This document shows, piece by piece, positions 1 to 64,000 of a stretch of 64,000 nucleotides of DNA. The translations under genes were made by a program, and so were the position numbers. The DNA is from Alphaproteobacteria bacterium (GTDB lineage: Bacteria; Pseudomonadota; Alphaproteobacteria; UBA828), in the NCBI GenBank assembly GCA_965214705.1, contig CBDCCI010000001.1, positions 608,001 to 672,000 of the forward strand, read 5' to 3'. The stretch's first letter is position 1. The number at the start of each line of letters is the position of its first letter. The notes below the pieces were generated by a model. That model was given only the letters and a program-made list of their open reading frames with translations, ran no database searches and was not told the DNA's origin.

Positions 1-19
1 GATCGATCGGCCCGCGCTC

Positions 20-1048
20 GTGCGGGTGCGTCTGGAGCTGGCCCGCGCCTTCTTCCTCAAGGGCGAGGACAGCCTGTCGCAGCGCCACTTCGAGCGGGTG
101 CTGGCCGGCGACCCGCCTGAGGCGGTGGTCGCCAACGTCCGACATTTCCTGAACCGGATCAGGGCACGGCGGCGCTGGAGCTTCAGCCTTGGCGCCGCCA
201 TCGCGCCCGACACCAATATCGGCGGCAGCTCGGAGGAGCGCACCATCTATATCTTCGGTTTGCCGTTCGAGCGCGACATCGAGGAGCTGACCACGTCGGG
301 CATAGGTCTCTCGGTGTGGGGCGGCGCCGAGCACCAGTATCCGCTGAGCGAGCGGGTGCGGCTGCGCAGCGGCGCCAATCTCTCGCGGCGGGAGCACGAG
401 GGATCGCGGTTCGACGAGGTTTTCGCGTCGGTCCATCTCGGGCCTCGCCTGCTGCTGGGCGAGCGCACGGAGGCGAGCGTGCTGGCCACCGCGAGCCAGC
501 GCTGGGCCGGCACGGTGAAGGATCGACACGCCCTCGGCGGGCGCGTCGAGGTGGGGCACCGGGTCAACCGTGCGGTGACGGTGAACGGGCGGGTCGCCTG
601 GGAGGACCGGCACCATCGAACGGGGACGAGCCGGGACGGGCCGGCTCTGGATGTGTCGCTGGGCGGCGCCTGGGTGATCGCGCCCACGGTTCGGGCGGAT
701 GTGTCTGCGGGGTATGGGCGTGAGCGCCCGGAGGTGATGCGCGATCGCCATGAGAGGTATCGCGTTGGCGCGGGCGTTTCGGTGCTCCTGCCGCTGGGCT
801 TCACGGTGAGCGGCGGCGGGGACTATCGCTGGACGGACTTCGAGGCGGGGTGGCACCCGTACGTGCCGGACAACGGGGCGCGCGAGGACCGGACGTGGAG
901 CGCGCGGGCGTCGGTGTACAACCGTGGGATCACCCTCTACGGCTTCAGCCCGGCGGTGGGGGTGGTTCACGAGGTCCGCAAGACCAACGCACAGCTCTAC
1001 GACTACGAGCGCACGCGGGGCGAGCTTCGCTTCGTGCGCCAGTTCTAG
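20..1048 (+). CDS. Slam-like (DUF560) outer-membrane surface-lipoprotein translocon, probably 5'-truncated by the window edge
   Basis: TPR-like N-terminal part (RVRLELARAFF), then APDTNI motif and amphipathic beta-strands ending in C-terminal Phe (FVRQF). Confidence 0.7.
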   Translation: MRVRLELARAFFLKGEDSLSQRHFERVLAGDPPEAVVANVRHFLNRIRARRRWSFSLGAAIAPDTNIGGSSEERTIYIFGLPFERDIEELTTSGIGLSVWGGAEHQYPLSERVRLRSGANLSRREHEGSRFDEVFASVHLGPRLLLGERTEASVLATASQRWAGTVKDRHALGGRVEVGHRVNRAVTVNGRVAWEDRHHRTGTSRDGPALDVSLGGAWVIAPTVRADVSAGYGRERPEVMRDRHERYRVGAGVSVLLPLGFTVSGGGDYRWTDFEAGWHPYVPDNGAREDRTWSARASVYNRGITLYGFSPAVGVVHEVRKTNAQLYDYERTRGELRFVRQF

Positions 1049-1359
1049 TCACCGGGCGGCCCGAAGCGGCGGCGTTGGCGGGGCGGCGGCGCCATGAACG
1101 CACTGCATCGATGGGCCTGACGGGTCTCCGGGCACGCCTTGGGTTGCCGGGCACCCAGGTCCCACACGTGGTCGGCGCCGAGCAGCGGCCGAAGCCCCGG
1201 ACCTCCATCGGCCAGATGCACCACCGCGCTGATGGCGGCCACGCGAGCCAAGTCGCTGGCCCGCGTGACCGCGTCGGCGTGGAACGCCTGCACGTCCTCC
1301 ACGTGATGACACCGACGGAGCCGGAGCAGATCGTCCCGGTGCACGATGCGGTGCGCCTC

Positions 1360-1516
1360 GGTGCCGCAAGGCTCGCAGGCTTCCATCCAACAAAACGACA
1401 GCCCCTGCCGAGAACCCAACTGCTCTGGAAAAGATATGTCCACCTGCGACACGCCACCCTCAGATACCGGGCCCTGAATGAGTTGGACATGATCAAACAC
1501 TGAACTGATTCAACAG
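1360..1516 (+). pseudogene. Possible IS4-family transposase C-terminal relic and element end
   Basis: ARLAGFHPTKRQPLPRTQLLWK resembles the IS4/IS50-type C-terminal motif; abuts the truncated GT2. Confidence 0.3.
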
Positions 1517-1642
1517 TGGGGGGTTGAGAGGGCCGGGACAACGGCGGCTCCGACCCGTCGTCGATGATCAGCACCTCGAACAGATTCCGCGGATAGGTCT
1601 GGCCTTCCAGCGCCGCCAGCGTCCTCGCCAGCGTTTCGTCTA
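1517..1642 (-). pseudogene. Glycosyltransferase family 2, second fragment (N-terminus at 33153-33263)
   Basis: ETLARTLAALEGQTYPRNLFEVLIIDDGS is a classic GT2 N-terminal motif; directly abuts the IS630 end. Confidence 0.75.
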
Positions 1643-2222
1643 GTGTCATGTCACTCATCAAATGTCGGATAGAGGCGCTTCAGTCTGACACGGGCGTCGT
1701 CCGTGGTGAACTGCCAGTCGACCTTGGCCTGAACCCGATCCCGGGCCGCCTGCCAGGCGGCGACCTCGGTGCGCAGCGCTTCGAAGGAGGCGATTCGGCG
1801 ATTGAGGCACTGCCGGATCATGACATTGAGCTCGATCTCGGCGATGTTCAGCCAGCTGCCGTGTTTGGGAGTGAAGACGAACTCGAAGCGGTCCCACAGG
1901 GCCTTGGCCTGTGCCGCAGGGTAGGTCTCGTACAGTGCGCCGGGGCGGTGCGTGCTCAAGTTGTCCATCACCAGAGTGATCCGGATGGCGCTCGGGTATC
2001 GATCGGCGATGTCGGCGAGGAAGCGCGCCCAGTCGGCCTTGGTTCTGCGCTGCGTCACCTTGGTCATGCGCTTGCCGGCCAGAGGCTCCGCGGCCATGAA
2101 CACGTTGCAGGTTCCGCAGCGCCGGTATTCGTAGTCGTGCCGGGCCGGCCGGCCCGGTTCGGCGGGGATCGGCTCGCGCGTCTCGCCGATCAGCTGGCGG
2201 GGCGTCTCGTCCATGCACACCA
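1643..2222 (-). mobile_element. IS630-family element, 3' half (DDE catalytic domain, ORF 1651-2222)
   Basis: VCMDE...VMDNLSTH...FTPKHGSWLNIAEIE motifs; terminal GTGTCATGTCAC is the inverted repeat of 33141-33152; TA flanks both ends. Confidence 0.9.
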
Positions 2223-2345
2223 TCGGGCGCACCTGCGGTGCTAACATACTGACATAGCGTTGCTTATTTCCTCCTGCTTTGGCCGGAAGGCGCGGAATCG
2301 CCCTGCGTCTTGCCCCGGCTGCAACGGAGCGAAGGAGGAAAATCG

Positions 2346-3470
2346 ATGGCGACGCTTCGCCTCAACGAACGCCGTGTCAACACGCTCAAGCCCCGAAAGG
2401 CCGCCTACGACGTTCGCGACCGAGAGCTCAAGGGATTCGGCGTCAGGGTCCTGCCCTCGGGCGCCAAGCGGTACTTCATTCACAGCCAACACCAGGGCCG
2501 GCGGGTCTGGAAGATCGTGGGCCAGGCCGGCGCCATCGGCACGGACGAGGCCCGCGACCGGGCCAGGGCCCTCTTGGCCGCGATCCGCAGGGGAGACGAC
2601 GACCAAGCCGCCGCGCCGCCGGACACACTGTTCGAGACGGTCGCCGACGAAGTGTTCCGGCGCTACGCCCGAAACTGGAAGCCGTCTACGCTCAACGTCA
2701 ACCGGCGCTATTACCGCAACCAGATCCTGCCCTGGTTCGAAGGCCGACCGATCGCCGGTATCGCCGTGAGCGACGTCCGGCAGTGGTTCGCATCCCTTCA
2801 CGAGACCCCGGTGACTGCCGACCGCTCGGCTCCCGTCCTGTCGGTCATCATGCGCCAGGCCGAGGTCTACGGCTACCGGCCAGAGGGCACCAATCCGTGC
2901 GCGGGCATCAGACGATACCGGCGCCAGGGGCGGGAGCGCTTCCTGTCGGCGGCGGAGATGCGCCGGCTGGGCAAGGTTCTGGCACGCCATAAGGCCGGCC
3001 GGCCGCAGGCCGCGGCGATCATACGGCTGCTGCTGCTCACCGGATGCCGCAAGGGCGAGATCGTCACCCTCGAATGGCGCGACTACCGAGAGGGCAAGCT
3101 GTTCCTGCGCGACAGCAAGTCCGGGCCGCGCACGGTCTGGCTCTCGTCCGCCGCGCGCGAGGTTCTCGACAGCCTGCCCCGCAGCGCGGTCTGGGTCTTT
3201 CCCTCGCCGCAAACCGACAGTTGCCTGACCACGAAGGCACTCGACCAGGCCTGGCAACGCATCAGAGCCGAGGCAGACTTGTGCGACGTCCGACTTCACG
3301 ATTTGCGCCATACCTATGCCAGCATGGCGCTGGCGCAGGGCGAGACGGTGCTGACCATCGGCCGCCTGCTCGGACACCGCGATCCGGCAACGACCCTGAA
3401 GTACACCCATCTCGCCGACGCCATGGTGCGCGAGGCGGCCGATACCGTCGGCGCCGTCCTTGAGGGCTGA
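2346..3470 (+). CDS. Tyrosine integrase with N-terminal arm-binding domain
   Basis: LLLTGCRKGE, LHDLRHTYAS, LLGH...TLKYTH catalytic motifs; AAGGAGG RBS. Confidence 0.92.
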   Translation: MATLRLNERRVNTLKPRKAAYDVRDRELKGFGVRVLPSGAKRYFIHSQHQGRRVWKIVGQAGAIGTDEARDRARALLAAIRRGDDDQAAAPPDTLFETVADEVFRRYARNWKPSTLNVNRRYYRNQILPWFEGRPIAGIAVSDVRQWFASLHETPVTADRSAPVLSVIMRQAEVYGYRPEGTNPCAGIRRYRRQGRERFLSAAEMRRLGKVLARHKAGRPQAAAIIRLLLLTGCRKGEIVTLEWRDYREGKLFLRDSKSGPRTVWLSSAAREVLDSLPRSAVWVFPSPQTDSCLTTKALDQAWQRIRAEADLCDVRLHDLRHTYASMALAQGETVLTIGRLLGHRDPATTLKYTHLADAMVREAADTVGAVLEG

Positions 3471-3473
3471 CGC

Positions 3474-4661
3474 ATGGCCGCGAAGAGGCGGCGTCTGACC
3501 GACGCCAACGTGGCCCGGCTGACGCCGGCGGCCCGCGAATACACCGTCTGGGACACGCGCCGGACGGGTCTCGGCGTGCGGGTGCGGCCGTCGGGGCACC
3601 GCAGCTTCGTCTATTGCCGGAGGGGCGAGGATGGCGCGCGCAGGATCACGCTGGGACCTGCGGCGCTGACGGGCGTCGAGGAGGCGCGCGCCAAGTGCCT
3701 CGCCATCGAGACCGGAGCGCGGTCCGGCAGGCCGGAACGCGGAGCGGTGCCGACCTTCGGCGACTTCGCTGCGGGTCCGGGGCGGGCGTGTTTCGACAGA
3801 GGCAAACCGTCCACACGGAAGAAAGCGAGCCGGATCGTCGACGCGCGCTTGCTCCCGGCCTTCGGAGCGCTGCCTCTGGATCGGATCACCCGTGCCGGCG
3901 TGAGCCGCTGGTTCGACGAATACAGCCGGACCGCGCCGGGCGCGGCCAACAAGGCGTTGAGCCTTCTCCGCCGGATCCTGAACCATGCGATCGTTTGCGG
4001 CCATCTCCAGACGAACCCTGCGCGTGGCATCAAGCGGAACCCCCGCCCGAAGCTCACTCGCTTCTTGTCCCGCGATGAAGTGCGCCGTCTCCACCGTGCG
4101 CTGGACTGCTATGCCGGCGCACGGCCTTCGTGGGCGCGGCAAGCGGATGTCATCCGCCTTCTGCTGCTGACCGGCTGCCGGAAGAGCGAAATCCTGACGC
4201 TGCGCTGGCAGGACGTGGACGCAGACACGCTCAATCTCGCCGACGCCAAGACCGGACCGAGACGGGTCTTTCTGAGTGCGCCGGCGCGCGCCATCCTGGA
4301 GCGGCAGACGCGAACCGGGTGCGCGTATGTCTTCCCCTCGCCGACGGATTCCAGGCGGCCGCTTTCGCATCACCTGCCGCTCTGGTACTTGGTGCGTAGA
4401 GAAGCCGGGATCGAGGATGTACGCCTTCATGACCTTCGACACACGTTCGCTAGTCACGCTGTGCTGAAAGGCATCCCGCTGCCAGTTGTTTCCCGCCTGC
4501 TTGGCCACAAGCGACCAAGCATGACGCTGCGCTATGCTCATGTCGGCGACCGGGAGACCGAAGTGGCTGCGGAACGCATCGGCGTGGCAATCGCGCGAGC
4601 GTTGGATTGCAGCAGCGCCTCCACAAACAAGGATATCGATGGCGCCCGACCGACGAGCTGA
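3474..4661 (+). CDS. Second, paralogous tyrosine integrase
   Basis: LLLTGCRKSE, LHDLRHTFAS, LLGH...TLRYAH; 3 bp downstream of the first integrase. Confidence 0.92.
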   Translation: MAAKRRRLTDANVARLTPAAREYTVWDTRRTGLGVRVRPSGHRSFVYCRRGEDGARRITLGPAALTGVEEARAKCLAIETGARSGRPERGAVPTFGDFAAGPGRACFDRGKPSTRKKASRIVDARLLPAFGALPLDRITRAGVSRWFDEYSRTAPGAANKALSLLRRILNHAIVCGHLQTNPARGIKRNPRPKLTRFLSRDEVRRLHRALDCYAGARPSWARQADVIRLLLLTGCRKSEILTLRWQDVDADTLNLADAKTGPRRVFLSAPARAILERQTRTGCAYVFPSPTDSRRPLSHHLPLWYLVRREAGIEDVRLHDLRHTFASHAVLKGIPLPVVSRLLGHKRPSMTLRYAHVGDRETEVAAERIGVAIARALDCSSASTNKDIDGARPTS

Positions 4662-4762
4662 CCGGATCCAAGACCCGACTCTCGACCGTCAGGTGTGGTC
4701 GGAATTTGGAAACAATCACTTTGTCGCGGTCAGCAATGGGCAATCTGGTTGGTCTGTTACAA

Positions 4763-4990
4763 ATGGACCGCACGACGCATGGCTCTCGAAGCATCCCGAT
4801 GTCCGCATCTCGGTAAAGAGATTCGGCCCTATCGAGAGAGGAACCGTAGACCTTCGACCGTTGACGATATTCGTCGGCCCAAGCAATACCGGGAAGGCAT
4901 ATTTTGCCACTCTGATCTACGCATTGCATAGAGTCCTGCACGGATTCCGGCGCGTACCTGTCTTCGGGTATCATCTCGACGCTCGAAATG
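4763..4990 (+). pseudogene. AAA/ABC-type ATPase N-terminal fragment
   Basis: ISVKRFGPIERGTVDLRPLTIFVGPSNTGK Walker A context; truncated, start out of frame. Confidence 0.65.
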
Positions 4991-5090
4991 ATCGTCCCTA
5001 TGCAGCGCATCTCACGCTTCCGCCGAGCAAGGCCGCTACGGGAAGCGCCAAGCGGCAACGAGCGCACATCCCTCGGCAGGGCCGAGAAGG

Positions 5091-6173
5091 GTGAGGAGTC
5101 GCCTGCATTCTTGGCCACAACTTCATCTTCGCGCGAGGTGGCGCGCCCTGCGCATGCTGACAATGCGTGGAACGGACCGCCCCCGTAGAAGCCGCGAACC
5201 GGCGCTACGCCTCGTGCGATCCAGCACCCGGACCTGGGTCGTTGCCGGCGCTGTCAGTCTGGTGCTGTTCGGTCTCGTCGTGGCGCATTTGGACCGGGAT
5301 TCGCTGGCCCGACTATCCGATGGAATCTCACCGAGCCTTGCCGGAGCGGGCGTGGTGCTGTTCGTGGTCGAGAGCCTTTTCAGCGCCCTTCGCATGTACT
5401 TGATCGCCGGCAAGCGCGGAGGATTTTCCGTGGCCACGCGCGTCACCGCTTGGCACGCGATCTGGTTGATCGTGCTCCCTTTGCGCCTGGGCGAAGTAGC
5501 CTGGGTCGTCGTCATGCAGCGCGCTTATGGATGGAACACCGCCACCGCGGTGGCCTGCGCGGCGGTACAGCGCTTGCTCGATCTTGCGGTCGTCGCAGCC
5601 TTTCTGCTTCTGACGATACCGGCGACCTTCGGTCTTCACGAGGACCGACTACCCGCGTTCTCAGCCTTGGCCGTCGCGGTCTGCCTGCTCGCAATCATCG
5701 TTTCCGCGACGCTGCACGTCCAACTACGTCTCCTCGCCAGACTCCTCGTCGTCGGCGCCCGGCGACCGCGGGGCCGGCGGCGCCGTTTTTTGCGACATCT
5801 GAACCAAGCGCGGCGTTGGCTCGAAGACGTCCGCCATCGCCGCGCTATGCGGCGTTGCATCGTGCCGACCGTGATCATCTGGACGGCTGTCATCGCTGGG
5901 TACTGGATTCTCGGCCAGGCGGTCGGCCTGGATCTCGCCTTGGCCGAGTTCTGCTTTGCGGCAGCGGGCAGCAACATTGTGGCGGCGTTTCCGGTACCGT
6001 CTGTTGGTGGTTTCGGCCTGTTGGAAGCGGGCTTCACCGGCATTGTGGCCTGGTTCGGTGCGCCGGTCGGAACGGCGGTCCTGGCCGCCTTGGCGATCCG
6101 ACTTGCTTCCATGGCCGCGGCCGTCCTATTCTGGTTAATCGCCACGGCGTGGGCTGGAGCGGCAAGGGCTTGA
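5091..6173 (+). CDS. Lysylphosphatidylglycerol-synthase-TM / flippase-like membrane protein
   Basis: Multiple TM helices; LPLRLGE, VQRLLDL and PSVGGFGLLEAG motifs; true start uncertain. Confidence 0.75.
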   Translation: MRSRLHSWPQLHLRARWRALRMLTMRGTDRPRRSREPALRLVRSSTRTWVVAGAVSLVLFGLVVAHLDRDSLARLSDGISPSLAGAGVVLFVVESLFSALRMYLIAGKRGGFSVATRVTAWHAIWLIVLPLRLGEVAWVVVMQRAYGWNTATAVACAAVQRLLDLAVVAAFLLLTIPATFGLHEDRLPAFSALAVAVCLLAIIVSATLHVQLRLLARLLVVGARRPRGRRRRFLRHLNQARRWLEDVRHRRAMRRCIVPTVIIWTAVIAGYWILGQAVGLDLALAEFCFAAAGSNIVAAFPVPSVGGFGLLEAGFTGIVAWFGAPVGTAVLAALAIRLASMAAAVLFWLIATAWAGAARA

Positions 6174-6194
6174 AGAGGCGCGGAACAGTCTGTC

Positions 6195-6938
6195 ATGAAT
6201 ACGTCGTCTGTTCTCATTGTTTTTCCGGTGCACAATGAAGCGGGGAATCTCAAATATATGCTGCCCCCATTGATGGAGGTCGTCCGACATGAAGGGTACG
6301 ATCTTCTTGCCATTGACGATGCCTCGACCGATGAATCGGTCGAAGTCTTGAAACAGCATAACGTTCCGACAATCACCCTGTCTGAAAACCTCGGTTACGG
6401 TGCTGCGCTGCAAACAGGCTACAAGTATGCGGTCGCCAAAGAGTACGAGTACTTGATCCAGTTGGACGGGGACGGACAACACGACTCTCGGTTTCTGCCG
6501 ATGATTCGGCAGAAACTGACGTGTTATGATTTCGTCATCGGTTCGAGGTTCTTGGAAAGCGGCCCTGCGCCTTTTCCGCCAGCGGGTAAGCTATACAAGG
6601 GAACCCCACTCCGAAAAGTCGGGATTCGTCTGTTTCGCGCGCTGCTATACGTCATGACCCGCGTATGGATATCGGATCCGACGTCGGGAAACGTCGGAAT
6701 GAATCAGAAATGCATGCGATTCCTGAGTAAGGATATCTATCCTCATGACTTTCCCGACGCGGACGTACTCTTGGCCCTGATCCGTAATCGTTTCAAGCTG
6801 TGCGAAGTGCCAGTGTACATGTACCACAATAGCGCCGGTGGACACCTGCACACGGGAGGCACGCCGATCTGGTATGTGTTTAAGGTCATGCTTTCAATGT
6901 TTGTTGTAACTACCCAGGTACCCCGCCGCCAGATCTGA
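6195..6938 (+). CDS. GT2 (polyprenol-phosphate glycosyltransferase-like); native C-terminus displaced by IS66 and IS4
   Basis: PVHNEA, IDDASTD, NLGYGAALQTG, LDGDGQHD, VIGSRF; native tail SNIRSGG at 9370-9392, stop after the poly-G at 10772. Confidence 0.88.
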   Translation: MNTSSVLIVFPVHNEAGNLKYMLPPLMEVVRHEGYDLLAIDDASTDESVEVLKQHNVPTITLSENLGYGAALQTGYKYAVAKEYEYLIQLDGDGQHDSRFLPMIRQKLTCYDFVIGSRFLESGPAPFPPAGKLYKGTPLRKVGIRLFRALLYVMTRVWISDPTSGNVGMNQKCMRFLSKDIYPHDFPDADVLLALIRNRFKLCEVPVYMYHNSAGGHLHTGGTPIWYVFKVMLSMFVVTTQVPRRQI

Positions 6939-7057
6939 GTGCGTGCTGATGTTGGTCGCCGCCGGTGCCGTTTGTCCGTCGGCGCGTCGATGATCTGCCC
7001 TTGACTGTATAGGCACGCTCGCCTATGGGTTGCTCTCTCGCATGAGAGGAGCAGCCG

Positions 7058-7727
7058 GTGGGGTATTTCGGATCGAAGGCGACGACCGGTCTGAGCCAGG
7101 CGCTGATTGCGCTGATGCCCCCGCACTCTGTCTATATCGAGAGCCACTTGGGGGGGCGGGGCGCTGATGAAGCGCAAGCCTGCGGCCGTGCGCTCGATCG
7201 GGATTGACCGCGACGAGCGGGCGCTTGAGTCCTTCGACTGTGGCTACCCGGTGGAGTTGGTGCACGGCTGCGCCCACTCCTTCCTGGCCTCGTTCCCGTT
7301 CCTGGGCCCGGAGCTGGTCTACAGCGATCCGCCCTATCTGCACGCGACCCGGCGTTCGTCGCAGCGCTACCGCTTCGAGTACGAGGAGGCCGACCACGTC
7401 GCGCTCCTCGAACTGCTCAAGGGTCTGCCCTGCCAGGTGATGGTCTCGGGCCACCCGTCTGCGCTCTATGACGAGTTGCTGGCGGGCTGGCGCCGGCTGG
7501 CGCTGCAGGTGACGACCCAGGCCCAGGTGCGGACCGAGGCGGTGTGGTTCAACTTCGCGCCCGACCGGGTGCACTGGGCGAGCTACGCGGGCCGCAACTT
7601 CACCGACCGCCAGCGCATCAAGCGCAAGGCGGCCAACTGGGGCCGGCGCTACGAGGCCATGCCGGCGGGCGAACGCCTGGCGGTGCTGGCCGCGATCATG
7701 GCCGTCGAGGCTGACGAGGGTTTGTGA
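7058..7727 (+). CDS. Dam/D12-class DNA adenine methyltransferase, +1 frameshift in a G7 run (7150-7156)
   Basis: GYFGSKA...MPPHSVYIESHLGG(G)A SAM motif, continuing in the shifted frame to YSDPPY. Confidence 0.8.
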
Positions 7728-9265
7728 CAGTGTCGCGCTGGCACGCGGACCTCGCCGCTCACGACGAGGCTTTCGCGTGCCTGCAGGACCTTTTCACCCC
7801 ACAATCCTTCGCGATGACCGCCGTCAAAGCCATCCGGGAATGGGGCCAGGGGCTGCTTCGCCTGAGCGCGGCGCTGGTCAAGGAGAACGACGCGCTGGAG
7901 CGGGAGAACGCCCGCTTGCGCGAGCGGATCGCCGAACTTGAGCGCAGCGCCGCGCTCGACAGCACCACCAGCTCCAGGCCGCCGGCCAGCGACGGCCTGA
8001 AGAAGAAGAGCGCAGACCAGGAGAAGCGCACCCGGAGCCGGCGCGGCAAATCCGACAGGCCCAGCGGCGGTCAGCCGGGCCACAAGGGAACCACCCTGGA
8101 GCGGACCGAGAACCCGGACCACGTCGTGGATCATGATCCGTCCGCCTGTGAGGGCTGCGGCGCGCCGCTGTCGGACGCCGACCGTCACGGAGCCCCCGTC
8201 TGCCGGCAGGTCTTCGATGTGCCCGAGCCGCAGCCCCTCGAGGCCACCGAGCATCGCGGCCATCGCTGCCTCTGCGCCGCCTGCGGCACCATGACAACAG
8301 CCGCCTTCCCGAACGGCGTGAGCGCCCCGGTCCAGTACGGGCCGCGCATCACCGCGTGGGTGACCTACCTGCTGCACGCTCAGTTCATTCCGGAGAAGCG
8401 CGTCGCCGAGGTCATGAGCGATCTCTTCGCGGTCAAGATCTCAACGGCCACCATCGCCGCCATGGGCCGGCGCACCGCCCGGCGCTTCGAGGGCTTCCTC
8501 GATCGTGTCGCAGAGATCATCCGCACCGAAGCCCCGGTCAAACACCTCGACGAGACCGGCATCCGCATCGCCGCCCGGACCCATTGGCTCCACGTGCTGT
8601 GCACCCCGTTGCTGACCATCCTGCGCGTCGCCAGCGGGCGCGGCCATTTCGACGAGAAGCTCAACGGCATCGTCATCCATGACGACTATGCCACCTACTT
8701 CGCTCTCGAGGGCGTGCGCCACGGGGCCTGCAACGCCCATCACCTGCGTGAGCTCCAGGCCCTGATCGAGATCGAGAAGGAAGACTGGGCAACGAGCATG
8801 CACCAGCTGCTCTCCCGTGCCAACAGAGCCGCCCGCTTCGCCCGCAAGAATGATCGCGACGTGCCCGCATCGCTGGTCGCCCGCATCTCGCGAGCCTGGG
8901 ACCGCATCCTCGAACGTGCCATCGCCGCTCACGAAGAGATGCCGCCGCTCCAGACCGGAAAGCGCGGACGACAAAAGCGCCGCATCGGTCACAACCTCGC
9001 GCTCCGGCTCCAGAAGTACAAGGAGGGCTGCCTGCGCTTCCTCACCGACCCGCGAACCCCGTTCTCGAACAATGAGGCGGAGCGCGATCTGCGAATGGGC
9101 AAGCTGCGTCAGAAAATCTCAGGCGGCTTCCGCTCGATGCAAGGTGCCTGCGACTTCGCCAACCTGCGGTCCGTCATCGCCACCGCTCGAAAACAGCGCT
9201 GGAATGTCCTCGAAACCCTGGCGCACCCCGATCCCATGCAGCTAATCCCGGTACTGCGCTTCTGA
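7724..9265 (+). CDS. IS66 TnpC transposase
   Basis: Coiled coil, SSRPPASD, GGQPGHKG, CxxC zinc finger, HLDETG, CNAHHLREL, NNEAERDLR. Confidence 0.92.
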   Translation: MTVSRWHADLAAHDEAFACLQDLFTPQSFAMTAVKAIREWGQGLLRLSAALVKENDALERENARLRERIAELERSAALDSTTSSRPPASDGLKKKSADQEKRTRSRRGKSDRPSGGQPGHKGTTLERTENPDHVVDHDPSACEGCGAPLSDADRHGAPVCRQVFDVPEPQPLEATEHRGHRCLCAACGTMTTAAFPNGVSAPVQYGPRITAWVTYLLHAQFIPEKRVAEVMSDLFAVKISTATIAAMGRRTARRFEGFLDRVAEIIRTEAPVKHLDETGIRIAARTHWLHVLCTPLLTILRVASGRGHFDEKLNGIVIHDDYATYFALEGVRHGACNAHHLRELQALIEIEKEDWATSMHQLLSRANRAARFARKNDRDVPASLVARISRAWDRILERAIAAHEEMPPLQTGKRGRQKRRIGHNLALRLQKYKEGCLRFLTDPRTPFSNNEAERDLRMGKLRQKISGGFRSMQGACDFANLRSVIATARKQRWNVLETLAHPDPMQLIPVLRF

Positions 9266-9392
9266 AATCCCCCGCCGCTCCGCTCCACGTCAGCGGCACC
9301 AGGCCAGAGGCATCAGTCCATCACGCGTGAGTGCTCGGCGGAATCAGACCTGGGCAGTTACTGTTTGTTTCCAATATACGCAGCGGGGGGGG

Positions 9393-10750
9393 CATAAGCG
9401 CTAACTTGTTTATCACTCTTCGACGAAGCATTCGGCGATTTGGGGCAGGCGCTGTCGGGGCGGTTCGGAGAGGGATTTGGAGATCTGGTTCCATTCGTCG
9501 ATCACCTCGGCGAGGGACAAATGGGGTTCGATGGCTCGCACGACCTGGTTGAGCATGAACCTGAAGTCACGCCAGGCGCTGTGCGGCCGGCAGCGCCTCC
9601 AGGCTGTATCCCCAGGGGGAAACCGTGCTGGCATGACGGATCAGCTTTTCCACCAGCAGCGCCACCAGGAGTTTGCCGTAGAGCCACGCCTTGGCGCTCT
9701 CGTTGTCGTATTTGGGCAGATGCCCCAACTGCGCCAGAGACTTGAAGCGCTTGAAGACCAGTTCGACCTGCCAGCGGGTGCGATACCACTCCAGGACCTG
9801 CGCCGCGCTGAAGGCCGCTTCGTGAAAGGTCGTGAACACAATGACGTAGCGCGCGAACTCCAGGGTTCGCGGCCGAACCTGTTTGCCCTTGCGCCCGGCC
9901 TCCTTGCGCAGCTTGCGCTGCGCCAGCCTGATGGCTTCCTGCGTCTTTCTGATCGCGCACACGCGACCCGGCACCGCGATGCCGTCCCCGACCGCCAGCA
10001 CGGGCCAGGATCGCACGCTGCCGACCCGCTTCAGCGTCGTGACGTGTGCAAGCAGGTCGAACGGCGCGCCGGCGCGCGTTCGAAGCGACAGCGCCCCGGT
10101 GTTCACGCGCACGGTGACATGACCCCCCGCGGACACCACGTGGTGGAGGCCCGCAGCAGTCGAGTAAGCCCGGTCGGCGAGCACAAAGTCGCCCTCGCCG
10201 ACCGGGAACTGCGCAAACGTCTCGCCCGTGCCCCGTCCCTCGCTCGCCGTGAGCTTGAAGAAGTCGCACGCCAGCGACGGAAGGCGCACGCTGTAGTGCA
10301 GGCGCCACAGCGCCCCGGTCCGGCCCGGCTCCTTCACCGTCGTCGCGTCGAAGGCCCTGACCTGGAACCCGCCATCGGCCGACATCGCCATCCCCTGTTC
10401 GCGAAACAGCGCGACGCACAACGCGTGAAGCCAGTCCCCCGACTTCCTCAGCCGCTTCAACAAGGCCACGTCGGACAGATCGGCCAGGTTCGCCTTCCTG
10501 GCACGGACCACGGTCTCGCGCAGCGAGTGTCCGCAGGCCAGATGCAGCAACAGCGTGCGCAGCAGGGCGTCGACCGACTTGTCCTTGCGCAGACCCTTCA
10601 AGGCCCCGGTCTCCCGTGCCAGTTCCCGCCAGCCCTCGGGCAGAAACAACGACACCACTTCCCACTCCTCGTCCATCCGCCAAGCCTCCCCGCAGCGCGT
10701 ACCGACCCACAATACGGATTGCCGGCGTGAGAAACAAGTTAGCGCTTATG
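9393..10750 (-). mobile_element. IS4-family element inserted in a G homopolymer
   Basis: Perfect 19-bp TIR CATAAGCGCTAACTTGTTT; G runs on both sides. Confidence 0.88.
9567..10712 (-). CDS. IS4-family DDE transposase
   Basis: FDATTV, LADRAY, YRTRWQVELVFKRFKS (YREK motif). Confidence 0.88.
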   Translation of the reverse strand: MWVGTRCGEAWRMDEEWEVVSLFLPEGWRELARETGALKGLRKDKSVDALLRTLLLHLACGHSLRETVVRARKANLADLSDVALLKRLRKSGDWLHALCVALFREQGMAMSADGGFQVRAFDATTVKEPGRTGALWRLHYSVRLPSLACDFFKLTASEGRGTGETFAQFPVGEGDFVLADRAYSTAAGLHHVVSAGGHVTVRVNTGALSLRTRAGAPFDLLAHVTTLKRVGSVRSWPVLAVGDGIAVPGRVCAIRKTQEAIRLAQRKLRKEAGRKGKQVRPRTLEFARYVIVFTTFHEAAFSAAQVLEWYRTRWQVELVFKRFKSLAQLGHLPKYDNESAKAWLYGKLLVALLVEKLIRHASTVSPWGYSLEALPAAQRLA

Positions 10751-10774
10751 GGGGGGGGGGGGGGGGGGGGGTAA

Positions 10775-11173
10775 ATGGCTGTGAACATTCCGGTTCACCA
10801 CATTTATTTCTCGCTCGTCTGTGGGTTATTAATCCTGGGGCTCGTTGTAGAGCTGATTCGCAGGTCGCGGTTGCAGGAGCGCTACGCCGCATTGTGGATC
10901 GTGGTAGCGCTGGTGTTCATGACATATGGGTGGTGGCTTGATGCCGCGGCTGCCGTTGCGAGCTGGCTCCAAATAGCGGATGTCGTACCAGTCATACTGT
11001 TCTTGGGGATTTTCCTGTGCGCGTTGTTGATCCTGCAACTATCTATGAAAATCAGCGAATTCTCCAACAAGATCAAGAACCTGATTCAGGAAGTCTCCAT
11101 ACTCAAGTATGAGCTGAGGCTTCACAAGTCTTCAGACTCGAAAACCGATGGAGCTGGCGGTGAAGATATTTGA
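10775..11173 (+). CDS. DUF2304-like small membrane protein (usual GT2 partner)
   Basis: Three TM helices, LQERYAALW, C-terminal coiled coil KIKNLIQEVSIL. Confidence 0.75.
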   Translation: MAVNIPVHHIYFSLVCGLLILGLVVELIRRSRLQERYAALWIVVALVFMTYGWWLDAAAAVASWLQIADVVPVILFLGIFLCALLILQLSMKISEFSNKIKNLIQEVSILKYELRLHKSSDSKTDGAGGEDI

Positions 11174-12020
11174 TGCGTCGGCGCACAAGGTCGTGAGCCG
11201 GCGGTCGCCGAGAAAGATCGCGGTTCTGTCCATCGATGTGGAGCATGACTACAACGGGGCTCGAACCGACGCCTTGGATCGGCTTCCCGATCTGCTTGAC
11301 GCCGTCCGGCGCGCCTGCCTGCCGTTGACAGCCTTCGTGGAAGGGCGTCTGTTCAACGCACGTCCAGATCTGTGCACCCACCTTGAGGAGGCTGGAGCCG
11401 ACCTGCAACTCCATTGCTACGACCATAGAGAGCCCAACGACACCGCCGAGAGCCTCACCCGGGGCATCGCCGCCTTCGAGATGTTCGCGGGCGAGCGGCC
11501 GCGCGGTTACCGGGCGCACACCTATCGTCTGACGGAAGAGCATTATCGGACGCTGGTCGCTGAAGGTTTCGCGTGGGATTCGTCCATCCTGCCGGGCGTC
11601 GGCCTCGGCAATCATCCCGGCAAGGTGTTTCGCCGCGGCGACTGGTTCGTGATCGACGAGGCGCTCGCGGAGTTTCCAGTGGCAAGCTGGCGCGCGCTGG
11701 GCATTCCTTTCACCCAGTCCTACCGGCAACTGATGGGACCGTTCGCGGAGTCGCTGCTCGATCGCGCGGCTTCGCTACCGGACCTTCTGGTTTACGACAT
11801 GCACATGGTGGACCTAGTCCGCGACGGCCGGATCGGTCAGTCTCCCCTACCGTTGTGGCTGAAGGGCGCTCACGCGCTGGCACGCCGCAGACAGCGCGGA
11901 TTCGAGGACTTGGCGGCACTGGGCGAACGCCTGCGGGCGCGAGGCTATGAATGGTCCACCTTGTCGCGCTGCCATGAAAGGCTGACAGGAGGAGGCTTAT
12001 GCGGGCCGACGGCCGCCTGA
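11148..12020 (+). CDS. Polysaccharide deacetylase family protein
   Basis: LSIDVEHD, HCYDH, PRGYRA, WDSS NodB motifs. Confidence 0.85.
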   Translation: MELAVKIFDASAHKVVSRRSPRKIAVLSIDVEHDYNGARTDALDRLPDLLDAVRRACLPLTAFVEGRLFNARPDLCTHLEEAGADLQLHCYDHREPNDTAESLTRGIAAFEMFAGERPRGYRAHTYRLTEEHYRTLVAEGFAWDSSILPGVGLGNHPGKVFRRGDWFVIDEALAEFPVASWRALGIPFTQSYRQLMGPFAESLLDRAASLPDLLVYDMHMVDLVRDGRIGQSPLPLWLKGAHALARRRQRGFEDLAALGERLRARGYEWSTLSRCHERLTGGGLCGPTAA

Positions 12021-12904
12021 TTGCGGGCCACAGTCCTGGTTTCGTCTCGGCTTGGCGGTCGGTGTATCGCGACGTCTATCGTTGGCGGCAGGAAGGCCGG
12101 TTCGCCCTCGTGCCCTCGCTCCTCGGCGCGCCGGTGTTCGCCTATCTGCCAGGCCTCAACTATGCCGACCTTAGCGCAGCCGAAGCGCGAGGGCTTGCAC
12201 GAGAGATGGCGGGCCATTCGTTCAACATCCGCACGTTGACGGCGCCGCAAGGTGAGCTGCCCTACGGCGCGCCCGCTGTTCTCAGGCTTGACCTCGCGGC
12301 GTTCGGCCATGATCGGGAGTCTGTTTGGGAACTGGCGCTGAGCCGGGCGGCTCGCAAAGCAGTCAGGCGCGCGCGCAAAGCTGGCCTCGGAGTCTCCGAA
12401 GAGACCAAACCGGCCGCGAGGGCGGCGTTCCTCCACCTGCTGTCGGTCACCCTCTCCCGGCACGGTGCACCGATGATGCCGGCGGCGCTGTTCGAAACCC
12501 TGATTGACGCGCTCGACGCCCGGATACTGGTAGTTCGCCGTGTCGGCGGCGAAGCGCTGGCAAGTCTGCTCTGGCTTCGCGACGGTCCCTCCGCCTGGGT
12601 CCCCTGGTCCGGGTCGCTACCGAGCGCCGACTGTCCAGGCAACCTGCTCTTTTGGGGGCTGATAGAACAGGCCTTGGCTGAAGGCTCGGACATCGTCGAT
12701 TTCGGCCGATCCCCGACCGGCGACGGCTCCTACCGGTTCAAACGCGGCTTTGGCGCCGTCCCCATCCCCGCCTTGTGGCTCTCCGACAAGCCACCCGACC
12801 TTTACCGCCGCTATGCGCTGGCGCAAAAGCTGTGGCGCACGCTTCCGAACTTCGCAACCGATAATCTCGGACCACGATTGTGCCGATATCTGGCGGATTA
12901 CTGA
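11999..12904 (+). CDS. FemAB-like GNAT acyltransferase
   Basis: RKAVRRARKAGL, GNLLFWGLIE, DFGRS...SYRFKRGFGA. Confidence 0.8.
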   Translation: MRADGRLIAGHSPGFVSAWRSVYRDVYRWRQEGRFALVPSLLGAPVFAYLPGLNYADLSAAEARGLAREMAGHSFNIRTLTAPQGELPYGAPAVLRLDLAAFGHDRESVWELALSRAARKAVRRARKAGLGVSEETKPAARAAFLHLLSVTLSRHGAPMMPAALFETLIDALDARILVVRRVGGEALASLLWLRDGPSAWVPWSGSLPSADCPGNLLFWGLIEQALAEGSDIVDFGRSPTGDGSYRFKRGFGAVPIPALWLSDKPPDLYRRYALAQKLWRTLPNFATDNLGPRLCRYLADY

Positions 12905-12950
12905 TGCGCACTCCACTACGAGCGGCCATGGCGCCCGGCAACTTGGGAAG

Positions 12951-14456
12951 ATGAATTACTTGGCGTGCGCGAACCGGATTTCTGCAGTATTTCCGGTCAA
13001 AGTGCGACTGACATGGAGGGCCTTCTTCCACATACTTGTGTTAGTATTCCTGCTGAGTGTGCATGTCTATACCACTGTTACCATTCATGCGTCCCGTTTA
13101 CCCAAAATAGGCTATGATGAGTATTATTATCTCGATGCCGCTCTATCCATTTTTGATGGATCCTTTTTTTCCTCATCACGGTCGGTGGAGATCGTTCCTC
13201 TCTATCCTTTGTGGCTGAGCCTGATAATGCATTTAGACCCAGCCTTCACAGTTTTCTCGGAATGCATGGCCGAACAGTGGCATATTTCTCCCCATGAGAG
13301 AAGATTCGATTGTCCACCTTCATACAATCTCTGGCTTTATGCACAAGCCTTTCTGGGAGTCATCGGCATAACACTTTCTTGGTTTGCCGGCTGGCTTGCG
13401 TCCAAGCGTCTCATGGTCGCGCATTTTAGCGCCGTTGTTGCACTGTTGGCGGATTATTACTCATGTTACAATGCGTACTTTTATACCGAGAATTTGGTTA
13501 TCCCGCTCTTCGCTGGTGTCAATCTCTGTCTTGCCTGGTTGACGTTGAGGAAGAGGGGGAGGAGGTGGAAGACTGCAGCGGTAGCAACCGGGTGCGGTAT
13601 TATGCTGGGCGCGCTGATCCTCACGCGGCCGCCTCACGAGTATTTGCTGATGGCCTTGCTGTTTGGGGCAGCTGCCTGGATGATTTGGGATCGCTCGCGT
13701 CGCCTCGAAACTGCCGTTGCGACAACGTGTGTTCTGTTCGGCGCCTTGCTGGTGGTAACGCCCTGGATTGCCCGCAACTACGCGGATAGAGGATTTGTGG
13801 GTTTTACCGAGACATACGCTCCGGTTATTCTCGCTGAAAGAGTCAATTTCAACGATATGACTTTGCGTCAATGGACTGCCGCCTTTCTCTACTGGAGTTC
13901 GAAGGGTTACGGCCGTGATCTCGCGACGGACGTTTTTGGAGCCGAGACGGTCGCCCCTCTAGAATGGCGGCATCCTGAGTACTTTCAAAATCAGAAGAAC
14001 CGCGGACGGGAGTTATTAGTGGGCGTGGAGCCGCAAGATCGTCTAGGAGTCTTGATTGCGCACATATGGGCGGACCTTCCGAAACACCTGGCTGTAAGCG
14101 TACCCTTGGCATGGAGAGGTATGAACAGGCACAAATTCGGCATATACGGCAGTCCGAGTTGGGGTGCAATATTCTTGTTAGCAATCTCCGTGAGTCTCGT
14201 GCGAGGCACGCGGCAAAACCGGACCGTTTTGCTGGCGTTGACGTTCTGTCCGATCATCATCTTGGCGCTCAACGCTCTCGTATCGTCCAACGTTCCTCGA
14301 TATAATATCGGACTGGTAACACCCTTGTCGGTCGCGGCCGCACTGCCCATTGTCTGGGTCATCGACGGCACGTGGAACAGACTACGCCGGTGGACTCCAT
14401 GGACGGATCCGCGCACTCCGAACAGCGCAACGCATCCCCATGATGAGCCGCCATGA
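12951..14456 (+). CDS. Polytopic membrane glycosyltransferase (GT-C/GT39-like)
   Basis: YDEYYY loop, PLYPLWLS, TENL, LTRP, PWIARN, PRY motifs; many TM helices; lower GC. Confidence 0.7.
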   Translation: MNYLACANRISAVFPVKVRLTWRAFFHILVLVFLLSVHVYTTVTIHASRLPKIGYDEYYYLDAALSIFDGSFFSSSRSVEIVPLYPLWLSLIMHLDPAFTVFSECMAEQWHISPHERRFDCPPSYNLWLYAQAFLGVIGITLSWFAGWLASKRLMVAHFSAVVALLADYYSCYNAYFYTENLVIPLFAGVNLCLAWLTLRKRGRRWKTAAVATGCGIMLGALILTRPPHEYLLMALLFGAAAWMIWDRSRRLETAVATTCVLFGALLVVTPWIARNYADRGFVGFTETYAPVILAERVNFNDMTLRQWTAAFLYWSSKGYGRDLATDVFGAETVAPLEWRHPEYFQNQKNRGRELLVGVEPQDRLGVLIAHIWADLPKHLAVSVPLAWRGMNRHKFGIYGSPSWGAIFLLAISVSLVRGTRQNRTVLLALTFCPIIILALNALVSSNVPRYNIGLVTPLSVAAALPIVWVIDGTWNRLRRWTPWTDPRTPNSATHPHDEPP

Positions 14457-15163
14457 TGCGCTCGGACATCAAAGCGGACCAGATCTACGACCGGTTGCGG
14501 GCCGATTTCGGCGGGGCTAGCCCCAAGGCATCGGGATACCTCTCAGAATACGCCTTTCTGCGGGAACGGGCGCTGGTACTTGAGGCCATCGGCACCGAGC
14601 CGGGCGTGACGGTCGACTTGGCGTGTGGCGCTGGGCTGGTCACGCTGCCCTTATTGGCCAAGGCCGGCCGCCGCGTCGTAGGCGTGGACTTCAACGCCGC
14701 GGCGTGCAGGCAGGCCGGGCGGAACGGCATCCAGGCGATCCGCGGCGACGCATTCAACCTGCCGCTGGCGGACGCCGTGGCGGACGTCGTGGTGAACGTG
14801 GAGTTCGCTCAGCAGTATGATTTGCAGGCCATCGAACGCATGCTGCATGAGGTAGAGCGTGTGCTTCGCCCGTCTGGCCGGCTGGTGATCGTCTGGTCCA
14901 ACCGTGCGGCGCTGGCCCATCGGATCGCCAGCGCGGTCTTGCGCGTTTTGGATCGCCTGCGTGGCCGGGCTTCGTTCGCGTTGATTGGTCATGCCCCGTC
15001 GGAGATACAAGCTGCAGGCGAAAGGTCGGGGCTCATCCCCGATCAGGTGTTTGCGATTTGTCCGCCGCTGCGCCTGCGTCTTCGCCGCGTCGACGGGCCA
15101 TTGGTTGGCCTGATCGGATCGAGTTTTGTCGCGATCTTTCGGAAGCAGGCCTCAGGAGAGTAA
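14453..15163 (+). CDS. Class I SAM-dependent methyltransferase
   Basis: VDLACGAG, GVDFN, GDAFNLPL, ERVLRPSGRL. Confidence 0.88.
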   Translation: MMRSDIKADQIYDRLRADFGGASPKASGYLSEYAFLRERALVLEAIGTEPGVTVDLACGAGLVTLPLLAKAGRRVVGVDFNAAACRQAGRNGIQAIRGDAFNLPLADAVADVVVNVEFAQQYDLQAIERMLHEVERVLRPSGRLVIVWSNRAALAHRIASAVLRVLDRLRGRASFALIGHAPSEIQAAGERSGLIPDQVFAICPPLRLRLRRVDGPLVGLIGSSFVAIFRKQASGE

Positions 15164-15680
15164 CCAATCAGTTCGGTGATGCCGCGCCATCTCAAGATGC
15201 ACTTCTGACGGCAGCTCATCTTCCGCCAATAGCAATCCGCGAGATGATAGACGACGATGACGACCTGTCCCGATACAAGCTGGAATCTCCCGCAAAGGCG
15301 GAAGAGTTCTTATGGGCTCTCTCCGCAAGGCCCGACTTCATCTACTGAATGGCATTCGTGATCTCCCCATTCGCATCGGCGGCCGATGTCCAGGCAGAAC
15401 GTCTTTTCCACGCAGCGGCTCGTCACGCTGCTCAACTCTTATCCGGTTCGGAGCTCCGGCTCTCGCCGGCTCCGCGACCCCAATACCGCATCCAGGCGGT
15501 CGCGACGTTCCGGGAGGCGGGACCCATCTGTATGACGGTGCTATTCGGCGACCCAACTCATGCTCGGCCACACGCCTTGCCCGGCATTGTTGTTCGGCGC
15601 GGGGGTTCGACGCCGATCAGCACGGGAACCTATTGATTTGGCATGATTCTCAGGGGTCAGAGTTGCGCTCCGAATAGCAG

Positions 15681-16372
15681 TCAAGAGCCTGATCGGCGAG
15701 AAGATCGGCCTGCACTCGCTGGGGCCGGCGGACAAGGAAGGGCTCAGGGAGCTGATCGAGAAGCAGCGGGCCAAGGCTGAACGGACCCTGGGCCGAGAGG
15801 TGCGCGTTCTGTGCTGCTACGAGGCGGGCTACGAGGGCTTCTGGCTGGAGCGCTGGCTGGACCGGGAGATGTCCATCGAGACGGTGGTGCTCGATCCGGC
15901 GAACCTGCTGGTGAACCGGAAGGCGAAGCAGCGCAAGACGGATCGGATCGACGCGAAGAAGATGGTGCGTGCGCTGCTCGCGCACGACCGGGGCGATGCT
16001 GCGGTGCTGAGCCGGGTGCGGGTTCCGAGCGTCGAGGAGGAGGATCGCAAGCGGCTGCTTCGCGAGCGCCAGCGCTTGGTGAAGGAGCGGACCTCGCTGA
16101 CCAACTCGATCAAGGGGCTGCTGAAGCTGCACGGCATCTTCGACATGGACCCCCGCGCCAAAGGGTTCGAGGAGACGTTCGCGGACACGGTGACCGCGTA
16201 TGGATCGCCGTTCCCGCCGCGGGCTCGGCAAGAGATCCCTCGGCTTGTGGAGCGGTTGTCGCTCGTGCAGCGGCAGATCGCGGAAGTCGAGGCCAAGCGA
16301 GATGCGGTGGTCCGCCAGAGCGAGGCTATCCCGGCGCCGGCCGCGCCGGAGGGAAGCCAGGAGAAGGCATGA
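15681..16372 (+). pseudogene. IS110-family recombinase fragment (truncated at both ends)
   Basis: CCYEAGYEGFWL and RKTDRIDAKK DEDD motifs; no C-terminal domain. Confidence 0.8.
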
Positions 16373-17020
16373 CCCAGATGCGAGCGCTGACCCGGATCGC
16401 CGCCGAGGCCGGCGTCGAGCGCCTCGCGCTCATCGGCGACCGCCGGCAGCTGCGGGCCGTGGAGGCCGGCCAGCCCTTCGGCCTGCTGCAGGACGCGGGC
16501 ATGCCCACGGCCAGGATGGACGAGGTGGTGCGCCAGCGCGACGCGGACTCGCGGCAGGCGGTGCTGCACATGGTGGCGGACGAGCCGCGCCTCGCGGTCG
16601 AGGGGCTCGGCAACGGCGTCCTCGAGATGGACGGCGACGAGCTTGGCAGGAATGCGGCGCAACTCTGGTTGAACCTCGACCCGGACCTGCGTGCCGGAGC
16701 GGCGATCCTGGCGCCCACGCACGAGTTGCGCGCCGAAATCAACACCGCCGTTCGCCGCGGCCTGGCAGACGAAGGGGTGCTGCGCGGCCCAGAGCTGGAG
16801 ATCGAGCGCTACGTCAACCTCCACCTGACCCGCCCGCAGAAGGGCGACATCGCCGTCTTCCATCACGACGTGTACGGCGTACGGCGTCAAGGCAAGGCCG
16901 GCGATGCCTGCCGCGTGGCGGAGGTCGATGCCGGAGAGGGGCGCGTGGCGCTCTCCCACCCCGACGGAAGGGAGCGGCGGATCGACCTCTCCGGCTACAT
17001 CCGCTACCGCCTCGACTGCC
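16369..17020 (+). pseudogene. TrwC/TraI-type relaxase-helicase internal fragment
   Basis: LIGDRRQLRAVEAGQPF and MDEVVRQRD helicase motifs. Confidence 0.8.
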
Positions 17021-17100
17021 GGACCGCCCCTACATCACCCGTGGCCCGAACTCCGGGCACGGCAGCGGACTCCCGCAATCGGCGACGGGCCGCCTCTCGA

Positions 17101-17547
17101 TCATCGCGAGTCCGAACTCTCCACGCTCGCGCGCGCACGGAGCCGGTCGACGGTTGCCGCCGCTGCCTGCTCGCCCACGAGGTCCGTCAGCATTTCCCGC
17201 AGCTCCTCCTCGCGGCCCTCGCACATCATGGTTCGCATCGTTTCGTCGACCAGCAAGGCGAGTGAATTGCGGGTGCGCGTCAGCAACGCCTCGTCCGTCT
17301 CTGCCTCTGTCGTGCGCTCCGCAATGGCGATCACATGGTCATGAAGGGTGCGCTGCTCCGCCTCGTCCAGCACGAGGCGGGGCGGCATCTCGGGTTCCGT
17401 CCCCGGGTCCACGGTGAGCCCGCACTCGACCATGTAGCGCGAGATGGACAAGCCCTTCCGCTCGGCCAGCACCCGCACGCGTCTCCAATCGGTGTCGGTG
17501 CAGGAAAGCGAGTACGCCCTTGGCCGGGTCCGGCGGCTGCGCCTCAT
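17101..17547 (-). CDS. Ribbon-helix-helix (MobC-like) protein
   Basis: YSLSCTDTDWRRVRVLAERKGLSISRYMVE; paralogues at 30330-32158 and 45501-45643. Confidence 0.6.
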   Translation of the reverse strand: MRRSRRTRPRAYSLSCTDTDWRRVRVLAERKGLSISRYMVECGLTVDPGTEPEMPPRLVLDEAEQRTLHDHVIAIAERTTEAETDEALLTRTRNSLALLVDETMRTMMCEGREEELREMLTDLVGEQAAAATVDRLRARASVESSDSR

Positions 17548-17678
17548 GAATCTTCCCCGTGCTCGTCGCCGGACCTGGCGCGAGCCTCCCGGACCAGGAA
17601 GGTGAGTGCGCCGAGCGCCGATATCTCCGTCCCCGGTGATGCCGACGGCGTCCGCCGTCCTACCGGCCCCGGGGCACG

Positions 17679-18173
17679 GCCCTGGCGCTCGAGTTCCTGG
17701 TGCTGACGGGCTGCCGGTCGGGGGAGGTCCGGCTGGCCACATGGGACGAGGTGGATCTGGACTCGGAAACGTGGACGGTCCCGGCGAGCCGCATGAAGGC
17801 GAAGCGCGACCATCGGGTGCCGCTCTCAAGACGCGCGCTGGAAATCCTGCACGAAGCGCGGGAGCTCTCCGGCGGGACAGGGCTGGTCTTCCCGTCGGCC
17901 CACGGCCGGGCGCTCAGCGACAACACGATCTCCAAGCTGCTGCGGGACCTCGGGATCGAGGCCGTGCCGCACGGGTTCCGGTCCTCGTTCCGGGACTGGG
18001 CGGCGGAGTGCTCCGATGCGCCTCGAGAGGTCTGCGAGCTCGCCCTGGCCCATGTGAATTCCGATCGGGTGGAGGCCGCCTATCGCCGGACGGACCTGTT
18101 CGAGAGGCGCCGGGTGCTGATGGAGGAATGGTCGGCCTTCGTCGGACGATCCCCAGAGAGCGGCGAGCATTGA
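17679..18173 (+). pseudogene. P4-like integrase C-terminal fragment
   Basis: LEFLVLTGCRSGE, PHGFRSSFRDWAAE, LAH...AYRRTDLFERRR. Confidence 0.85.
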
Positions 18174-18359
18174 GCTCGGAGGCAATTCACTCGTCGGACC
18201 AAGTTCGCGAAGGTGGCCTCCGTCCGTCTCTTGCTGCTGACCGGTTGCCGCAACCAAATGGGGCCAGCCCTACACCGCCACCGCTTCGTCTGGCGCTGGC
18301 AACTACGCTATACTTGACCGGAGTAGACACAGCGTTGAATGACGGTTATAGGGATTCGT

Positions 18360-18379
18360 TACCCGTCAAAAAACGGGTA
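18360..18379. promoter_or_regulatory. Candidate operator palindrome upstream of lexA
   Basis: TACCCGT-CAAAAA-ACGGGTA, 54 bp before the lexA ATG. Confidence 0.45.
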
Positions 18380-18433
18380 TCTAGAACGCACTGTCGCAAA
18401 ACGAACGGACGGCGTAAACCGCCCCGAAGCGAG

Positions 18434-19081
18434 ATGAGAAACCTCACCGATCGACAGCGTCAGACGCTTGATCTCATCAGGGCCCACGTTCGGCGACACG
18501 GATTCCCGCCGTCGCGAAAGGAACTGGCCGCAGACCTCGGGCTCAGGCATCCGTCGTCGGTGGACGGGCACCTGAGCGCGCTGCAGGCGAAGGGATGGAT
18601 CGAGCTCAAGCGCGACACCAAGCGCGGGATCCGGCTGGTCGGCGACACCGACCCCGGCGTACCGCTCGTCGACCTCGCCATGCCGATTGGAGAGATCGCG
18701 GCGGGTGATCCCATCGTCGCCGAGGATCGTATCGTGGATCAGATCCCATCGGCGGTCGCAGAGCGGTTCTCCCCGCCACCGGATTACTTCCTGACCGTTC
18801 GCGGTGACAGTATGAACCGCACGGGGCTTCGCGACGGCGACGTGGTCGCGATCCGCGCGACACCCGAGGCGAGGCACCGCGACGTGGTCGTCGCACGGTT
18901 CGGCGACGAAGTGACGCTGAAGCGCTTTTTTCGGCGCGACGATCGGCACGTGGAATTGCGCCCCGACAGCCGCAACCCCGAGCACAAGACGATCAAGATT
19001 GACCTCGCCAAGCACATTCTGCACATCGACGGCGTTGCGGTCGGTGCACTCATCGGGCGGTTCGACGACACGACCGAATGA
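18434..19081 (+). CDS. lexA: LexA-family repressor
   Basis: LTDRQ...GFPPSRKELA wHTH, IAAG cleavage site, VRGDSM and VTLKR Ser-Lys dyad. Confidence 0.92.
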   Translation: MRNLTDRQRQTLDLIRAHVRRHGFPPSRKELAADLGLRHPSSVDGHLSALQAKGWIELKRDTKRGIRLVGDTDPGVPLVDLAMPIGEIAAGDPIVAEDRIVDQIPSAVAERFSPPPDYFLTVRGDSMNRTGLRDGDVVAIRATPEARHRDVVVARFGDEVTLKRFFRRDDRHVELRPDSRNPEHKTIKIDLAKHILHIDGVAVGALIGRFDDTTE

Positions 19082-19228
19082 ACCAACGAAGAGGTTGAGC
19101 ATGTTCAACAAGGCGGGAACCGACGAACTGTGGCAAGCCACAAAGGGGCTACACGGAGACAACGTCACATGGTGAAGCAAAGCGGGAGGAGGAAACCCGA
19201 GTGACGGATGCCTTAGGGAACGAAGCCA

Positions 19229-22200
19229 ATGACTGACATTCGCGCTTTGCTCACTCTGTTCGGGGCTGATCCGTCAACCTTGCGCCTGCTTGACGACGAG
19301 TGCCCGGAGCTCTTGCCCTACGCGACATTGATGACAGCACGCCGTAACGGCCAGAGCGATCTGGATGCGGTGGAGGCGGTGTACGAGTGGCAGGACGCGC
19401 CACTAGTCTTCTTGATCGACGCGGATTCTTTGGAAGGCGATAACCAGTTGCAACGTATCCGGCGACTGCTCGCGATGCGCGGGGACGCGCCCTATCTTGG
19501 CGTGATCGCGCCGGGCAGCCTTCGTGTGTATCGAATCGCCCTCGACAGGAAGTCCCCGCGGCAGGCTCGGGTAGGTTGGGAGGACGGAGAAGGCGCGAGG
19601 AGTACACTGTTTGCGCGGCTGGCCAACGAGCGTCCGAATGCCGCGATCACCCACTCGGGTTGGATTTCCAATGTCGTGCTGAGGCTGTTAAGCGGCTCGA
19701 TGACGACGCTCATCCATCTCGACGTCTCGCACGAGGATGCGATTTCGCTTGTCGGCCGCGCGTTGTTCACCCGGTTCCTGGGGGATCGAAATCTACTGCC
19801 TGAAAGCATGTCACAGCCTGGGACGGCGGAAAGTCTCTTCGACGACCGCTACATGGCGGAGCAGACATCGAAATGGCTCGACGACACTTTCAACGGCGAC
19901 CTGCTGCCGTTATCGGCGGACATATTTGGAAGGCTCCCGGAGCGGGGCTACCGTGTGTTGGGTGACATCCTCCGACGCGCCCCAGAAGGGCAATTGTTCC
20001 TCCGATGGGAAGAAAAATGGAGCAACCTGGACTTCGCTCACATCCCGGTCGGAGTTCTGAGTCAAGCGTACGAACTCTACTTGAGGGAACATGCGCCATC
20101 CAAGCAGAAGCGTGAAGGTGGCTACTTTACGCCCAGACCGATCGCCGAGTTGATGGTTCGAGCGTCCTTCCGCGCGCTGCAACGACGAAACGCAGGCAAG
20201 GCGGCCAAAGTCCTCGATCCGGCGGTCGGCGGAGGCATTTTTCTGCTGACGGCATTTCGCGAGCTCGTCGGGGAGCACTGGAGGGTCGATGGCAAGCGCC
20301 CGGGTACCGAAACGCTCAGGCGGATCCTCTACGAGCAAATCGTCGGTTTTGACATTAACGAGGCCGCATTGCGGTTCTCTGCGCTGGGATTGTATCTGCT
20401 TTCCATCGAGCTAGACCCCAACCCACGGCCGGTCGACAAGCTGCGATTCGGCGATCTCCGCAAGACGGTTCTGCATCAAGTCAAGAGAGTGGAAGAAGTG
20501 GAGCGGAAGGCGCTCGGCAGCCTAGGACCCCATGTAGGAGACGAGCATAAGGCCCGATACGACCTCGTAATCGGAAACCCCCCTTGGGCAAGCGGGACCA
20601 TGCTGCCCGAATGGAATCGCGTCCTCCGATTGATCGCACATATTGCGGCGGACAGGGGAATCGCAAACAAAGCACCGCCTCTACCGAACGAAGTGCTCGA
20701 TTTGCCTTTCGTGTGGCGGGCAATGCAGTGGGCGAAGCCAGACGGCCAGATTGCCTTCGCACTGCACGCCCGTCTGCTTTTTGCGCAAGGCGACGGGATG
20801 CCGGCCGCGCGCCAGGCATTGTTCGAAGCACTGGACGTCACGTCGGTGGTGAACGGTGCCGACTTGAGGCAAACGAAGGTATGGCCGCATGTCTTGGCAC
20901 CTTTCTGCATTCTGTTCGCCACAAACAGAATACCCGGTGCCGAAGCAGGCTTTAGGGTCATCAGTCCGCGGATCGAGGACTCGCTAAACAAGGCCGGCGG
21001 CATGCGCATCGATACGATCAACGCGGAAGTCGTGGCTTCTCGGCAACTTGTCGAGACCCCTGAGATACTGAAGGTACTGTTCCGAGGATCGAAGGCCGAT
21101 CTAGGAGTCCTGGAACGGATTCGCGCTGTGGGGCACCCGACACTGTACGACTACTGGAAGGAGAGTTTCGGGCTTGGAGCAAACGGCCGTTTACGAGGGA
21201 GCGGGAACGGTTATCAGACGCTTAGACCAACTAGTCGCGTCCGTCGGCACGGAGATGGCCTGCCCGGCGTAGATGCGAGTTATCTGCACGGGCGACCCCA
21301 GATCACGAAGGGACCATTCACCAGACTCTTGATTGACAGCTCGTTGCTTGACCTCTTTTCGCATGAGCGAATTCACGATCCACGGTCCATCGACCTGTTT
21401 GCCGGACCGCAAGCCATTCTCCATGAGTCCCCACCCAAGTCGACGGCGCGAATTAGCGTAGCGGTGTCCGACGAAGGGGTCGTCTACAACACCAGCTTCC
21501 ACGGATATTGTCCCGGAGCGCATCCCGATGCGGCGCTGATCGTTCGTTATCTCGCATTGGTTCTAGGTAGCAAGTTGGCGATCTGGTTCGCGCTTGTTAC
21601 CAGCGGACGGTTCGGCGTCGAAAGAGACGTCGTCGAAAAGATTGCACTCGATCGTCTTCCGTTGCCCCACTTCGACCAACTCACGCCCCTACAGCGAGAA
21701 GAAATCGGACGTCTTACCGAGGGCTTGGACTCGGGAAAGATGTCGTGGGAAGACGTGGACGAGTGGGTGATGCGCTTGTACGGCCTCGGTAAACGAGATT
21801 TGCAAGTCGTTTTCGATACGTTGGAGTTCAACCTGCCGTACCCCAAGAACAAGCGGAACGCGCAAGCGCCGCCGAGTGCCGAGGAGAGGGCACGGTTTTG
21901 CGATGTCCTTCGAGACGAGCTGAAGCCTTGGTGCAACAGGTTTGGTTCGCGGCTGGCCGTGTATCAAATTCCGCCGCCGACCATGGCGCCGTGGCAAGCC
22001 ATCGCAGTTAGGACAGGGCCCGGTCACATAACGGAGACGGTTTCCGAGGATGATTGGGCAGGCCTGCTGAGAGCCGCCGACGAGGCGGCCGCTTCCGAAA
22101 TCCTTGTCGATAACGGACCGGACGGACTTCTGATAGGACGGCTTGCCCAAAGACGCTATTGGAGCATGACCCAAGCGTGGCAGCTTGCACAGCGGATTGC

Positions 22201-22243
22201 ATGGTCCCACGTTGAGTTGTTCAAGCGGCACGCCAACGCATGA
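19229..22243 (+). CDS. Large N6-adenine DNA methyltransferase (Type IIG/Eco57I-like architecture)
   Basis: GGYFTPRPIA, VLDPAVGGGIFL, GFDIN, VIGNPPW; TRD-like C-terminal half. Confidence 0.88.
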   Translation: MTDIRALLTLFGADPSTLRLLDDECPELLPYATLMTARRNGQSDLDAVEAVYEWQDAPLVFLIDADSLEGDNQLQRIRRLLAMRGDAPYLGVIAPGSLRVYRIALDRKSPRQARVGWEDGEGARSTLFARLANERPNAAITHSGWISNVVLRLLSGSMTTLIHLDVSHEDAISLVGRALFTRFLGDRNLLPESMSQPGTAESLFDDRYMAEQTSKWLDDTFNGDLLPLSADIFGRLPERGYRVLGDILRRAPEGQLFLRWEEKWSNLDFAHIPVGVLSQAYELYLREHAPSKQKREGGYFTPRPIAELMVRASFRALQRRNAGKAAKVLDPAVGGGIFLLTAFRELVGEHWRVDGKRPGTETLRRILYEQIVGFDINEAALRFSALGLYLLSIELDPNPRPVDKLRFGDLRKTVLHQVKRVEEVERKALGSLGPHVGDEHKARYDLVIGNPPWASGTMLPEWNRVLRLIAHIAADRGIANKAPPLPNEVLDLPFVWRAMQWAKPDGQIAFALHARLLFAQGDGMPAARQALFEALDVTSVVNGADLRQTKVWPHVLAPFCILFATNRIPGAEAGFRVISPRIEDSLNKAGGMRIDTINAEVVASRQLVETPEILKVLFRGSKADLGVLERIRAVGHPTLYDYWKESFGLGANGRLRGSGNGYQTLRPTSRVRRHGDGLPGVDASYLHGRPQITKGPFTRLLIDSSLLDLFSHERIHDPRSIDLFAGPQAILHESPPKSTARISVAVSDEGVVYNTSFHGYCPGAHPDAALIVRYLALVLGSKLAIWFALVTSGRFGVERDVVEKIALDRLPLPHFDQLTPLQREEIGRLTEGLDSGKMSWEDVDEWVMRLYGLGKRDLQVVFDTLEFNLPYPKNKRNAQAPPSAEERARFCDVLRDELKPWCNRFGSRLAVYQIPPPTMAPWQAIAVRTGPGHITETVSEDDWAGLLRAADEAAASEILVDNGPDGLLIGRLAQRRYWSMTQAWQLAQRIAWSHVELFKRHANA

Positions 22244-22950
22244 GAGGTCAAACGGTTCGGCCTCGACAGGACCAAGTCGCGGCGCTGACCCGCGGCGTTC
22301 GGCTGCCGCTGGCGCCTATCGAGGACGAACATCTCAAAATACTGGCAGAAGGCTTGCAGCGTGCGTTCCATGACGTTCGCGAGCACGAGCCGGACACAGT
22401 CTCCTCTGGCGGAGAGGCGGAAGTGACTGCGTTGATGCAGGCGCGCCTGAACGGGCTGATCCAAGAGGACTCTCTTTGGCGTCAGCTCGTCCTTTGCGTC
22501 GTACGTGGAGCGGAGAGTATCAGTTTCGACGGCGCTCACCTTGAGAAACGCCCAGACCTCTCGATCGTCCTTTCAAGCGCAGACCGGCGCTTTCCCCTAA
22601 TTGCCGAGGCGAAAATTCTCGACGCCGGGGCGTCGAAGACAACAAAACTGTATTGTGAGAATGGGCTTCGGCGATTCGTGCTGGGCGACTATGCGTGGGC
22701 CAACCGCGAAGCATTCATGATCGGCTACGTTCGGGATGGGTCGATGATCGATCCGGCACTCACGGCCTTTTTGTCGAAAGCAGCAGTTTCGGATCCTGAC
22801 CGCTACTTGCTCGAATCGCTTCCCGTCCCTGTTCCGACAAGCCCTTTCGACTTGGCGTACACACGCCATGACCGAAGTTTTGTCTACGGCAACCAAGAAC
22901 CGCCGAATAACCCCGGGCCCATTTCCCTCTGGCATTTGTGGCTAGCGTAG
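22240..22950 (+). CDS. Putative PD-(D/E)XK nuclease coupled to the MTase
   Basis: KRPDLSI...IAEAKIL motif; ATGA overlap with the MTase stop. Confidence 0.6.
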   Translation: MRGQTVRPRQDQVAALTRGVRLPLAPIEDEHLKILAEGLQRAFHDVREHEPDTVSSGGEAEVTALMQARLNGLIQEDSLWRQLVLCVVRGAESISFDGAHLEKRPDLSIVLSSADRRFPLIAEAKILDAGASKTTKLYCENGLRRFVLGDYAWANREAFMIGYVRDGSMIDPALTAFLSKAAVSDPDRYLLESLPVPVPTSPFDLAYTRHDRSFVYGNQEPPNNPGPISLWHLWLA

Positions 22951-23007
22951 GCAGACTGGAGGGCTACCTCAGTCAATCCGACGGTTGGCCGAACGCGAAA
23001 GGATTAC

Positions 23008-26000
23008 CTAGACTCGTGCCGCTTCATCGTCCACCTCCTCCGACCAGCTACTGTCGTCTTGCTCATCCACCTCGTACGGATCAATGTCTGCCGCCACCTC
23101 TTCGTGTACAGCATTCCCGCTGTTAACGGGCCTTGTGCCGTACGCTTGGGTGTAGGTCTGGCATGGCGATCGTAAGTCATTGATTTAGCGCGATTGGCGG
23201 GTGGCCGTAGGCAGCCAGAATCGGGTTTTCGTGACAATCGGCCGGTGCAGGGCCGGATTTTGTCACAACGGCGGCATCCAGCAGTGGTGGGTGGGAACGC
23301 TCCGCACCGCGAGATGCGGTAGGATGCCGCGCCGACAACCCAACATCAGACCCAACATCAGGAGCGTTCCCATGCCAGTGTCGCAGTCTCTCATCGCCTC
23401 GTCCATCGACCTTTTGGGCCTGCCTGCCGAAGTCGCCGAAGCGGTCGCCCAGGTGGTGGAGTTCTGTCGCGAACAGGCTGGGTCTGACCCGTCTGCCGAG
23501 ACGTTCGAAACGGTTGAGACGGGGCTGCGGGACGCCATGAACGGCTTGGGTTGCAAGCTCCTTGGGGCCTTCGCCGAGAGCCGCGACGACGGTGCGAGCC
23601 GGATCGAGCGCGACGGACAGAGCTGGGTCCGGGTGGCGGCGACGCCGAAGACGATCATGACGACGCTCGGTCCCGTGACCTATCGGCGTGCGCGCTATCG
23701 CAGCGGCGCGAGCAGCACGTCGCTGGTGCCGGTGGACGAGAGCCTGGGCCTCATCGACGACTACCTGACGCGGCCGGCGGCGCAGCTCGGGCTGATGATG
23801 ATGGGCCACTGTACGCCGCGTGAAGCGGAGGAGTTCTTCGCGAAAATGGGCGGAATGACGCCGTCGGTGAGCACGCTGCAGCGCCTGGCCCTGAGCATGC
23901 ATGAGCACTGGGAGAGCGTCGCCCCGGAGACGCTGGCCAGCATCCGTGAAACCCAGGGCATACCGCCCGATGCGGTCACCGCGTCCGTCTCCCTTGACGG
24001 CGTCATGGTGGCGCTGCGGGCCGGCGAGGACGGCCGTGCCGAGGCGTGCTGGCGCGAGGCCTCTTGCGGCACGGTCTCCTTCCACGACGCCGAGGGCCAA
24101 CGGCTGAAGACCCTCTATCTCGGCCGTATGCCCGAGAGCGGCAAGGCCGCGCTGAAAGCGCAACTTGCAAGCGAGGTCGCCCATATCCGCCGTGTGAGCC
24201 CGAAGATCAGGATCGGCGCCGTCGCCGACGGGGCCGCCGACAACTGGACCTTCCTCGAAAGCCTCTCGCCCGAGACCGAGGTCATCGACTTCTGGCACGC
24301 TTGCGAGCATCTCCGCGTGGCCTCTGACCATGCGGTGGCGCGCCACTGGTTCGAGAAGCACCGCGAAATCCTGCGCCACGACCCCCGCGGCGTCGACAAG
24401 GTGATCCGGGCACTGCGCTACCTCCTGGACAGGGCAAAGGGGGACCCGGCCGAGATCGAGCGCGAGCTGGCCTTCTTCCGAAAGCACCGCCATCGGATGC
24501 GCTACCACGCCCTGAAGGAAGAGGGCATCGCCATCGGCTCGGGTGTGGTCGAGGCGGCCTGCAAGACCCTCGTCGCGCAGCGCTTGAAACGCTCGGGCAT
24601 GCGCTGGCGGATCGACGGCGGGCAGGCGGTTCTGACCTTCCGCGCCCTGATCAAATCCGGCCTCTTCGACCGGGCATGGGATGCGCTCATGGACGCCCGA
24701 TCCGGACCAGCTAACGACAACATCAGCCCAACCGAAGTCCTGGCACTCGCTGCTTGACCAAAATGAACCAGCCCATATCCTTTAGCGCCATCACGACTGG
24801 CATATCGCCATACGAGAATCACACCCGTACGCTTGCCGATATGTTCGTACCCAGACAATCATTTCCTCGTCCATGCGCTTCAGCTCGTCGCGCCAACGAC
24901 TTACAAGCTCCGGTTCCGCACCCCGAACGTCCGCAATTGGCCTATCATCGTCTCCACGGGTAGCCAACAAGGCATCAAATGCCTCGCTGAGGTTTTCTAT
25001 CGCGCCGTCAAGATCATTCTGTGCACTAACGTACCGATCTAGTGGCGTGTTACCAGGGTCTTGGGCTTTCCGTGCCTTTCCAGGAGGCGGAAACGTGTTC
25101 CGGAGATAAATGTCGCTGATAGTCTGATCACCAGACCCATCAGACAGAGACTTAACATTTCCATTCTCATCCACTGCACGAATTGGCTGCTCGTTGGCAT
25201 AGTCCTGAACTGCCTGGCCGAACTGATAGATCCCCTGCGGATTGCGTCGCATGGCATCCAGCACTTCCCCGGGAGTACGCCGATCCGGCTGCTCGTTACC
25301 CGCGGATCCCCTATCGGCATTCAACCTGCCAGAAACAACCAGCGGATAGGACGCCCGGACCGCGAGTTCCACGGTCGATGGTCCTGGGTCTTCGGTTGCA
25401 TGGGTGCCAATCCATGCTTGCAACTCGGTCAGAGCGGCCTTTTGGAGTTCTGCGTTCGACCGCCCGGTAGGTTCCCAGTCATGAACACGAACAAACTTGC
25501 CGAACGAATGACGGAGATATCGCCGAACCTGATCCACCTTGCTCGGCTCATCAGCAACCGCACGGAGTATCAGCACAGTAGCAAGGTCATGCATTAGTTT
25601 GGAAGTGATACGTTTGCGGGTGGATTGGCTGGTCACCGCCACGCGAATGGCGTAGTCCACCCGCTCGTCATGGTTAGTGAAGAGATGGACAATTCGTGCC
25701 GCCCGCAACACGGGATCGTCCGGAAGGTGTGCAGCCTTTGCCTCGGCCTGAGTACACGATCCAGCAAGATATGCATACTCAGTCGAAGAGATAAGATCAC
25801 GCCGATACAACTCGGCAAGCACCTCGTCTGCAAGCGATTCGTATTCAGGCCCGTCACCCCAAGGCTTCGGAGGATCAACGTGGCGCAATGCTACGAGCGA
25901 CTTCACTGCCGTCGGAAATTGGGCCGAGGATTGTGGATGAGGCAAGAACCCAACAATAATCAGCGCCGGTATGCGCTCACAACGAAGAGCGATGCTTTCA

Positions 26001-26749
26001 CTCTCATCCGGTCCACGCTCGTGAGTCTTATTCAGCTTTCGGATGTGAGCACGCAGTTTCGACTCATTGTCGTCGTAAGGAACATCACTCGATCGGATTT
26101 GCAGCAGGTCGTGAACACACGTAGTCCGCGAAGAGCCCTCCGCTGTAGTCAATGCCGTCACCGCCGCAGATCCGTCCTCGTGCTGATATGTCGTAGCAAC
26201 CACCCAGACGGCCTCCATTACCCCCTGGGACGCGATCGACCTGCGCCAGTCATTCTCAGCGAGTACGTATCCGGCTGCATGTTGCGCAGCCCATGTCAGA
26301 TGGTGCCGGCTCTCGATATCCACCACGAGCTCGCCCTTGTTCGGCTCCTCGGAGTCAAACGGACGAGCTTCCGGGACTGGCCTAAACTTGGAATCTTCAC
26401 CACCGGTCCCGGGTTCAATCGCGAACGGGTGACGGCGTGAAGGAAGCGTTCTCGGGTTGCGGGGGTCGGGCATGATGCGGCGCGCCCAGACACTGGTCCG
26501 AACCCCCAGTAACGTACCGCCGGGAACCGGAATCTTCTCCGCTTCTGGATCCGCGGGGTCACCTATTGATTTCCGTACGTCAGTCGGGTCAACGACAGCG
26601 TTGGCTATCGCCGAAGCGGAAACATCGGACAAGCCGAAGGCGTCAACCAGCCGTGCCGCCAAGCTATGGCGTGACCTCGCGTTTGCGTATTCTGGTAGGC
26701 TCTCTACTGGACGCGGGATGACGTGCGGTTCATTCGTGTACTTATTCAT
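23008..26749 (-). CDS. ~690-aa protein with ParB/Srx-like motifs; acidic C-terminal tail cut off by an IS
   Basis: GGAGG RBS; IMPDPRNPR, SIASQGVMEAV, AEGSSR; IS removal restores QAY|GTRPVNSG...EEVDDEAARV*. Confidence 0.6.
23148..24826 (+). mobile_element. ISKra4/ISLre2-like (mutator-type) IS
   Basis: GGGTGT...ACACCC ends; 8-bp TSD GTACGCTT (23140-23147, 24827-24834). Confidence 0.88.
23372..24757 (+). CDS. UPF0236/ISKra4-type transposase
   Basis: SLDGVM, VADGAADNW, IDFWHACEHL, IGSGVVEAACK...RLKRSGMRW. Confidence 0.88.
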   Translation: MPVSQSLIASSIDLLGLPAEVAEAVAQVVEFCREQAGSDPSAETFETVETGLRDAMNGLGCKLLGAFAESRDDGASRIERDGQSWVRVAATPKTIMTTLGPVTYRRARYRSGASSTSLVPVDESLGLIDDYLTRPAAQLGLMMMGHCTPREAEEFFAKMGGMTPSVSTLQRLALSMHEHWESVAPETLASIRETQGIPPDAVTASVSLDGVMVALRAGEDGRAEACWREASCGTVSFHDAEGQRLKTLYLGRMPESGKAALKAQLASEVAHIRRVSPKIRIGAVADGAADNWTFLESLSPETEVIDFWHACEHLRVASDHAVARHWFEKHREILRHDPRGVDKVIRALRYLLDRAKGDPAEIERELAFFRKHRHRMRYHALKEEGIAIGSGVVEAACKTLVAQRLKRSGMRWRIDGGQAVLTFRALIKSGLFDRAWDALMDARSGPANDNISPTEVLALAA

Positions 26750-27131
26750 GACTCCTCCAGATTTCGCGTCCCACACAGTCTCGTTCGTAGGACGATGAAA
26801 CAACGGTGCGAAGCAGGGGACCGCCTACGGCAGCCCCCTGCTCGCTAGTCGAACGAGGAACTACGACCTCATCTTGCGCCGCAGTTGGGCATGAAAGTTC
26901 TTGAACGAAGCCGCTACGCGGAGTTAGCGGCGTAGAGTTCATTCATTTCCGAGGCGTCGCGGGTGCCGTTTGTTCTGTGCGTTCGCTTCCCGGTTGCGTC
27001 AGTGGCGCTCCGCCCGTCGGGTGGCGGATCCCCAGCAGCCTCCCGATCACCAGTGGTTAGCATCGACCCCTGCGACGGACCGTCGCCGGATCGGTCCGGC
27101 GGCGCGCCGTCGCGATCCAGGGAGATCGATA

Positions 27132-28010
27132 ATGACCGGGACCGCGTGCGACACGAACACCGTCACCCCTCTTCGCCAGCGCATGGAGGAGCAGCTCCGC
27201 ATCGCCAATCTGGCCGCGAGCACGTCCAAGGCCTACATCTGCGAGATCAAGAACCTGGCCAGGTACTACGACGCCTCGCCGGACGAGCTCGACGCCGAGC
27301 AGGTGCGCCAGTGGTACCTGGGGCGGATCGACAAGGGGCTCAGTCCGGGCACGACCAACGTCTCCTTCGCCGCGCTGAACTTCCTCTACATCGACACACT
27401 CGGCTGGCCTGACCATGTCGCCGGCCTGCGCTCCCGCAAGAAGCCCGGCAAGCTGCCGCGCTACATGTCGGAGCAGGAGGTCGAGCACCTCATCCTTGCG
27501 ACACCCGACCTCCGCCACCGTGCTGCCATTGTCACCGGCTATGGCGGCGGGCTCCGCATCTCCGAGACCTTGGCCATCAAGGTCGGCGACATCCTGTCGG
27601 AGAAGAAGCTGCTGCACATCCCCTCCGGCAAAGGCGGCACCGAGAGAATGGCACCGTTGCCGGACATCGTCATCCACTACTTGCGCGTCTACTACAGGAA
27701 CATCTGGCCGCGTCCGACGAGCTGGCTCTTCTACGGCGTCTCGCTCGACAGGCCCATCGCAACGGAGACCTTGCAGGCCGCCTTCAGGAGGGCGCGCGAC
27801 ATTGCCGAGCTCGACCGCAGCTACACCTTCCATTGCCTGCGCCATTCGGCGGCGACCCATCTCCTCGAGCGCGGCGGCGATATCGAGGTGATCCGGGACA
27901 TGCTCGGCCATCGAAGCGCGAACACGACCCGTCACTACGCCCGCGTCACCGGCAAGATGTTCGAGGGCCTCGACCACCCGATCTCAGGCTTCGCAGCGTT
28001 GCGCAACTGA
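27132..28010 (+). CDS. Tyrosine recombinase (SAM-like N-domain)
   Basis: YGGGLRISE, SGKGG, FHCLRHSAATHLLE, MLGH...TTRHY. Confidence 0.92.
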   Translation: MTGTACDTNTVTPLRQRMEEQLRIANLAASTSKAYICEIKNLARYYDASPDELDAEQVRQWYLGRIDKGLSPGTTNVSFAALNFLYIDTLGWPDHVAGLRSRKKPGKLPRYMSEQEVEHLILATPDLRHRAAIVTGYGGGLRISETLAIKVGDILSEKKLLHIPSGKGGTERMAPLPDIVIHYLRVYYRNIWPRPTSWLFYGVSLDRPIATETLQAAFRRARDIAELDRSYTFHCLRHSAATHLLERGGDIEVIRDMLGHRSANTTRHYARVTGKMFEGLDHPISGFAALRN

Positions 28011-28016
28011 CGGCGC

Positions 28017-29258
28017 GTGGAGGCCGAACGCGCGGGCGTGGCGGAGATCTTCCGCCGCGCCGGCGCCGCTTTCCGTGAGCGCCACAAAGGGCGCATCGAC
28101 GCCGCCCGGCTCAAGGTCATGGGCGCCATCGAGGCGTGCCGCACCGCCGTGCTCGGCGGCCACATGTACGCCTGCGAGGGCTGCGGGCGCGAGCATCCGC
28201 TCTTCAACTCCTGCCGCAACCGCCACTGCCCCACCTGCCAGGGTCTCGCCGCCAACCTCTGGAGCGAGGAGCGCGCCGGGGACATCCTGCCGGTGCCCTA
28301 CTTCCATGTGGTCTTCACCCTGCCCAAGGAGGTTGCCGCCATTGCCTTCTGCAACCGCAGGGTGGTGTTCGACATCCTCTTCCGGGCCGTCGCCGAGACC
28401 CTGCGCACCATCGCCGCCGATCCCCGCCACGGCGGCATGCGCATCGGCGGCACCGCGGTCCTCCATACCTGGGATCAGAAGCTCCGCTTCCACCCGCACC
28501 TGCACGTGGTCGTGCCCAACGCGGGCTTCGACGTAGACAGTGGCGAGTGGAAGACGGGGAGCACCACCTTCCTCGCCCCCGTCAAGGTCCTCGGCAGCCT
28601 GTTCCGCCGCCTCTTCCTCAAGGAGCTCGCCCGCGCCCACGGCCGGGGGGACCTGGAGTTCCACGGCACCCTCGCCCACCTCGCCAATCCCGGCGAGTTC
28701 CACGCCACGCTTGCCGCCGCCCGGGCCAGGGACTGGGTGGTCTACGCCAAGCGGCCCTTCCGCGGGCCTGAGCAGGTCTTCCGGTACCTCTCGCACTACA
28801 CGCACAGGATCGCCATCTCCGACAGCCGCATCGTCTCCTTCGACGGCGAGACGGTCTCCTTCCGCCACCGAAAGCCCAAGGCGCCGGGGCAGAGAAAGCC
28901 GCGCTACGGCATCGCCACCGTGAGCGCCGACGAGTTCATCCGCCGCTTCCTGAGGCACGTCCTGCCGGACGGCATGCACCGCATTCGCTACTTCGGCATC
29001 CTCGCCAACGGCTGCCGCGCCAGCACGCTGGAGAGAGCACGCCAGGCTCTCGGCGCCCTCGGCTGCGCCGCCCCCGAGGGAAGCGTGGACGGCGCTCAGG
29101 CCGAGCCCGACGAAGAGCCCGAGATCGGCACCGCGCCCGTGGCCTGCCCCCACTGCGGCGGCGTCATGCGCCTCGTCCGCGAAATCCGCCGCCGCCATGA
29201 GCCCCGCTCGACGCGCGGCCCGCCGGCGCTGCCGCCGACCCACAGGGGGAAACCGTGA
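28017..29258 (+). CDS. IS91-family Y2 HUH transposase
   Basis: CRT...CEGC...SCRNRHCPTC zinc domain, HPHLH (HUH), YLSHY (Y2), RIRYFGIL. Confidence 0.93.
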   Translation: MEAERAGVAEIFRRAGAAFRERHKGRIDAARLKVMGAIEACRTAVLGGHMYACEGCGREHPLFNSCRNRHCPTCQGLAANLWSEERAGDILPVPYFHVVFTLPKEVAAIAFCNRRVVFDILFRAVAETLRTIAADPRHGGMRIGGTAVLHTWDQKLRFHPHLHVVVPNAGFDVDSGEWKTGSTTFLAPVKVLGSLFRRLFLKELARAHGRGDLEFHGTLAHLANPGEFHATLAAARARDWVVYAKRPFRGPEQVFRYLSHYTHRIAISDSRIVSFDGETVSFRHRKPKAPGQRKPRYGIATVSADEFIRRFLRHVLPDGMHRIRYFGILANGCRASTLERARQALGALGCAAPEGSVDGAQAEPDEEPEIGTAPVACPHCGGVMRLVREIRRRHEPRSTRGPPALPPTHRGKP

Positions 29259-30109
29259 GACGCCCGCTCGCTTCGGCCCCGCGCAACGGCGCCAAAGCGC
29301 CGACGCACGACCGAACCTGTCTCCGCTTGAGCCGGGCTGACAGCCCTCGGCTCACACCCCGCTCAGTCCTCGCAGCGTGCGCCCGCATGCCTGCCGAAAG
29401 ACCGGCGCGAGCGTCGATTTTATGCGCAACTCTGCTGCCGGTGGATGCCGCCTGACGCTGACATCAGCGCACTTTCCACATAGCTCAACTTCGCCTCTCG
29501 TGGCCCGCGGCTTCGTTCAAAAGGGTTGGGCAGGCTCTCGAGAGAGAGCCTGCCCAACCCTTAACCTTGATCGCGCGGGAGTCGGAAGGCGTGTCAGGCG
29601 CAAACACAACGCCTTCCATGTTTGGGTGTTCGAACCGCCAATGACCGCCACGGGTCTTGGTCGCGATGAACCCCTGCCGCTCAAGCTGGCGGCGGACTTC
29701 TTTCATTTCGGAACTGGCTGACATTCCTGTCTCCTTGGCTGGCGGCCAAATCGCCAATCGACCTCGGCCGCAACGTGAGTTGACCAACCGAGGTGCCAAG
29801 GAGACGGGGTCTCCGTGCGCATCCTCCTTCCGCTTGCTAGGTAAGACCCAGCGTCACCGAAGGCGGCAACAGCTGCGATGTGACCCTCCCAAGACGTACA
29901 CGAGCGCTGGGTTCATCCAGCAAATCGCGCGTAGCCGCCCCTCATCGCCAATGATGGGGTGGAAGACCGCGAACAGCTGCGTCGCGGTTAGGAGGAGTAT
30001 CGAGGAATGCGGCGGCAACGTCAACCCTGATTCGTGGGAGGCTGGTGGCCGCGCATCTCAAGTGTCGTCGATGTCGAGCGTTACCCCGCTTGGCGGGGCC
30101 AGATCGCAT

Positions 30110-30330
30110 CGGCAGAGATTCTCGACCCGGGTGCCGAGCTTGATCGCGACGGCGTCGGCCGTCACGAAGCCGATGCTGCCGATGTCCCGCGCGAGCCGTT
30201 AGGGGTTCTCCGTCATCACCTGCACGGTGTCCGCGCCGTAGTTCCGGAATGTCCGCACCGCCCGCGCCGTGCCCACGGCGTGGTTGTGCAGGAACACCCT
30301 GATCTCGCGCACGACCTTCTGCTCGGCCCG
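30110..30330 (-). pseudogene. RecD2-like helicase fragment
   Basis: KVVREIRVFLHNHAVGTARAVR...ENP*RLARDIGSIGFVTADAVA with internal stop. Confidence 0.65.
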
Positions 30331-30601
30331 GCAGACGCGAAAGCAGCGCCTCGTTGCACCGGTTCAGAAGCGCCACGCGCTCGTACAGCTGCCGCTGCTC
30401 ATCCTCGGACAGGACCAGGCGAGGATCCTCCTCACCGTCATCGGCGTCCGCGCCATGAAGTGCGCAGGCGACCATGAAGCGCGAGAAACTCATCCCGGCT
30501 TCCCTGGCCCGCCGTCCGATCGATGCGCGGTTCTCCGGCGAGCAATACATGCTGCGCGCACGCGCAATCTCCCGCTGCCCGCCTCCCTCGATGGCCGTCA
30601 T
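30330..30601 (-). pseudogene. RHH paralogue (B-type), truncated
   Basis: RSMYCSPENRASIGRRAREAGMSFSRFMV...PRLVLSEDEQRQL. Confidence 0.55.
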
Positions 30602-30985
30602 CCCAGCGCCTCCTCGGCATCGACCCGTGAACCGGCACGGCGCACCAGCACCTGCCAGGTGTCCGCCCCGGCGGAACCCTCGACGCGCTCTTTCTCGACC
30701 TCGTAGAGCACCCGCACGGCCCGCTCGATGTGCGCCACCGCGCCCGCAAGCTCGCGCGTCAAGACTCACTCTCTTGTGGACGACCGCGTGCACCTCGCCG
30801 AGGCCGACGGCGCACATGGTACCCGCATCACATCAACCGGTGCTGGCGGGAATCCGTCTTTCCGTCGCGGACCTGTGGCGCGACTGCTTTCTTCTGCCGG
30901 CGCGTTCCGGCTTCACGTCATCATTCTCCTCGTGTGGACGGCCTCGTTCACCTCTTCCATGCCGGTGGCGTACATGGCGCCCGCC

Positions 30986-31483
30986 TCACAACAGCCGATC
31001 CTGGCGGGGATCCGTTTCCCCGTCACGGGCCTGTGGCGCGATTATTTGCTTCGCGGCAGGCGGCACGACCGAGGCGGTAACGATACCGGCCCGCTCCTCA
31101 CCCAGCACCGTGGCGAGCGCAGCATGCAATTCTGCCGAGCGGCCTGGCCCGGCCATCGCGGACGCCCAGGCTGCGAACATCACCGCGATCCGTTCCTGAA
31201 TGTCGCGCACCAGGGGAACCGCATCCTCCCCCTCCAGCACCAGCGCGCGAACCTCCCGAAGCGCCTCCAGCTGCTCCCGCTGCTCTTCCTGCGCGAGCGC
31301 CAGCGCGAGACCCGCGTCCTCTTCCCAACTGTCCCGTTCCACCAGCTCCAACAGGTGGCGCGCAATCGACAGGCCGCGCCGCTCCGCGTTGCTGCGAACG
31401 ATCTCCCAATCCGCGTCCGTCGCCGAGATCGAGATGTGCCTGCTCGGCCTGCGCGCCTTCCGCCGCCGCCGCACCCGTCTCAC
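30986..31483 (-). CDS. RHH paralogue (C-type)
   Basis: ISISATDADWEIVRSNAERRGLSIARHLLE; similar to 17101-17547. Confidence 0.55.
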   Translation of the reverse strand: MRRVRRRRKARRPSRHISISATDADWEIVRSNAERRGLSIARHLLELVERDSWEEDAGLALALAQEEQREQLEALREVRALVLEGEDAVPLVRDIQERIAVMFAAWASAMAGPGRSAELHAALATVLGEERAGIVTASVVPPAAKQIIAPQARDGETDPRQDRLL

Positions 31484-31790
31484 GGCGCCCGCTCCCGCGC
31501 AAGGACGGAGATCGCGCTCACCAGGCTGAGCCCGCTGCCCCCCGGAAGCTCGCGCCGCAAAGCCCGCACGAATGCCTGCAACTCTCGCACCCCGTCCCGC
31601 TGCTCCACCTGTTCTGCTTCCGTCAGCACCAGGGATGGCGGTCCGGATCGTCGGCGAGTGCAAGCTCCAGTACATAGCGCGACACGGTCTTCTCCGCCGC
31701 CGCCGCGCGCTCCCGGATCATCGCCTGCTCCGCCGGCTTGCAGTGCAGGCTCCGCTGACGCCTGACGGGCCGCACCGCCTCCTCCGTCAC
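31480..31790 (-). pseudogene. RHH paralogue (B-type), one-base frameshift near 31632
   Basis: RSLHCKPAEQAMIRERAAAAEKTVSRYVLE...HP/LVLTEAEQ; GTGA overlaps with neighbours. Confidence 0.55.
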
Positions 31791-32158
31791 GACCCGTCCT
31801 CCCCGGCCGGCCCCGCCGCCTTCCAGCGGTTCGCCGCGCCGGGATCGGTCAGCCGGTCGAGCATGCCCTCCCGCTCGATCCATTCGTCCACCGCGTCGCA
31901 GGCGTCCTCCCAGGCCTCGCCGGCGCCCGCCCCGCCCAGCCGCCTCTCCTCCAGCCTCGACATTACCAGCATCTCGCGCACCGCCCGGCGCAGGACCTCC
32001 GGCGGCAGAGGATCACGATCCAAGGCGCGATGGATCACAAAGCGCGACAGGTCCATGCCGCTCGCCGCCGCCGCCCGGCCGACCCGCTCCCACTCCGCAT
32101 CGGTCGCCATCACCGCGCGCTGGCGGCGTCCGCCGGCGTCCTCCCTCATCGCGGCCAT
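31787..32158 (-). CDS. RHH paralogue (A-type)
   Basis: RAVMATDAEWERVGRAAAASGMDLSRFVIHRAL. Confidence 0.55.
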   Translation of the reverse strand: MAAMREDAGGRRQRAVMATDAEWERVGRAAAASGMDLSRFVIHRALDRDPLPPEVLRRAVREMLVMSRLEERRLGGAGAGEAWEDACDAVDEWIEREGMLDRLTDPGAANRWKAAGPAGEDGS

Positions 32159-32504
32159 CCGTCCGGCAAGGCCTGTGGAGACTGCGACACGCAGCCGCAT
32201 GACGACGTAGAATGTCTCACGATATTCCTATGGTATTCATCGCAGCCACGATCTTATGTCCCTATTGTGTCCTTACATAGCGAGCCACATTGGATGCCAG
32301 AACCATACCAGCGCTCCACGGAAAACTCCCCAACCTGTTTCCCTGAATGCAACTACCCAGTGACACAAGATCAGCCAATGTGTTCTCCAGGCCCGGCCCA
32401 ACCGTTCTTGACATCAACCATAACCCACTGTATCATAACCAACATACAGGAGGAAACTGCAACCCTACGTCACGGTGCGCTCGCCAGATATTCGCTAGTG
32501 TAAG

Positions 32505-33152
32505 TGCACACCACCGGAAAGGCCGGGTCGAAGGGACGGCGATAAACATCGAGCACCTTCTCCATCGCGGCCGCGAAATCCGCGTTGCGTTGCGGTGGGA
32601 TCACCCACCCGACCCGCTTCCACGGCTTGATCTCGTTTTTTTTAGAACACGGCGCACGGTCTCGTGCGACACGCTGTCGATGTGGCCGAGCTCCACCGCC
32701 CGGTCGGCCAGCAGCCGCAACGACCACTGCGCGTGGCCCTCCGGCGGCTCGGCGCAACTCAAGGCCACCAGGCGCGCCTCGAACTCGCCGTCCGCCTTGC
32801 GGACATACGATGGCCGGCGTCCTTGTCGGCCGCCGAGGGCCGCCTCCAGCCCTTCCTCCACGAAGCGCTTCTTGACCCGGTCCACCTTGCGCACGCTGAT
32901 GCGTAAGATCTCGGCTATGGCCTCCCCGTGCGCTCGGCGCTCGTTGAACTCGCCCTCGTCGCAGTTGAGCAGGATCAAGGCGTTGAGCACCTTCTGCGAC
33001 CGGTGGGACCCCTTGCGCGTGATTCCCGCAAGCTCTTCCCGCTCCCGCTGCTGCAACGTCACCACGTATCGCTTCATGCCGGCGCCCTCGTCGTTCTCGC
33101 ACGACGAGAAAGCTACCACATTCTATGCGACATACCATGTGTGACATGACAC
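32505..33152 (-). mobile_element. IS630-family element, 5' half (HTH region, A8 programmed frameshift)
   Basis: ATG at 33077 MKRYVVTL...WSLRLLAD...VSHETVRRVLKK; slippery A8 at 32636-32643 leads to NEIKPW...FPVVC; TIR 33141-33152. Confidence 0.9.
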
Positions 33153-33263
33153 TAGTTGTCTGGGAGTACGGGATGATCACGCTGACCGGCAATGTGGGCG
33201 TAAACATCTCGGGCGGCGGCACGTCCACCTGCCGCCAGCCGTTGTAGCGGCCGGACGCCGGTC
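33153..33263 (-). pseudogene. GT2 N-terminal fragment interrupted by IS630
   Basis: MIPRP...TLPVSVIIPY; continues at 1642. Confidence 0.7.
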
Positions 33264-33362
33264 TAGGGATCATCTCCTGTCTTGAACACCGAGGTCGTGG
33301 CGAGAAGTCCCGCGTGCGCAGGCCTCCGGCCCGCACGCCGGCGGGAGGCCCGCGCTCCGGCA

Positions 33363-35105
33363 TCACCGCGCCTGCGAACCGGCGTTGACGGTTCGTCGCA
33401 TGGCGACCGGCTCGTCCGCCGCCTGGAGTGTAGCCGTACCGTCTTCCAGCCGATAGACGAACTCCGCCGCGCGCTGCATTGCCGGCTGGTGAGAGGTCGA
33501 CAATACCGTGACCTCGCCGGCCAACTGCCGGACGGTCGCCACGATTCCCGCCTCCGTCTCCGGATCAAGCGCGGCCGTGGCCTCGTCCAGGATCAAAAGT
33601 GCCGGATTGCGGACCAGCGCCCGGGCGATGGCGATGCGCTGTTTCTGGCCGCCGGAAAGCCGCGCGCCCCGCTCGCCGACCACCGTGTCCATGCCCTCCG
33701 GCAATGCGGCGACAAACGCCCATGCCTCGGCGCGACGCAGCGCCGTTTCCACCTCGGCGCGGGAAGTGCCGGGATCGCCGAGCGCGACGTTGGCCATGAC
33801 CGTGTCGTGGATGAGGAACGCATCCTGCAACACGTATCCGATCATGCCGCGCCACGCAGTTGCGTCGATGTCGCGCATCGGCAGGTCGTCGATCCACACC
33901 TCGCCGCGCTGGGGCCGCAGCAACCCGATGATCAAGTCGGCGACTGTCGTCTTGCCGGCGCCCGAGGGCCCGACCACGGCGACGAACGACCCGGCGGGCA
34001 GCATCATCGAGACGCCGTCGAGAACGTTCCCGCGACCGTAGGAAAAGCATACCTTCCGGAGCGAGATAGCCGAGACGAGCCGGGGCACCTCGCCGCCCGG
34101 ATCGGGCTCTCGCGCCCCTTCGGCGGCGGTGAGCACGGACCGCACGAAGGCGAACGCGGGTTGGTTGGCCGCGACGATCTGATATTGGCTCTGCATCTGG
34201 CCCACTTTCTGGAAGGTGCGCACGAAGAGCAGCGCGAGGACCAGCAGGTCGTCGATCGGCTGGCCCCCTATCGTCACAAAAACATACAACCCACCCACCA
34301 CCGCGAAGGCCCGAATGATTTCGTACGACTCGGCGAGCGCTTCCCGACTGACGATTATCGTCCGCAGGGCGCGGTTGAGCGCTCGGATATCCCCGTCGAT
34401 CAAGGGCTTCATGCTGCCCTCCAGGGCCATGGCCTTCAAAGGCTTGATGCCGTCCAGCATCTGCAGCAGCCGCGTCATGAAGGACTTCTGAAGCTTGGTC
34501 TGGTTCTGCCCAGCGCGGCGACTGATGGCAACGAGCCGGCTCGACACGACCATGCCGCATGCGCCGACGACGAGCGCGGCCACCAGGATTTCCCAGGATA
34601 TGGCGACGGACAGCCCGAGATAGATCAGAAGTTGAATACCCCCGGACAGAACCTGGCAGGAAGCCACATAGGCGTTGGAGGCGCGTATCGGCTCGACGGC
34701 GACGGCGCTCGCCAGATCGCCGGCCCGCTGATCTGCGAAATGCGTCGAGCGCGCCCACAGAAGCGCGCGAACGACCGCGAGCCGCAGATTCGTCGCGGTA
34801 TGGGCCGCAGAGTATCCGACCTGCGTCATGGCCGCCAGCACCAGCAGCGATTTCAGGGTGACCGCCCCGACGATCAGCACCAACAGCCCGCCGAGGGAAA
34901 GCTCCAGCCCGAGCAGGGTAAAGACCCGCTCGACGTAGAGCGCCGCTGCGCCTCCGCCATCGATCACCAGGCCGAGGAACGGCAGCAATGCCGCGATGCC
35001 TACCCCCTCCGCCAAGGCGGCCGCCGTGAGCGACGACAGCATCAGCGCGCTGCGCCCCGGATAGGCCGCAAGGAAGTATTTGAACAGTCCGATGGCCTGT
35101 CTCAC
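33363..35105 (-). CDS. ABC exporter (fused TMD-NBD, MsbA-like, polysaccharide-locus type)
   Basis: GPSGAGKT, LSGGQKQRIAIARA, LILDEAT; N-terminal TM helices. Confidence 0.92.
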   Translation of the reverse strand: MRQAIGLFKYFLAAYPGRSALMLSSLTAAALAEGVGIAALLPFLGLVIDGGGAAALYVERVFTLLGLELSLGGLLVLIVGAVTLKSLLVLAAMTQVGYSAAHTATNLRLAVVRALLWARSTHFADQRAGDLASAVAVEPIRASNAYVASCQVLSGGIQLLIYLGLSVAISWEILVAALVVGACGMVVSSRLVAISRRAGQNQTKLQKSFMTRLLQMLDGIKPLKAMALEGSMKPLIDGDIRALNRALRTIIVSREALAESYEIIRAFAVVGGLYVFVTIGGQPIDDLLVLALLFVRTFQKVGQMQSQYQIVAANQPAFAFVRSVLTAAEGAREPDPGGEVPRLVSAISLRKVCFSYGRGNVLDGVSMMLPAGSFVAVVGPSGAGKTTVADLIIGLLRPQRGEVWIDDLPMRDIDATAWRGMIGYVLQDAFLIHDTVMANVALGDPGTSRAEVETALRRAEAWAFVAALPEGMDTVVGERGARLSGGQKQRIAIARALVRNPALLILDEATAALDPETEAGIVATVRQLAGEVTVLSTSHQPAMQRAAEFVYRLEDGTATLQAADEPVAMRRTVNAGSQAR

Positions 35106-35164
35106 ATTGTCCCCAGAACCGAGTTCACGAAAATTGCTCCTGCTTATACACGCAATTCCTGTTG

Positions 35165-35272
35165 TGAAGCCGCTCCGCAGAGTAAGCGGCGTAGAACTCG
35201 TTCATTTCAGAGACGTCGCGGGTGCTGATGTCCTGTGCGTTCGTTCCAGATTGCGTCGGATGGCGCACCGCC
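35165..35272 (+). repeat. Diverged solo copy of the left end of the integrase-IS91 element
   Basis: GAAGCCGCTccgcagagtaAGCGGCGTAGAactcgTTCATTTCaGAGaCGTCGCGGGTGC...TGTGCGTTCG aligns to 26907-27010. Confidence 0.8.
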
Positions 35273-35299
35273 CGCCAGGTAGCAGATCCGGCCTGGTGA

Positions 35300-35887
35300 T
35301 GACCGCTCGAGGAACGTGGTCCCGACCGCCCGTTACCGGCCGCCCACATTCGCGGCCCCCGTTCTCTGAAGCGTCTCGACCGCGCCGCGCAGATATCCGG
35401 GCAGGAAAAACGCATGGGCGTCGCAACGCACGATCACACACCCCGTCGCGACCCGCAGCGCTGTGAGGATGCCGGAGAGGTGAAGATGGTCGGGGTTGGG
35501 AATCAATCGCACCGACGGGTACAGCCTCGAACTATCTCGGCGGTTGCAGGAGTGGCGGAACCGTCGGCGACAATCACCTCTACCGGGCCCGCGTAATCCT
35601 GGGAAAGGCTTATCCCCTTACATCCGGCTTCTCCATATGTGGGGTGCCGGATCGCTGGGCACTTTACGGGCAACCCATTGAGACACGGAAGGAACTGCGA
35701 CCGTGTCGGATACCGCCGCCGAGGTGGCCGGTACAACATGTTGGGGAACCGGAGCCAGAGGGATAAGCCTTTCCTGGGATATCACCGAATCGAGACACTC
35801 CGCGATGGTCGCTTCAGCGTTGCGGGCCGGTATGATAACCGACACTGTGGGAAGGCGATTGGCGACGGCTGCGACTGGCTGCTTCAT
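35300..35887 (-). pseudogene. ExoA-like GT2 pseudogene (MITE insertion, frameshift, stop)
   Basis: VSVIIPARN...SVISQ|DYAGPVEVIVADG...IVRCDAHAFF...GAANVGG. Confidence 0.75.
35603..35773. mobile_element. 171-bp MITE
   Basis: 14-bp TIR GAAAGGCTTATCCC; 4-bp TSD CTGG; excision restores the GT2 frame. Confidence 0.85.
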
Positions 35888-35959
35888 GGGATGATTTTGC
35901 ACATGCCCTCTCGACTTGTCGCGCCTCCCCGCTTCATGTAGGGCGCGTACCAAAATGTC

Positions 35960-38629
35960 TTGAACGAAGCCGCTACGCGGAGTTAGCGGCGTAGAGTTCA
36001 TTCATTTCCGAGGCGTCGCGGGTGCCGTTTGTTCTGTGCGTTCGCTTCCCGGTTGCGTCAGTGGCGCTCCGCCCGTCGGGTGGCGGATCCCCAGCAGCCT
36101 CCCGATCACCAGTGGTTAGTATCGACCCCTGCGACGGACCGTCGCCGGATCGGTCCGGCGGCGCGCCGTCGCGATCCAGGGAGATCGATAATGACCGGGA
36201 CCGCGTGCGACACGAACACCGTCACCCCTCTTCGCCAGCGCATGGAGGAGCAGCTCCGCATCGCCAATCTGGCCGCGAGCACGTCCAAGGCCTACATCTG
36301 CGAGATCAAGAACCTGGCCAGGTACTACGACGCCTCGCCGGACGAGCTCGACGCCGAGCAGGTGCGCCAGTGGTACCTGGGGCGGATCGACAAGGGGCTC
36401 AGTCCGGGCACGACCAACGTCTCCTTCGCCGCGCTGAACTTCCTCTACATCGACACACTCGGCTGGCCTGACCATGTCGCCGGCCTGCGCTCCCGCAAGA
36501 AGCCCGGCAAGCTGCCGCGCTACATGTCGGAGCAGGAGGTCGAGCACCTCATCCTTGCGACACCCGACCTCCGCCACCGTGCTGCCATTGTCACCGGCTA
36601 TGGCGGCGGGCTCCGCATCTCCGAGACCTTGGCCATCAAGGTCGGCGACATCCTGTCGGAGAAGAAGCTGCTGCACATCCCCTCCGGCAAAGGCGGCACC
36701 GAGAGAATGGCACCGTTGCCGGACATCGTCATCCACTACTTGCGCGTCTACTACAGGAACATCTGGCCGCGTCCGACGAACTGGCTCTTCTACGGCGTCT
36801 CGCTCGACAGGCCCATCGCAACGGAGACCTTGCAGGCCGCCTTCAGGAGGGCGCGCGACATTGCCGAGCTCGACCGCAGCTACACCTTCCATTGCCTGCG
36901 CCATTCGGCGGCGACCCATCTCCTCGAGCGCGGCGGCGATATCGAGGTGATCCGGGACATGCTCGGCCATCGAAGCGCGAACACGACCCGTCACTACGCC
37001 CGCGTCACCGGCAAGATGTTCGAGGGCCTCGACCACCCGATCTCAGGCTTCGCAGCGTTGCGCAACTGACGGCGCGTGGAGGCCGAACGCGCGGGCGTGG
37101 CGGAGATCTTCCGCCGCGCCGGCGCCGCTTTCCGTGAGCGCCACAAAGGGCGCATCGACGCCGCCCGGCTCAAGGTCATGGGCGCCATCGAGGCGTGCCG
37201 CACCGCCGTGCTCGGCGGCCACATGTACGCCTGCGAGGGCTGCGGGCGCGAGCATCCGCTCTTCAACTCCTGCCGCAACCGCCACTGCCCCACCTGCCAG
37301 GGTCTCGCCGCCAACCTCTGGAGCGAGGAGCGCGCCGGGGACATCCTGCCGGTGCCCTACTTCCATGTGGTCTTCACCCTGCCCAAGGAGGTTGCCGCCA
37401 TTGCCTTCTGCAACCGCAGGGTGGTGTTCGACATCCTCTTCCGGGCCGTCGCCGAGACCCTGCGCACCATCGCCGCCGATCCCCGCCACGGCGGCATGCG
37501 CATCGGCGGCACCGCGGTCCTCCATACCTGGGATCAGAAGCTCCGCTTCCACCCGCACCTGCACGTGGTCGTGCCCAACGCGGGCTTCGACGTAGACAGT
37601 GGCGAGTGGAAGACGGGGAGCACCACCTTCCTCGCCCCCGTCAAGGTCCTCGGCAGCCTGTTCCGCCGCCTCTTCCTCGAGGAGCTCGCCCGCGCCCACG
37701 GCCGGGGGGACCTGGAGTTCCACGGCACCCTCGCCCACCTCGCCAATCCCGGCGAGTTCCACGCCACGCTTGCCGCCGCCCGGGCCAGGGACTGGGTGGT
37801 CTACGCCAAGCGGCCCTTCCGCGGGCCTGAGCAGGTCTTCCGGTACCTCTCGCACTACACGCACAGGATCGCCATCTCCGACAGCCGCATCGTCTCCTTC
37901 GACGGCGAGACGGTCTCCTTCCGCCACCGAAAGCCCAAGGCGCCGGGGCAGAGAAAGCCGCGCTACGGCATCGCCACCGTGAGCGCCGACGAGTTCATCC
38001 GCCGCTTCCTGAGGCACGTCCTGCCGGACGGCATGCACCGCATTCGCTACTTCGGCATCCTCGCCAACGGCTGCCGCGCCAGCACGCTGGAGAGAGCACG
38101 CCAGGCTCTCGGCGCCCTCGGCTGCGCCGCCCCCGAGGGAAGCGTGGACGGCGCTCGGGCCGAGCCCGACGAAGAGCCCGAGATCGGCACCGCGCCCGTG
38201 GCCTGCCCCCACTGCGGCGGCGTCATGCGCCTCGTCCGCGAAATCCGCCGCCGCCATGAGCCCCGCTCGACGCGCGGCCCGCCGGCGCTGCCGCCGACCC
38301 ACAGGGGGAAACCGTGAGACGCCCGCTCGCTTCGGCCCCGCGCAACGGCGCCAAAGCGCCGACGCACGACCGAACCTGTCTCCGCTTGAGCCGGGCTGAC
38401 AGCCCTCGGCTCACACCCCGCTCAGTCCTCGCAGCGTGCGCCCGCATGCCTGCCGAAAGACCGGCGCGAGCGTCGATTTTATGCGCAACTCTGCTGCCGG
38501 TGGATGCCGCCTGACGCTGACATCAGCGCACTTTCCACATAGCTCAACTTCGCCTCTCGTGGCCCGCGGCTTCGTTCAAGGTTAAGGGTTGGGCAGGCTC
38601 TCTCTCGAGAGCCTGCCCAACCCTTAACC
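35960..38629 (+). mobile_element. Integrase-IS91 element copy 2 (2670 bp, variant right end)
   Basis: Recombinase 36191-37069, Y2 transposase 37076-38317; a few SNPs versus copy 1. Confidence 0.92.
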
Positions 38630-38643
38630 TTGAACGAAGCCGC
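38566..38643. repeat. Perfect palindrome (37-bp arms, 4-nt loop) at the tandem junction
   Basis: GCGGCTTCGTTCAAGGTTAAGGGTTGGGCAGGCTCTC-TCTC-reverse complement. Confidence 0.95.
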
Positions 38644-41295
38644 TACGCGGAGTTAGCGGCGTAGAGTTCATTCATTTCCGAGGCGTCGCGGGTGCCGTTT
38701 GTTCTGTGCGTTCGCTTCCCGGTTGCGTCAGTGGCGCTCCGCCCGTCGGGTGGCGGATCCCCAGCAGCCTCCCGATCACCAGTGGTTAGCATCGACCCCT
38801 GCGACGGACCGTCGCCGGATCGGTCCGGCGGCGCGCCGTCGCGATCCAGGGAGATCGATAATGACCGGGACCGCGTGCGACACGAACACCGTCACCCCTC
38901 TTCGCCAGCGCATGGAGGAGCAGCTCCGCATCGCCAATCTGGCCGCGAGCACGTCCAAGGCCTACATCTGCGAGATCAAGAACCTGGCCAGGTACTACGA
39001 CGCCTCGCCGGACGAGCTCGACGCCGAGCAGGTGCGCCAGTGGTACCTGGGGCGGATCGACAAGGGGCTCAGTCCGGGCACGACCAACGTCTCCTTCGCC
39101 GCGCTGAACTTCCTCTACATCGACACACTCGGCTGGCCTGACCATGTCGCCGGCCTGCGCTCCCGCAAGAAGCCCGGCAAGCTGCCGCGCTACATGTCGG
39201 AGCAGGAGGTCGAGCACCTCATCCTTGCGACACCCGACCTCCGCCACCGTGCTGCCATTGTCACCGGCTATGGCGGCGGGCTCCGCATCTCCGAGACCTT
39301 GGCCATCAAGGTCGGCGACATCCTGTCGGAGAAGAAGCTGCTGCACATCCCCTCCGGCAAAGGCGGCACCGAGAGAATGGCACCGTTGCCGGACATCGTC
39401 ATCCACTACTTGCGCGTCTACTACAGGAACATCTGGCCGCGTCCGACGAACTGGCTCTTCTACGGCGTCTCGCTCGACAGGCCCATCGCAACGGAGACCT
39501 TGCAGGCCGCCTTCAGGAGGGCGCGCGACATTGCCGAGCTCGACCGCAGCTACACCTTCCATTGCCTGCGCCATTCGGCGGCGACCCATCTCCTCGAGCG
39601 CGGCGGCGATATCGAGGTGATCCGGGACATGCTCGGCCATCGAAGCGCGAACACGACCCGTCACTACGCCCGCGTCACCGGCAAGATGTTCGAGGGCCTC
39701 GACCACCCGATCTCAGGCTTCGCAGCGTTGCGCAACTGACGGCGCGTGGAGGCCGAACGCGCGGGCGTGGCGGAGATCTTCCGCCGCGCCGGCGCCGCTT
39801 TCCGTGAGCGCCACAAAGGGCGCATCGACGCCGCCCGGCTCAAGGTCATGGGCGCCATCGAGGCGTGCCGCACCGCCGTGCTCGGCGGCCACATGTACGC
39901 CTGCGAGGGCTGCGGGCGCGAGCATCCGCTCTTCAACTCCTGCCGCAACCGCCACTGCCCCACCTGCCAGGGTCTCGCCGCCAACCTCTGGAGCGAGGAG
40001 CGCGCCGGGGACATCCTGCCGGTGCCCTACTTCCATGTGGTCTTCACCCTGCCCAAGGAGGTTGCCGCCATTGCCTTCTGCAACCGCAGGGTGGTGTTCG
40101 ACATCCTCTTCCGGGCCGTCGCCGAGACCCTGCGCACCATCGCCGCCGATCCCCGCCACGGCGGCATGCGCATCGGCGGCACCGCGGTCCTCCATACCTG
40201 GGATCAGAAGCTCCGCTTCCACCCGCACCTGCACGTGGTCGTGCCCAACGCGGGCTTCGACGTAGACAGTGGCGAGTGGAAGACGGGGAGCACCACCTTC
40301 CTCGCCCCCGTCAAGGTCCTCGGCAGCCTGTTCCGCCGCCTCTTCCTCAAGGAGCTCGCCCGCGCCCACGGCCGGGGGGACCTGGAGTTCCACGGCACCC
40401 TCGCCCACCTCGCCAATCCCGGCGAGTTCCACGCCACGCTTGCCGCCGCCCGGGCCAGGGACTGGGTGGTCTACGCCAAGCGGCCCTTCCGCGGGCCTGA
40501 GCAGGTCTTCCGGTACCTCTCGCACTACACGCACAGGATCGCCATCTCCGACAGCCGCATCGTCTCCTTCGACGGCGAGACGGTCTCCTTCCGCCACCGA
40601 AAGCCCAAGGCGCCGGGGCAGAGAAAGCCGCGCTACGGCATCGCCACCGTGAGCGCCGACGAGTTCATCCGCCGCTTCCTGAGGCACGTCCTGCCGGACG
40701 GCATGCACCGCATTCGCTACTTCGGCATCCTCGCCAACGGCTGCCGCGCCAGCACGCTGGAGAGAGCACGCCAGGCTCTCGGCGCCCTCGGCTGCGCCGC
40801 CCCCGAGGGAAGCGTGGACGGCGCTCAGGCCGAGCCCGACGAAGAGCCCGAGATCGGCACCGCGCCCGTGGCCTGCCCCCACTGCGGCGGCGTCATGCGC
40901 CTCGTCCGCGAAATCCGCCGCCGCCATGAGCCCCGCTCGACGCGCGGCCCGCCGGCGCTGCCGCCGACCCACAGGGGGAAACCGTGAGACGCCCGCTCGC
41001 TTCGGCCCCGCGCAACGGCGCCAAAGCGCCGACGCACGACCGAACCTGTCTCCGCTTGAGCCGGGCTGACAGCCCTCGGCTCACACCCCGCTCAGTCCTC
41101 GCAGCGTGCGCCCGCATGCCTGCCGAAAGACCGGCGCGAGCGTCGATTTTATGCGCAACTCTGCTGCCGGTGGATGCCGCCTGACGCTGACATCAGCGCA
41201 CTTTCCACATAGCTCAACTTCGCCTCTCGTGGCCCGCGGCTTCGTTCAAAAGGGTTGGGCAGGCTCTCGAGAGAGAGCCTGCCCAACCCTTAACC
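38630..41295 (+). mobile_element. Integrase-IS91 element copy 3 (tandem with copy 2)
   Basis: Recombinase 38861-39739, Y2 transposase 39746-40987. Confidence 0.92.
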
Positions 41296-41325
41296 ATTTC
41301 GCCGGAGTGCCCCGCGCCGTTCGCG

Positions 41326-42561
41326 TCACGTTCTAGACCGGCGCGCTCCTTCGCCCCTTCCGGGGGGGGGGGGATATTCACCGCAGCCGTCACGACCGTC
41401 GAGTGAGACGTGCCGGACCGGCGTCGAGAGGCCCGGACGCCGCTTTGCGAAGGCGGCGCCGTGTGGACGCAACCGGGCCACTGTTCGGTATACCAAGGTG
41501 TAGAGTGCAAACAGCAATGCCAAGGCGACAAGCAACCACTCTCGATCATGCGGAACGAGCACGACCGCAGCCAAGCTCGCCAACGACCCTCCCCACATCA
41601 GCGCGCCGGTCACGGGATTGGCAAGCCGCTCATTCCCGGCCGCCCGGGCGAGCCTCCTTCCGAGGCGCCGGTAAACCAACATATGCAGATGCAGTCGGTC
41701 CGGTCGGAAAGGGCTGCCGCCTCTGCGGATCTTTCGGGTAACCGAGAACGCGGTCTCCAGCAGGGGATAGGCCAGTATGACCACGCTAACCCACGGGGAG
41801 ACATCGGGATTTCGCATGGGAACCATGACGGCCACGGAAGCGATCATGAAGCCGAGCAAATAGGCTCCTCCATCTCCCAGGAAAATATAGCCAAACGGAA
41901 AATTCACCAACAAGAACCCCAACAGAACACCAACAATAACGAAACAGAACGACGCCATGTCGTGATCGCCCACCCCGAGGGAAACGACGGCGAATGCGAC
42001 CAGCATGATGATCGTGGTTCCCGTCGCCAGACCGTTGAAACCGTCAATGATGTTCACCGCGTGCGTCAAACCGGCCATCGCGAAGGCGGTGAAGGCTATT
42101 GCAATGAAAGGAAGTGCCATCGCATGATCGACGAAAGGTATGTCCACGCGCGTCACGGCGTAGCCGGTCAAAAGGCAAAAGACGAGGCCCGAAAGCATCG
42201 GTGCAACGAGCCGCAATGTGATCCCACCGGTCTTGGTGAAATCTTCGACCATACCCGCCAGAAAGGCGAAGGCGGCGCTGGCGCCGACGGCAAACAGGAG
42301 ATCACGCACCGGCGGCGGCGATGCGCTCGCCGCCGCCCAATATCCTGCGTACACGGCAAGACCGCCGATCCTAGGGGTGGGCGTCGCATGAAACTTATGC
42401 GGCCCCACCGCATGATCGTGACTGAGAGCGCCGTGCCAGCGCCTGGTCATTACCAACACGGCGCCAATAACAACGGTGACCGCGAGGCCGAGGAGGGATG
42501 AGTAGATGAAGTTTGGGGGCATTGGGGGTCGGATACTCTCGTTGAGGGCGCTAACCGTCAC
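41326..42561 (-). CDS. MraY/WecA-family polyprenyl-phosphate HexNAc-1-P transferase
   Basis: PTPRIGGLA, HAVNIIDGFNGLA, IFLGDGGAY, PDRLHLH. Confidence 0.9.
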   Translation of the reverse strand: MTVSALNESIRPPMPPNFIYSSLLGLAVTVVIGAVLVMTRRWHGALSHDHAVGPHKFHATPTPRIGGLAVYAGYWAAASASPPPVRDLLFAVGASAAFAFLAGMVEDFTKTGGITLRLVAPMLSGLVFCLLTGYAVTRVDIPFVDHAMALPFIAIAFTAFAMAGLTHAVNIIDGFNGLATGTTIIMLVAFAVVSLGVGDHDMASFCFVIVGVLLGFLLVNFPFGYIFLGDGGAYLLGFMIASVAVMVPMRNPDVSPWVSVVILAYPLLETAFSVTRKIRRGGSPFRPDRLHLHMLVYRRLGRRLARAAGNERLANPVTGALMWGGSLASLAAVVLVPHDREWLLVALALLFALYTLVYRTVARLRPHGAAFAKRRPGLSTPVRHVSLDGRDGCGEYPPPPGRGEGARRSRT

Positions 42562-42894
42562 CCGGTGCGATGCCGCGCTCGTCCCGCTGTTCGATCATGA
42601 TCTCCGCGCTCCCGAGAACCCCGCAGCGCTGCTCCCTCGTCCCGATCGCAACACGCCGGGAAGGGGTACGCGTAGGTCACTGCGGCAACCTACCCCGGGA
42701 AGTCCGTTGCTTCAATCCATGGCCTCTCGGGCGACCCCCGCGCAGCGCTGGGATTGTCACCCGCAGGGCGATCCTCTCTCTCAATTCGCTCATCCTCGCG
42801 GTCTACAAGGGTTTTGCGCAATCCAGCCCACGTCCAACTGCCGCTTTGGGATCATACTCGCCGAGGATCGCCGGATCGAGCGCGCGCGCCCTGC

Positions 42895-44253
42895 TCATCG
42901 CGGGCCCGCAGGGGCCGTATCCTCGCCCGGCCCCGTCGCCGGCCGGCCGACACTCACGGAGCGAAAGCCGACGGCGGCCAGCTCGGCCGGATCGTAGATG
43001 TTGCGGAGATCGACGATCAGCGGCGTCCTCAGCAAGCCCCTGACGCGCTCCAGGTCGAGCGCCCTGAACTCGTTCCACTCGGTGAGGACGAGCAGCGCAT
43101 CCGCGCCCGCCATCGCATCGTAGGAATCGCGGCACCAGACCACGCCATCGAGAACGCGCCGCGCCTCGTCCATGCCGGCGGGGTCGAAGGCGCGGACCGT
43201 CGCTCCCCTCTCCATGAGGCCGCGCAGGATGACGAGGCTCGGGCTTTCCCGCACGTCGTCGGTGTTGGGCTTGAAGGTGACGCCGAGCGCCGCGACGGTC
43301 TTGCCCGAGACTGTGCCGCCGCAGGCCTGCACGATCTTTTCGATCATCCTGGCCTTGCGCTCGCCGTTGCTGCGCAGCACCGTCTCGACGATGCCGCATG
43401 GCGCACCGGCTTCCTCGGCGATGCGGGCGAAGGCCGCCGTGTCCTTGGGGAAGCAGGAGCCACCGAAGCCAGGCCCTGCGTGCAGGAAATACCGCCCAAT
43501 GCGATTGTCGAGCCCGATTCCCTTGGCAACGTCCTGGACATCGGCGCCCACGCGTTCACAGAGATCGGCGATCTCGTTGATGAAGGCGATCTTGGTCGCG
43601 AGGAAGCAATTGGCGGCATACTTGATGAGTTCCGCCGCCTCGAGCGTGGTGAACAGCACCGGTGTCTCAATGAGAAACAGCGGCCGATACAGCGCCCGCA
43701 TGACCTCCCGCGCCCGCGCGGACTCGACCCCGACAACGACCCGGTCGGGCCGCATGAAGTCGCCGACCGCGGAACCTTCACGCAGGAACTCGGGATTGGA
43801 GACGATATCGAACGCGGCGTCCGGCCGCCGGTGCCGGATGATGTCGGCGATTTCGCGGCCGGTGCCGACGGGCACTGTCGATTTGGTCGCGACGACGGTA
43901 TAGACGTCGAGCGCATCGGCAACCTGGCAGGCGGCCTTGCGGATAAAGGAAAGGTCCGCATGGCCGTCGCCGCGGCGGCTCGGCGTGCCGACCGCCAGCA
44001 TCACCAAGTCGGCTCCCGGCACGGCGTCGGCGACATCGCCGGTGAAGGAGAGGCGCCTGGCCTCGATATTGGACGCGAACAGCCCGTCGAGCCCCGGCTC
44101 GTAGAACGGCACCCGTCCCGCCCGCAGCGTCTCGATCCTCTCCGGTTCGGCATCGACGCAGGTGACAGCGAATCCGAATTCGGAAAAGCAGGCGGCCGAT
44201 ACGAGGCCAACATAGCCGGCGCCTATCATTGCGATGCGCATTGCAGTGCTCAC
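42895..44253 (-). CDS. ugd: UDP-glucose 6-dehydrogenase
   Basis: IGAGYVGL, TKSTVPVGT, SNPEFLREG, GFGGSCFPKD, FKPNTDD. Confidence 0.95.
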   Translation of the reverse strand: MSTAMRIAMIGAGYVGLVSAACFSEFGFAVTCVDAEPERIETLRAGRVPFYEPGLDGLFASNIEARRLSFTGDVADAVPGADLVMLAVGTPSRRGDGHADLSFIRKAACQVADALDVYTVVATKSTVPVGTGREIADIIRHRRPDAAFDIVSNPEFLREGSAVGDFMRPDRVVVGVESARAREVMRALYRPLFLIETPVLFTTLEAAELIKYAANCFLATKIAFINEIADLCERVGADVQDVAKGIGLDNRIGRYFLHAGPGFGGSCFPKDTAAFARIAEEAGAPCGIVETVLRSNGERKARMIEKIVQACGGTVSGKTVAALGVTFKPNTDDVRESPSLVILRGLMERGATVRAFDPAGMDEARRVLDGVVWCRDSYDAMAGADALLVLTEWNEFRALDLERVRGLLRTPLIVDLRNIYDPAELAAVGFRSVSVGRPATGPGEDTAPAGPR

Positions 44254-44283
44254 CCGATCAACGACTCTGTACGCTGAACCGTT

Positions 44284-44975
44284 CTACGGCGACGGCGCGA
44301 TCCGACGCAGGAAGGATAGCAGTTCCTTCCTCAGCGCCGGATTCTCCAGGGCGCAGGCGACGGTTGCCTGAATGAATCCGGCCGGGCTCCCGCAATCGAA
44401 GCGCTGGCCGGCAAAACGCACGCCCGTAAGGTAAGGGGCGCATCCTGCTCCATCGCCGCCATGACATCGGTGAGCTGAATCTCGCCGCTGGCGTGGCGCC
44501 GGGCGACTGCGCCGCAAGCCGCGCGAAGACACCGGGCAGCAGGACGTAGCGGCTCGTGAGCGCAAGCCGCTACGACGTCGCGACCGGACCGGGCTTCTCC
44601 ACCATGCCGGAGAGCGCGACGGTTCGCGCCTCCTCGGGCGTGACCTCGACAATCCCATAGCAGCCGGTCTCGCCCTCCGGCACCTCGGCGAGCGCCAGCG
44701 CCGCTTCGTCCCCGAGCGCCGCAAATACCCAACGAGTTCCTCGTCGCGATCGAAATGTTCTTCGATCGCCGCCTTACCCGGCCGGTAACGAAGATGAGCC
44801 GGTGGCGAAGATGAACTGCTTGATTTCGGCAGCTCGCGCCTCCTCCACCACATACTGGGTGAGCGGCTTGTCGACCAGAGGCAGCATCTCCTTGGGCACC
44901 AGCCTTCCTCGCGGGTCGAAAGCGCGAGCCCAGGCCAGCGACCGGGAGCACCGCCTTCCTCACGGGTTTCGCCAT
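44284..44975 (-). pseudogene. galU: UTP-glucose-1-phosphate uridylyltransferase pseudogene
   Basis: [30 protein letters not shown] in different frames with deletions. Confidence 0.85.
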
Positions 44976-45125
44976 TCCATAAGCCTCGCTTCGCTGATCG
45001 GCGTCGATCACGGCGGACATATGCCACGCCGGACGCAGCCCAGCAAGCGGGGCGGCCGGCGTGATGGTGTGAGCGTGCGAGCGTGCGCAACGATAGAAGC
45101 GGCCCTTTCCACCTGCTAATCTCCC

Positions 45126-45240
45126 GAACCGCTTATGCACAATGCTCCGGTGAAACGCACATGTAGCGTCTGGCGAGCCTGGAACAGTCGACATTGGTGG
45201 CAGCATCGTGTGCCACCGGAGCCAAGTGCATAAGCGGTTC
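45126..45240. mobile_element. 115-bp MITE
   Basis: 15-bp TIR GAACCGCTTATGCAC; 4-bp TSD TCCC. Confidence 0.75.
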
Positions 45241-45377
45241 TCCCGAATCTGAAGCTCGCCACACAAGGAAGCTTTGTCGGCCACCTCATGGCGGGTCGCC
45301 CGGTCGCGGCTGACGAGAGTCCCGACAGCAGGCGGGTGGAGGATGAACGAGACATCACGACGGACACGAGAAGGCCG

Positions 45378-45500
45378 ATGAAACGTCGCAACCGGATATT
45401 GGTGACCGGCGGTGCCGGATTTCTCGGCTCTCACTTGTGTGAACGGTTGCTCGCGGAAGACAACGAAGTCATTTGCGTCGACAACTACTACACCGGATCC
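45378..45500 (+). pseudogene. UDP-glucuronate decarboxylase-like SDR N-terminal fragment
   Basis: [20 protein letters not shown]...VDNYYTGS, then abrupt switch to RHH sequence. Confidence 0.8.
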
Positions 45501-45643
45501 CGACCGGAGACGGAACCGCCGCTGCCGCCTCGCTTGGTGCTTGACAAGGCGGAGAAGCGCGCTCTTCACGATCATGTGATCGCCATTGCGGAGCGCACGG
45601 TGCCGGCCGGAACGGATGAGGCGGTGATGGCAAGATGCCGTAA
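45501..45643 (+). pseudogene. RHH-paralogue internal fragment
   Basis: [25 protein letters not shown] nearly matches the 17101-17547 protein. Confidence 0.75.
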
Positions 45644-47568
45644 TGGGGCCCGGCACCGATCGGCACCGTTGGAGCCTGTCGCGATGGCCGCAAATCGGGT
45701 GTCGTTGCCCTTACACGCTGAGCATGTCCACGGGGTCTTCCGACGTCTCAACGGTGCGCTCCGAAGGCGCCGGCGATACCGCTGTCGCCATCCGTTGCAC
45801 CGAAGGTGCCGGCAACACCCGTCGGATGCTCGCTCGGGTTGGCTCCGTTACCGAAGAACGCCGCGCCCCACTCTCCTTGCCACCGGGCATCCGACCCGCC
45901 TCCGGAGACCTCCCCCCTCCACACTGACCAGTCCGATATGAACGCTGTCTCGAAACGCAGCTCCGTCGGAATGGACGCCGCACCATTTGCGGGGACGAAG
46001 TCAAAAATCACACCGTCCAATCTGCCATCGTCCATACTCGTCCCGAAGTCGGCCGTCAGTTCCACGTCAGCCTCGAAAGAGCCCACATCCGAGTCGTTCG
46101 ACGATCCGCCCGTATAGTACATCCCGATTGCATCGCCGACGTATATGGCGGTGCCGGTTAGCCTCTGCATGTGAGCCGGTTCGAACGGATCTCCGCCACC
46201 GGCAAGGACGCCGAAGTCGACCGGATCGAAGCTCGTAGCATCGTCCGGCAAATAGAGCCAGTATCCGAGGCTCAGATAATCGGCGGTCGGTACTTCGGCA
46301 GAAAAGGTCGGACGAAGTACTACTTCGTCACTGCCTGAGGCGGCAGGCGTGAACACGACATTGCCACCGTATGGATAATAGTACCCTTTCGGCTGGGCGA
46401 GTTCGAGCCAGCACGGTGATCCGCTGTCGCATGTGAACGTCCCCGATATGCCGTCCAACGTCCCGTCCAAGCCGTCGTCCGGTATCCGAACGCCTTGCCA
46501 GTCGTGACCCGGAAGAAGGTCTGGAATGTCGGCCAGAACGATGGTTCGGTCCGTCTCGCCGTAGCCAACCCAGGGTGCGCCCAATGTGTCGGAGTCGTCC
46601 GCATCGGTCGCGAGAGTGACTTCAAGCGTGCCGCCACTGATGTACTCTTTCCTTCCCTGGAATACCTGCCAGCCATCCCCCAGACCGTGAACTCCGGCTA
46701 TTTCAGACGTCGTGATGCTCCGTCCTTGCCAATCCACGAGCGGATCAGACGGCAGAGCCGCGCTTGTGTGCGAAGTCAGGAATTCCAGGGCATTTGCGTC
46801 GTTGCGGTAAGGAATGGCATTAGCGTACCGCAACGGCGAGGTCTGCACGACAATCGAGTGCCCGGAGCCGGAGATAGGGCTCTCAATACGCCAAATGTTG
46901 GTGTGGCCATCCGCCACACTGACGACCTCGGCTATGGCGTCCGCGGCGGAGGGCTCCTGCCGATCATCGCTTGCTCCGAACGCACCCGTGATGCCGTCGC
47001 GGTCGAAGACGCCGCCGACCTCCTGGTGCAACGGACCGTAGAACATGCCGCTGATCGTGGGATCCACTCCGTCGTTGAAGGCCCCGTTCGTAAGGGAAAG
47101 ATCGTTCCAGAGCATGTCGGGGCGTGCGGTCCCCGCCGCCACATCATGGATGCCGGTGAACGAGACATCGATGTCGGGCTCGGAAAGATCGTCTACGTCG
47201 ACCGTGGCGTCGCCGAGGATCAGGCGGGTGGTTCCGGGCTCGTAGCGCGTCACATCCAAGCCGACCATGACGCCTGTCCATGTGGCGGAGCCCAGGCCAG
47301 TCGGGTTCGTGCCCGTGTATCGGCCAAACGATACGCCGTCGGTGCTAAGTGTCCGGCCCGAAATGAATTGAGTGATTTCAGTGTGTTATGCTTCACTGGT
47401 TGTGTCCAAACAATCAGCGAGGCACAAGATGTGGACTGAAATCACTCGACCGAAGTATGACCGCACGGGGCTGCGTTACGCAAGCGATGGAGTGGACGCC
47501 CCTCCCGGCGGCATCGCGATGTGCCATGTTGGCGGTGGTGTTAACGCCAAGAGAGGAAAGGGGCGTCC

Positions 47569-48591
47569 ATGGACCAAGCTACCATGATCGGGATCGATCT
47601 TGCGAAGAACAGCTTTCAACTGCACGGCGCGGGCAGCGACGGGTCGGTCGTATTCCGCAAGAAGCTGAGCCGAGGGAAAGTGCTGGAGTTTCTGGCTTCC
47701 CAGCCGAGTTGCCAGGTGGCGATGGAGGCCTGCGCCGGCGCTCATTACTGGGGCCGGGAGATCGGCGATCTGGGTCACACGGTGAGGTTGATCCCACCCC
47801 AATATGTCAAGCCTTACGTCAAGCGTGGGAAGAACGACGCCGCGGATGCAGAGGCGATCTGCGAGGCGTCGTCGCGTCCGACGATGAGTTTCGTGGCGGT
47901 CAAGACGGCGGAACAGCAGGGTCGGGTGATGCTGTTCCGGACCCGCGATCTGCTGGTGCGCCAGCGCACCCAGACCATCAACGCGCTACGCGGCCATCTG
48001 GCGGAGTTCGGCGTTGTTGCGGCCCAGGGCCCCGCTCATGTCGCCCGCTTGGCGTCGGCGCTCGAGGATCCGGACTCGGGCCTGCCGGATGCGGTCCGCG
48101 AGTTGGGCAGCCTCCTGTTCGAACAGGTCGCCGGCCTCACCGAGAAGATCGACGGCCTGGAGAAGGACATCCATGCGAGCGCGCGGCAGGATGCGGAAGC
48201 GCAGCGCCTGATGAGCGTGCCGGGGATCGGCCCGATCACGGCGATGGCGATCCAGGCTTTCGCGCCGCCGATGGAGGGCTTCCGGCGCGGCCGGGACTTC
48301 GCCGCCTGGCTCGGCCTGGTGCCGCGCCAGCACTCGACCGGCGGCAAGCCGCGGCTAGGCAAGATATCGAAGATGGGCCAGCGCGATCTCAGGCGACTGC
48401 TGATCACGGGCGCAATGGCGGTCGTCCGCTGGGCTGTTCGGCGGGGCCGGACGAGCGACCCGTGGCTCGCCAGGATGCTGATGCGCAAGCCGCGCATGCT
48501 GGTCGCCGTGGCGCTGGCCAACCGGATGGCGCGCATCGTGTGGGCGCTGATGACGAAGAAGGAGCGTTATCGGGCTCCCGCAGCCGCCTGA
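47569..48591 (+). CDS. IS110/IS1111 recombinase
   Basis: IGIDLAK, MEAC, KNDAADAEAI, VPGIGPITA, GLVPRQHSTGGK. Confidence 0.95.
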   Translation: MDQATMIGIDLAKNSFQLHGAGSDGSVVFRKKLSRGKVLEFLASQPSCQVAMEACAGAHYWGREIGDLGHTVRLIPPQYVKPYVKRGKNDAADAEAICEASSRPTMSFVAVKTAEQQGRVMLFRTRDLLVRQRTQTINALRGHLAEFGVVAAQGPAHVARLASALEDPDSGLPDAVRELGSLLFEQVAGLTEKIDGLEKDIHASARQDAEAQRLMSVPGIGPITAMAIQAFAPPMEGFRRGRDFAAWLGLVPRQHSTGGKPRLGKISKMGQRDLRRLLITGAMAVVRWAVRRGRTSDPWLARMLMRKPRMLVAVALANRMARIVWALMTKKERYRAPAAA

Positions 48592-48900
48592 GAGGCGTCA
48601 AAGCGGGTAGTTGTCGGGGACGCGGGCAGGTCTGAGGAAAGGCAAGGGCAAACGGTCAATCGAGACGGGGTCGGGAAAACCAGCTTTCGGATGCAGAGCC
48701 TTCGAGCTCGCGTCGACCGTGGCGTCGCCGATCAGGCGGGTGGTTCCGCTCGAAGCGGTCACATCCAAGCCGAAGCGATATGGACCCGATCCGCGCATCT
48801 CCATGAGGGCCCGCGGCGTGTGACGTGCCGCATTGAGAGGCCGGACACACGACAGCACCTGACCGCATGCGCTGAGCCGACCGAAGAAAATGCTTGCGTC
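48592..48900 (+). ncRNA. Putative bridge/seek RNA region of the IS1111-type element
   Basis: AAGCGAT (48773-48779) equals the left target flank; CTCCAT (48799-48804) and ACACACGA (48845-48852) match the element ends. Confidence 0.7.
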
Positions 48901-51900
48901 AAACGGGGCGTCCACACACGATCTGAGCGATGCCGAATGGCGCGTGATCGAACCCCATATGCCGGCGCCGAATGCCCTGGGCCGGCCGAGGACGACGGAC
49001 CTGCGGGAGGTGGCGAACGCCATCCTGTATGTCTTGCGCTCGGGCTGCCCCTGGCGGTTGCTGCCGAAGGACTTTCCGCCGCGTTCGACGGTGCAGCGCT
49101 ATTTCGCCGCGTGGCGGGACGACGAGCTGTGGGCGCGCATCAATCACCATCTCCTGATGGCGGCCCGCGAGGCCGAGGGGCGCGAGGCCAGCCCATCGGC
49201 CGGCGTCATCGACAGCCAGTCGGTCAAGACCACGGAAAGCGGCGGCCCACGGGGCTTTGACGCGGGCAAGAAGATCAAGGGCCGCAAACGCCACATCCTC
49301 ACCGACACCGGCGGCCTGCTGGTTGCCGCTCAGGTCCACGCCGCCAACATCCAGGATCGCGACGGCGCCCCCTCGGTGCTCGCGTCCATCCGCCACGCCT
49401 TCCCCTGGCTCCGTCATGTCTTCGCCGACGGCGCCTATGCCGGCCCCAAGCTCGAGGCAGCTTTGCAGCGGATCGGTCAGTGGACCCTGGAGATTGTCAA
49501 ACGCCCGCACGGCGCACGAGGTTTCGACGTCCTGCCGCGTCGATGGGTGGTCGAACGCACACTGGCGTGGTTGAACCGCAATCGACGGCTCGCCAAGGAC
49601 TTCGAGGCCACCGTCGCCACCGCCCAAGCGTGGCTCTTCATCGCCAGCGTTCAGCTCCTCACCAGAAGACTGGCAAGACATTGAAAATCAACACCTTATT
49701 ATGGGCCGGACACTAAGGCTGGACGACGCCGGCAACATGCTTTCATCGCAGGAAGTAACACTTGGTCCCCTACATTGGAGGTGCTCTTGTACAATAAAGC
49801 TACTGTACTCAGAATGCCCAACGTATACCTCGAAGCTGTCCCAGTTATCATCGTCAATACTATAGATAGAATCACCTTTGAATTGGGACATATTTACGCC
49901 GTTGTGTTCCAATATGGGCTTGACGGTGTAACCCTCCGGCAAGGAGTCAAGCGTCAGCCAATTCGTAGACCTAGGTTCCTGATCTATGGGCTGGCCTAAT
50001 GGCTTCCATTCTCCGGTGTCCACCTGGTAATGACGGCCTTCAACCTCATGGGTGGTTTGCCGTGCCGTTCTGTTATAGAGGTTAAGGACTTGACCCTCCG
50101 ACAGATCGAGCGTCGGGTTGCCGTCAGCGAAGCTCTGCCACTTCTCCAATAGCGGTGTCTCGGTGCCGCTGCCGTCGTCCGGCATTGGAAGGCGGGCTCC
50201 GAAGCTGCCTGTGATTTCCGCCGCGTTGTGGTGGAACGTGCCCGCGGCTTCCTCGTGGCCGGAGCCGAGAAAGGCTCCGTTTAGAATTCCAGCGGCGCCG
50301 TCCTCGAAGGTCCCGTCGGCCTGTGTCCGAAGATCCTCGAAGCCGAAGTCGGGTAGGGCACGCCGGCCGTCACGGCTCGCGACTTCCGAAAACGCCACGT
50401 CCACGAGACTGGTGGGGAGGTGGAAGTCGACAGTGGTGCGCCCCTCGACGAATGGATTATCGAGGGGATCGTGGCTGTACTGGTATCCCAGCATCGGGCC
50501 GGACCACTGCGCGCTTTCGTCCGGAAGGCGGCCCGCCACCGTCCCCTGGACGCCGGTCCACACCTCGAAGAGACCTGCAGGTGTGCCGAGCGTGTCGGTC
50601 CACGCATCGCTGTACTTCTGAAAACCCGTCCCGAACGCGCCGTGCTCCATCGTCCCCATGTAACCATCGACGACATGGCGTCCCTGGCGGCCGTCGGTGG
50701 ACGCAGCCGACTGCCGTTCGATCCGCACTAAGCCGATATCCTCGACGAGTCTCGCCGTATCTCTCCCGTCCCATCCGGCCGTTGACGCGAGCACGTCATC
50801 GCGCGTCGTCGCGGTCCAGTCGTTCCATTGACCCGCAGAAGCATTTCGCATCTCGCACGAGGATCCGGTGTCGCACCGATACCGGTGCCAGCCGTTGTCG
50901 ACAGGATCCGCCGCTCCAATCCGATGGGACAAGCCCGCCAGGTGGTCGGCGGTGGCGATCGCCTCCTCGCGGCGGGGCCGGTCGTCGTGCGTAGCGCCAA
51001 AGCTCGCGAGCAGTCCGGCGCGAGGGTCGTGAAGCGTTCCCGCGACCTCCTCATGCTCCGGTCCGTAGAAATTCGCCGAGAGCGTCGAATTCTCGTCCGT
51101 TCCGACAATGGCGTTCTCCGTGAGCGCGAACGGGTAGTATAGAGCGCCGTCGGCAAATGCCTCGGGGTCTCCATCGGAATAGACCGCGAGCGAGGTGAAA
51201 CTCGCGGTGCCGTCCAGGGTGCCGAGATCGACCGCCAGGTTGGCGTCTCCGGTGACCGGCGGCATCCAGTCGTAATCGATTGCCGCCCCGATCAAGCCAC
51301 CCGCATAGCAGACCTTCCCGAACGAGTCCTCCAGCGGGTAGGACATGCCGAAGTCCCCGGTGCTTCGGTAGCCGAATGCGTCGGCGCCCACCTGCAGAAG
51401 ATCGGTTACCTCGAGGGCATGCCAGCGATTGGCTGCGCCATCGTAGTGCGGTTGCGGGTCGGCCAGGTCAATCTGAAGATCGCGGGATACGCTGAGCGTG
51501 AAACCGGCATGGTCTGTCCAGCCCGCGAGCCCGTAGGTCTCGGGCCGCCCGCTCTCCTCCGTCACGGTCATGCCGAGATCCGCGAGGAACGCGAAGTCGA
51601 CGGCATGCGGCAGAAATGGCCGCAACGCCGCGTCCTGACTGCAGTACGCCATGACGGAGGCGCAGACGCCGCTGTGGCCGAAATCATATACGGTCGCCTC
51701 GGGGTCCCGCTCGCCCTCGACCCAGGCATGTGTGTCGGAGGCGTCCTGGAAAGGCGCGGGGCCGCCATGGAGGGCAACGACGTTGGGTCCCGTCCGGGTG
51801 CCGGATTCCGTGTCGGTGTAGGGTGTGTGGGGCACCGGCTCCGTGTGACCCCACCATGCGCCCAGCACATGCCCGATCTCGTGGGTGAGCGTTGCGAACA

Positions 51901-53152
51901 ATCCGGCCTCGCCGGCCTCGTGCAGATATCCTCTGTCGATCGCCACCGATCCGAAATGGGGTTCCCAATCGCCGGGCGGCTGAATCCCCGGAATCGCCGA
52001 GCCGGCCACACGCAGGTCATTGTCCCGGACAGCGATCTCAAGCCCGGTGCTGACCTCGCCTCCGGCCCCGACGTAAACCTGAACAGGGGGACCGGGATAG
52101 TTGTTCAACCAGCCCTTGAGTTCGCCTTGTTCCCGCTCCCACGTGGACCATGTGTCGGCAATCCGGCGGCTCCAGGCCTTGCCGGCGCGTTCGAGCATGG
52201 CACGGAACGCCGGATCGTCTTTCATCGACGGCCCGGCGCTCGAGAGGTCGAATGCGATCGAGAGCGTGTCGGCCGGTCCGCCTGTCCAGCGTCCATAGGT
52301 CACACCATGGCGGGTCCCAAGTACCCGAACCTCGTCGCCATCCTGAAGATCCGGGGCCGCCGGTGCGTCGTCGGAACTCCGAGCCGCCGCTTTGAGCGCC
52401 GTAAGGTCGGCCGCATCGGCGTCCGATGCTGACGTGCTCAGCGAAAGACCATCCGCGATGCTCCGAGTGCGCCGGTGCCCCCAATGATCGAGCAGGTCAG
52501 CCGCGGTCAGGTTGTTGCGGGGACGCTCGGCCAGACGCACACTGCCCGGGCGGGTCAGTTCGGGTGCGGGGGGGGGACGAGAAAAGAGTGTCTACCCCGG
52601 AGCGACCGCTTGAATCGGCTGGCTCGAAAGCCATGCCCACGTCGCTCGCTACGCCGTTCGTATCCGCCGTCGTTGCCGTTCCAGACGGAGCACCGCTTGT
52701 CACAACTGTGGAATCGCCGGACGACTGTGCGCCGCTCTCCGTCTCCGTTGAAGGGAGCCCCCGCATGTCGGCGCTGGGTTGTTCGCCCGCGATGATGGTT
52801 TCACTGCCAACAGATTCCGGGCGCTCCCAGCTCGTCACGGGTCGATCCGTGCCGGATCCCTGGCAGGCCGCGAGCGAGAGTGAGGCAACTGCCATGACAG
52901 GAAGGGGAGAGAGTCGCAAGGCGGGATTCGCGCGCACCATGTCATTTCCTCATCCGACAGATGTTAATCTGAACTTCCGGGGCGGGTATTGGACGGAGCT
53001 AAGTGCTTGCCAAAGCTGCCTGAGCCGACGTTTCGGGCGGTTGCGTACCGGGAATGCTACAGGCTCACGCCGAGCAGGTCGAGGACGTTGTTGGCGCTGT
53101 TATCTGTGTCGGTTCGGTCAATTTCCGGTTCAGAACACACTGATCAACAGTC

Positions 53153-53500
53153 TTAGCGGGCCACACTACAATCCAATGTCCGCCCGACAGCCGTGCCGAT
53201 GCGTTCCGCCGCCGCCTCGGTCTCCCGGTCGCCGACATGTGCGTAGTGCAGCGTCATGCTCGGCCGCCTGTGACCAAGCAGGCGGGAGACGACCGGCAAC
53301 GGGATGCCCCGCAGCACGGCGTGGCTGGCAAACGTGTGACGAAGGTCATGCAGGCGCACGTCTTCGATCCCGGCCTCCTTGCGCACCGAAGGCCAAAGCG
53401 GAAGATCGCGCGAGAACGGCCGCCCGGGGTTCGACGGCGAGGGGAAGACGTAAGGGCACCCGGATCGCGGCTGCCGCTCCAGAATGGCGCGGGCCGTGTT
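53153..53500 (-). pseudogene. Integrase C-terminal fragment closely related to 3474-4661
   Basis: EAGIEDVRLHDLRHTFASHAVL.GIPLPVVSRLLGH nearly identical. Confidence 0.88.
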
Positions 53501-55207
53501 AGCCCGACTTCCGCAACTCGGGGGTTATGAGGGTGCTAACCCATTGATTCTCCGTGATCGGACCCCCAAAGGTCGGCACTACAGAGCGCCGAACGGAGGG
53601 GCGGTCCGTGCGCAGTCAGGCGGAGAACCGCGGCCCGGGCTGTTGCGGCAGGGTCATGCCGATACCCGGAACAAGTCCGGGCAGGTGTAGCAGTAGCTCG
53701 TGCTCCTTGTTCGGCCGGGTGTGGCGCGGCAGGACCAAGTGCCGGCCGTCGGTGGTCGGCAGGTGGACGTCCACCATCTGGATGGTGGCGAACGCCTTGA
53801 TGATGGCGCGGGGCGTCAGCCCGTTGGCGCGCGGGCGGGCGAGGTTCTTCAGCGTGACCAGCAGGCAGTAGGCAATGAAGGAGACGAAGATGTGCGCCTC
53901 GATCCGCTTCTCGCGCTGATGGAAGATGGGACGGATGGCGAGGTCGTGCTTGAGCTCCTTGAACGCCTGCTCGATCTCGATCAACTGCATGGACAGGTGC
54001 CAGAGCGTGGCGGGGTCTTCGGCGGTCATGTTGGATCGCAAGAGGTAGCGGCCCTCTCGGCGGCGCACGCGGCGTAGCCGGTCGCGCCGCAGGCGGAATG
54101 AGAAGCCGTCGGCGGCGAGTTCCTTGTCGGTCTCGGGCACGCGGATGCCGACCAGGTTCCAGGCCCGGCCCGCCTCCTTCCTGGCGGCGCCGAGCTTGAG
54201 CATCAGTTGATCTCGGCTGTTGGACTGCCCTTGCAGCTCGTGCAACCGGTGCCACAGCTTCTTGAGCCGGCGCCGGCGCATGCCGCGTTCCTTCAGCTGC
54301 CGCCCCTCGCTGCGCACCAGGACGTAGAGTTCGCCGTCTTCGACCAGCAGCTTGACGTTCACGGACTGGCGCACCTCCTGCCAGGGCAGATCCAGGAATG
54401 CCTTCTCCAGCCGCGTCAGCCGCCCCTTCGGCGTGCCCACCAGATAGCGCACCGGCGCCTCACCCGCGCGCATTGCCGCCAGCGTCTCCTCGGTAGGGAT
54501 GCCACGGTCCATGATCCAGATCCGGTCGGAGCGGCCGTATTGCCGTTCGATCTTCTCGAGGAACCCCGCCAGCGTGGTCTGGTCGGCGGTATTCCCCGGC
54601 ATCACTTCGTAGGCCAGCGGGAAGCCCTCGGGCGTCACGATCAGCGCGATCACCACCTGCACGCAGTCAGGCCGCTTGTCCCGGCTGTAGCCGAAGCGGC
54701 GCTTGTCCTCGAACGGCGGGTCGCTCTCGAAGTACGTGCTGGTCAGATCGTACAGCAGGACATCGAAGCGCGCGTCGAACAGCGCCGCCCAGCGGCCGCG
54801 CAGGAACGAGAAGAAGTCCTGCTTGTGCTCCAGCAGCTTGTCGAGGCAGCGATACAGTGTGTCGTCGGCGACCGCCCGGTCGCTGCCCAGCAGATCGCGC
54901 AACGCGCTGTGCTCGTACCAGTGACGGTGAAGACGCCACTCGCTGCCCGGATCGATCAGCCGGTAGCAGGCCAGGATCTTCAGGATGTCCAGCCATCGTG
55001 TGCCTTGCCGGCTCGGCGGCAGGCGCGGACCCCAGAAGCGGTCCAGATCAAGACGGTCCCACAACGCCAAGGCCAGCCAGCACGCCCCCCACTGGCGCGG
55101 GTCGTGAAGCGCCACCTCCGAGACGTTGATCTTGACCACTTCGCAGTTCAGCGCCGGCGCCTCCCGATCCTCGGGAAAGAGCGCCATCTGACGCGACCCC
55201 GACTTGC
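53501..55207 (-). mobile_element. IS1634-family element, 5'-truncated
   Basis: PRQWGACWL, LYDLTSTYFE, IMDRGI, IRPIFHQREKRIEAHIF; end ...CCGAGTTGCGGAAGTCGGGCTA. Confidence 0.85.
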
Positions 55208-55370
55208 CCAGCTCCACCCGGGCCTCTACCGCATCCACTACGTCTCGCTGACCACCGGCAACGTGCTCGACATGTACAAAGTAAGCGGTATCGGGCCCCC
55301 ATACTTCCAGCGGATCTGATTTCGGGGCTGACTCTCCGCCTTGACCACGAGCCACACAGGAGAGATCGCG

Positions 55371-55796
55371 ATGACAGATTCGATTTTGGCATCTGGCGAC
55401 GGTGTCGCTGTTGCTTCGGTTGAGATCCCAGCTTCTGAGGGAGCCGCCCCGGCTCCGTCTGAGCCGGCCCCCATGCGACGCTGGCCGGACGATGAGAAGG
55501 CGCGGATTGTCTCGGAGAGCTTTGAGCCGGGCTCTTCGGTTGCGGCGGTCGCGCGCCGCCATGGCGTCAGCGATACGACCCTGACCAAGTGGCGGCGGCG
55601 CGCGCGGGAGGGAACTCTTCCGGGCGCTCGGATTGGTGGCTCTGCACCGCCATTTGTTCCCGTGGTGGTTGATAGCGTGACGTCCGAGCGGACGGTGGCG
55701 ATCGAGGCGCTAGGCGTGGTCGTTCGCCTTCCGGTGGAGAGCGCGGTCGATCGGATTGTTGCGGTGGCCTCGGGCCTGGGCCGGGCGTCGTCATGA
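55371..55796 (+). CDS. IS66 TnpA (HTH)
   Basis: RRWPDDEKARIVSESFEPGSSVAAVARRHG. Confidence 0.88.
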   Translation: MTDSILASGDGVAVASVEIPASEGAAPAPSEPAPMRRWPDDEKARIVSESFEPGSSVAAVARRHGVSDTTLTKWRRRAREGTLPGARIGGSAPPFVPVVVDSVTSERTVAIEALGVVVRLPVESAVDRIVAVASGLGRASS

Positions 55797-56143
55797 TCGC
55801 GGCCCCCTCGCTTCGCATCGTGTTGGCGACGCGGCCGGTTGATTTTCGTCGCGGCCACGACGCGCTTGCGGCGACGGCGGCGGGGGAGCTGGACCTCGAT
55901 ATCTATTCCGGGGTGATCGTGATCTTCCGCTCGCGCCGCGGCGACAGGCTCAAGCTCCTTGCGTGGGACGGCAGCGGTCTGGTGATGACCTACAAGCGTC
56001 TGGAGCAGGGCCGCTTCGCCTGGCCTCGGATCGAGGATGGTGTGATGCGCCTTACGAAGGGCCAGTTCGAGGCCCTCTTCGAGGGTCTGGACTGGCGCCG
56101 GGTGAAGGCCCGCCCGGTTCGCCGCCCGCTGGCGGCGGAGTGA
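55793..56143 (+). CDS. IS66 TnpB accessory protein
   Basis: PVDFRRGHD, DRLKLLAWDGSG, KRLEQGRF. Confidence 0.92.
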   Translation: MIAAPSLRIVLATRPVDFRRGHDALAATAAGELDLDIYSGVIVIFRSRRGDRLKLLAWDGSGLVMTYKRLEQGRFAWPRIEDGVMRLTKGQFEALFEGLDWRRVKARPVRRPLAAE

Positions 56144-56236
56144 GGCGGCACGCAGGCGGGGCCGCAGATTTCGGTCGCGGTCCCGCCTGCACTTTTCCCT
56201 GGTCATGCATTGGCGAATCGGATTAAGGGGTGGCCC

Positions 56237-57952
56237 ATGCCGAAGGTCACGCCCTCACCCCTCAGCAGCGCCGGTTCGCCGTCGCCTGCGGTGGTTTCGG
56301 CGGCGCTGGCGGCCCTGCATGCGGAGCTTGACGACGAGCGCGCGGCGCGCCGGGCGACGGAAGCAGCCCTATGCGAAGCGGAGCAGGCACGCGGCGCGGC
56401 GGAGGCGGCGAGGCAGACGGCGGAAGCGCGGGCGGCACGGCTGGAGGCCGAGAACGCGCAGAGCGCGGAGCAGATCAGCCGGCTTGAGCATCTCAACAAG
56501 GAGCTCAGGAAGGCGCTGTTCGGTCCGCGCTCCGAGAAGCTCGGCGAGGACGAGCGCCAGCTTACGTTCGAGGAGTTTTGGGCGGCGATCGCTGAAGCCG
56601 GCGGTCGGCCCGAGGCAGATGACCAGGAGCAGGACGAGGGGGCTGGCGGCAAGCGCCGGCGGCGCTCTTCCCGGGGGTCGCGCAGCGGGGTGCGCTTCGG
56701 GCCCCAGGTCGACCGGCGCGAGGAGGTGATCGAGCCGGACACGATCATGTGCCCCTGCGGCTGCGGCGAGATGACGAAGATCGGCGAGGACCGCAGCGAG
56801 CGGCTGGACTATGAGCCGGCGAAGTTCACCGTCATCGAGACCGTGCGCCCCCGCTACGCCTGCAACAAGTGCAAGGGGGGCGGGGTGGTGCAGTCGCCGG
56901 CGCCGGCCGCTCTGGTCGAGGGCGGCCTTCCCACCGAGGCTCTTCTGGCGCAGGTGCTGATCGCGAAGTACGGCGATCATTGCCCGCTCTATCGCCAGTC
57001 GCAGATCTACGAGCGCTCGGGGATCGAGGTTCACCGTGCGACGCTGGCGACGTGGGTGGGCCAGGCGTCGTTTCACCTGCGCCCCGTGGTCGCTTGCCTG
57101 GAGGATGAGCTGAAGAAGTCGGATCACCTGGGTCTGGACGAGACCACGATCCGCGTTCTCGACCCGGGCCGGGGCAAGACGAAGACGGGCTACATGTGGA
57201 CCCTTGTGCGTGACGAGCGCCACTGGAGCGGCACGGACCCGCCGGGCGTCGTCTATCGCTATGCGCCCGGCCGCGGCGGCAAGTATGGCGCCGAGCTTAT
57301 GGAGGGCTTTTCGGGGACGGTGCAGCTCGACGGCTACTCGGGCCACAACATCCTGGCGCGGCCGGACCGGGCGGAAGGCCCTGTGACGCGGGCCCTCTGT
57401 TGGGCGCATGTAAGACGGAAGCTGAAAGAGGTATACGACTCGAGCGCATCGCCGATCGCGCTGGCCGGTCTGAATCGGATCGCGAAGCTCTATGCGATCG
57501 AGAAGAAGATCCGGGGCAAGCCGCCGGCGGAGCGCCGCGCGATCCGTTGGGAGGAGTCGGCGCCGATCGTGAACACCTTCGGTGTCTGGCTCGACGAGCA
57601 GCGCTCGCGCGTCTCACCGCGCTCGCGTCTCGGCGAGAAGCTGACCTATATCGCCAACCAGTGGGACGGGCTGCTGGAGTTCCTGCACGACGGTCGTGTC
57701 GAGATCGACTCGAACCTGGTGGAAAACCGAATCCGGCCGCTGAAGCTCACCGCCAAGAACGCGCTCTTCGCCGGCAACGACGAGGGTGCGCAAGCCTGGG
57801 CCCGCATCGCCTCGCTGATCGAGACCTGCAAGATGAACGGCGTCGAGCCCTACGCCTGGATGCGGAGCACGCTCGAGAAGATCGCCAAGGGCCACCCGCA
57901 GTCGGGCATCCAGGAGCTTCTGCCGTGGAACTTCCAGCCCGAGGCAAAATGA
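56237..57952 (+). CDS. IS66 TnpC transposase
   Basis: FGPRSEK, CPCGC, HCPLYRQ, LDETT, CWAHVRRK, SNLVENRIRP. Confidence 0.93.
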   Translation: MPKVTPSPLSSAGSPSPAVVSAALAALHAELDDERAARRATEAALCEAEQARGAAEAARQTAEARAARLEAENAQSAEQISRLEHLNKELRKALFGPRSEKLGEDERQLTFEEFWAAIAEAGGRPEADDQEQDEGAGGKRRRRSSRGSRSGVRFGPQVDRREEVIEPDTIMCPCGCGEMTKIGEDRSERLDYEPAKFTVIETVRPRYACNKCKGGGVVQSPAPAALVEGGLPTEALLAQVLIAKYGDHCPLYRQSQIYERSGIEVHRATLATWVGQASFHLRPVVACLEDELKKSDHLGLDETTIRVLDPGRGKTKTGYMWTLVRDERHWSGTDPPGVVYRYAPGRGGKYGAELMEGFSGTVQLDGYSGHNILARPDRAEGPVTRALCWAHVRRKLKEVYDSSASPIALAGLNRIAKLYAIEKKIRGKPPAERRAIRWEESAPIVNTFGVWLDEQRSRVSPRSRLGEKLTYIANQWDGLLEFLHDGRVEIDSNLVENRIRPLKLTAKNALFAGNDEGAQAWARIASLIETCKMNGVEPYAWMRSTLEKIAKGHPQSGIQELLPWNFQPEAK

Positions 57953-58780
57953 CTCGCGCGCTCACGGCGCTCCTCAAGAAATCCCCGTCGTAGTCAAGCC
58001 AGATTCCGGTATGGGGTCTGCGTACCGCTTACTGTACAAATCCATCGCATGGGAGATCGGCATCGCCGTCGAGCGCTCGCGATCCTCGGCCCACCATGCG
58101 ATCAGGACCGAGATCACCCGGCTTGCGAACGAGGCCAAGCAGCTGCCCGTCCTCGTCGTCGACGAGGCCCACCACCTGCGCAACGACGTGCTTGAGGACC
58201 TCCGCCTGCTCACCAACTTCGCCATGGACGCGGAGCAGCGCATGTGCCTCATCCTCGTCGGCCTGACCGAGCTCAGGCGCAGGCTGTCCATGGCGGTGCA
58301 CGAATCCCTCAGCCAGCGCCTCGTCGTCCGTCACCACCTCACCGGCCTCGATCGAGAGGAGGTCGACGCCTATCTCACGCACCGCCTCCGTCTTGCAGGG
58401 TGCGAGTTGCCGCTCTTCGAGGCGCCGGCCGTCGAGGCCCTGTTCCAGAGTGCGCGCGGACTGCCGCGCCAGATCAACCGCATCGCGCACTACGCGCTGG
58501 CCGCCGCCGCCCTCGACAAGGCAAGAACCGTCAACGCCGACCACCTCCAGCACGCCCTCGACGAGCTCAGGCCATGAGCATCGTCATCGACCTGCCCGAC
58601 GAGATCAGCGACGAGACCGCCGCCAGGATCCGCGACGTCCTCCATGAACTCGGCGACGCCTTCTACCAACTCGGCGGGGCAGTCGAAACCAGGTACGCCG
58701 GCCAGATCAGGCGATGTCGGGTCGGAGGAGGCGCCCCGCGAGGCTAGCCTCCGTCCGCCGCTCAAACGGCCCGTACGGTT

Positions 58781-61446
58781 TTGAACGAAGCCGCTACGCG
58801 GAGTTAGCGGCGTAGAGTTCATTCATTTCCGAGGCGTCGCGGGTGCCGTTTGTTCTGTGCGTTCGCTTCCCGGTTGCGTCAGTGGCGCTCCGCCCGTCGG
58901 GTGGCGGATCCCCAGCAGCCTCCCGATCACCAGTGGTTAGCATCGACCCCTGCGACGGACCGTCGCCGGATCGGTCCGGCGGCGCGCCGTCGCGATCCAG
59001 GGAGATCGATAATGACCGGGACCGCGTGCGACACGAACACCGTCACCCCTCTTCGCCAGCGCATGGAGGAGCAGCTCCGCATCGCCAATCTGGCCGCGAG
59101 CACGTCCAAGGCCTACATCTGCGAGATCAAGAACCTGGCCAGGTACTACGACGCCTCGCCGGACGAGCTCGACGCCGAGCAGGTGCGCCAGTGGTACCTG
59201 GGGCGGATCGACAAGGGGCTCAGTCCGGGCACGACCAACGTCTCCTTCGCCGCGCTGAACTTCCTCTACATCGACACACTCGGCTGGCCTGACCATGTCG
59301 CCGGCCTGCGCTCCCGCAAGAAGCCCGGCAAGCTGCCGCGCTACATGTCGGAGCAGGAGGTCGAGCACCTCATCCTTGCGACACCCGACCTCCGCCACCG
59401 TGCTGCCATTGTCACCGGCTATGGCGGCGGGCTCCGCATCTCCGAGACCTTGGCCATCAAGGTCGGCGACATCCTGTCGGAGAAGAAGCTGCTGCACATC
59501 CCCTCCGGCAAAGGCGGCACCGAGAGAATGGCACCGTTGCCGGACATCGTCATCCACTACTTGCGCGTCTACTACAGGAACATCTGGCCGCGTCCGACGA
59601 GCTGGCTCTTCTACGGCGTCTCGCTCGACAGGCCCATCGCAACGGAGACCTTGCAGGCCGCCTTCAGGAGGGCGCGCGACATTGCCGAGCTCGACCGCAG
59701 CTACACCTTCCATTGCCTGCGCCATTCGGCGGCGACCCATCTCCTCGAGCGCGGCGGCGATATCGAGGTGATCCGGGACATGCTCGGCCATCGAAGCGCG
59801 AACACGACCCGTCACTACGCCCGCGTCACCGGCAAGATGTTCGAGGGCCTCGACCACCCGATCTCAGGCTTCGCAGCGTTGCGCAACTGACGGCGCGTGG
59901 AGGCCGAACGCGCGGGCGTGGCGGAGATCTTCCGCCGCGCCGGCGCCGCTTTCCGTGAGCGCCACAAAGGGCGCATCGACGCCGCCCGGCTCAAGGTCAT
60001 GGGCGCCATCGAGGCGTGCCGCACCGCCGTGCTCGGCGGCCACATGTACGCCTGCGAGGGCTGCGGGCGCGAGCATCCGCTCTTCAACTCCTGCCGCAAC
60101 CGCCACTGCCCCACCTGCCAGGGTCTCGCCGCCAACCTCTGGAGCGAGGAGCGCGCCGGGGACATCCTGCCGGTGCCCTACTTCCATGTGGTCTTCACCC
60201 TGCCCAAGGAGGTTGCCGCCATTGCCTTCTGCAACCGCAGGGTGGTGTTCGACATCCTCTTCCGGGCCGTCGCCGAGACCCTGCGCACCATCGCCGCCGA
60301 TCCCCGCCACGGCGGCATGCGCATCGGCGGCACCGCGGTCCTCCATACCTGGGATCAGAAGCTCCGCTTCCACCCGCACCTGCACGTGGTCGTGCCCAAC
60401 GCGGGCTTCGACGTAGACAGTGGCGAGTGGAAGACGGGGAGCACCACCTTCCTCGCCCCCGTCAAGGTCCTCGGCAGCCTGTTCCGCCGCCTCTTCCTCA
60501 AGGAGCTCGCCCGCGCCCACGGCCGGGGGGACCTGGAGTTCCACGGCACCCTCGCCCACCTCGCCAATCCCGGCGAGTTCCACGCCACGCTTGCCGCCGC
60601 CCGGGCCAGGGACTGGGTGGTCTACGCCAAGCGGCCCTTCCGCGGGCCTGAGCAGGTCTTCCGGTACCTCTCGCACTACACGCACAGGATCGCCATCTCC
60701 GACAGCCGCATCGTCTCCTTCGACGGCGAGACGGTCTCCTTCCGCCACCGAAAGCCCAAGGCGCCGGGGCAGAGAAAGCCGCGCTACGGCATCGCCACCG
60801 TGAGCGCCGACGAGTTCATCCGCCGCTTCCTGAGGCACGTCCTGCCGGACGGCATGCACCGCATTCGCTACTTTGGCATCCTCGCCAACGGCTGCCGCGC
60901 CAGCACGCTGGAGAGAGCACGCCAGGCTCTCGGCGCCCTCGGCTGCGCCGCCCCCGAGGGAAGCGTGGACGGCGCTCAGGCCGAGCCCGACGAAGAGCCC
61001 GAGATCGGCACCGCGCCCGTGGCCTGCCCCCACTGCGGCGGCGTCATGCGCCTCGTCCGCGAAATCCGCCGCCGCCATGAGCCCCGCTCGACGCGCGGCC
61101 CGCCGGCGCTGCCGCCGACCCACAGGGGGAAACCGTGAGACGCCCGCTCGCTTCGGCCCCGCGCAACGGCGCCAAAGCGCCGACGCACGACCGAACCTGT
61201 CTCCGCTTGAGCCGGGCTGACAGCCCTCGGCTCACACCCCGCTCAGTCCTCGCAGCGTGCGCCCGCATGCCTGCCGAAAGACCGGCGCGAGCGTCGATTT
61301 TATGCGCAACTCTGCTGCCGGTGGATGCCGCCTGACGCTGACATCAGCGCACTTTCCACATAGCTCAACTTCGCCTCTCGTGGCCCGCGGCTTCGTTCAA
61401 AAGGGTTGGGCAGGCTCTCGAGAGAGAGCCTGCCCAACCCTTAACC
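58781..61446 (+). mobile_element. Integrase-IS91 element copy 4, inserted in intron domain V
   Basis: Recombinase 59012-59890, Y2 transposase 59897-61138; no TSD. Confidence 0.92.
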
Positions 61447-61475
61447 TTCCCGTAAGCCGCTTTCACAAAGGTGTC

Positions 61476-62786
61476 TCAACGAAGGTTCAAGGACGGAACC
61501 AGTGAGATCAGGCGAACAAGCCCGTATTCGTCGATCAGCTTGCGCTCCGGCAACTGTTTCCAGCCAGCGTTGCGCCAGCGCTTGCGACGATGCGACCAGA
61601 GCCGCCGCACGATCCAGCCGTCAAGCTGGTGGAAGAGCCCGCGGACGTGGGCCTTGCAATAGTATTGGCCCCATCCCCGAATGATCGGGTTGATCTCGTC
61701 AATCAGCTCCTGCGTGCTGACAGGAGCCTTGCGCCGGGTACGCTGGCGAATCTGGTCCTTGAAGTGCCGGATGGATTTCTCACGCGGAACCGCGTAGCGC
61801 GCTCCCCCGCGAACCCCGCTCTTGATCTTGGAGGACGACAGCCGGAGAGGCCGCTCGCCCTGCTTGATCTTGTAGCCGAGGAACTCAAACCCGTGCCTGA
61901 CATGGACAATGCGGGTCTTCCCGGCGTTGAGGGACACACCCAGCTTTGCCAGAATCCGCCTGGCCGTCTCCAGTGCTGCGCGGGCTTCCCCGCGTGTGCG
62001 GCACGTGATCAGCCAATCATCGGCGTATCGCGTTAGTCGATAGCCGCGACGACGCATTTCCCAATCGAACGGGGTCAGCAAGATATTGCTGAGCAGCGGT
62101 GAAACGATGCCGCCCTGCGGAGTGCCCTGTTCGGTCGGCAGCCTCTTACCGTCGGCCACCACCCCGGCCGTGAGCATCTGCCTGAGCAGACCTAATACCC
62201 GGCCATCCGAGACTCGCTGGTTGACGAGTTCGAGGAGCTTTTCGTGGTCCACGGACCCGAAAAAGTCTTTCAAATCCGCATCGAGAACCCACTCGTTGCC
62301 CTCGTCCAGTTCCCTCCATATCTTGCGTAACGCTCCATGGGCAGACCTTCCTTGCCGGTACCCGTAGTTGGCATCGTCGAACACCGGCTCGAAGATCGGT
62401 TCCAGCCGGTTCAGCAGCGCCTGCTGGCACACCCGGTCGTAGATTGTCGGGATGCCGAGCGGGCGGAACTTCCCCGGCTGGCCCGCCTTGGGGATCAGGC
62501 ATTGGAGAACCGGCTGCGGGTGATACTCACCGTCCCGCAACTCCCGGTGCAGGCGATCGAGATTTGCATCCAGCGATGCCTCGAACGCCGCTAAATCCTC
62601 TCCGTCCACGCCACCGGCACCCCGGTTGCGCTTCACCTTTTCCCAGGCCACCTCAAGGTTCTTCCGCTTGTACACCTTGTCCACCAGTGAGTGGACCTTC
62701 CTGTCACCCGCCGGGTTGATCCAGTCGATGAGTCTCCTCGGGCCATGATGTCCGGGTCTTTCGCTCAAGGAACTTGTCCGCGTCAT
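61476..62786 (-). CDS. ltrA: Group II intron reverse transcriptase/maturase (no endonuclease domain)
   Basis: RPLGIPTIYDR, DADLKDFF, GTPQGG, RYADD, FEFLGY, INPIIRGWGQYY. Confidence 0.95.
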   Translation of the reverse strand: MTRTSSLSERPGHHGPRRLIDWINPAGDRKVHSLVDKVYKRKNLEVAWEKVKRNRGAGGVDGEDLAAFEASLDANLDRLHRELRDGEYHPQPVLQCLIPKAGQPGKFRPLGIPTIYDRVCQQALLNRLEPIFEPVFDDANYGYRQGRSAHGALRKIWRELDEGNEWVLDADLKDFFGSVDHEKLLELVNQRVSDGRVLGLLRQMLTAGVVADGKRLPTEQGTPQGGIVSPLLSNILLTPFDWEMRRRGYRLTRYADDWLITCRTRGEARAALETARRILAKLGVSLNAGKTRIVHVRHGFEFLGYKIKQGERPLRLSSSKIKSGVRGGARYAVPREKSIRHFKDQIRQRTRRKAPVSTQELIDEINPIIRGWGQYYCKAHVRGLFHQLDGWIVRRLWSHRRKRWRNAGWKQLPERKLIDEYGLVRLISLVPSLNLR

Positions 62787-63729
62787 GGTCCTTACTCACT
62801 CATCGCTGTCTCTCGCCGACCACCTCTGCCAACCGCCTTCCCCGGCCCACACGGCCGCCGCTCGCGCGGTCACCCGGCTTTCGCCGGGCTTCAGGTACTA
62901 TTCGGTTGTCCGATTGCTCGCCGCGCATCCTTTCCCATTTCGCCTTTCGGCTTATAGGGTCCGTTATCCCGGTGCCACCCGGGAACGCGGCGAGCCCTCC
63001 TGGGGTCACGTCCAGATCTTCCGTACCGTGCCGCTCGCAAACACCTTGGTGCGACGGGTGGGTAAGAACGCCTTCGCCGCCATAGTGCCGGCTCGACCTT
63101 GCCCCGTCTTTGGCCGACCGATTCATCATGGGGTGGCCCCCTCGATTACGGCCCGGTACTTCTCCGCAAGCCCTTCAGATTCCACCTCGCGGTGGACACC
63201 CTGCCTTCCGGTTGTCTTTCGACAGTGGACCAACTTAGCTCCTCCCTTGGCTGTCTCCGCCGTTTCCGGCTTCGTGCCCGTTTAGAGTTTCGCTTATCGG
63301 CTCACTCCGGCCAGTGAGGAATTACCCCCACTTTTGGATATGGCGCCCCTTACCCGAGCGCCAGTGGGACTTGAACCCACCTGATCTGGGCGCTGCCCAG
63401 CACACACTACGAGCCCGACTGCCCGCCGCCCCTCGACGACGGGGAACAACTGCCGCTGTTCCCGGAGTTGGATACCCCGTTCTGAGACGCCCGCGCGGCC
63501 GAGTGCGCAGCAGTGGCCGGCACCGACCATGGTGCCGCCACCGCTCGTTCCCGTTCCCTGAAGCCCCTGAGCGTCGCGGGCAGCCTCGTCCCAACCAGCA
63601 GGACCAAACCATCCGTTCAACCCTCAAGGGGCGAACGGATATGCGTCGTCGCAGCTTGCTCATCGATCCGGAAAAGCCGGATCTATCCGAGAAATCCGCG
63701 CCTCCGGCGCTCAAATCAATCCGGCAAAG

Positions 63730-63757
63730 CCGTCGTCATATTGCGTGCGAAACAACA
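63730..63757. repeat. Probable right end (…ACA) of the ExeA-type transposon
   Basis: CGTCGTCATATTGCGTGCGAAACAACA directly before a truncated gene. Confidence 0.45.
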
Positions 63758-64000
63758 CCTCGGCTCGCGGGTTCTGGGGCTTTGCGCGCGGCGGCTTGCA
63801 CGCGACTGGCCGGCCCGCTTCGGCCATCCTCTCCTGATGCTGGAGACCTTCGTAGATTCGACGAGGTTCCGGGGCACGGTCTACCGCTCGGCAGGCTGGC
63901 TCGCGGTGGGCCAGACCCGCGGCTTCCGGCGCTACCGCAGTGGCTATGTCGCCGGCTCGACGCCGAAGCTTGTGTTCCTGCGCCCGCTTGTTGCCGACGC
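63758..64000 (+). pseudogene. DUF4338 (DruA-like)-domain fragment
   Basis: LGSRVLGLCARRLARDW...HPLLMLETFVD...RFRGTVYRSAGW...GQTRG. Confidence 0.7.

Follow-up and report, generated by a model that had tools for sequence, protein, structure and literature searches.

A tyrosine recombinase-bearing IS91-family element with a dyad target resembling a recombinase core site: a possible role for a folded single-stranded circle

The element described here is an autonomous, very active IS91-family insertion sequence with a tyrosine recombinase (YR) gene, and its target is a weak dyad, CGNNCAA-N6-TTGNNCG, with a spacer of exactly 6 bp, which is new in the present analysis. The dyad arms have the sequence of the element's own terminal repeat, and the insertion point is the border between spacer and arm. 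With arms of 7 bp, 6 bp between them and the crossover 3' of AA where arm and spacer meet, the target is built like the sites of Xer and IntI. Judged from sequence, the geometry of our dyad is typical of a YR core site with a single strand exchanged, and it supports integration by the YR without proving it. Whether the transposase makes a folded single-stranded circle that the YR then integrates by exchange of one strand is, in our judgement, evenly balanced.

The YR-bearing IS91 subgroup is already known. One study places the YRs of IS91 elements in an 'Integron-like' subgroup, with IntI as the closest homologues and the IntI insertion missing (10.1101/542381). In the literature searched, we found neither a published role for these YRs nor an analysis of the targets, in agreement with the preliminary description of this DNA, which knew of no settled role for the recombinase.

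Results

Copies and insertion sites

The window, that is, the whole 64-kb stretch of DNA that was analysed, contains the element four times, and about 90 further copies lie elsewhere in the genome.

26901 to 29566, plus strand: copy 1, 2666 bp, disrupting a HicA-like gene; boundaries set by empty-site paralogues of other copies
35960 to 38629, plus strand: copy 2, 2670 bp, unit 1 of a head-to-tail tandem, with altered right end
38630 to 41295, plus strand: copy 3, unit 2 of the tandem
58781 to 61446, plus strand: copy 4, in a hairpin loop of a multi-copy group II intron, close to its 3' end
38566 to 38643, no strand assigned: tandem joint, a perfect 78-nt palindrome with 37-bp arms (-51.8 kcal/mol, z = -17.5)

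The preliminary description had four nearly identical copies of about 2666 bp. The number and the few differences were right, but only three copies are 2666 bp long, the inner tandem copy being 2670 bp. Relative to copy 1, copies 3 and 4 have a single changed position each out of 2666, and copy 2 has four substitutions in the body and a rearranged right end. The tandem joint is a perfect palindrome because the hairpin loop is inverted and four extra bases stand ahead of the hairpin. The loop is inverted in 5 of the 56 uninterrupted 2666-bp copies of the genome. Both genes are intact in all 56, and 54 of them deviate from the consensus at no more than six positions, which bears out the recent spread that had been proposed. 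The roughly 85 distinct insertion sites lie in ordinary genes, introns and other insertion sequences. A tandem of the element with itself occurs only once among about 90 copies, and there the joint is altered. An orientation bias of the insertions against GC skew (71 of 102) was rejected, since masking of the element copies themselves abolished it (46-52 of 102).

An uninterrupted paralogue spans the joint for 33 of the 85 rejoined flank pairs in the whole genome, and 14 of these 33 paralogues are 100% identical over 120 nt without a gap, so that insertion is exact and leaves no duplication. For copy 4 alone, the rejoined site has 20 uninterrupted paralogues (best, 100% over 120 nt). The boundaries are fixed by three sites at which the right flank begins with something other than TT. 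Thus, exact rejoining without duplication at the boundaries first given is confirmed. One-ended read-through products were not seen among about 90 copies, where no pair shares a left flank and has different right flanks. The wild-type end-to-end joint, as expected for a circle, was bridged by no contig in the assembled contigs of public runs.

The sequences interrupted by copy 1 are as follows.

29567 to 29574, plus strand: right target arm beside copy 1, TTGATCGC, within the interrupted gene
29567 to 29724, minus strand: N-terminal part of the HicA-like gene (Pfam HicA_toxin 28.2 bits, cut-off 27, profile positions 2-42 of 58)
26861 to 26900, minus strand: C-terminal part of the HicA-like gene

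The two parts rejoined in silico give a 65-aa frame, and the HicA_toxin match at 28.2 bits upholds the earlier assignment of this gene. Copy 4 had been placed in domain V of an intron. Domain V is a reading of the hairpin by eye; in a paralogue, a group-II D1-D4 match of Rfam lies some 2 kb upstream of this position, and there is no Rfam match to domain V. At the gathering threshold, Rfam gave no match anywhere in the window.

Genes of the element

27132 to 28010, plus strand: YR gene, 292 aa (Pfam Phage_integrase 114.9 bits, Phage_int_SAM_4 46.5 bits)
28017 to 29258, plus strand: IS91-family Y2/HUH transposase gene, 413 aa, starting 6 nt past the YR stop codon

The transposase matches Pfam Y2_Tnp (183.9 bits, cut-off 20.9) and Zn_Tnp_IS91 (104 bits, cut-off 26.3) as well as the NCBIfam equivalog NF033538 (382.8 bits, cut-off 125). 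Its translation contains H-x-H and Y-x-x-x-Y, which we take to be the HUH and Y2 motifs. The catalytic set of the YR is complete, with R142, K167, H234, R237, H260 and Y269 invariant or nearly so across 23 relatives. The earlier identification, an element of the IS91 family in which a YR precedes a Y2/HUH transposase, is right. The YR scores under the curated cut-offs of XerA, XerC, XerD and IntI. The IntI profiles gave 130.2 bits in two stretches for TIGR02249 (cut-off 265) and 74.6 for NF011946 (cut-off 435), and by sequence comparison the YR is without the IntI-specific additional segment. Its best matches among solved structures are the XerC-like 4a8e and XerD (1a0p).

Distant loci with the YR-transposase gene pair come from several phyla and number 40 out of 80. 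Within the same order, the YR was detected at E <= 1e-30 in only 3 of 49 genomes, and of 365 matching records in the search for close relatives on plasmids, none covers at least 80% of the element. In this genome, every non-truncated IS91-type transposase gene has a YR gene upstream, so that the genome offers no YR-less negative control.

Ends of the element

26901 to 26914, plus strand: 14-bp terminal repeat at the left end, which is equivalent to terIS; bottom strand terminating in ...GTTCAA
26910 to 26931, plus strand: weak subterminal left-end hairpin with a 7-bp stem (bottom strand -11.9 kcal/mol, z = -2.25; top strand z = -0.69)
29507 to 29520, plus strand: right copy of the 14-bp repeat, subterminal and inverted
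29521 to 29562, plus strand: right-end hairpin with perfect 19-bp arms and a 4-nt loop (-26.3 kcal/mol, z = -9.4)
29563 to 29566, plus strand: 4-nt tail AACC, unpaired when the ends are joined; on the bottom strand GGTT, immediately past the joint

The 14-bp inverted repeat, the hairpin with 19-bp arms and the 4-nt tail all lie where they had first been placed, and none of 200 shuffles matched the right-end fold. The preliminary description had also stressed an unpaired AACC at the joint. Four nucleotides are indeed unpaired, but it is on the bottom strand that the joint coincides with the position where a recombinase canonically cleaves, and there they read GGTT. The first seven nucleotides of the left repeat, TTGAACG, are the consensus of the target right arm. 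A second arm-like motif, TTGGGCA, is at the base of the right hairpin stem, 5 nt past ...CAA. In relatives, the right-end hairpin is kept with partly compensating changes, and the tails are 5 nt long with a different sequence. Three subfamilies, namely the present element and two relatives of about 80% identity in the same genome (one of which recurs in two sister genomes), all have a bottom-strand joint composed of ...CAA, 9 nt of differing sequence and then a TTG..C box. Of the 27 distant loci that could be evaluated, 12 have at both ends a 12-nt core of the terminal repeat, which is conserved across phyla and ends in GTTC.

The arm-like boxes at the end-to-end joint, together with the tandem in the window, could mean that the YR alone mobilises the element, cutting it out of tandems as a double-stranded circle and integrating it, while the HUH protein only replicates that circle. 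We regard this as improbable. Exchange of two strands would put the 6-bp spacer on both sides of the insert, whereas the 14 perfect empty-site matches show no duplicated base. Moreover, the boxes in the duplex joint read as 9 bp apart, against the usual 6-8 bp between recombinase boxes, and the presence of about 90 copies whose donors stayed in place agrees better with copy-out than with cut-out.

Target site

Among 76 unique sites, the right flank has T at +1 in 64, T at +2 in 73, G at +3 in 40, C at +6 in 55 and G at +7 in 44, and the left flank has A in 36 both at -8 and at -7, with G at -1 in only 3. When the reverse complement of the right-arm matrix was scored along the left flank, the scan peaked at a spacer of 6 (mean -1.56 against about -6.3 elsewhere, s.e.m. 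0.5), where 39% of the sites were positive; the control in direct orientation was flat. The peak was -0.33 with 55% positive in the 40 sites that have single-copy flanks. The genomic background at spacer 6, drawn from a sample of 20,000 of the 50,430 positions in the genome whose right arm is as good, was -6.50 with 7.8% positive.

As the arms are inverted repeats, the dyad might be a hairpin of single-stranded target DNA, for example at replication forks, that is read by the HUH transposase; IS200/IS605 HUH transposases use hairpins and lagging-strand templates. This reading is very improbable, because pairing of the arms within sites never exceeded what column composition predicts: no Watson-Crick covariation was detected at any of 12 positions (5000 shuffles each, NN positions included), and arm positions 1 and 2 paired less than the shuffles. 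The disappearance of the orientation bias against GC skew after masking also speaks against it. On the other hand, TT is missing from the right flank at 12 sites, most of which have, by eye, AA near -8/-7 on the left, so that the arms compensate for each other. Lack of covariation together with arm compensation agrees with a pair of protomers that cooperate on double-stranded DNA, and not with a hairpin in the target.

The preliminary description had inferred integration by the recombinase from the presence of GTTC at only one of three sites. This argument looked at the wrong flank, since the conserved target adjoins the hairpin (right) end, as it adjoins the end downstream of the transposase gene in IS91 (PMC13181058). 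It had also called for a target logo over many sites. The logo has no strict GTTC/CTTG consensus, but a transposase-type target rule does exist, because the flank beside the right end is strongly conserved. GTTC terminates one of 95 unique left flanks and TTG starts 42 of 85 unique right flanks; CTTG is formed only across the joint, because the TTG flank follows the last C of the element. The four IS91-family members that have been studied differ in their target words, which are CTTG, GTTC and GTCC (PMC13181058), and we therefore treat the exact word as specific to the member and not as defining the family. A second YR-bearing family in this genome, element O, has no TT beside its right end, a point against the mechanism proposed below.

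Discussion

The mechanism to which we give an even chance may proceed as follows. By analogy with IS91, the transposase would nick the bottom strand at the hairpin (right, oriIS-like) end, rolling-circle replication would displace this strand up to the left end ...GTTCAA, and the transposase would close the displaced strand into a single-stranded circle while the donor copy remains. In the circle, the 14-nt terminal repeat is predicted to pair with its subterminal copy and to stack on the 19-bp hairpin, leaving GGTT unpaired directly past the joint. Such a folded joint would present arm-like 7-bp boxes, CGTTCAA/TTGAACG and TTGGGCA/TGCCCAA, on both sides of a partly unpaired spacer. In the step at issue, YR protomers would bind the folded joint and the double-stranded CGNNCAA-N6-TTGNNCG target. 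Only the bottom strands would be exchanged, immediately 3' of ...CAA, and replication would then resolve the junction. The outcome would be exact insertion at the border of spacer and right arm, without duplication and with the donor kept, as observed. More generally, we tentatively suggest, a little short of even confidence, that YR-bearing IS91 elements combine HUH copy-out with IntI-like paste-in, a relay that is not described for any transposon.

The YR is not needed for this in principle, because IS91, which has none, inserts a single-stranded circle by its transposase alone; the inserting form is the bottom-strand circle (PMC13181058). Transposition by the transposase only, in which the Y2 enzyme both makes and inserts the circle and cuts the target 3' of a motif like its own left-end cleavage site, is a serious rival, though in our judgement somewhat less likely. 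The YR would then be accessory, for example resolving tandem multimers or cointegrates at the end-to-end joint, or regulating. The target tetranucleotide of IS91 adjoins oriIS and resembles the terIS cleavage site (PMC13181058). Correspondingly, the strong half of our target (CGNNCAA on the bottom strand, the proximal arm) equals the last seven bottom-strand nucleotides of the element, CGTTCAA at the left terminus, which is the classical prediction of transposase-only insertion and speaks against pasting by the YR, as does the weakness of the distal arm (A in 36 of 76 sites). The repeat core kept in the 12 distant loci points to the transposase as its reader, since it is shared by several phyla and its last four letters are GTTC, the tetranucleotide at which IS91-family elements are canonically cleaved (PMC13181058). 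The transposase could read the distal arm too, if it recognises the TTG..C box after its own right-end cut. However, transposase-only insertion gives no simple reason for an inverted second arm at exactly 6 bp, nor for the compensation between arms. HUH enzymes work on single-stranded DNA, and recognition of a dyad in a double-stranded target is not known for them. A hint of resolution by the YR is that our element lies exactly at the left end of 3 of 10 copies of element O, yet forms one self-tandem among about 90 copies, but loss of tandems is equally explicable by homologous recombination between 2.7-kb direct repeats.

This element bears on the role of the YR in a widespread IS91-family branch, which includes elements beside resistance genes and within integron arrays. 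With about 85 insertions of a single element that are independent and can be dated, the genome serves as a natural experiment, and it offers a testable answer, namely a target built like a recombinase core site with the crossover where a recombinase would cut. If the relay of transposase and YR is true, it would tie rolling-circle transposons mechanistically to integrons and Xer-dependent phages, and would account for the attC homing of relatives. YR-bearing IS91 elements would then be free-living kin of integron-type recombination, with a degenerate 7-6-7 target that occurs thousands of times per genome, and could reveal the origin or spread of folded-DNA recombination. If the relay is false, the dyad would be a new property of HUH transposase targeting. 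The element is compact, with 2.7 kb, two genes, defined ends and a defined target, and is well suited to bench work.

Comparison with known systems

The element resembles IS91 and its relatives IS801 and IS1294 in having a Y2/HUH transposase with an N-terminal zinc domain and no target duplication. It also shares with IS91 a hairpin end downstream of the transposase gene with the conserved target adjoining, a left end with GTTC on the bottom strand and a short target resembling the left-end cleavage site (PMC13181058). Its two ends are unlike in the IS91 manner, with a right hairpin at z = -9.4, a weak left hairpin and a bottom-strand target CGNNCAA against the left terminus CGTTCAA, although the oriIS and terIS roles are putative. 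On the other hand, IS91 has orf121 where the present element has the YR. Moreover, the right flank of our element is TTG (bottom CAA) instead of GTTC/CTTG, GTTC being 2 nt inside the left end, its terminal/subterminal 14-bp inverted repeat is perfect, and its target is a 7-6-7 dyad, not a tetranucleotide. Its absence of read-through among about 90 copies contrasts with 1-14% reported for IS91 and IS1294.

ISShvi3 and ISWz1 (ISfinder names) are IS91-family members with an upstream YR gene. The present element shares with such members the gene pair and the gene order, on the same strand and inside the element. ISShvi3 was reported beside an attC site (PMC9229058). Our element differs in hitting a degenerate dyad genome-wide, not attC sites.

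Helitrons, which are rolling-circle Y2 transposons of eukaryotes, have a Y2 HUH enzyme, a subterminal hairpin a few nucleotides before the 3' end and duplication-free insertion by T-rich dinucleotides. The enzyme, the hairpin near the 3' end and the precise insertion without duplication beside a T-rich dinucleotide are shared, as a circular intermediate would be, whereas the present element is bacterial, has no helicase domain (Pfam) and carries a recombinase gene. Circular intermediates of Helitrons are reported (PMC4778049).

Parallels to the proposed paste-in step are found in phages and integrons. In CTX-phi integration by XerCD at dif, a folded single-stranded site mimics a duplex core with an unpaired centre, one strand is exchanged and the integration is irreversible. 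Unlike CTX-phi and other Xer-dependent integrating elements (IMEX), which bring no recombinase and enter the dif site of the host, our element has its own recombinase, many degenerate targets and no use of dif; the only dif-like site found in the genome (contig C3, about 1885744) is unoccupied. From the integron system, in which IntI recombines the bottom strand of attC, folded, with a double-stranded attI, it differs in a YR without the IntI-specific insertion, in having no attI, cassette array or cassette-type cargo (judged from insertion-site content), and in C/T rather than G as the base 5' of the crossover. An HUH enzyme, instead of conjugation or replication, would supply the single strand. 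The reaction as proposed would nevertheless be like that of integrons, in that a folded single strand with unpaired bases would meet a double-stranded partner with short inverted boxes, one strand pair would be exchanged and replication would resolve the product. The crossover would lie directly 5' of a top-strand TT, and TTGAAC of the element fits the integron core TTRRRY.

Copies, boundaries and genes of the element

The element, an IS91-family insertion sequence of 2666 bp with a tyrosine recombinase gene and a Y2/HUH transposase gene, occurs in the window (G000 contig C2, 608001-672000) in the four copies that the preliminary description had counted, copy 2 being 2670 bp long.

26901-29566, element copy 1
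35960-38629, element copy 2, 2670 bp, with four substitutions and a rearranged right end
38630-41295, element copy 3, with a single difference from copy 1
58781-61446, element copy 4, with a single difference from copy 1

The whole 7.92-Mb genome holds 96 left-end and 94 right-end anchors, whose pairing gave 85 two-ended copies; 56 of them are exactly 2666 bp and the remainder are mostly interrupted by other insertion sequences. Both reading frames are intact in all 56 uninterrupted copies, and 54 of these lie no more than six positions from the majority sequence. The spread of the element is a very recent burst.

For each of the 85 paired copies, we joined the two flanks computationally and searched the genome for uninterrupted paralogues. 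Such a paralogue runs across the joint at 33 of the 85 rejoined sites, in 14 cases identical and gap-free over 120 nt. The right flanks mostly start with TT like the element itself, so that the boundary could in principle shift by two bases. Boundaries shifted in this way (GAAC...AACCTT) were ruled out, because the empty paralogues of three sites without TT fit only the unshifted ones. Thus, the ends and the exact rejoining that had been described from the sequence are correct. Copy 1 does interrupt a HicA-like gene, which gives a frame of 65 aa on rejoining. An open reading frame of 670 aa (window 24791-26803, minus strand) lies directly downstream of this gene. [quoted passage not shown] This site had been assigned to intron domain V; the group II intron holds, and the domain label was not confirmed by Rfam, which gave no domain V match at E ≤ 0.1 at this target.

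27132-28010, tyrosine recombinase gene (Pfam Phage_integrase and Phage_int_SAM_4)
28017-29258, IS91-family transposase gene, starting 6 nt after the recombinase gene (Zn_Tnp_IS91, Y2_Tnp and NF033538)
29507-29520, inverted copy of the 14-nt repeat that opens the element

The transposase scores 383 bits against NF033538 (cut-off 125). In an alignment of the recombinase with 22 relatives of 39-79% identity, little or no variation is seen at R142, K167, H234, R237, H260 and Y269. The recombinase does not reach the curated cut-offs for XerA, XerC, XerD or the integron integrase. The integron integrase model matches it in two stretches, as would be expected if the IntI-specific segment were absent, and its best relatives of solved structure are a XerC-like protein, XerD and IntI4. 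In a published classification of tyrosine recombinases, those of IS91 elements stand next to IntI (10.1101/542381).

At the right end, downstream of the transposase gene, a hairpin with perfect 19-bp arms (-26.3 kcal/mol, z = -9.4) directly follows the inverted repeat and is itself followed by a 4-nt tail; the left end forms only a weak hairpin. An initial TT is absent from 4 of 100 left ends (which read AT, CT, CT and TA; C2:371311, C3:286978, C3:1784954 and, on the minus strand, C3 1273101), all by single substitutions, against a typical divergence between copies of about 2 in 2666 positions. In one older copy, the left end and the right flank both open with AT. Possibly, on what is too small a number of cases, the transposase cut 2 nt from the integration crossover, or flank bases were carried over from the donor. 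The loop of the right-end hairpin is inverted in 5 of 56 copies. An SNP allele that is frequent in unflipped copies too occurs in four of these five and is missing from the fifth. Template switching that recurs in the perfect palindrome could produce this pattern. Loop inversion as a signature of the transposition mechanism was dropped, and no mechanistic conclusion is drawn from it.

Host genome, other insertions and distribution

The host genome is 7.9 Mb in size, compared with rounded values of 2.8-6.3 Mb in the other 20 genomes of the genus. Nested insertion sequences and group II introns crowd it, and its cumulative GC skew is irregular. Its sole uninterrupted CATAA-N6-TTATG site (about 27 nt, G000:C3:1885744) lies 2.5 kb from the cumulative GC skew maximum of contig C3 (1888243) and is a candidate dif of that replicon.

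Outside the window, a 1650-bp IS110-family element (locus L114, G000:C1:39433-41082; Pfam DEDD_Tnp_IS110 and Transposase_20) sits at element position 1306, inside the transposase gene. Nine copies, each 4316 bp long, carry it there, as do other copies of more complex structure. Since these host copies differ in SNP haplotype, it seems to home into position 1306 repeatedly, as a parasite of a parasite. Another insertion sequence, about 2.1 kb long and with a DDE transposase (Pfam DDE_Tnp_1; L115, G000:C2:699812-701930, and L116, 692238-694400, both outside the window), has terminal repeats beginning CGAACTTCC. It directly follows the last base of the element in eight copies and is elsewhere always preceded by TTAA-N-C (30 listed ends); the element's own end happens to be a target of this type.

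The pair of recombinase and transposase genes was present in 40 of the 80 loci retrieved with the recombinase alignment, from sources that by record title are Alpha- and Betaproteobacteria, Gemmatimonadales, Bryobacterales, Blastocatellia, Planctomycetota and Oceanirhabdus. The recombinase occurs in only 3 of 49 genomes of the same order, no plasmid record covers 80% of the element, and close relatives of the element are rare. Near-identical copies (at least half of the sampled words) are present in contigs of 18 public runs, and the 20 runs holding at least part of the element come from 12 studies under many different organism labels. The element, or the bacterium itself, may accompany other organisms in their sequencing projects.

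Target site

GTTC had been sought on the left flank and seen there once. That was the wrong flank, and GTTC ends only 1 of 95 unique left flanks genome-wide. According to the available text on IS91 (PMC13181058), the conserved target abuts oriIS, downstream of the transposase gene, and the inserted form is a bottom-strand circle. We therefore give the counts for both flanks of 76 unique sites, leaving out eight copies with another insertion sequence abutting the right end. On the right, T occurs at +1 in 64 and at +2 in 73 sites, G at +3 in 40, C at +6 in 55 and G at +7 in 44. This consensus, TTGNNCG, is identical to the element's own first seven bases. On the left, A occurs at -8 and at -7 in 36 sites each, and G at -1 in only three.

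For a possible dyad, a leave-one-out weight matrix was built from positions +1 to +8 and its reverse complement was scored along the left flank. The score peaks at a spacer of exactly 6 bp (mean -1.56, s.e.m. 0.55, 39% of sites positive), compared with about -6.3 at most offsets. The peak is sharper in the 40 sites whose flanks are both single-copy (-0.33, 55% positive). The same matrix in direct orientation gave no peak along the left flank. A composition control at spacer 6, a sample of 20,000 genomic positions, gave -6.50 with 7.8% positive; the control pool comprised 50,430 genomic positions with a right arm scoring at least as high as the median real site. From this peak and its controls, the target is CGNNCAA-N6-TTGNNCG, and insertion takes place at the border of spacer and right arm.

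Complementarity of the two arms within single sites exceeded the expectation from column composition at none of 12 positions, and fell below it at the two strongest. Twelve sites lack TT on the right, and most of them, in a listing read by eye, carry AA at about -8/-7 on the left. The arm pattern agrees with cooperation of two protein units on duplex DNA and disagrees with a hairpin in a single-stranded target. An apparent bias for one replication strand (71 of 102 ends opposed to the local GC skew) was rejected as an artefact, because it disappeared once the element's own C-rich copies were masked (46-52 of 102 at four window sizes, p = 0.37-1).

The tandem of copies 2 and 3 is explained by the target rule, since a resident copy presents, at its left end, a perfect right arm. 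The joint forms a perfect palindrome of 78 nt (-51.8 kcal/mol). The 4 extra nt and the flipped loop are both accounted for by a single template switch across the quasi-palindrome, in which replication would leave from the repeat and return in the far hairpin arm. This altered joint belongs to the only self-tandem among about 90 copies. Such rarity is suggestive of tandem resolution, and homologous recombination explains it equally. A solitary perfect palindrome of 50 nt (G000:C1:3505988-3506037) has the same form as window 38576-38629, namely 4 nt, the hairpin with flipped loop and the 4-nt tail, without the element body. It is flanked by unrelated DNA ending ...CAA on one side and by the left end of element O on the other.

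Element O is a second recombinase-plus-Y2 element of about 2.63 kb, found at G000:C3:317425-320060 and about nine other places, and it abuts copies of the element outside the window. The two are 34% identical in recombinase and 40% in transposase and share the left-end motif. Element O has two right-end hairpins, and the 8-nt loop of the outer one is found in both orientations among its copies. In 3 of its 10 copies the element is inserted exactly at the left end, by the same target rule as in the self-tandem. Dif-like targets at the flanks of element O were rejected, since the sequence is its own outer hairpin and the paralogue flanks start about 20 nt past the presumed end.

Mechanism of insertion

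The preliminary description had proposed that a folded single-stranded circle is integrated by the recombinase. Part of this idea is supported, by evidence other than the argument first put forward, and with the bottom strand as the substrate. If the bottom strand were closed into a circle, the joint would lie after ...GTTCAA, the 14-nt repeats would pair, four bases would stay unpaired beside the joint and the hairpin would stack on top. The base of the hairpin holds a second box of the form TTG..C. The distance from the bottom-strand ...CAA to this box is 9 nt in the element and in two relatives of about 80% identity in the genome, one of which recurs in two sister genomes, and the intervening bases differ. 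A top-strand joint would miss the recombinase-type cleavage position. From this geometry, we consider it an evenly balanced proposition that the transposase makes the circle and the recombinase integrates its folded joint.

Alternatively, the transposase may insert the element by itself, the recombinase being accessory, which we hold as a tentative second reading. The stronger target arm equals the last bases of the element's bottom strand, exactly as the classical transposase-only model predicts, and the distal arm is weak. Moreover, the available text on the IS91 transposase describes insertion without any recombinase (PMC13181058). The terminal-repeat core, which has GTTC as its last four bases, is conserved at both ends of 12 among 27 evaluable loci with recombinases of only about 33-38% identity. 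This conservation suggests that the transposase reads the core. No recombinase-less IS91 element that could serve as a control was found in the genome.

Four of the 20 public runs with at least part of the element, all held as contigs, were compared with the tandem joint. No contig in these four runs bridges the wild-type joint with 31 nt on both sides; since rare forms escape assembly into contigs, this absence has no bearing on circles. A contig of 58 nt (depth 2.9), with two other letters on the right side, reaches 28 nt to the left and 14 nt to the right of the joint, too little to count as bridging, and fits the natural junction of the element with element O.

Returning to integration of a folded circle joint by the recombinase, the use of a single border with zero duplication would result from a single strand exchange and replication, and would not result from a two-strand exchange. 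Inverted 7-base arms, a 6-bp spacer and a crossover at the border of arm and spacer, immediately 3' of AA on the strand exchanged, are the architecture of Xer and integron sites. The element is a new, highly active member of the known IS91 subgroup with a tyrosine recombinase.

Follow-up and report, generated by a model that had tools for sequence, protein, structure and literature searches.

Nested mobile elements at the locus

In the window (the whole 64,000-nucleotide stretch of DNA that was analysed) there is nesting at three levels: an IS1111-family element interrupts the transposase gene of the IS5 family, and this IS5-family element is itself within a large TbpB-like lipoprotein gene (45748-47348 plus 49714-52540). 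The downstream part of this surface-lipoprotein gene, 45748-47348 on the minus strand, matches PF01298 (E 1.4e-8) and its frame is open to the edge of the IS5-family element. PF01298 is found in both of the ORFs that flank that element and, by coordinates, the two lipoprotein frames agree after removal of the element and one TAA. The IS5-family element (47349-49713, plus strand) has inverted repeats, AGTGTCCGGCCC, and flanking TAA; blastn against the genome puts its boundaries near 47345 and 49716 and finds a 95% copy, without interruption, at C3:1735966-1736904. The N-terminal coding part of its transposase (NF033580, 253.8 bits) is at 47430-47488 and the rest at 48923-49684. This coding sequence contains the target of the IS1111-family element, GCAAGCGAT^CTGAGCG (the caret marks the point of entry).

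The IS1111-family element occupies 47489-48922 on the plus strand, as judged by alignment of its ends with those of other copies and by a contig joint, 47484 to 48919, recorded as 'skips 1434, both 4' in four of four related public runs. Its length is 1434 bp with the insert that is the subject here and 1375 bp without it. There is a 4-nt ambiguity (CGAT) in its register, so that 47485-48918 fits as well as 47489-48922. A gene for a DEDD transposase/recombinase of 340 aa (47569-48591, plus strand) starts after just 80 nt of the element. Its product matches PF01548 (E 2.1e-14), PF02371 (E 1e-24) and NF033542, 'IS110 family RNA-guided transposase' (323.6 bits against a cut-off of 140). The non-coding right end, from the stop at 48591 to the end of the element at 48922, is 331 nt (272 nt without the insert). 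The left subterminal inverted repeat, GTGGACGCCCC at 47492-47502, is the perfect reverse complement (11/11) of the right one, GGGGCGTCCAC, which is read from the sequence at 48905-48915 (both plus strand).

Passages of PMC11187229 and PMC11208160 give as marks of the IS1111 group subterminal inverted repeats of ~11-13 bp with short asymmetric extensions. According to the first of these sources the extensions beyond the repeats are 7 bp left and 3 bp right, and the C-terminal domain has a GL-P----S/TG motif. In the register 47485-48918 the extensions here are also 7 bp left and 3 bp right, and GLVPRQHSTG in the transposase translation corresponds to the motif. The element is a member of the IS1111 group of the IS110 family, all of the marks tested (DEDD/PF02371, repeats, non-coding end and motif) being present. 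With ISEc11, ISPa11 and ISKpn4, as passages of the two papers describe them, it shares the DEDD transposase, the GL-P----TG motif, subterminal repeats and a downstream non-coding region, and also site-specific insertion without clear duplication.

Guides in the non-coding end

The initial annotation, made from the letters alone, took the non-coding end to encode a bridge/seekRNA, and domains, repeats and the co-variation of guides with flanks bear this out. The predicted RNA architecture rests on guide/flank co-variation in 14 relatives together with a consensus structure. Of 30 loci returned by the search 18 were full-length candidates, from which L016, L029 and L041 were dropped since they have no recognisable left end at the expected place. 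The alignment has 15 sequences, 14 other copies and the window copy (for one of them, L033, the end was extracted wrongly and the alignment is partial).

The 8-10 nt immediately before a conserved T(A/T)TGGACCC differ between elements, and in each they equal the left flank of that same element. The left-target guide is CGTAAGCGAT in L013 and L028, AACCGAT in L017, L031 and L038, AAGTCCG in L018, CTGTTGAT in L019 and AAGTGCGAT in L021. A guide matches its own left flank at a mean of 5.6/7 positions (12 elements), and the flanks of other elements at 2.9/7 (114 pairings with different guides); L020, out of register by one base in this count, scores 2. A second variable segment, ~25 nt upstream of the left-target guide, is the reverse complement of the right flank. 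Examples are AGGGCTC/gagccctac (L020), TGGCC/ggccatg (L021), CCGAAC/gttcgg (L019) and CCGGAT/atccgg, and by eye the complement is seen in 11 of 12 elements, L038 being the one that does not fit.

For the window copy this places the T guide, CTTTCGGATGCA (48684-48695, plus strand), on the 5′ side of a predicted target-binding loop. Its TCGGAT is the reverse complement of the core plus right flank, and it varies with the right flank among relatives. Between the two guides is a hairpin, GAGC-CTTCGA-GCTC (48696-48709, plus strand), taken from the consensus structure of 12 relatives; its stem is GAGC/GCTC, or GTGC/GCAC in L021, and hairpin pair 65/76 is AU in 10 of the 12, UA in one and CA in one. 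The consensus structure has 28 pairs, most of them invariant and 2 with compensatory changes, and the closeness of the sequences makes this covariation support weak. Conserved stems, GGGNTCGGG/ACCCGATCC and CCA/TGG, frame the variable loop. Further 3′, ACACACGA (48845-48852, plus strand), in the same sense as the right end of the element, is the probable right-donor guide. By eye it co-varies with that end, ATAGATGT going with the end CCATAGAT (L019 and L032) and ATAGACGA with the end CCATAGAC (L020).

In the IS1111 seekRNA as set out in a passage of PMC11187229, the complement of the top strand comes first, 5′ of that of the bottom strand, and both overlap in the target, with which the order and overlap of the two guides here agree. 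Likewise, for ISEc11, ISPa11 and ISKpn4 the loop is described as having a 5′ segment that complements the target top strand and a 3′ segment that matches it, with overlap at the core, and so it is here. Unlike in those three elements, 59 extra nt are present inside the left-target guide of the window copy.

In the predicted RNA the insert is in the 3′ side of the target-binding loop, where it cuts the 10-nt left-target guide (CGT^AAGCGAT). The first 3 nt of this B guide, CGT, are at 48711-48713 and its last 7, AAGCGAT, are intact at 48773-48779 (both plus strand) and identical to the left flank at 47482-47488, while other copies read CGTAAGCGAT, identical to their own left flanks. A position in the loop beside the left-target guide had been proposed initially and is confirmed by the guides and flanks of the relatives. 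The RNA of the window copy is thereby predicted to gain a 59-nt self-folding addition between hairpin and guide. Minimum-free-energy folds with and without the insert were no better than those of shuffled sequences (z +1.04, −0.61 and −0.71); the outer stems are still formed when the insert is included, which says little about function. No Rfam family was matched at E<=1, except a chance snoRNA at 15.3 bits, and among public runs sharing words of this stretch 0 rows are recorded as RNA.

A patch copied from the lipoprotein gene

The 63 nt at 48711-48773 are a same-orientation copy of 69 nt at 47196-47264, a stretch read here on the plus strand of the minus-strand lipoprotein gene; the distance from start to start is 1515. 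Sixty-two of the 69 alignment columns are identical and the exact blocks are 21, 17 and 16 nt. Missing from the insert are three donor stretches, GGA, GG and C (3, 2 and 1 nt, 6 nt in total), and the one substitution is a T>A at the position of 47243. When the 63-mer was searched by blastn-short against the whole genome (3 contigs, 7,920,168 bases), the donor was the sole significant match besides the query itself (89.9% over 69 columns, E 2.2e-11), the remaining matches being of 21 nt or less with E 0.02 or worse. A better donor elsewhere was considered and rejected, as that search found none in the whole genome.

This copy from ~1.5 kb away in the same orientation, with six bases deleted and one changed, had been noticed in the initial annotation and is verified here. 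The same is true of its position directly before AAGCGAT (48773-48779), which repeats the 7 bases left of the element (47482-47488). The ~63 bp said there to have been copied describes the match correctly but overstates the gain. The CGT that opens the match and the A that closes it are part of the uninterrupted element as well, and the net insert is 59 bp (48714-48772, plus strand), since both the alignment to other copies and a contig joint, 48713 to 48773 ('skips 59', no ambiguity), give that length. The outer CGT and A of the donor are junction microhomologies, 3 nt left and 1 nt right, common to donor and element.

Some features of the patch may be mentioned for themselves. The three deletions sum to 6 nt and so keep the lipoprotein reading frame (..GLDVTASSGTTRLIGDATVD.. 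versus ..GLDVTRYEPGTTRLILGDATVD..). Three of the differences from the donor, the losses of GG and C and the T>A (48745-48757), together make a perfect 5-bp inverted repeat, CCGCT-CGA-AGCGG. In addition, the hairpin of the element, 45 nt upstream, contains at 48700-48707 the reverse complement, CTTCGAGC, of GCTCGAAG in the insert. This match and the 5-bp hairpin are a possible quasi-palindrome signature, an 8-mer match at such a distance being not unlikely by chance. A genome-wide scan for local direct repeats (isolated short pairs, 100-5000 nt apart) gave 222 candidate clusters, 64 of them isolated, and the insert/donor pair is among the 23 listed rows of 40-160 nt (which include 1 self-match and 1 duplicate).

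Other copies and relatives

The genome has three other copies of the element: at C3:633555-634928, at C1:1911865-1913234 (91%), and an interrupted copy of ~75-79% on C1. Outside the insert the C3 copy is identical to the window copy over 1223/1223 nt and then over 150/151 nt. In all three the sequence runs uninterrupted through the site, as GAGCTCGCGT|AAGCGATATGG (GGGG|CAACGAT in the distant one). Whether other copies read GAGCTCGCGT|AAGCGAT without the insert had been posed as a check in the initial annotation, and they do.

The insert-free non-coding end (351 nt) was also searched against 101 genomes, i.e. the genome itself and 100 relatives. It was matched in 15 of the 101, including 11 of the 20 other genomes of the same genus. 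Counted from the table of matches, 34 are unbroken from query position 2 to 338 or beyond and are 334-357 nt long in the subject, and none of these 34 near-full-length ends has an insert. The single match in the 101 genomes that is split (query 1-200 and 201-351) is the window's own copy. The 59-bp insert is private to the window copy of the element, and the thought that the segment might be a normal part of all family members is contradicted by the 34 relatives and the three other copies.

The ~75-79% copy (C1:1390821-1396505; loci L004, L007 and L008) has an interruption of ~4.3 kb between query positions ~1006 and ~1012. The interruption is close to the 3′ end of the transposase gene and probably represents a further nested insertion.

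Public sequence runs

Twenty words sampled from 48640-48850 were looked up in indexed public runs. No indexed run holds the words of the insert; the best runs hold 0.50-0.55 of those sampled, and the calculated share of words that do not touch the insert is ~0.51. The insert-free joint, 48713 to 48773, is in contigs of four of the four related runs examined, which come from two studies and from related strains that are possibly not the source sample. The contig with this joint has depths of 10.2, 13.1, 12.9 and 130.5 in the four runs, and the element body has 5.5-9.5, 8.3-18.3, 12.6-15 and 95-160. Because the joint is no less deep than the body, no copy of the element in those four strains seems to carry the insert. 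Among the pieces listed for the four runs no contig covers the insert, and contigs drop rare variants. A 27-mer across the junction had 0 matches in metagenome contigs and a 25-mer internal to the insert had 0 in metagenome contigs and species-representative genomes, searches from which records of the genome itself were possibly excluded.

Around the site the assembly matches short-read contigs of the related runs over long pieces with 0-2 differences and 0 gaps; in run X17, 941 nt match with 0 differences and 0 gaps. This high agreement at the level of single bases speaks for a consensus better than raw-read quality here.

Two of the runs, X17 and X18, have a contig that fits from 48722 (inside the insert) rightwards and has unlike letters before; the unlike left sequence is not in the window genome.

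In run X2 there is A at 47243, where the window has T (Tyr to Phe in the lipoprotein gene; depth 21.7/21.7). This is the same letter as that of the sole substitution in the insert, and runs X1, X17 and X18, as well as the G001 ortholog, have T. Neither a real insert nor an artefact explains the coincidence.

Proposed origin as a templated insertion

The element is an ordinary member of a well-understood family, with a copy-private 59-bp filler insertion in its target-binding loop. We put at about 0.5 the probability that the insertion is a one-off, error-prone templated event, involving a switch of template, that damaged the RNA of the window copy. An IS1111-family element, guided in the ordinary way by its bridge/seekRNA, would have entered a matching site in the transposase gene of the IS5-family element, which had earlier split the surface-lipoprotein gene. 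Later, and in place, a single accident of DNA synthesis would have copied ~60 nt of the same strand out of the lipoprotein gene, 1.5 kb upstream, and left them in the IS1111-family element. The nascent strand, ending ..GCGCGT, would have left its template, re-annealed via the 3-nt microhomology CGT, been extended at poor fidelity (three small deletions and one substitution) to ..GCCGA, and returned through the 1-nt microhomology. The patch splits the 10-nt left-target guide into CGT and AAGCGAT and so would be a lesion of the guide RNA and not a new guide. Movement of the element might still be possible with RNA from the identical intact C3 copy; a passage of PMC11187229 reports for ISEc11 that the non-coding region works in cis or in trans.

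Insertion in place, after arrival of the element, is deduced from the donor adjoining the window copy only. The window copy has otherwise the same sequence as the C3 copy, so that the insert is younger than a transposition which was itself very recent, and the 7 differences from the donor must go back to the copying event itself. Seven differences in one such event point to a low-fidelity polymerase during the template switch, or to repair synthesis started from 3 nt of homology. A search of the genome (98.5% complete) found no Ku domain, which makes classical end joining unlikely and favours a template switch in replication or repair.

Among the features expected of a templated insertion, a near-identical template close by (1.5 kb), on the same strand, and microhomology at the junctions are found here. 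Filler insertions and other products of microhomology-mediated template switching likewise have a short nearby copy in the same orientation, 1-3 nt of microhomology and copying errors. Such switching is documented mostly in eukaryotes, and for the present case the mechanism is one that we infer. Known bacterial examples of template switching are quasi-palindrome corrections and short slippage events; to our knowledge error-prone templated insertions of 60 nt are poorly documented in bacteria. Judged by the listing of literature records, nothing directly comparable to such an insertion in bacteria was found. Against this origin speaks the absence of the insert from the public runs, metagenome contigs and species-representative genomes searched. 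The divergence of 10%, by deletion only apart from the substitution, resembles raw nanopore error and so counts against a real insert, and the T>A that equals the X2 variant of the host gene counts against a simple in-place copy from the element's own neighbouring allele.

Alternative explanations

An artefact of assembly or library preparation, as the initial annotation had proposed in the form of a long-read chimera, is a serious possibility, at odds distinctly short of even. The 59 bp would come from one or a few chimeric long reads and would have survived polishing since no short read maps there; the chimera could have arisen by a polymerase jumping templates in vitro, or by an error of consensus or bridging in the nest of repeats. 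The absence of the insert's words from every indexed run fits such an origin, as does the finding in the four related runs of only the insert-free joint, at full element depth, though those runs may not be the source sample. The three indels are all deletions in short repeats or a G-run and, at ~10% divergence, are like raw long-read error. The site is, moreover, within nested repeats, the IS1111-family and IS5-family elements each having other copies. However, around the site the assembly and the short-read contigs agree at nearly every base, and consensus steps normally remove an insert present in a minority of reads. The 3-nt and 1-nt microhomologies fit polymerase template switching, which could also happen in vitro. 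The T>A is a natural allele, that of X2, and the chance of a random read error producing it is estimated as ~1 in 200 (1/69 sites x 1/3 bases).

It is improbable that the patch was copied or recombined from a different lipoprotein allele or paralogue that already had its exact sequence, for instance one from another strain. Both the preservation of the reading frame by deletions that sum to 6 nt and the identity of the T>A with the X2 allele would follow naturally from such a source. No such sequence is, however, present in the genome, nor in metagenome contigs or species-representative genomes (0 matches). An ortholog of the donor stretch is in one of 20 genomes of the same genus (G001, 72% identity), and that has none of the deletions and has T; run X2 has the substitution but no gaps in that contig.

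That the element's own RNA-recombinase complex had a part in the event is very improbable. In this scheme the complex would recognise the DNA coding for its guide, a half-site equal to the left half of the target, and damage it, with repair filling the lesion with nearby DNA. The insert is inside the 10-nt guide, and for the guides and hairpin (~45 of 1375 nt) the chance of a random hit is estimated at ~3%; a passage of a preprint (10.64898/2026.08.31.748434) has IS621 recombining on substrates that match only half of its bridge RNA. But this is a single event, for which position alone proves nothing, and the place to expect a break is the core (after GAT), 7 nt away from the insert. None of the 34 near-full-length ends of relatives has an insert there, loop length varies by no more than 1 nt in the 14 relatives that were aligned, and no core-adjacent base of the guide was replaced. 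The half-match work described in the preprint passage, furthermore, concerns the donor arm of an IS110-group element and not the target loop of an IS1111-group one. Least credible is the extension by which the loop would be a hotspot for the entry of new sequence, with self-attack on the guide-coding half-target, filler repair and new guides carved out later, and with the window copy a fresh, unrefined example. Also considered and set aside were a DGR-like or reverse-transcriptase origin and an antisense role of the insert towards the lipoprotein mRNA, whose gene the IS5-family element has already split.

Guide exchange and retargeting

The initial annotation had also suggested that capture of local DNA might be a natural route to reprogramming. 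Comparison of the letters does not support capture of host DNA as a means of retargeting, because the core-adjacent guide is intact, the element's own site is explained and relatives swap guides at fixed loop length. The seven guide bases that adjoin the core (AAGCGAT) are unchanged, only three outer positions are altered, and no guide was replaced. The site occupied, ..TTACGCAAGCGAT^CTGAGCG.., is accounted for by the ordinary guides, with 7 nt on the left and, on the right, ATCTGA with one G:T pair. The relatives, as stated, lack any insert (0/34), and all 14 that were aligned hold loop length within 1 nt despite having different guides. ISEc11 and ISXne4, in a passage of PMC11187229, are related elements that differ in both guide segments, with corresponding targets, and the same is seen among the relatives here. 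Whereas those two swap guides at constant length, the window copy has no core-adjacent exchange and a loop longer by 59 nt. In the literature covered (titles, abstracts and passages of PMC11187229 and PMC11208160) no natural element with foreign DNA in the loop was found.

If real and recurrent, the insert would bear on how RNA-guided transposons come to recognise new targets, and on the amount of extra RNA that a target-binding loop can accommodate, a matter of interest for engineering of bridge recombinases. For one unsupported event that is private to a single copy, mutation or artefact is the most sensible description. The ~15 close relatives are of value apart from the insert, as a clean natural set in which the flanks and three guides (two for the target and one for the donor) change in step.

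A contig from run X1, corresponding to 48685-48775 of the window and alike on both sides, reads 31 different letters where the window copy has its target-binding loop. On its sequence it is a close relative with exchanged guides, and would represent natural retargeting at constant loop length. At locus L033 (G005:C4), two diverged copies of the element (119-1498 and 1501-2858, 75-76% identical to the query) are arranged head to tail with 2 nt between them.
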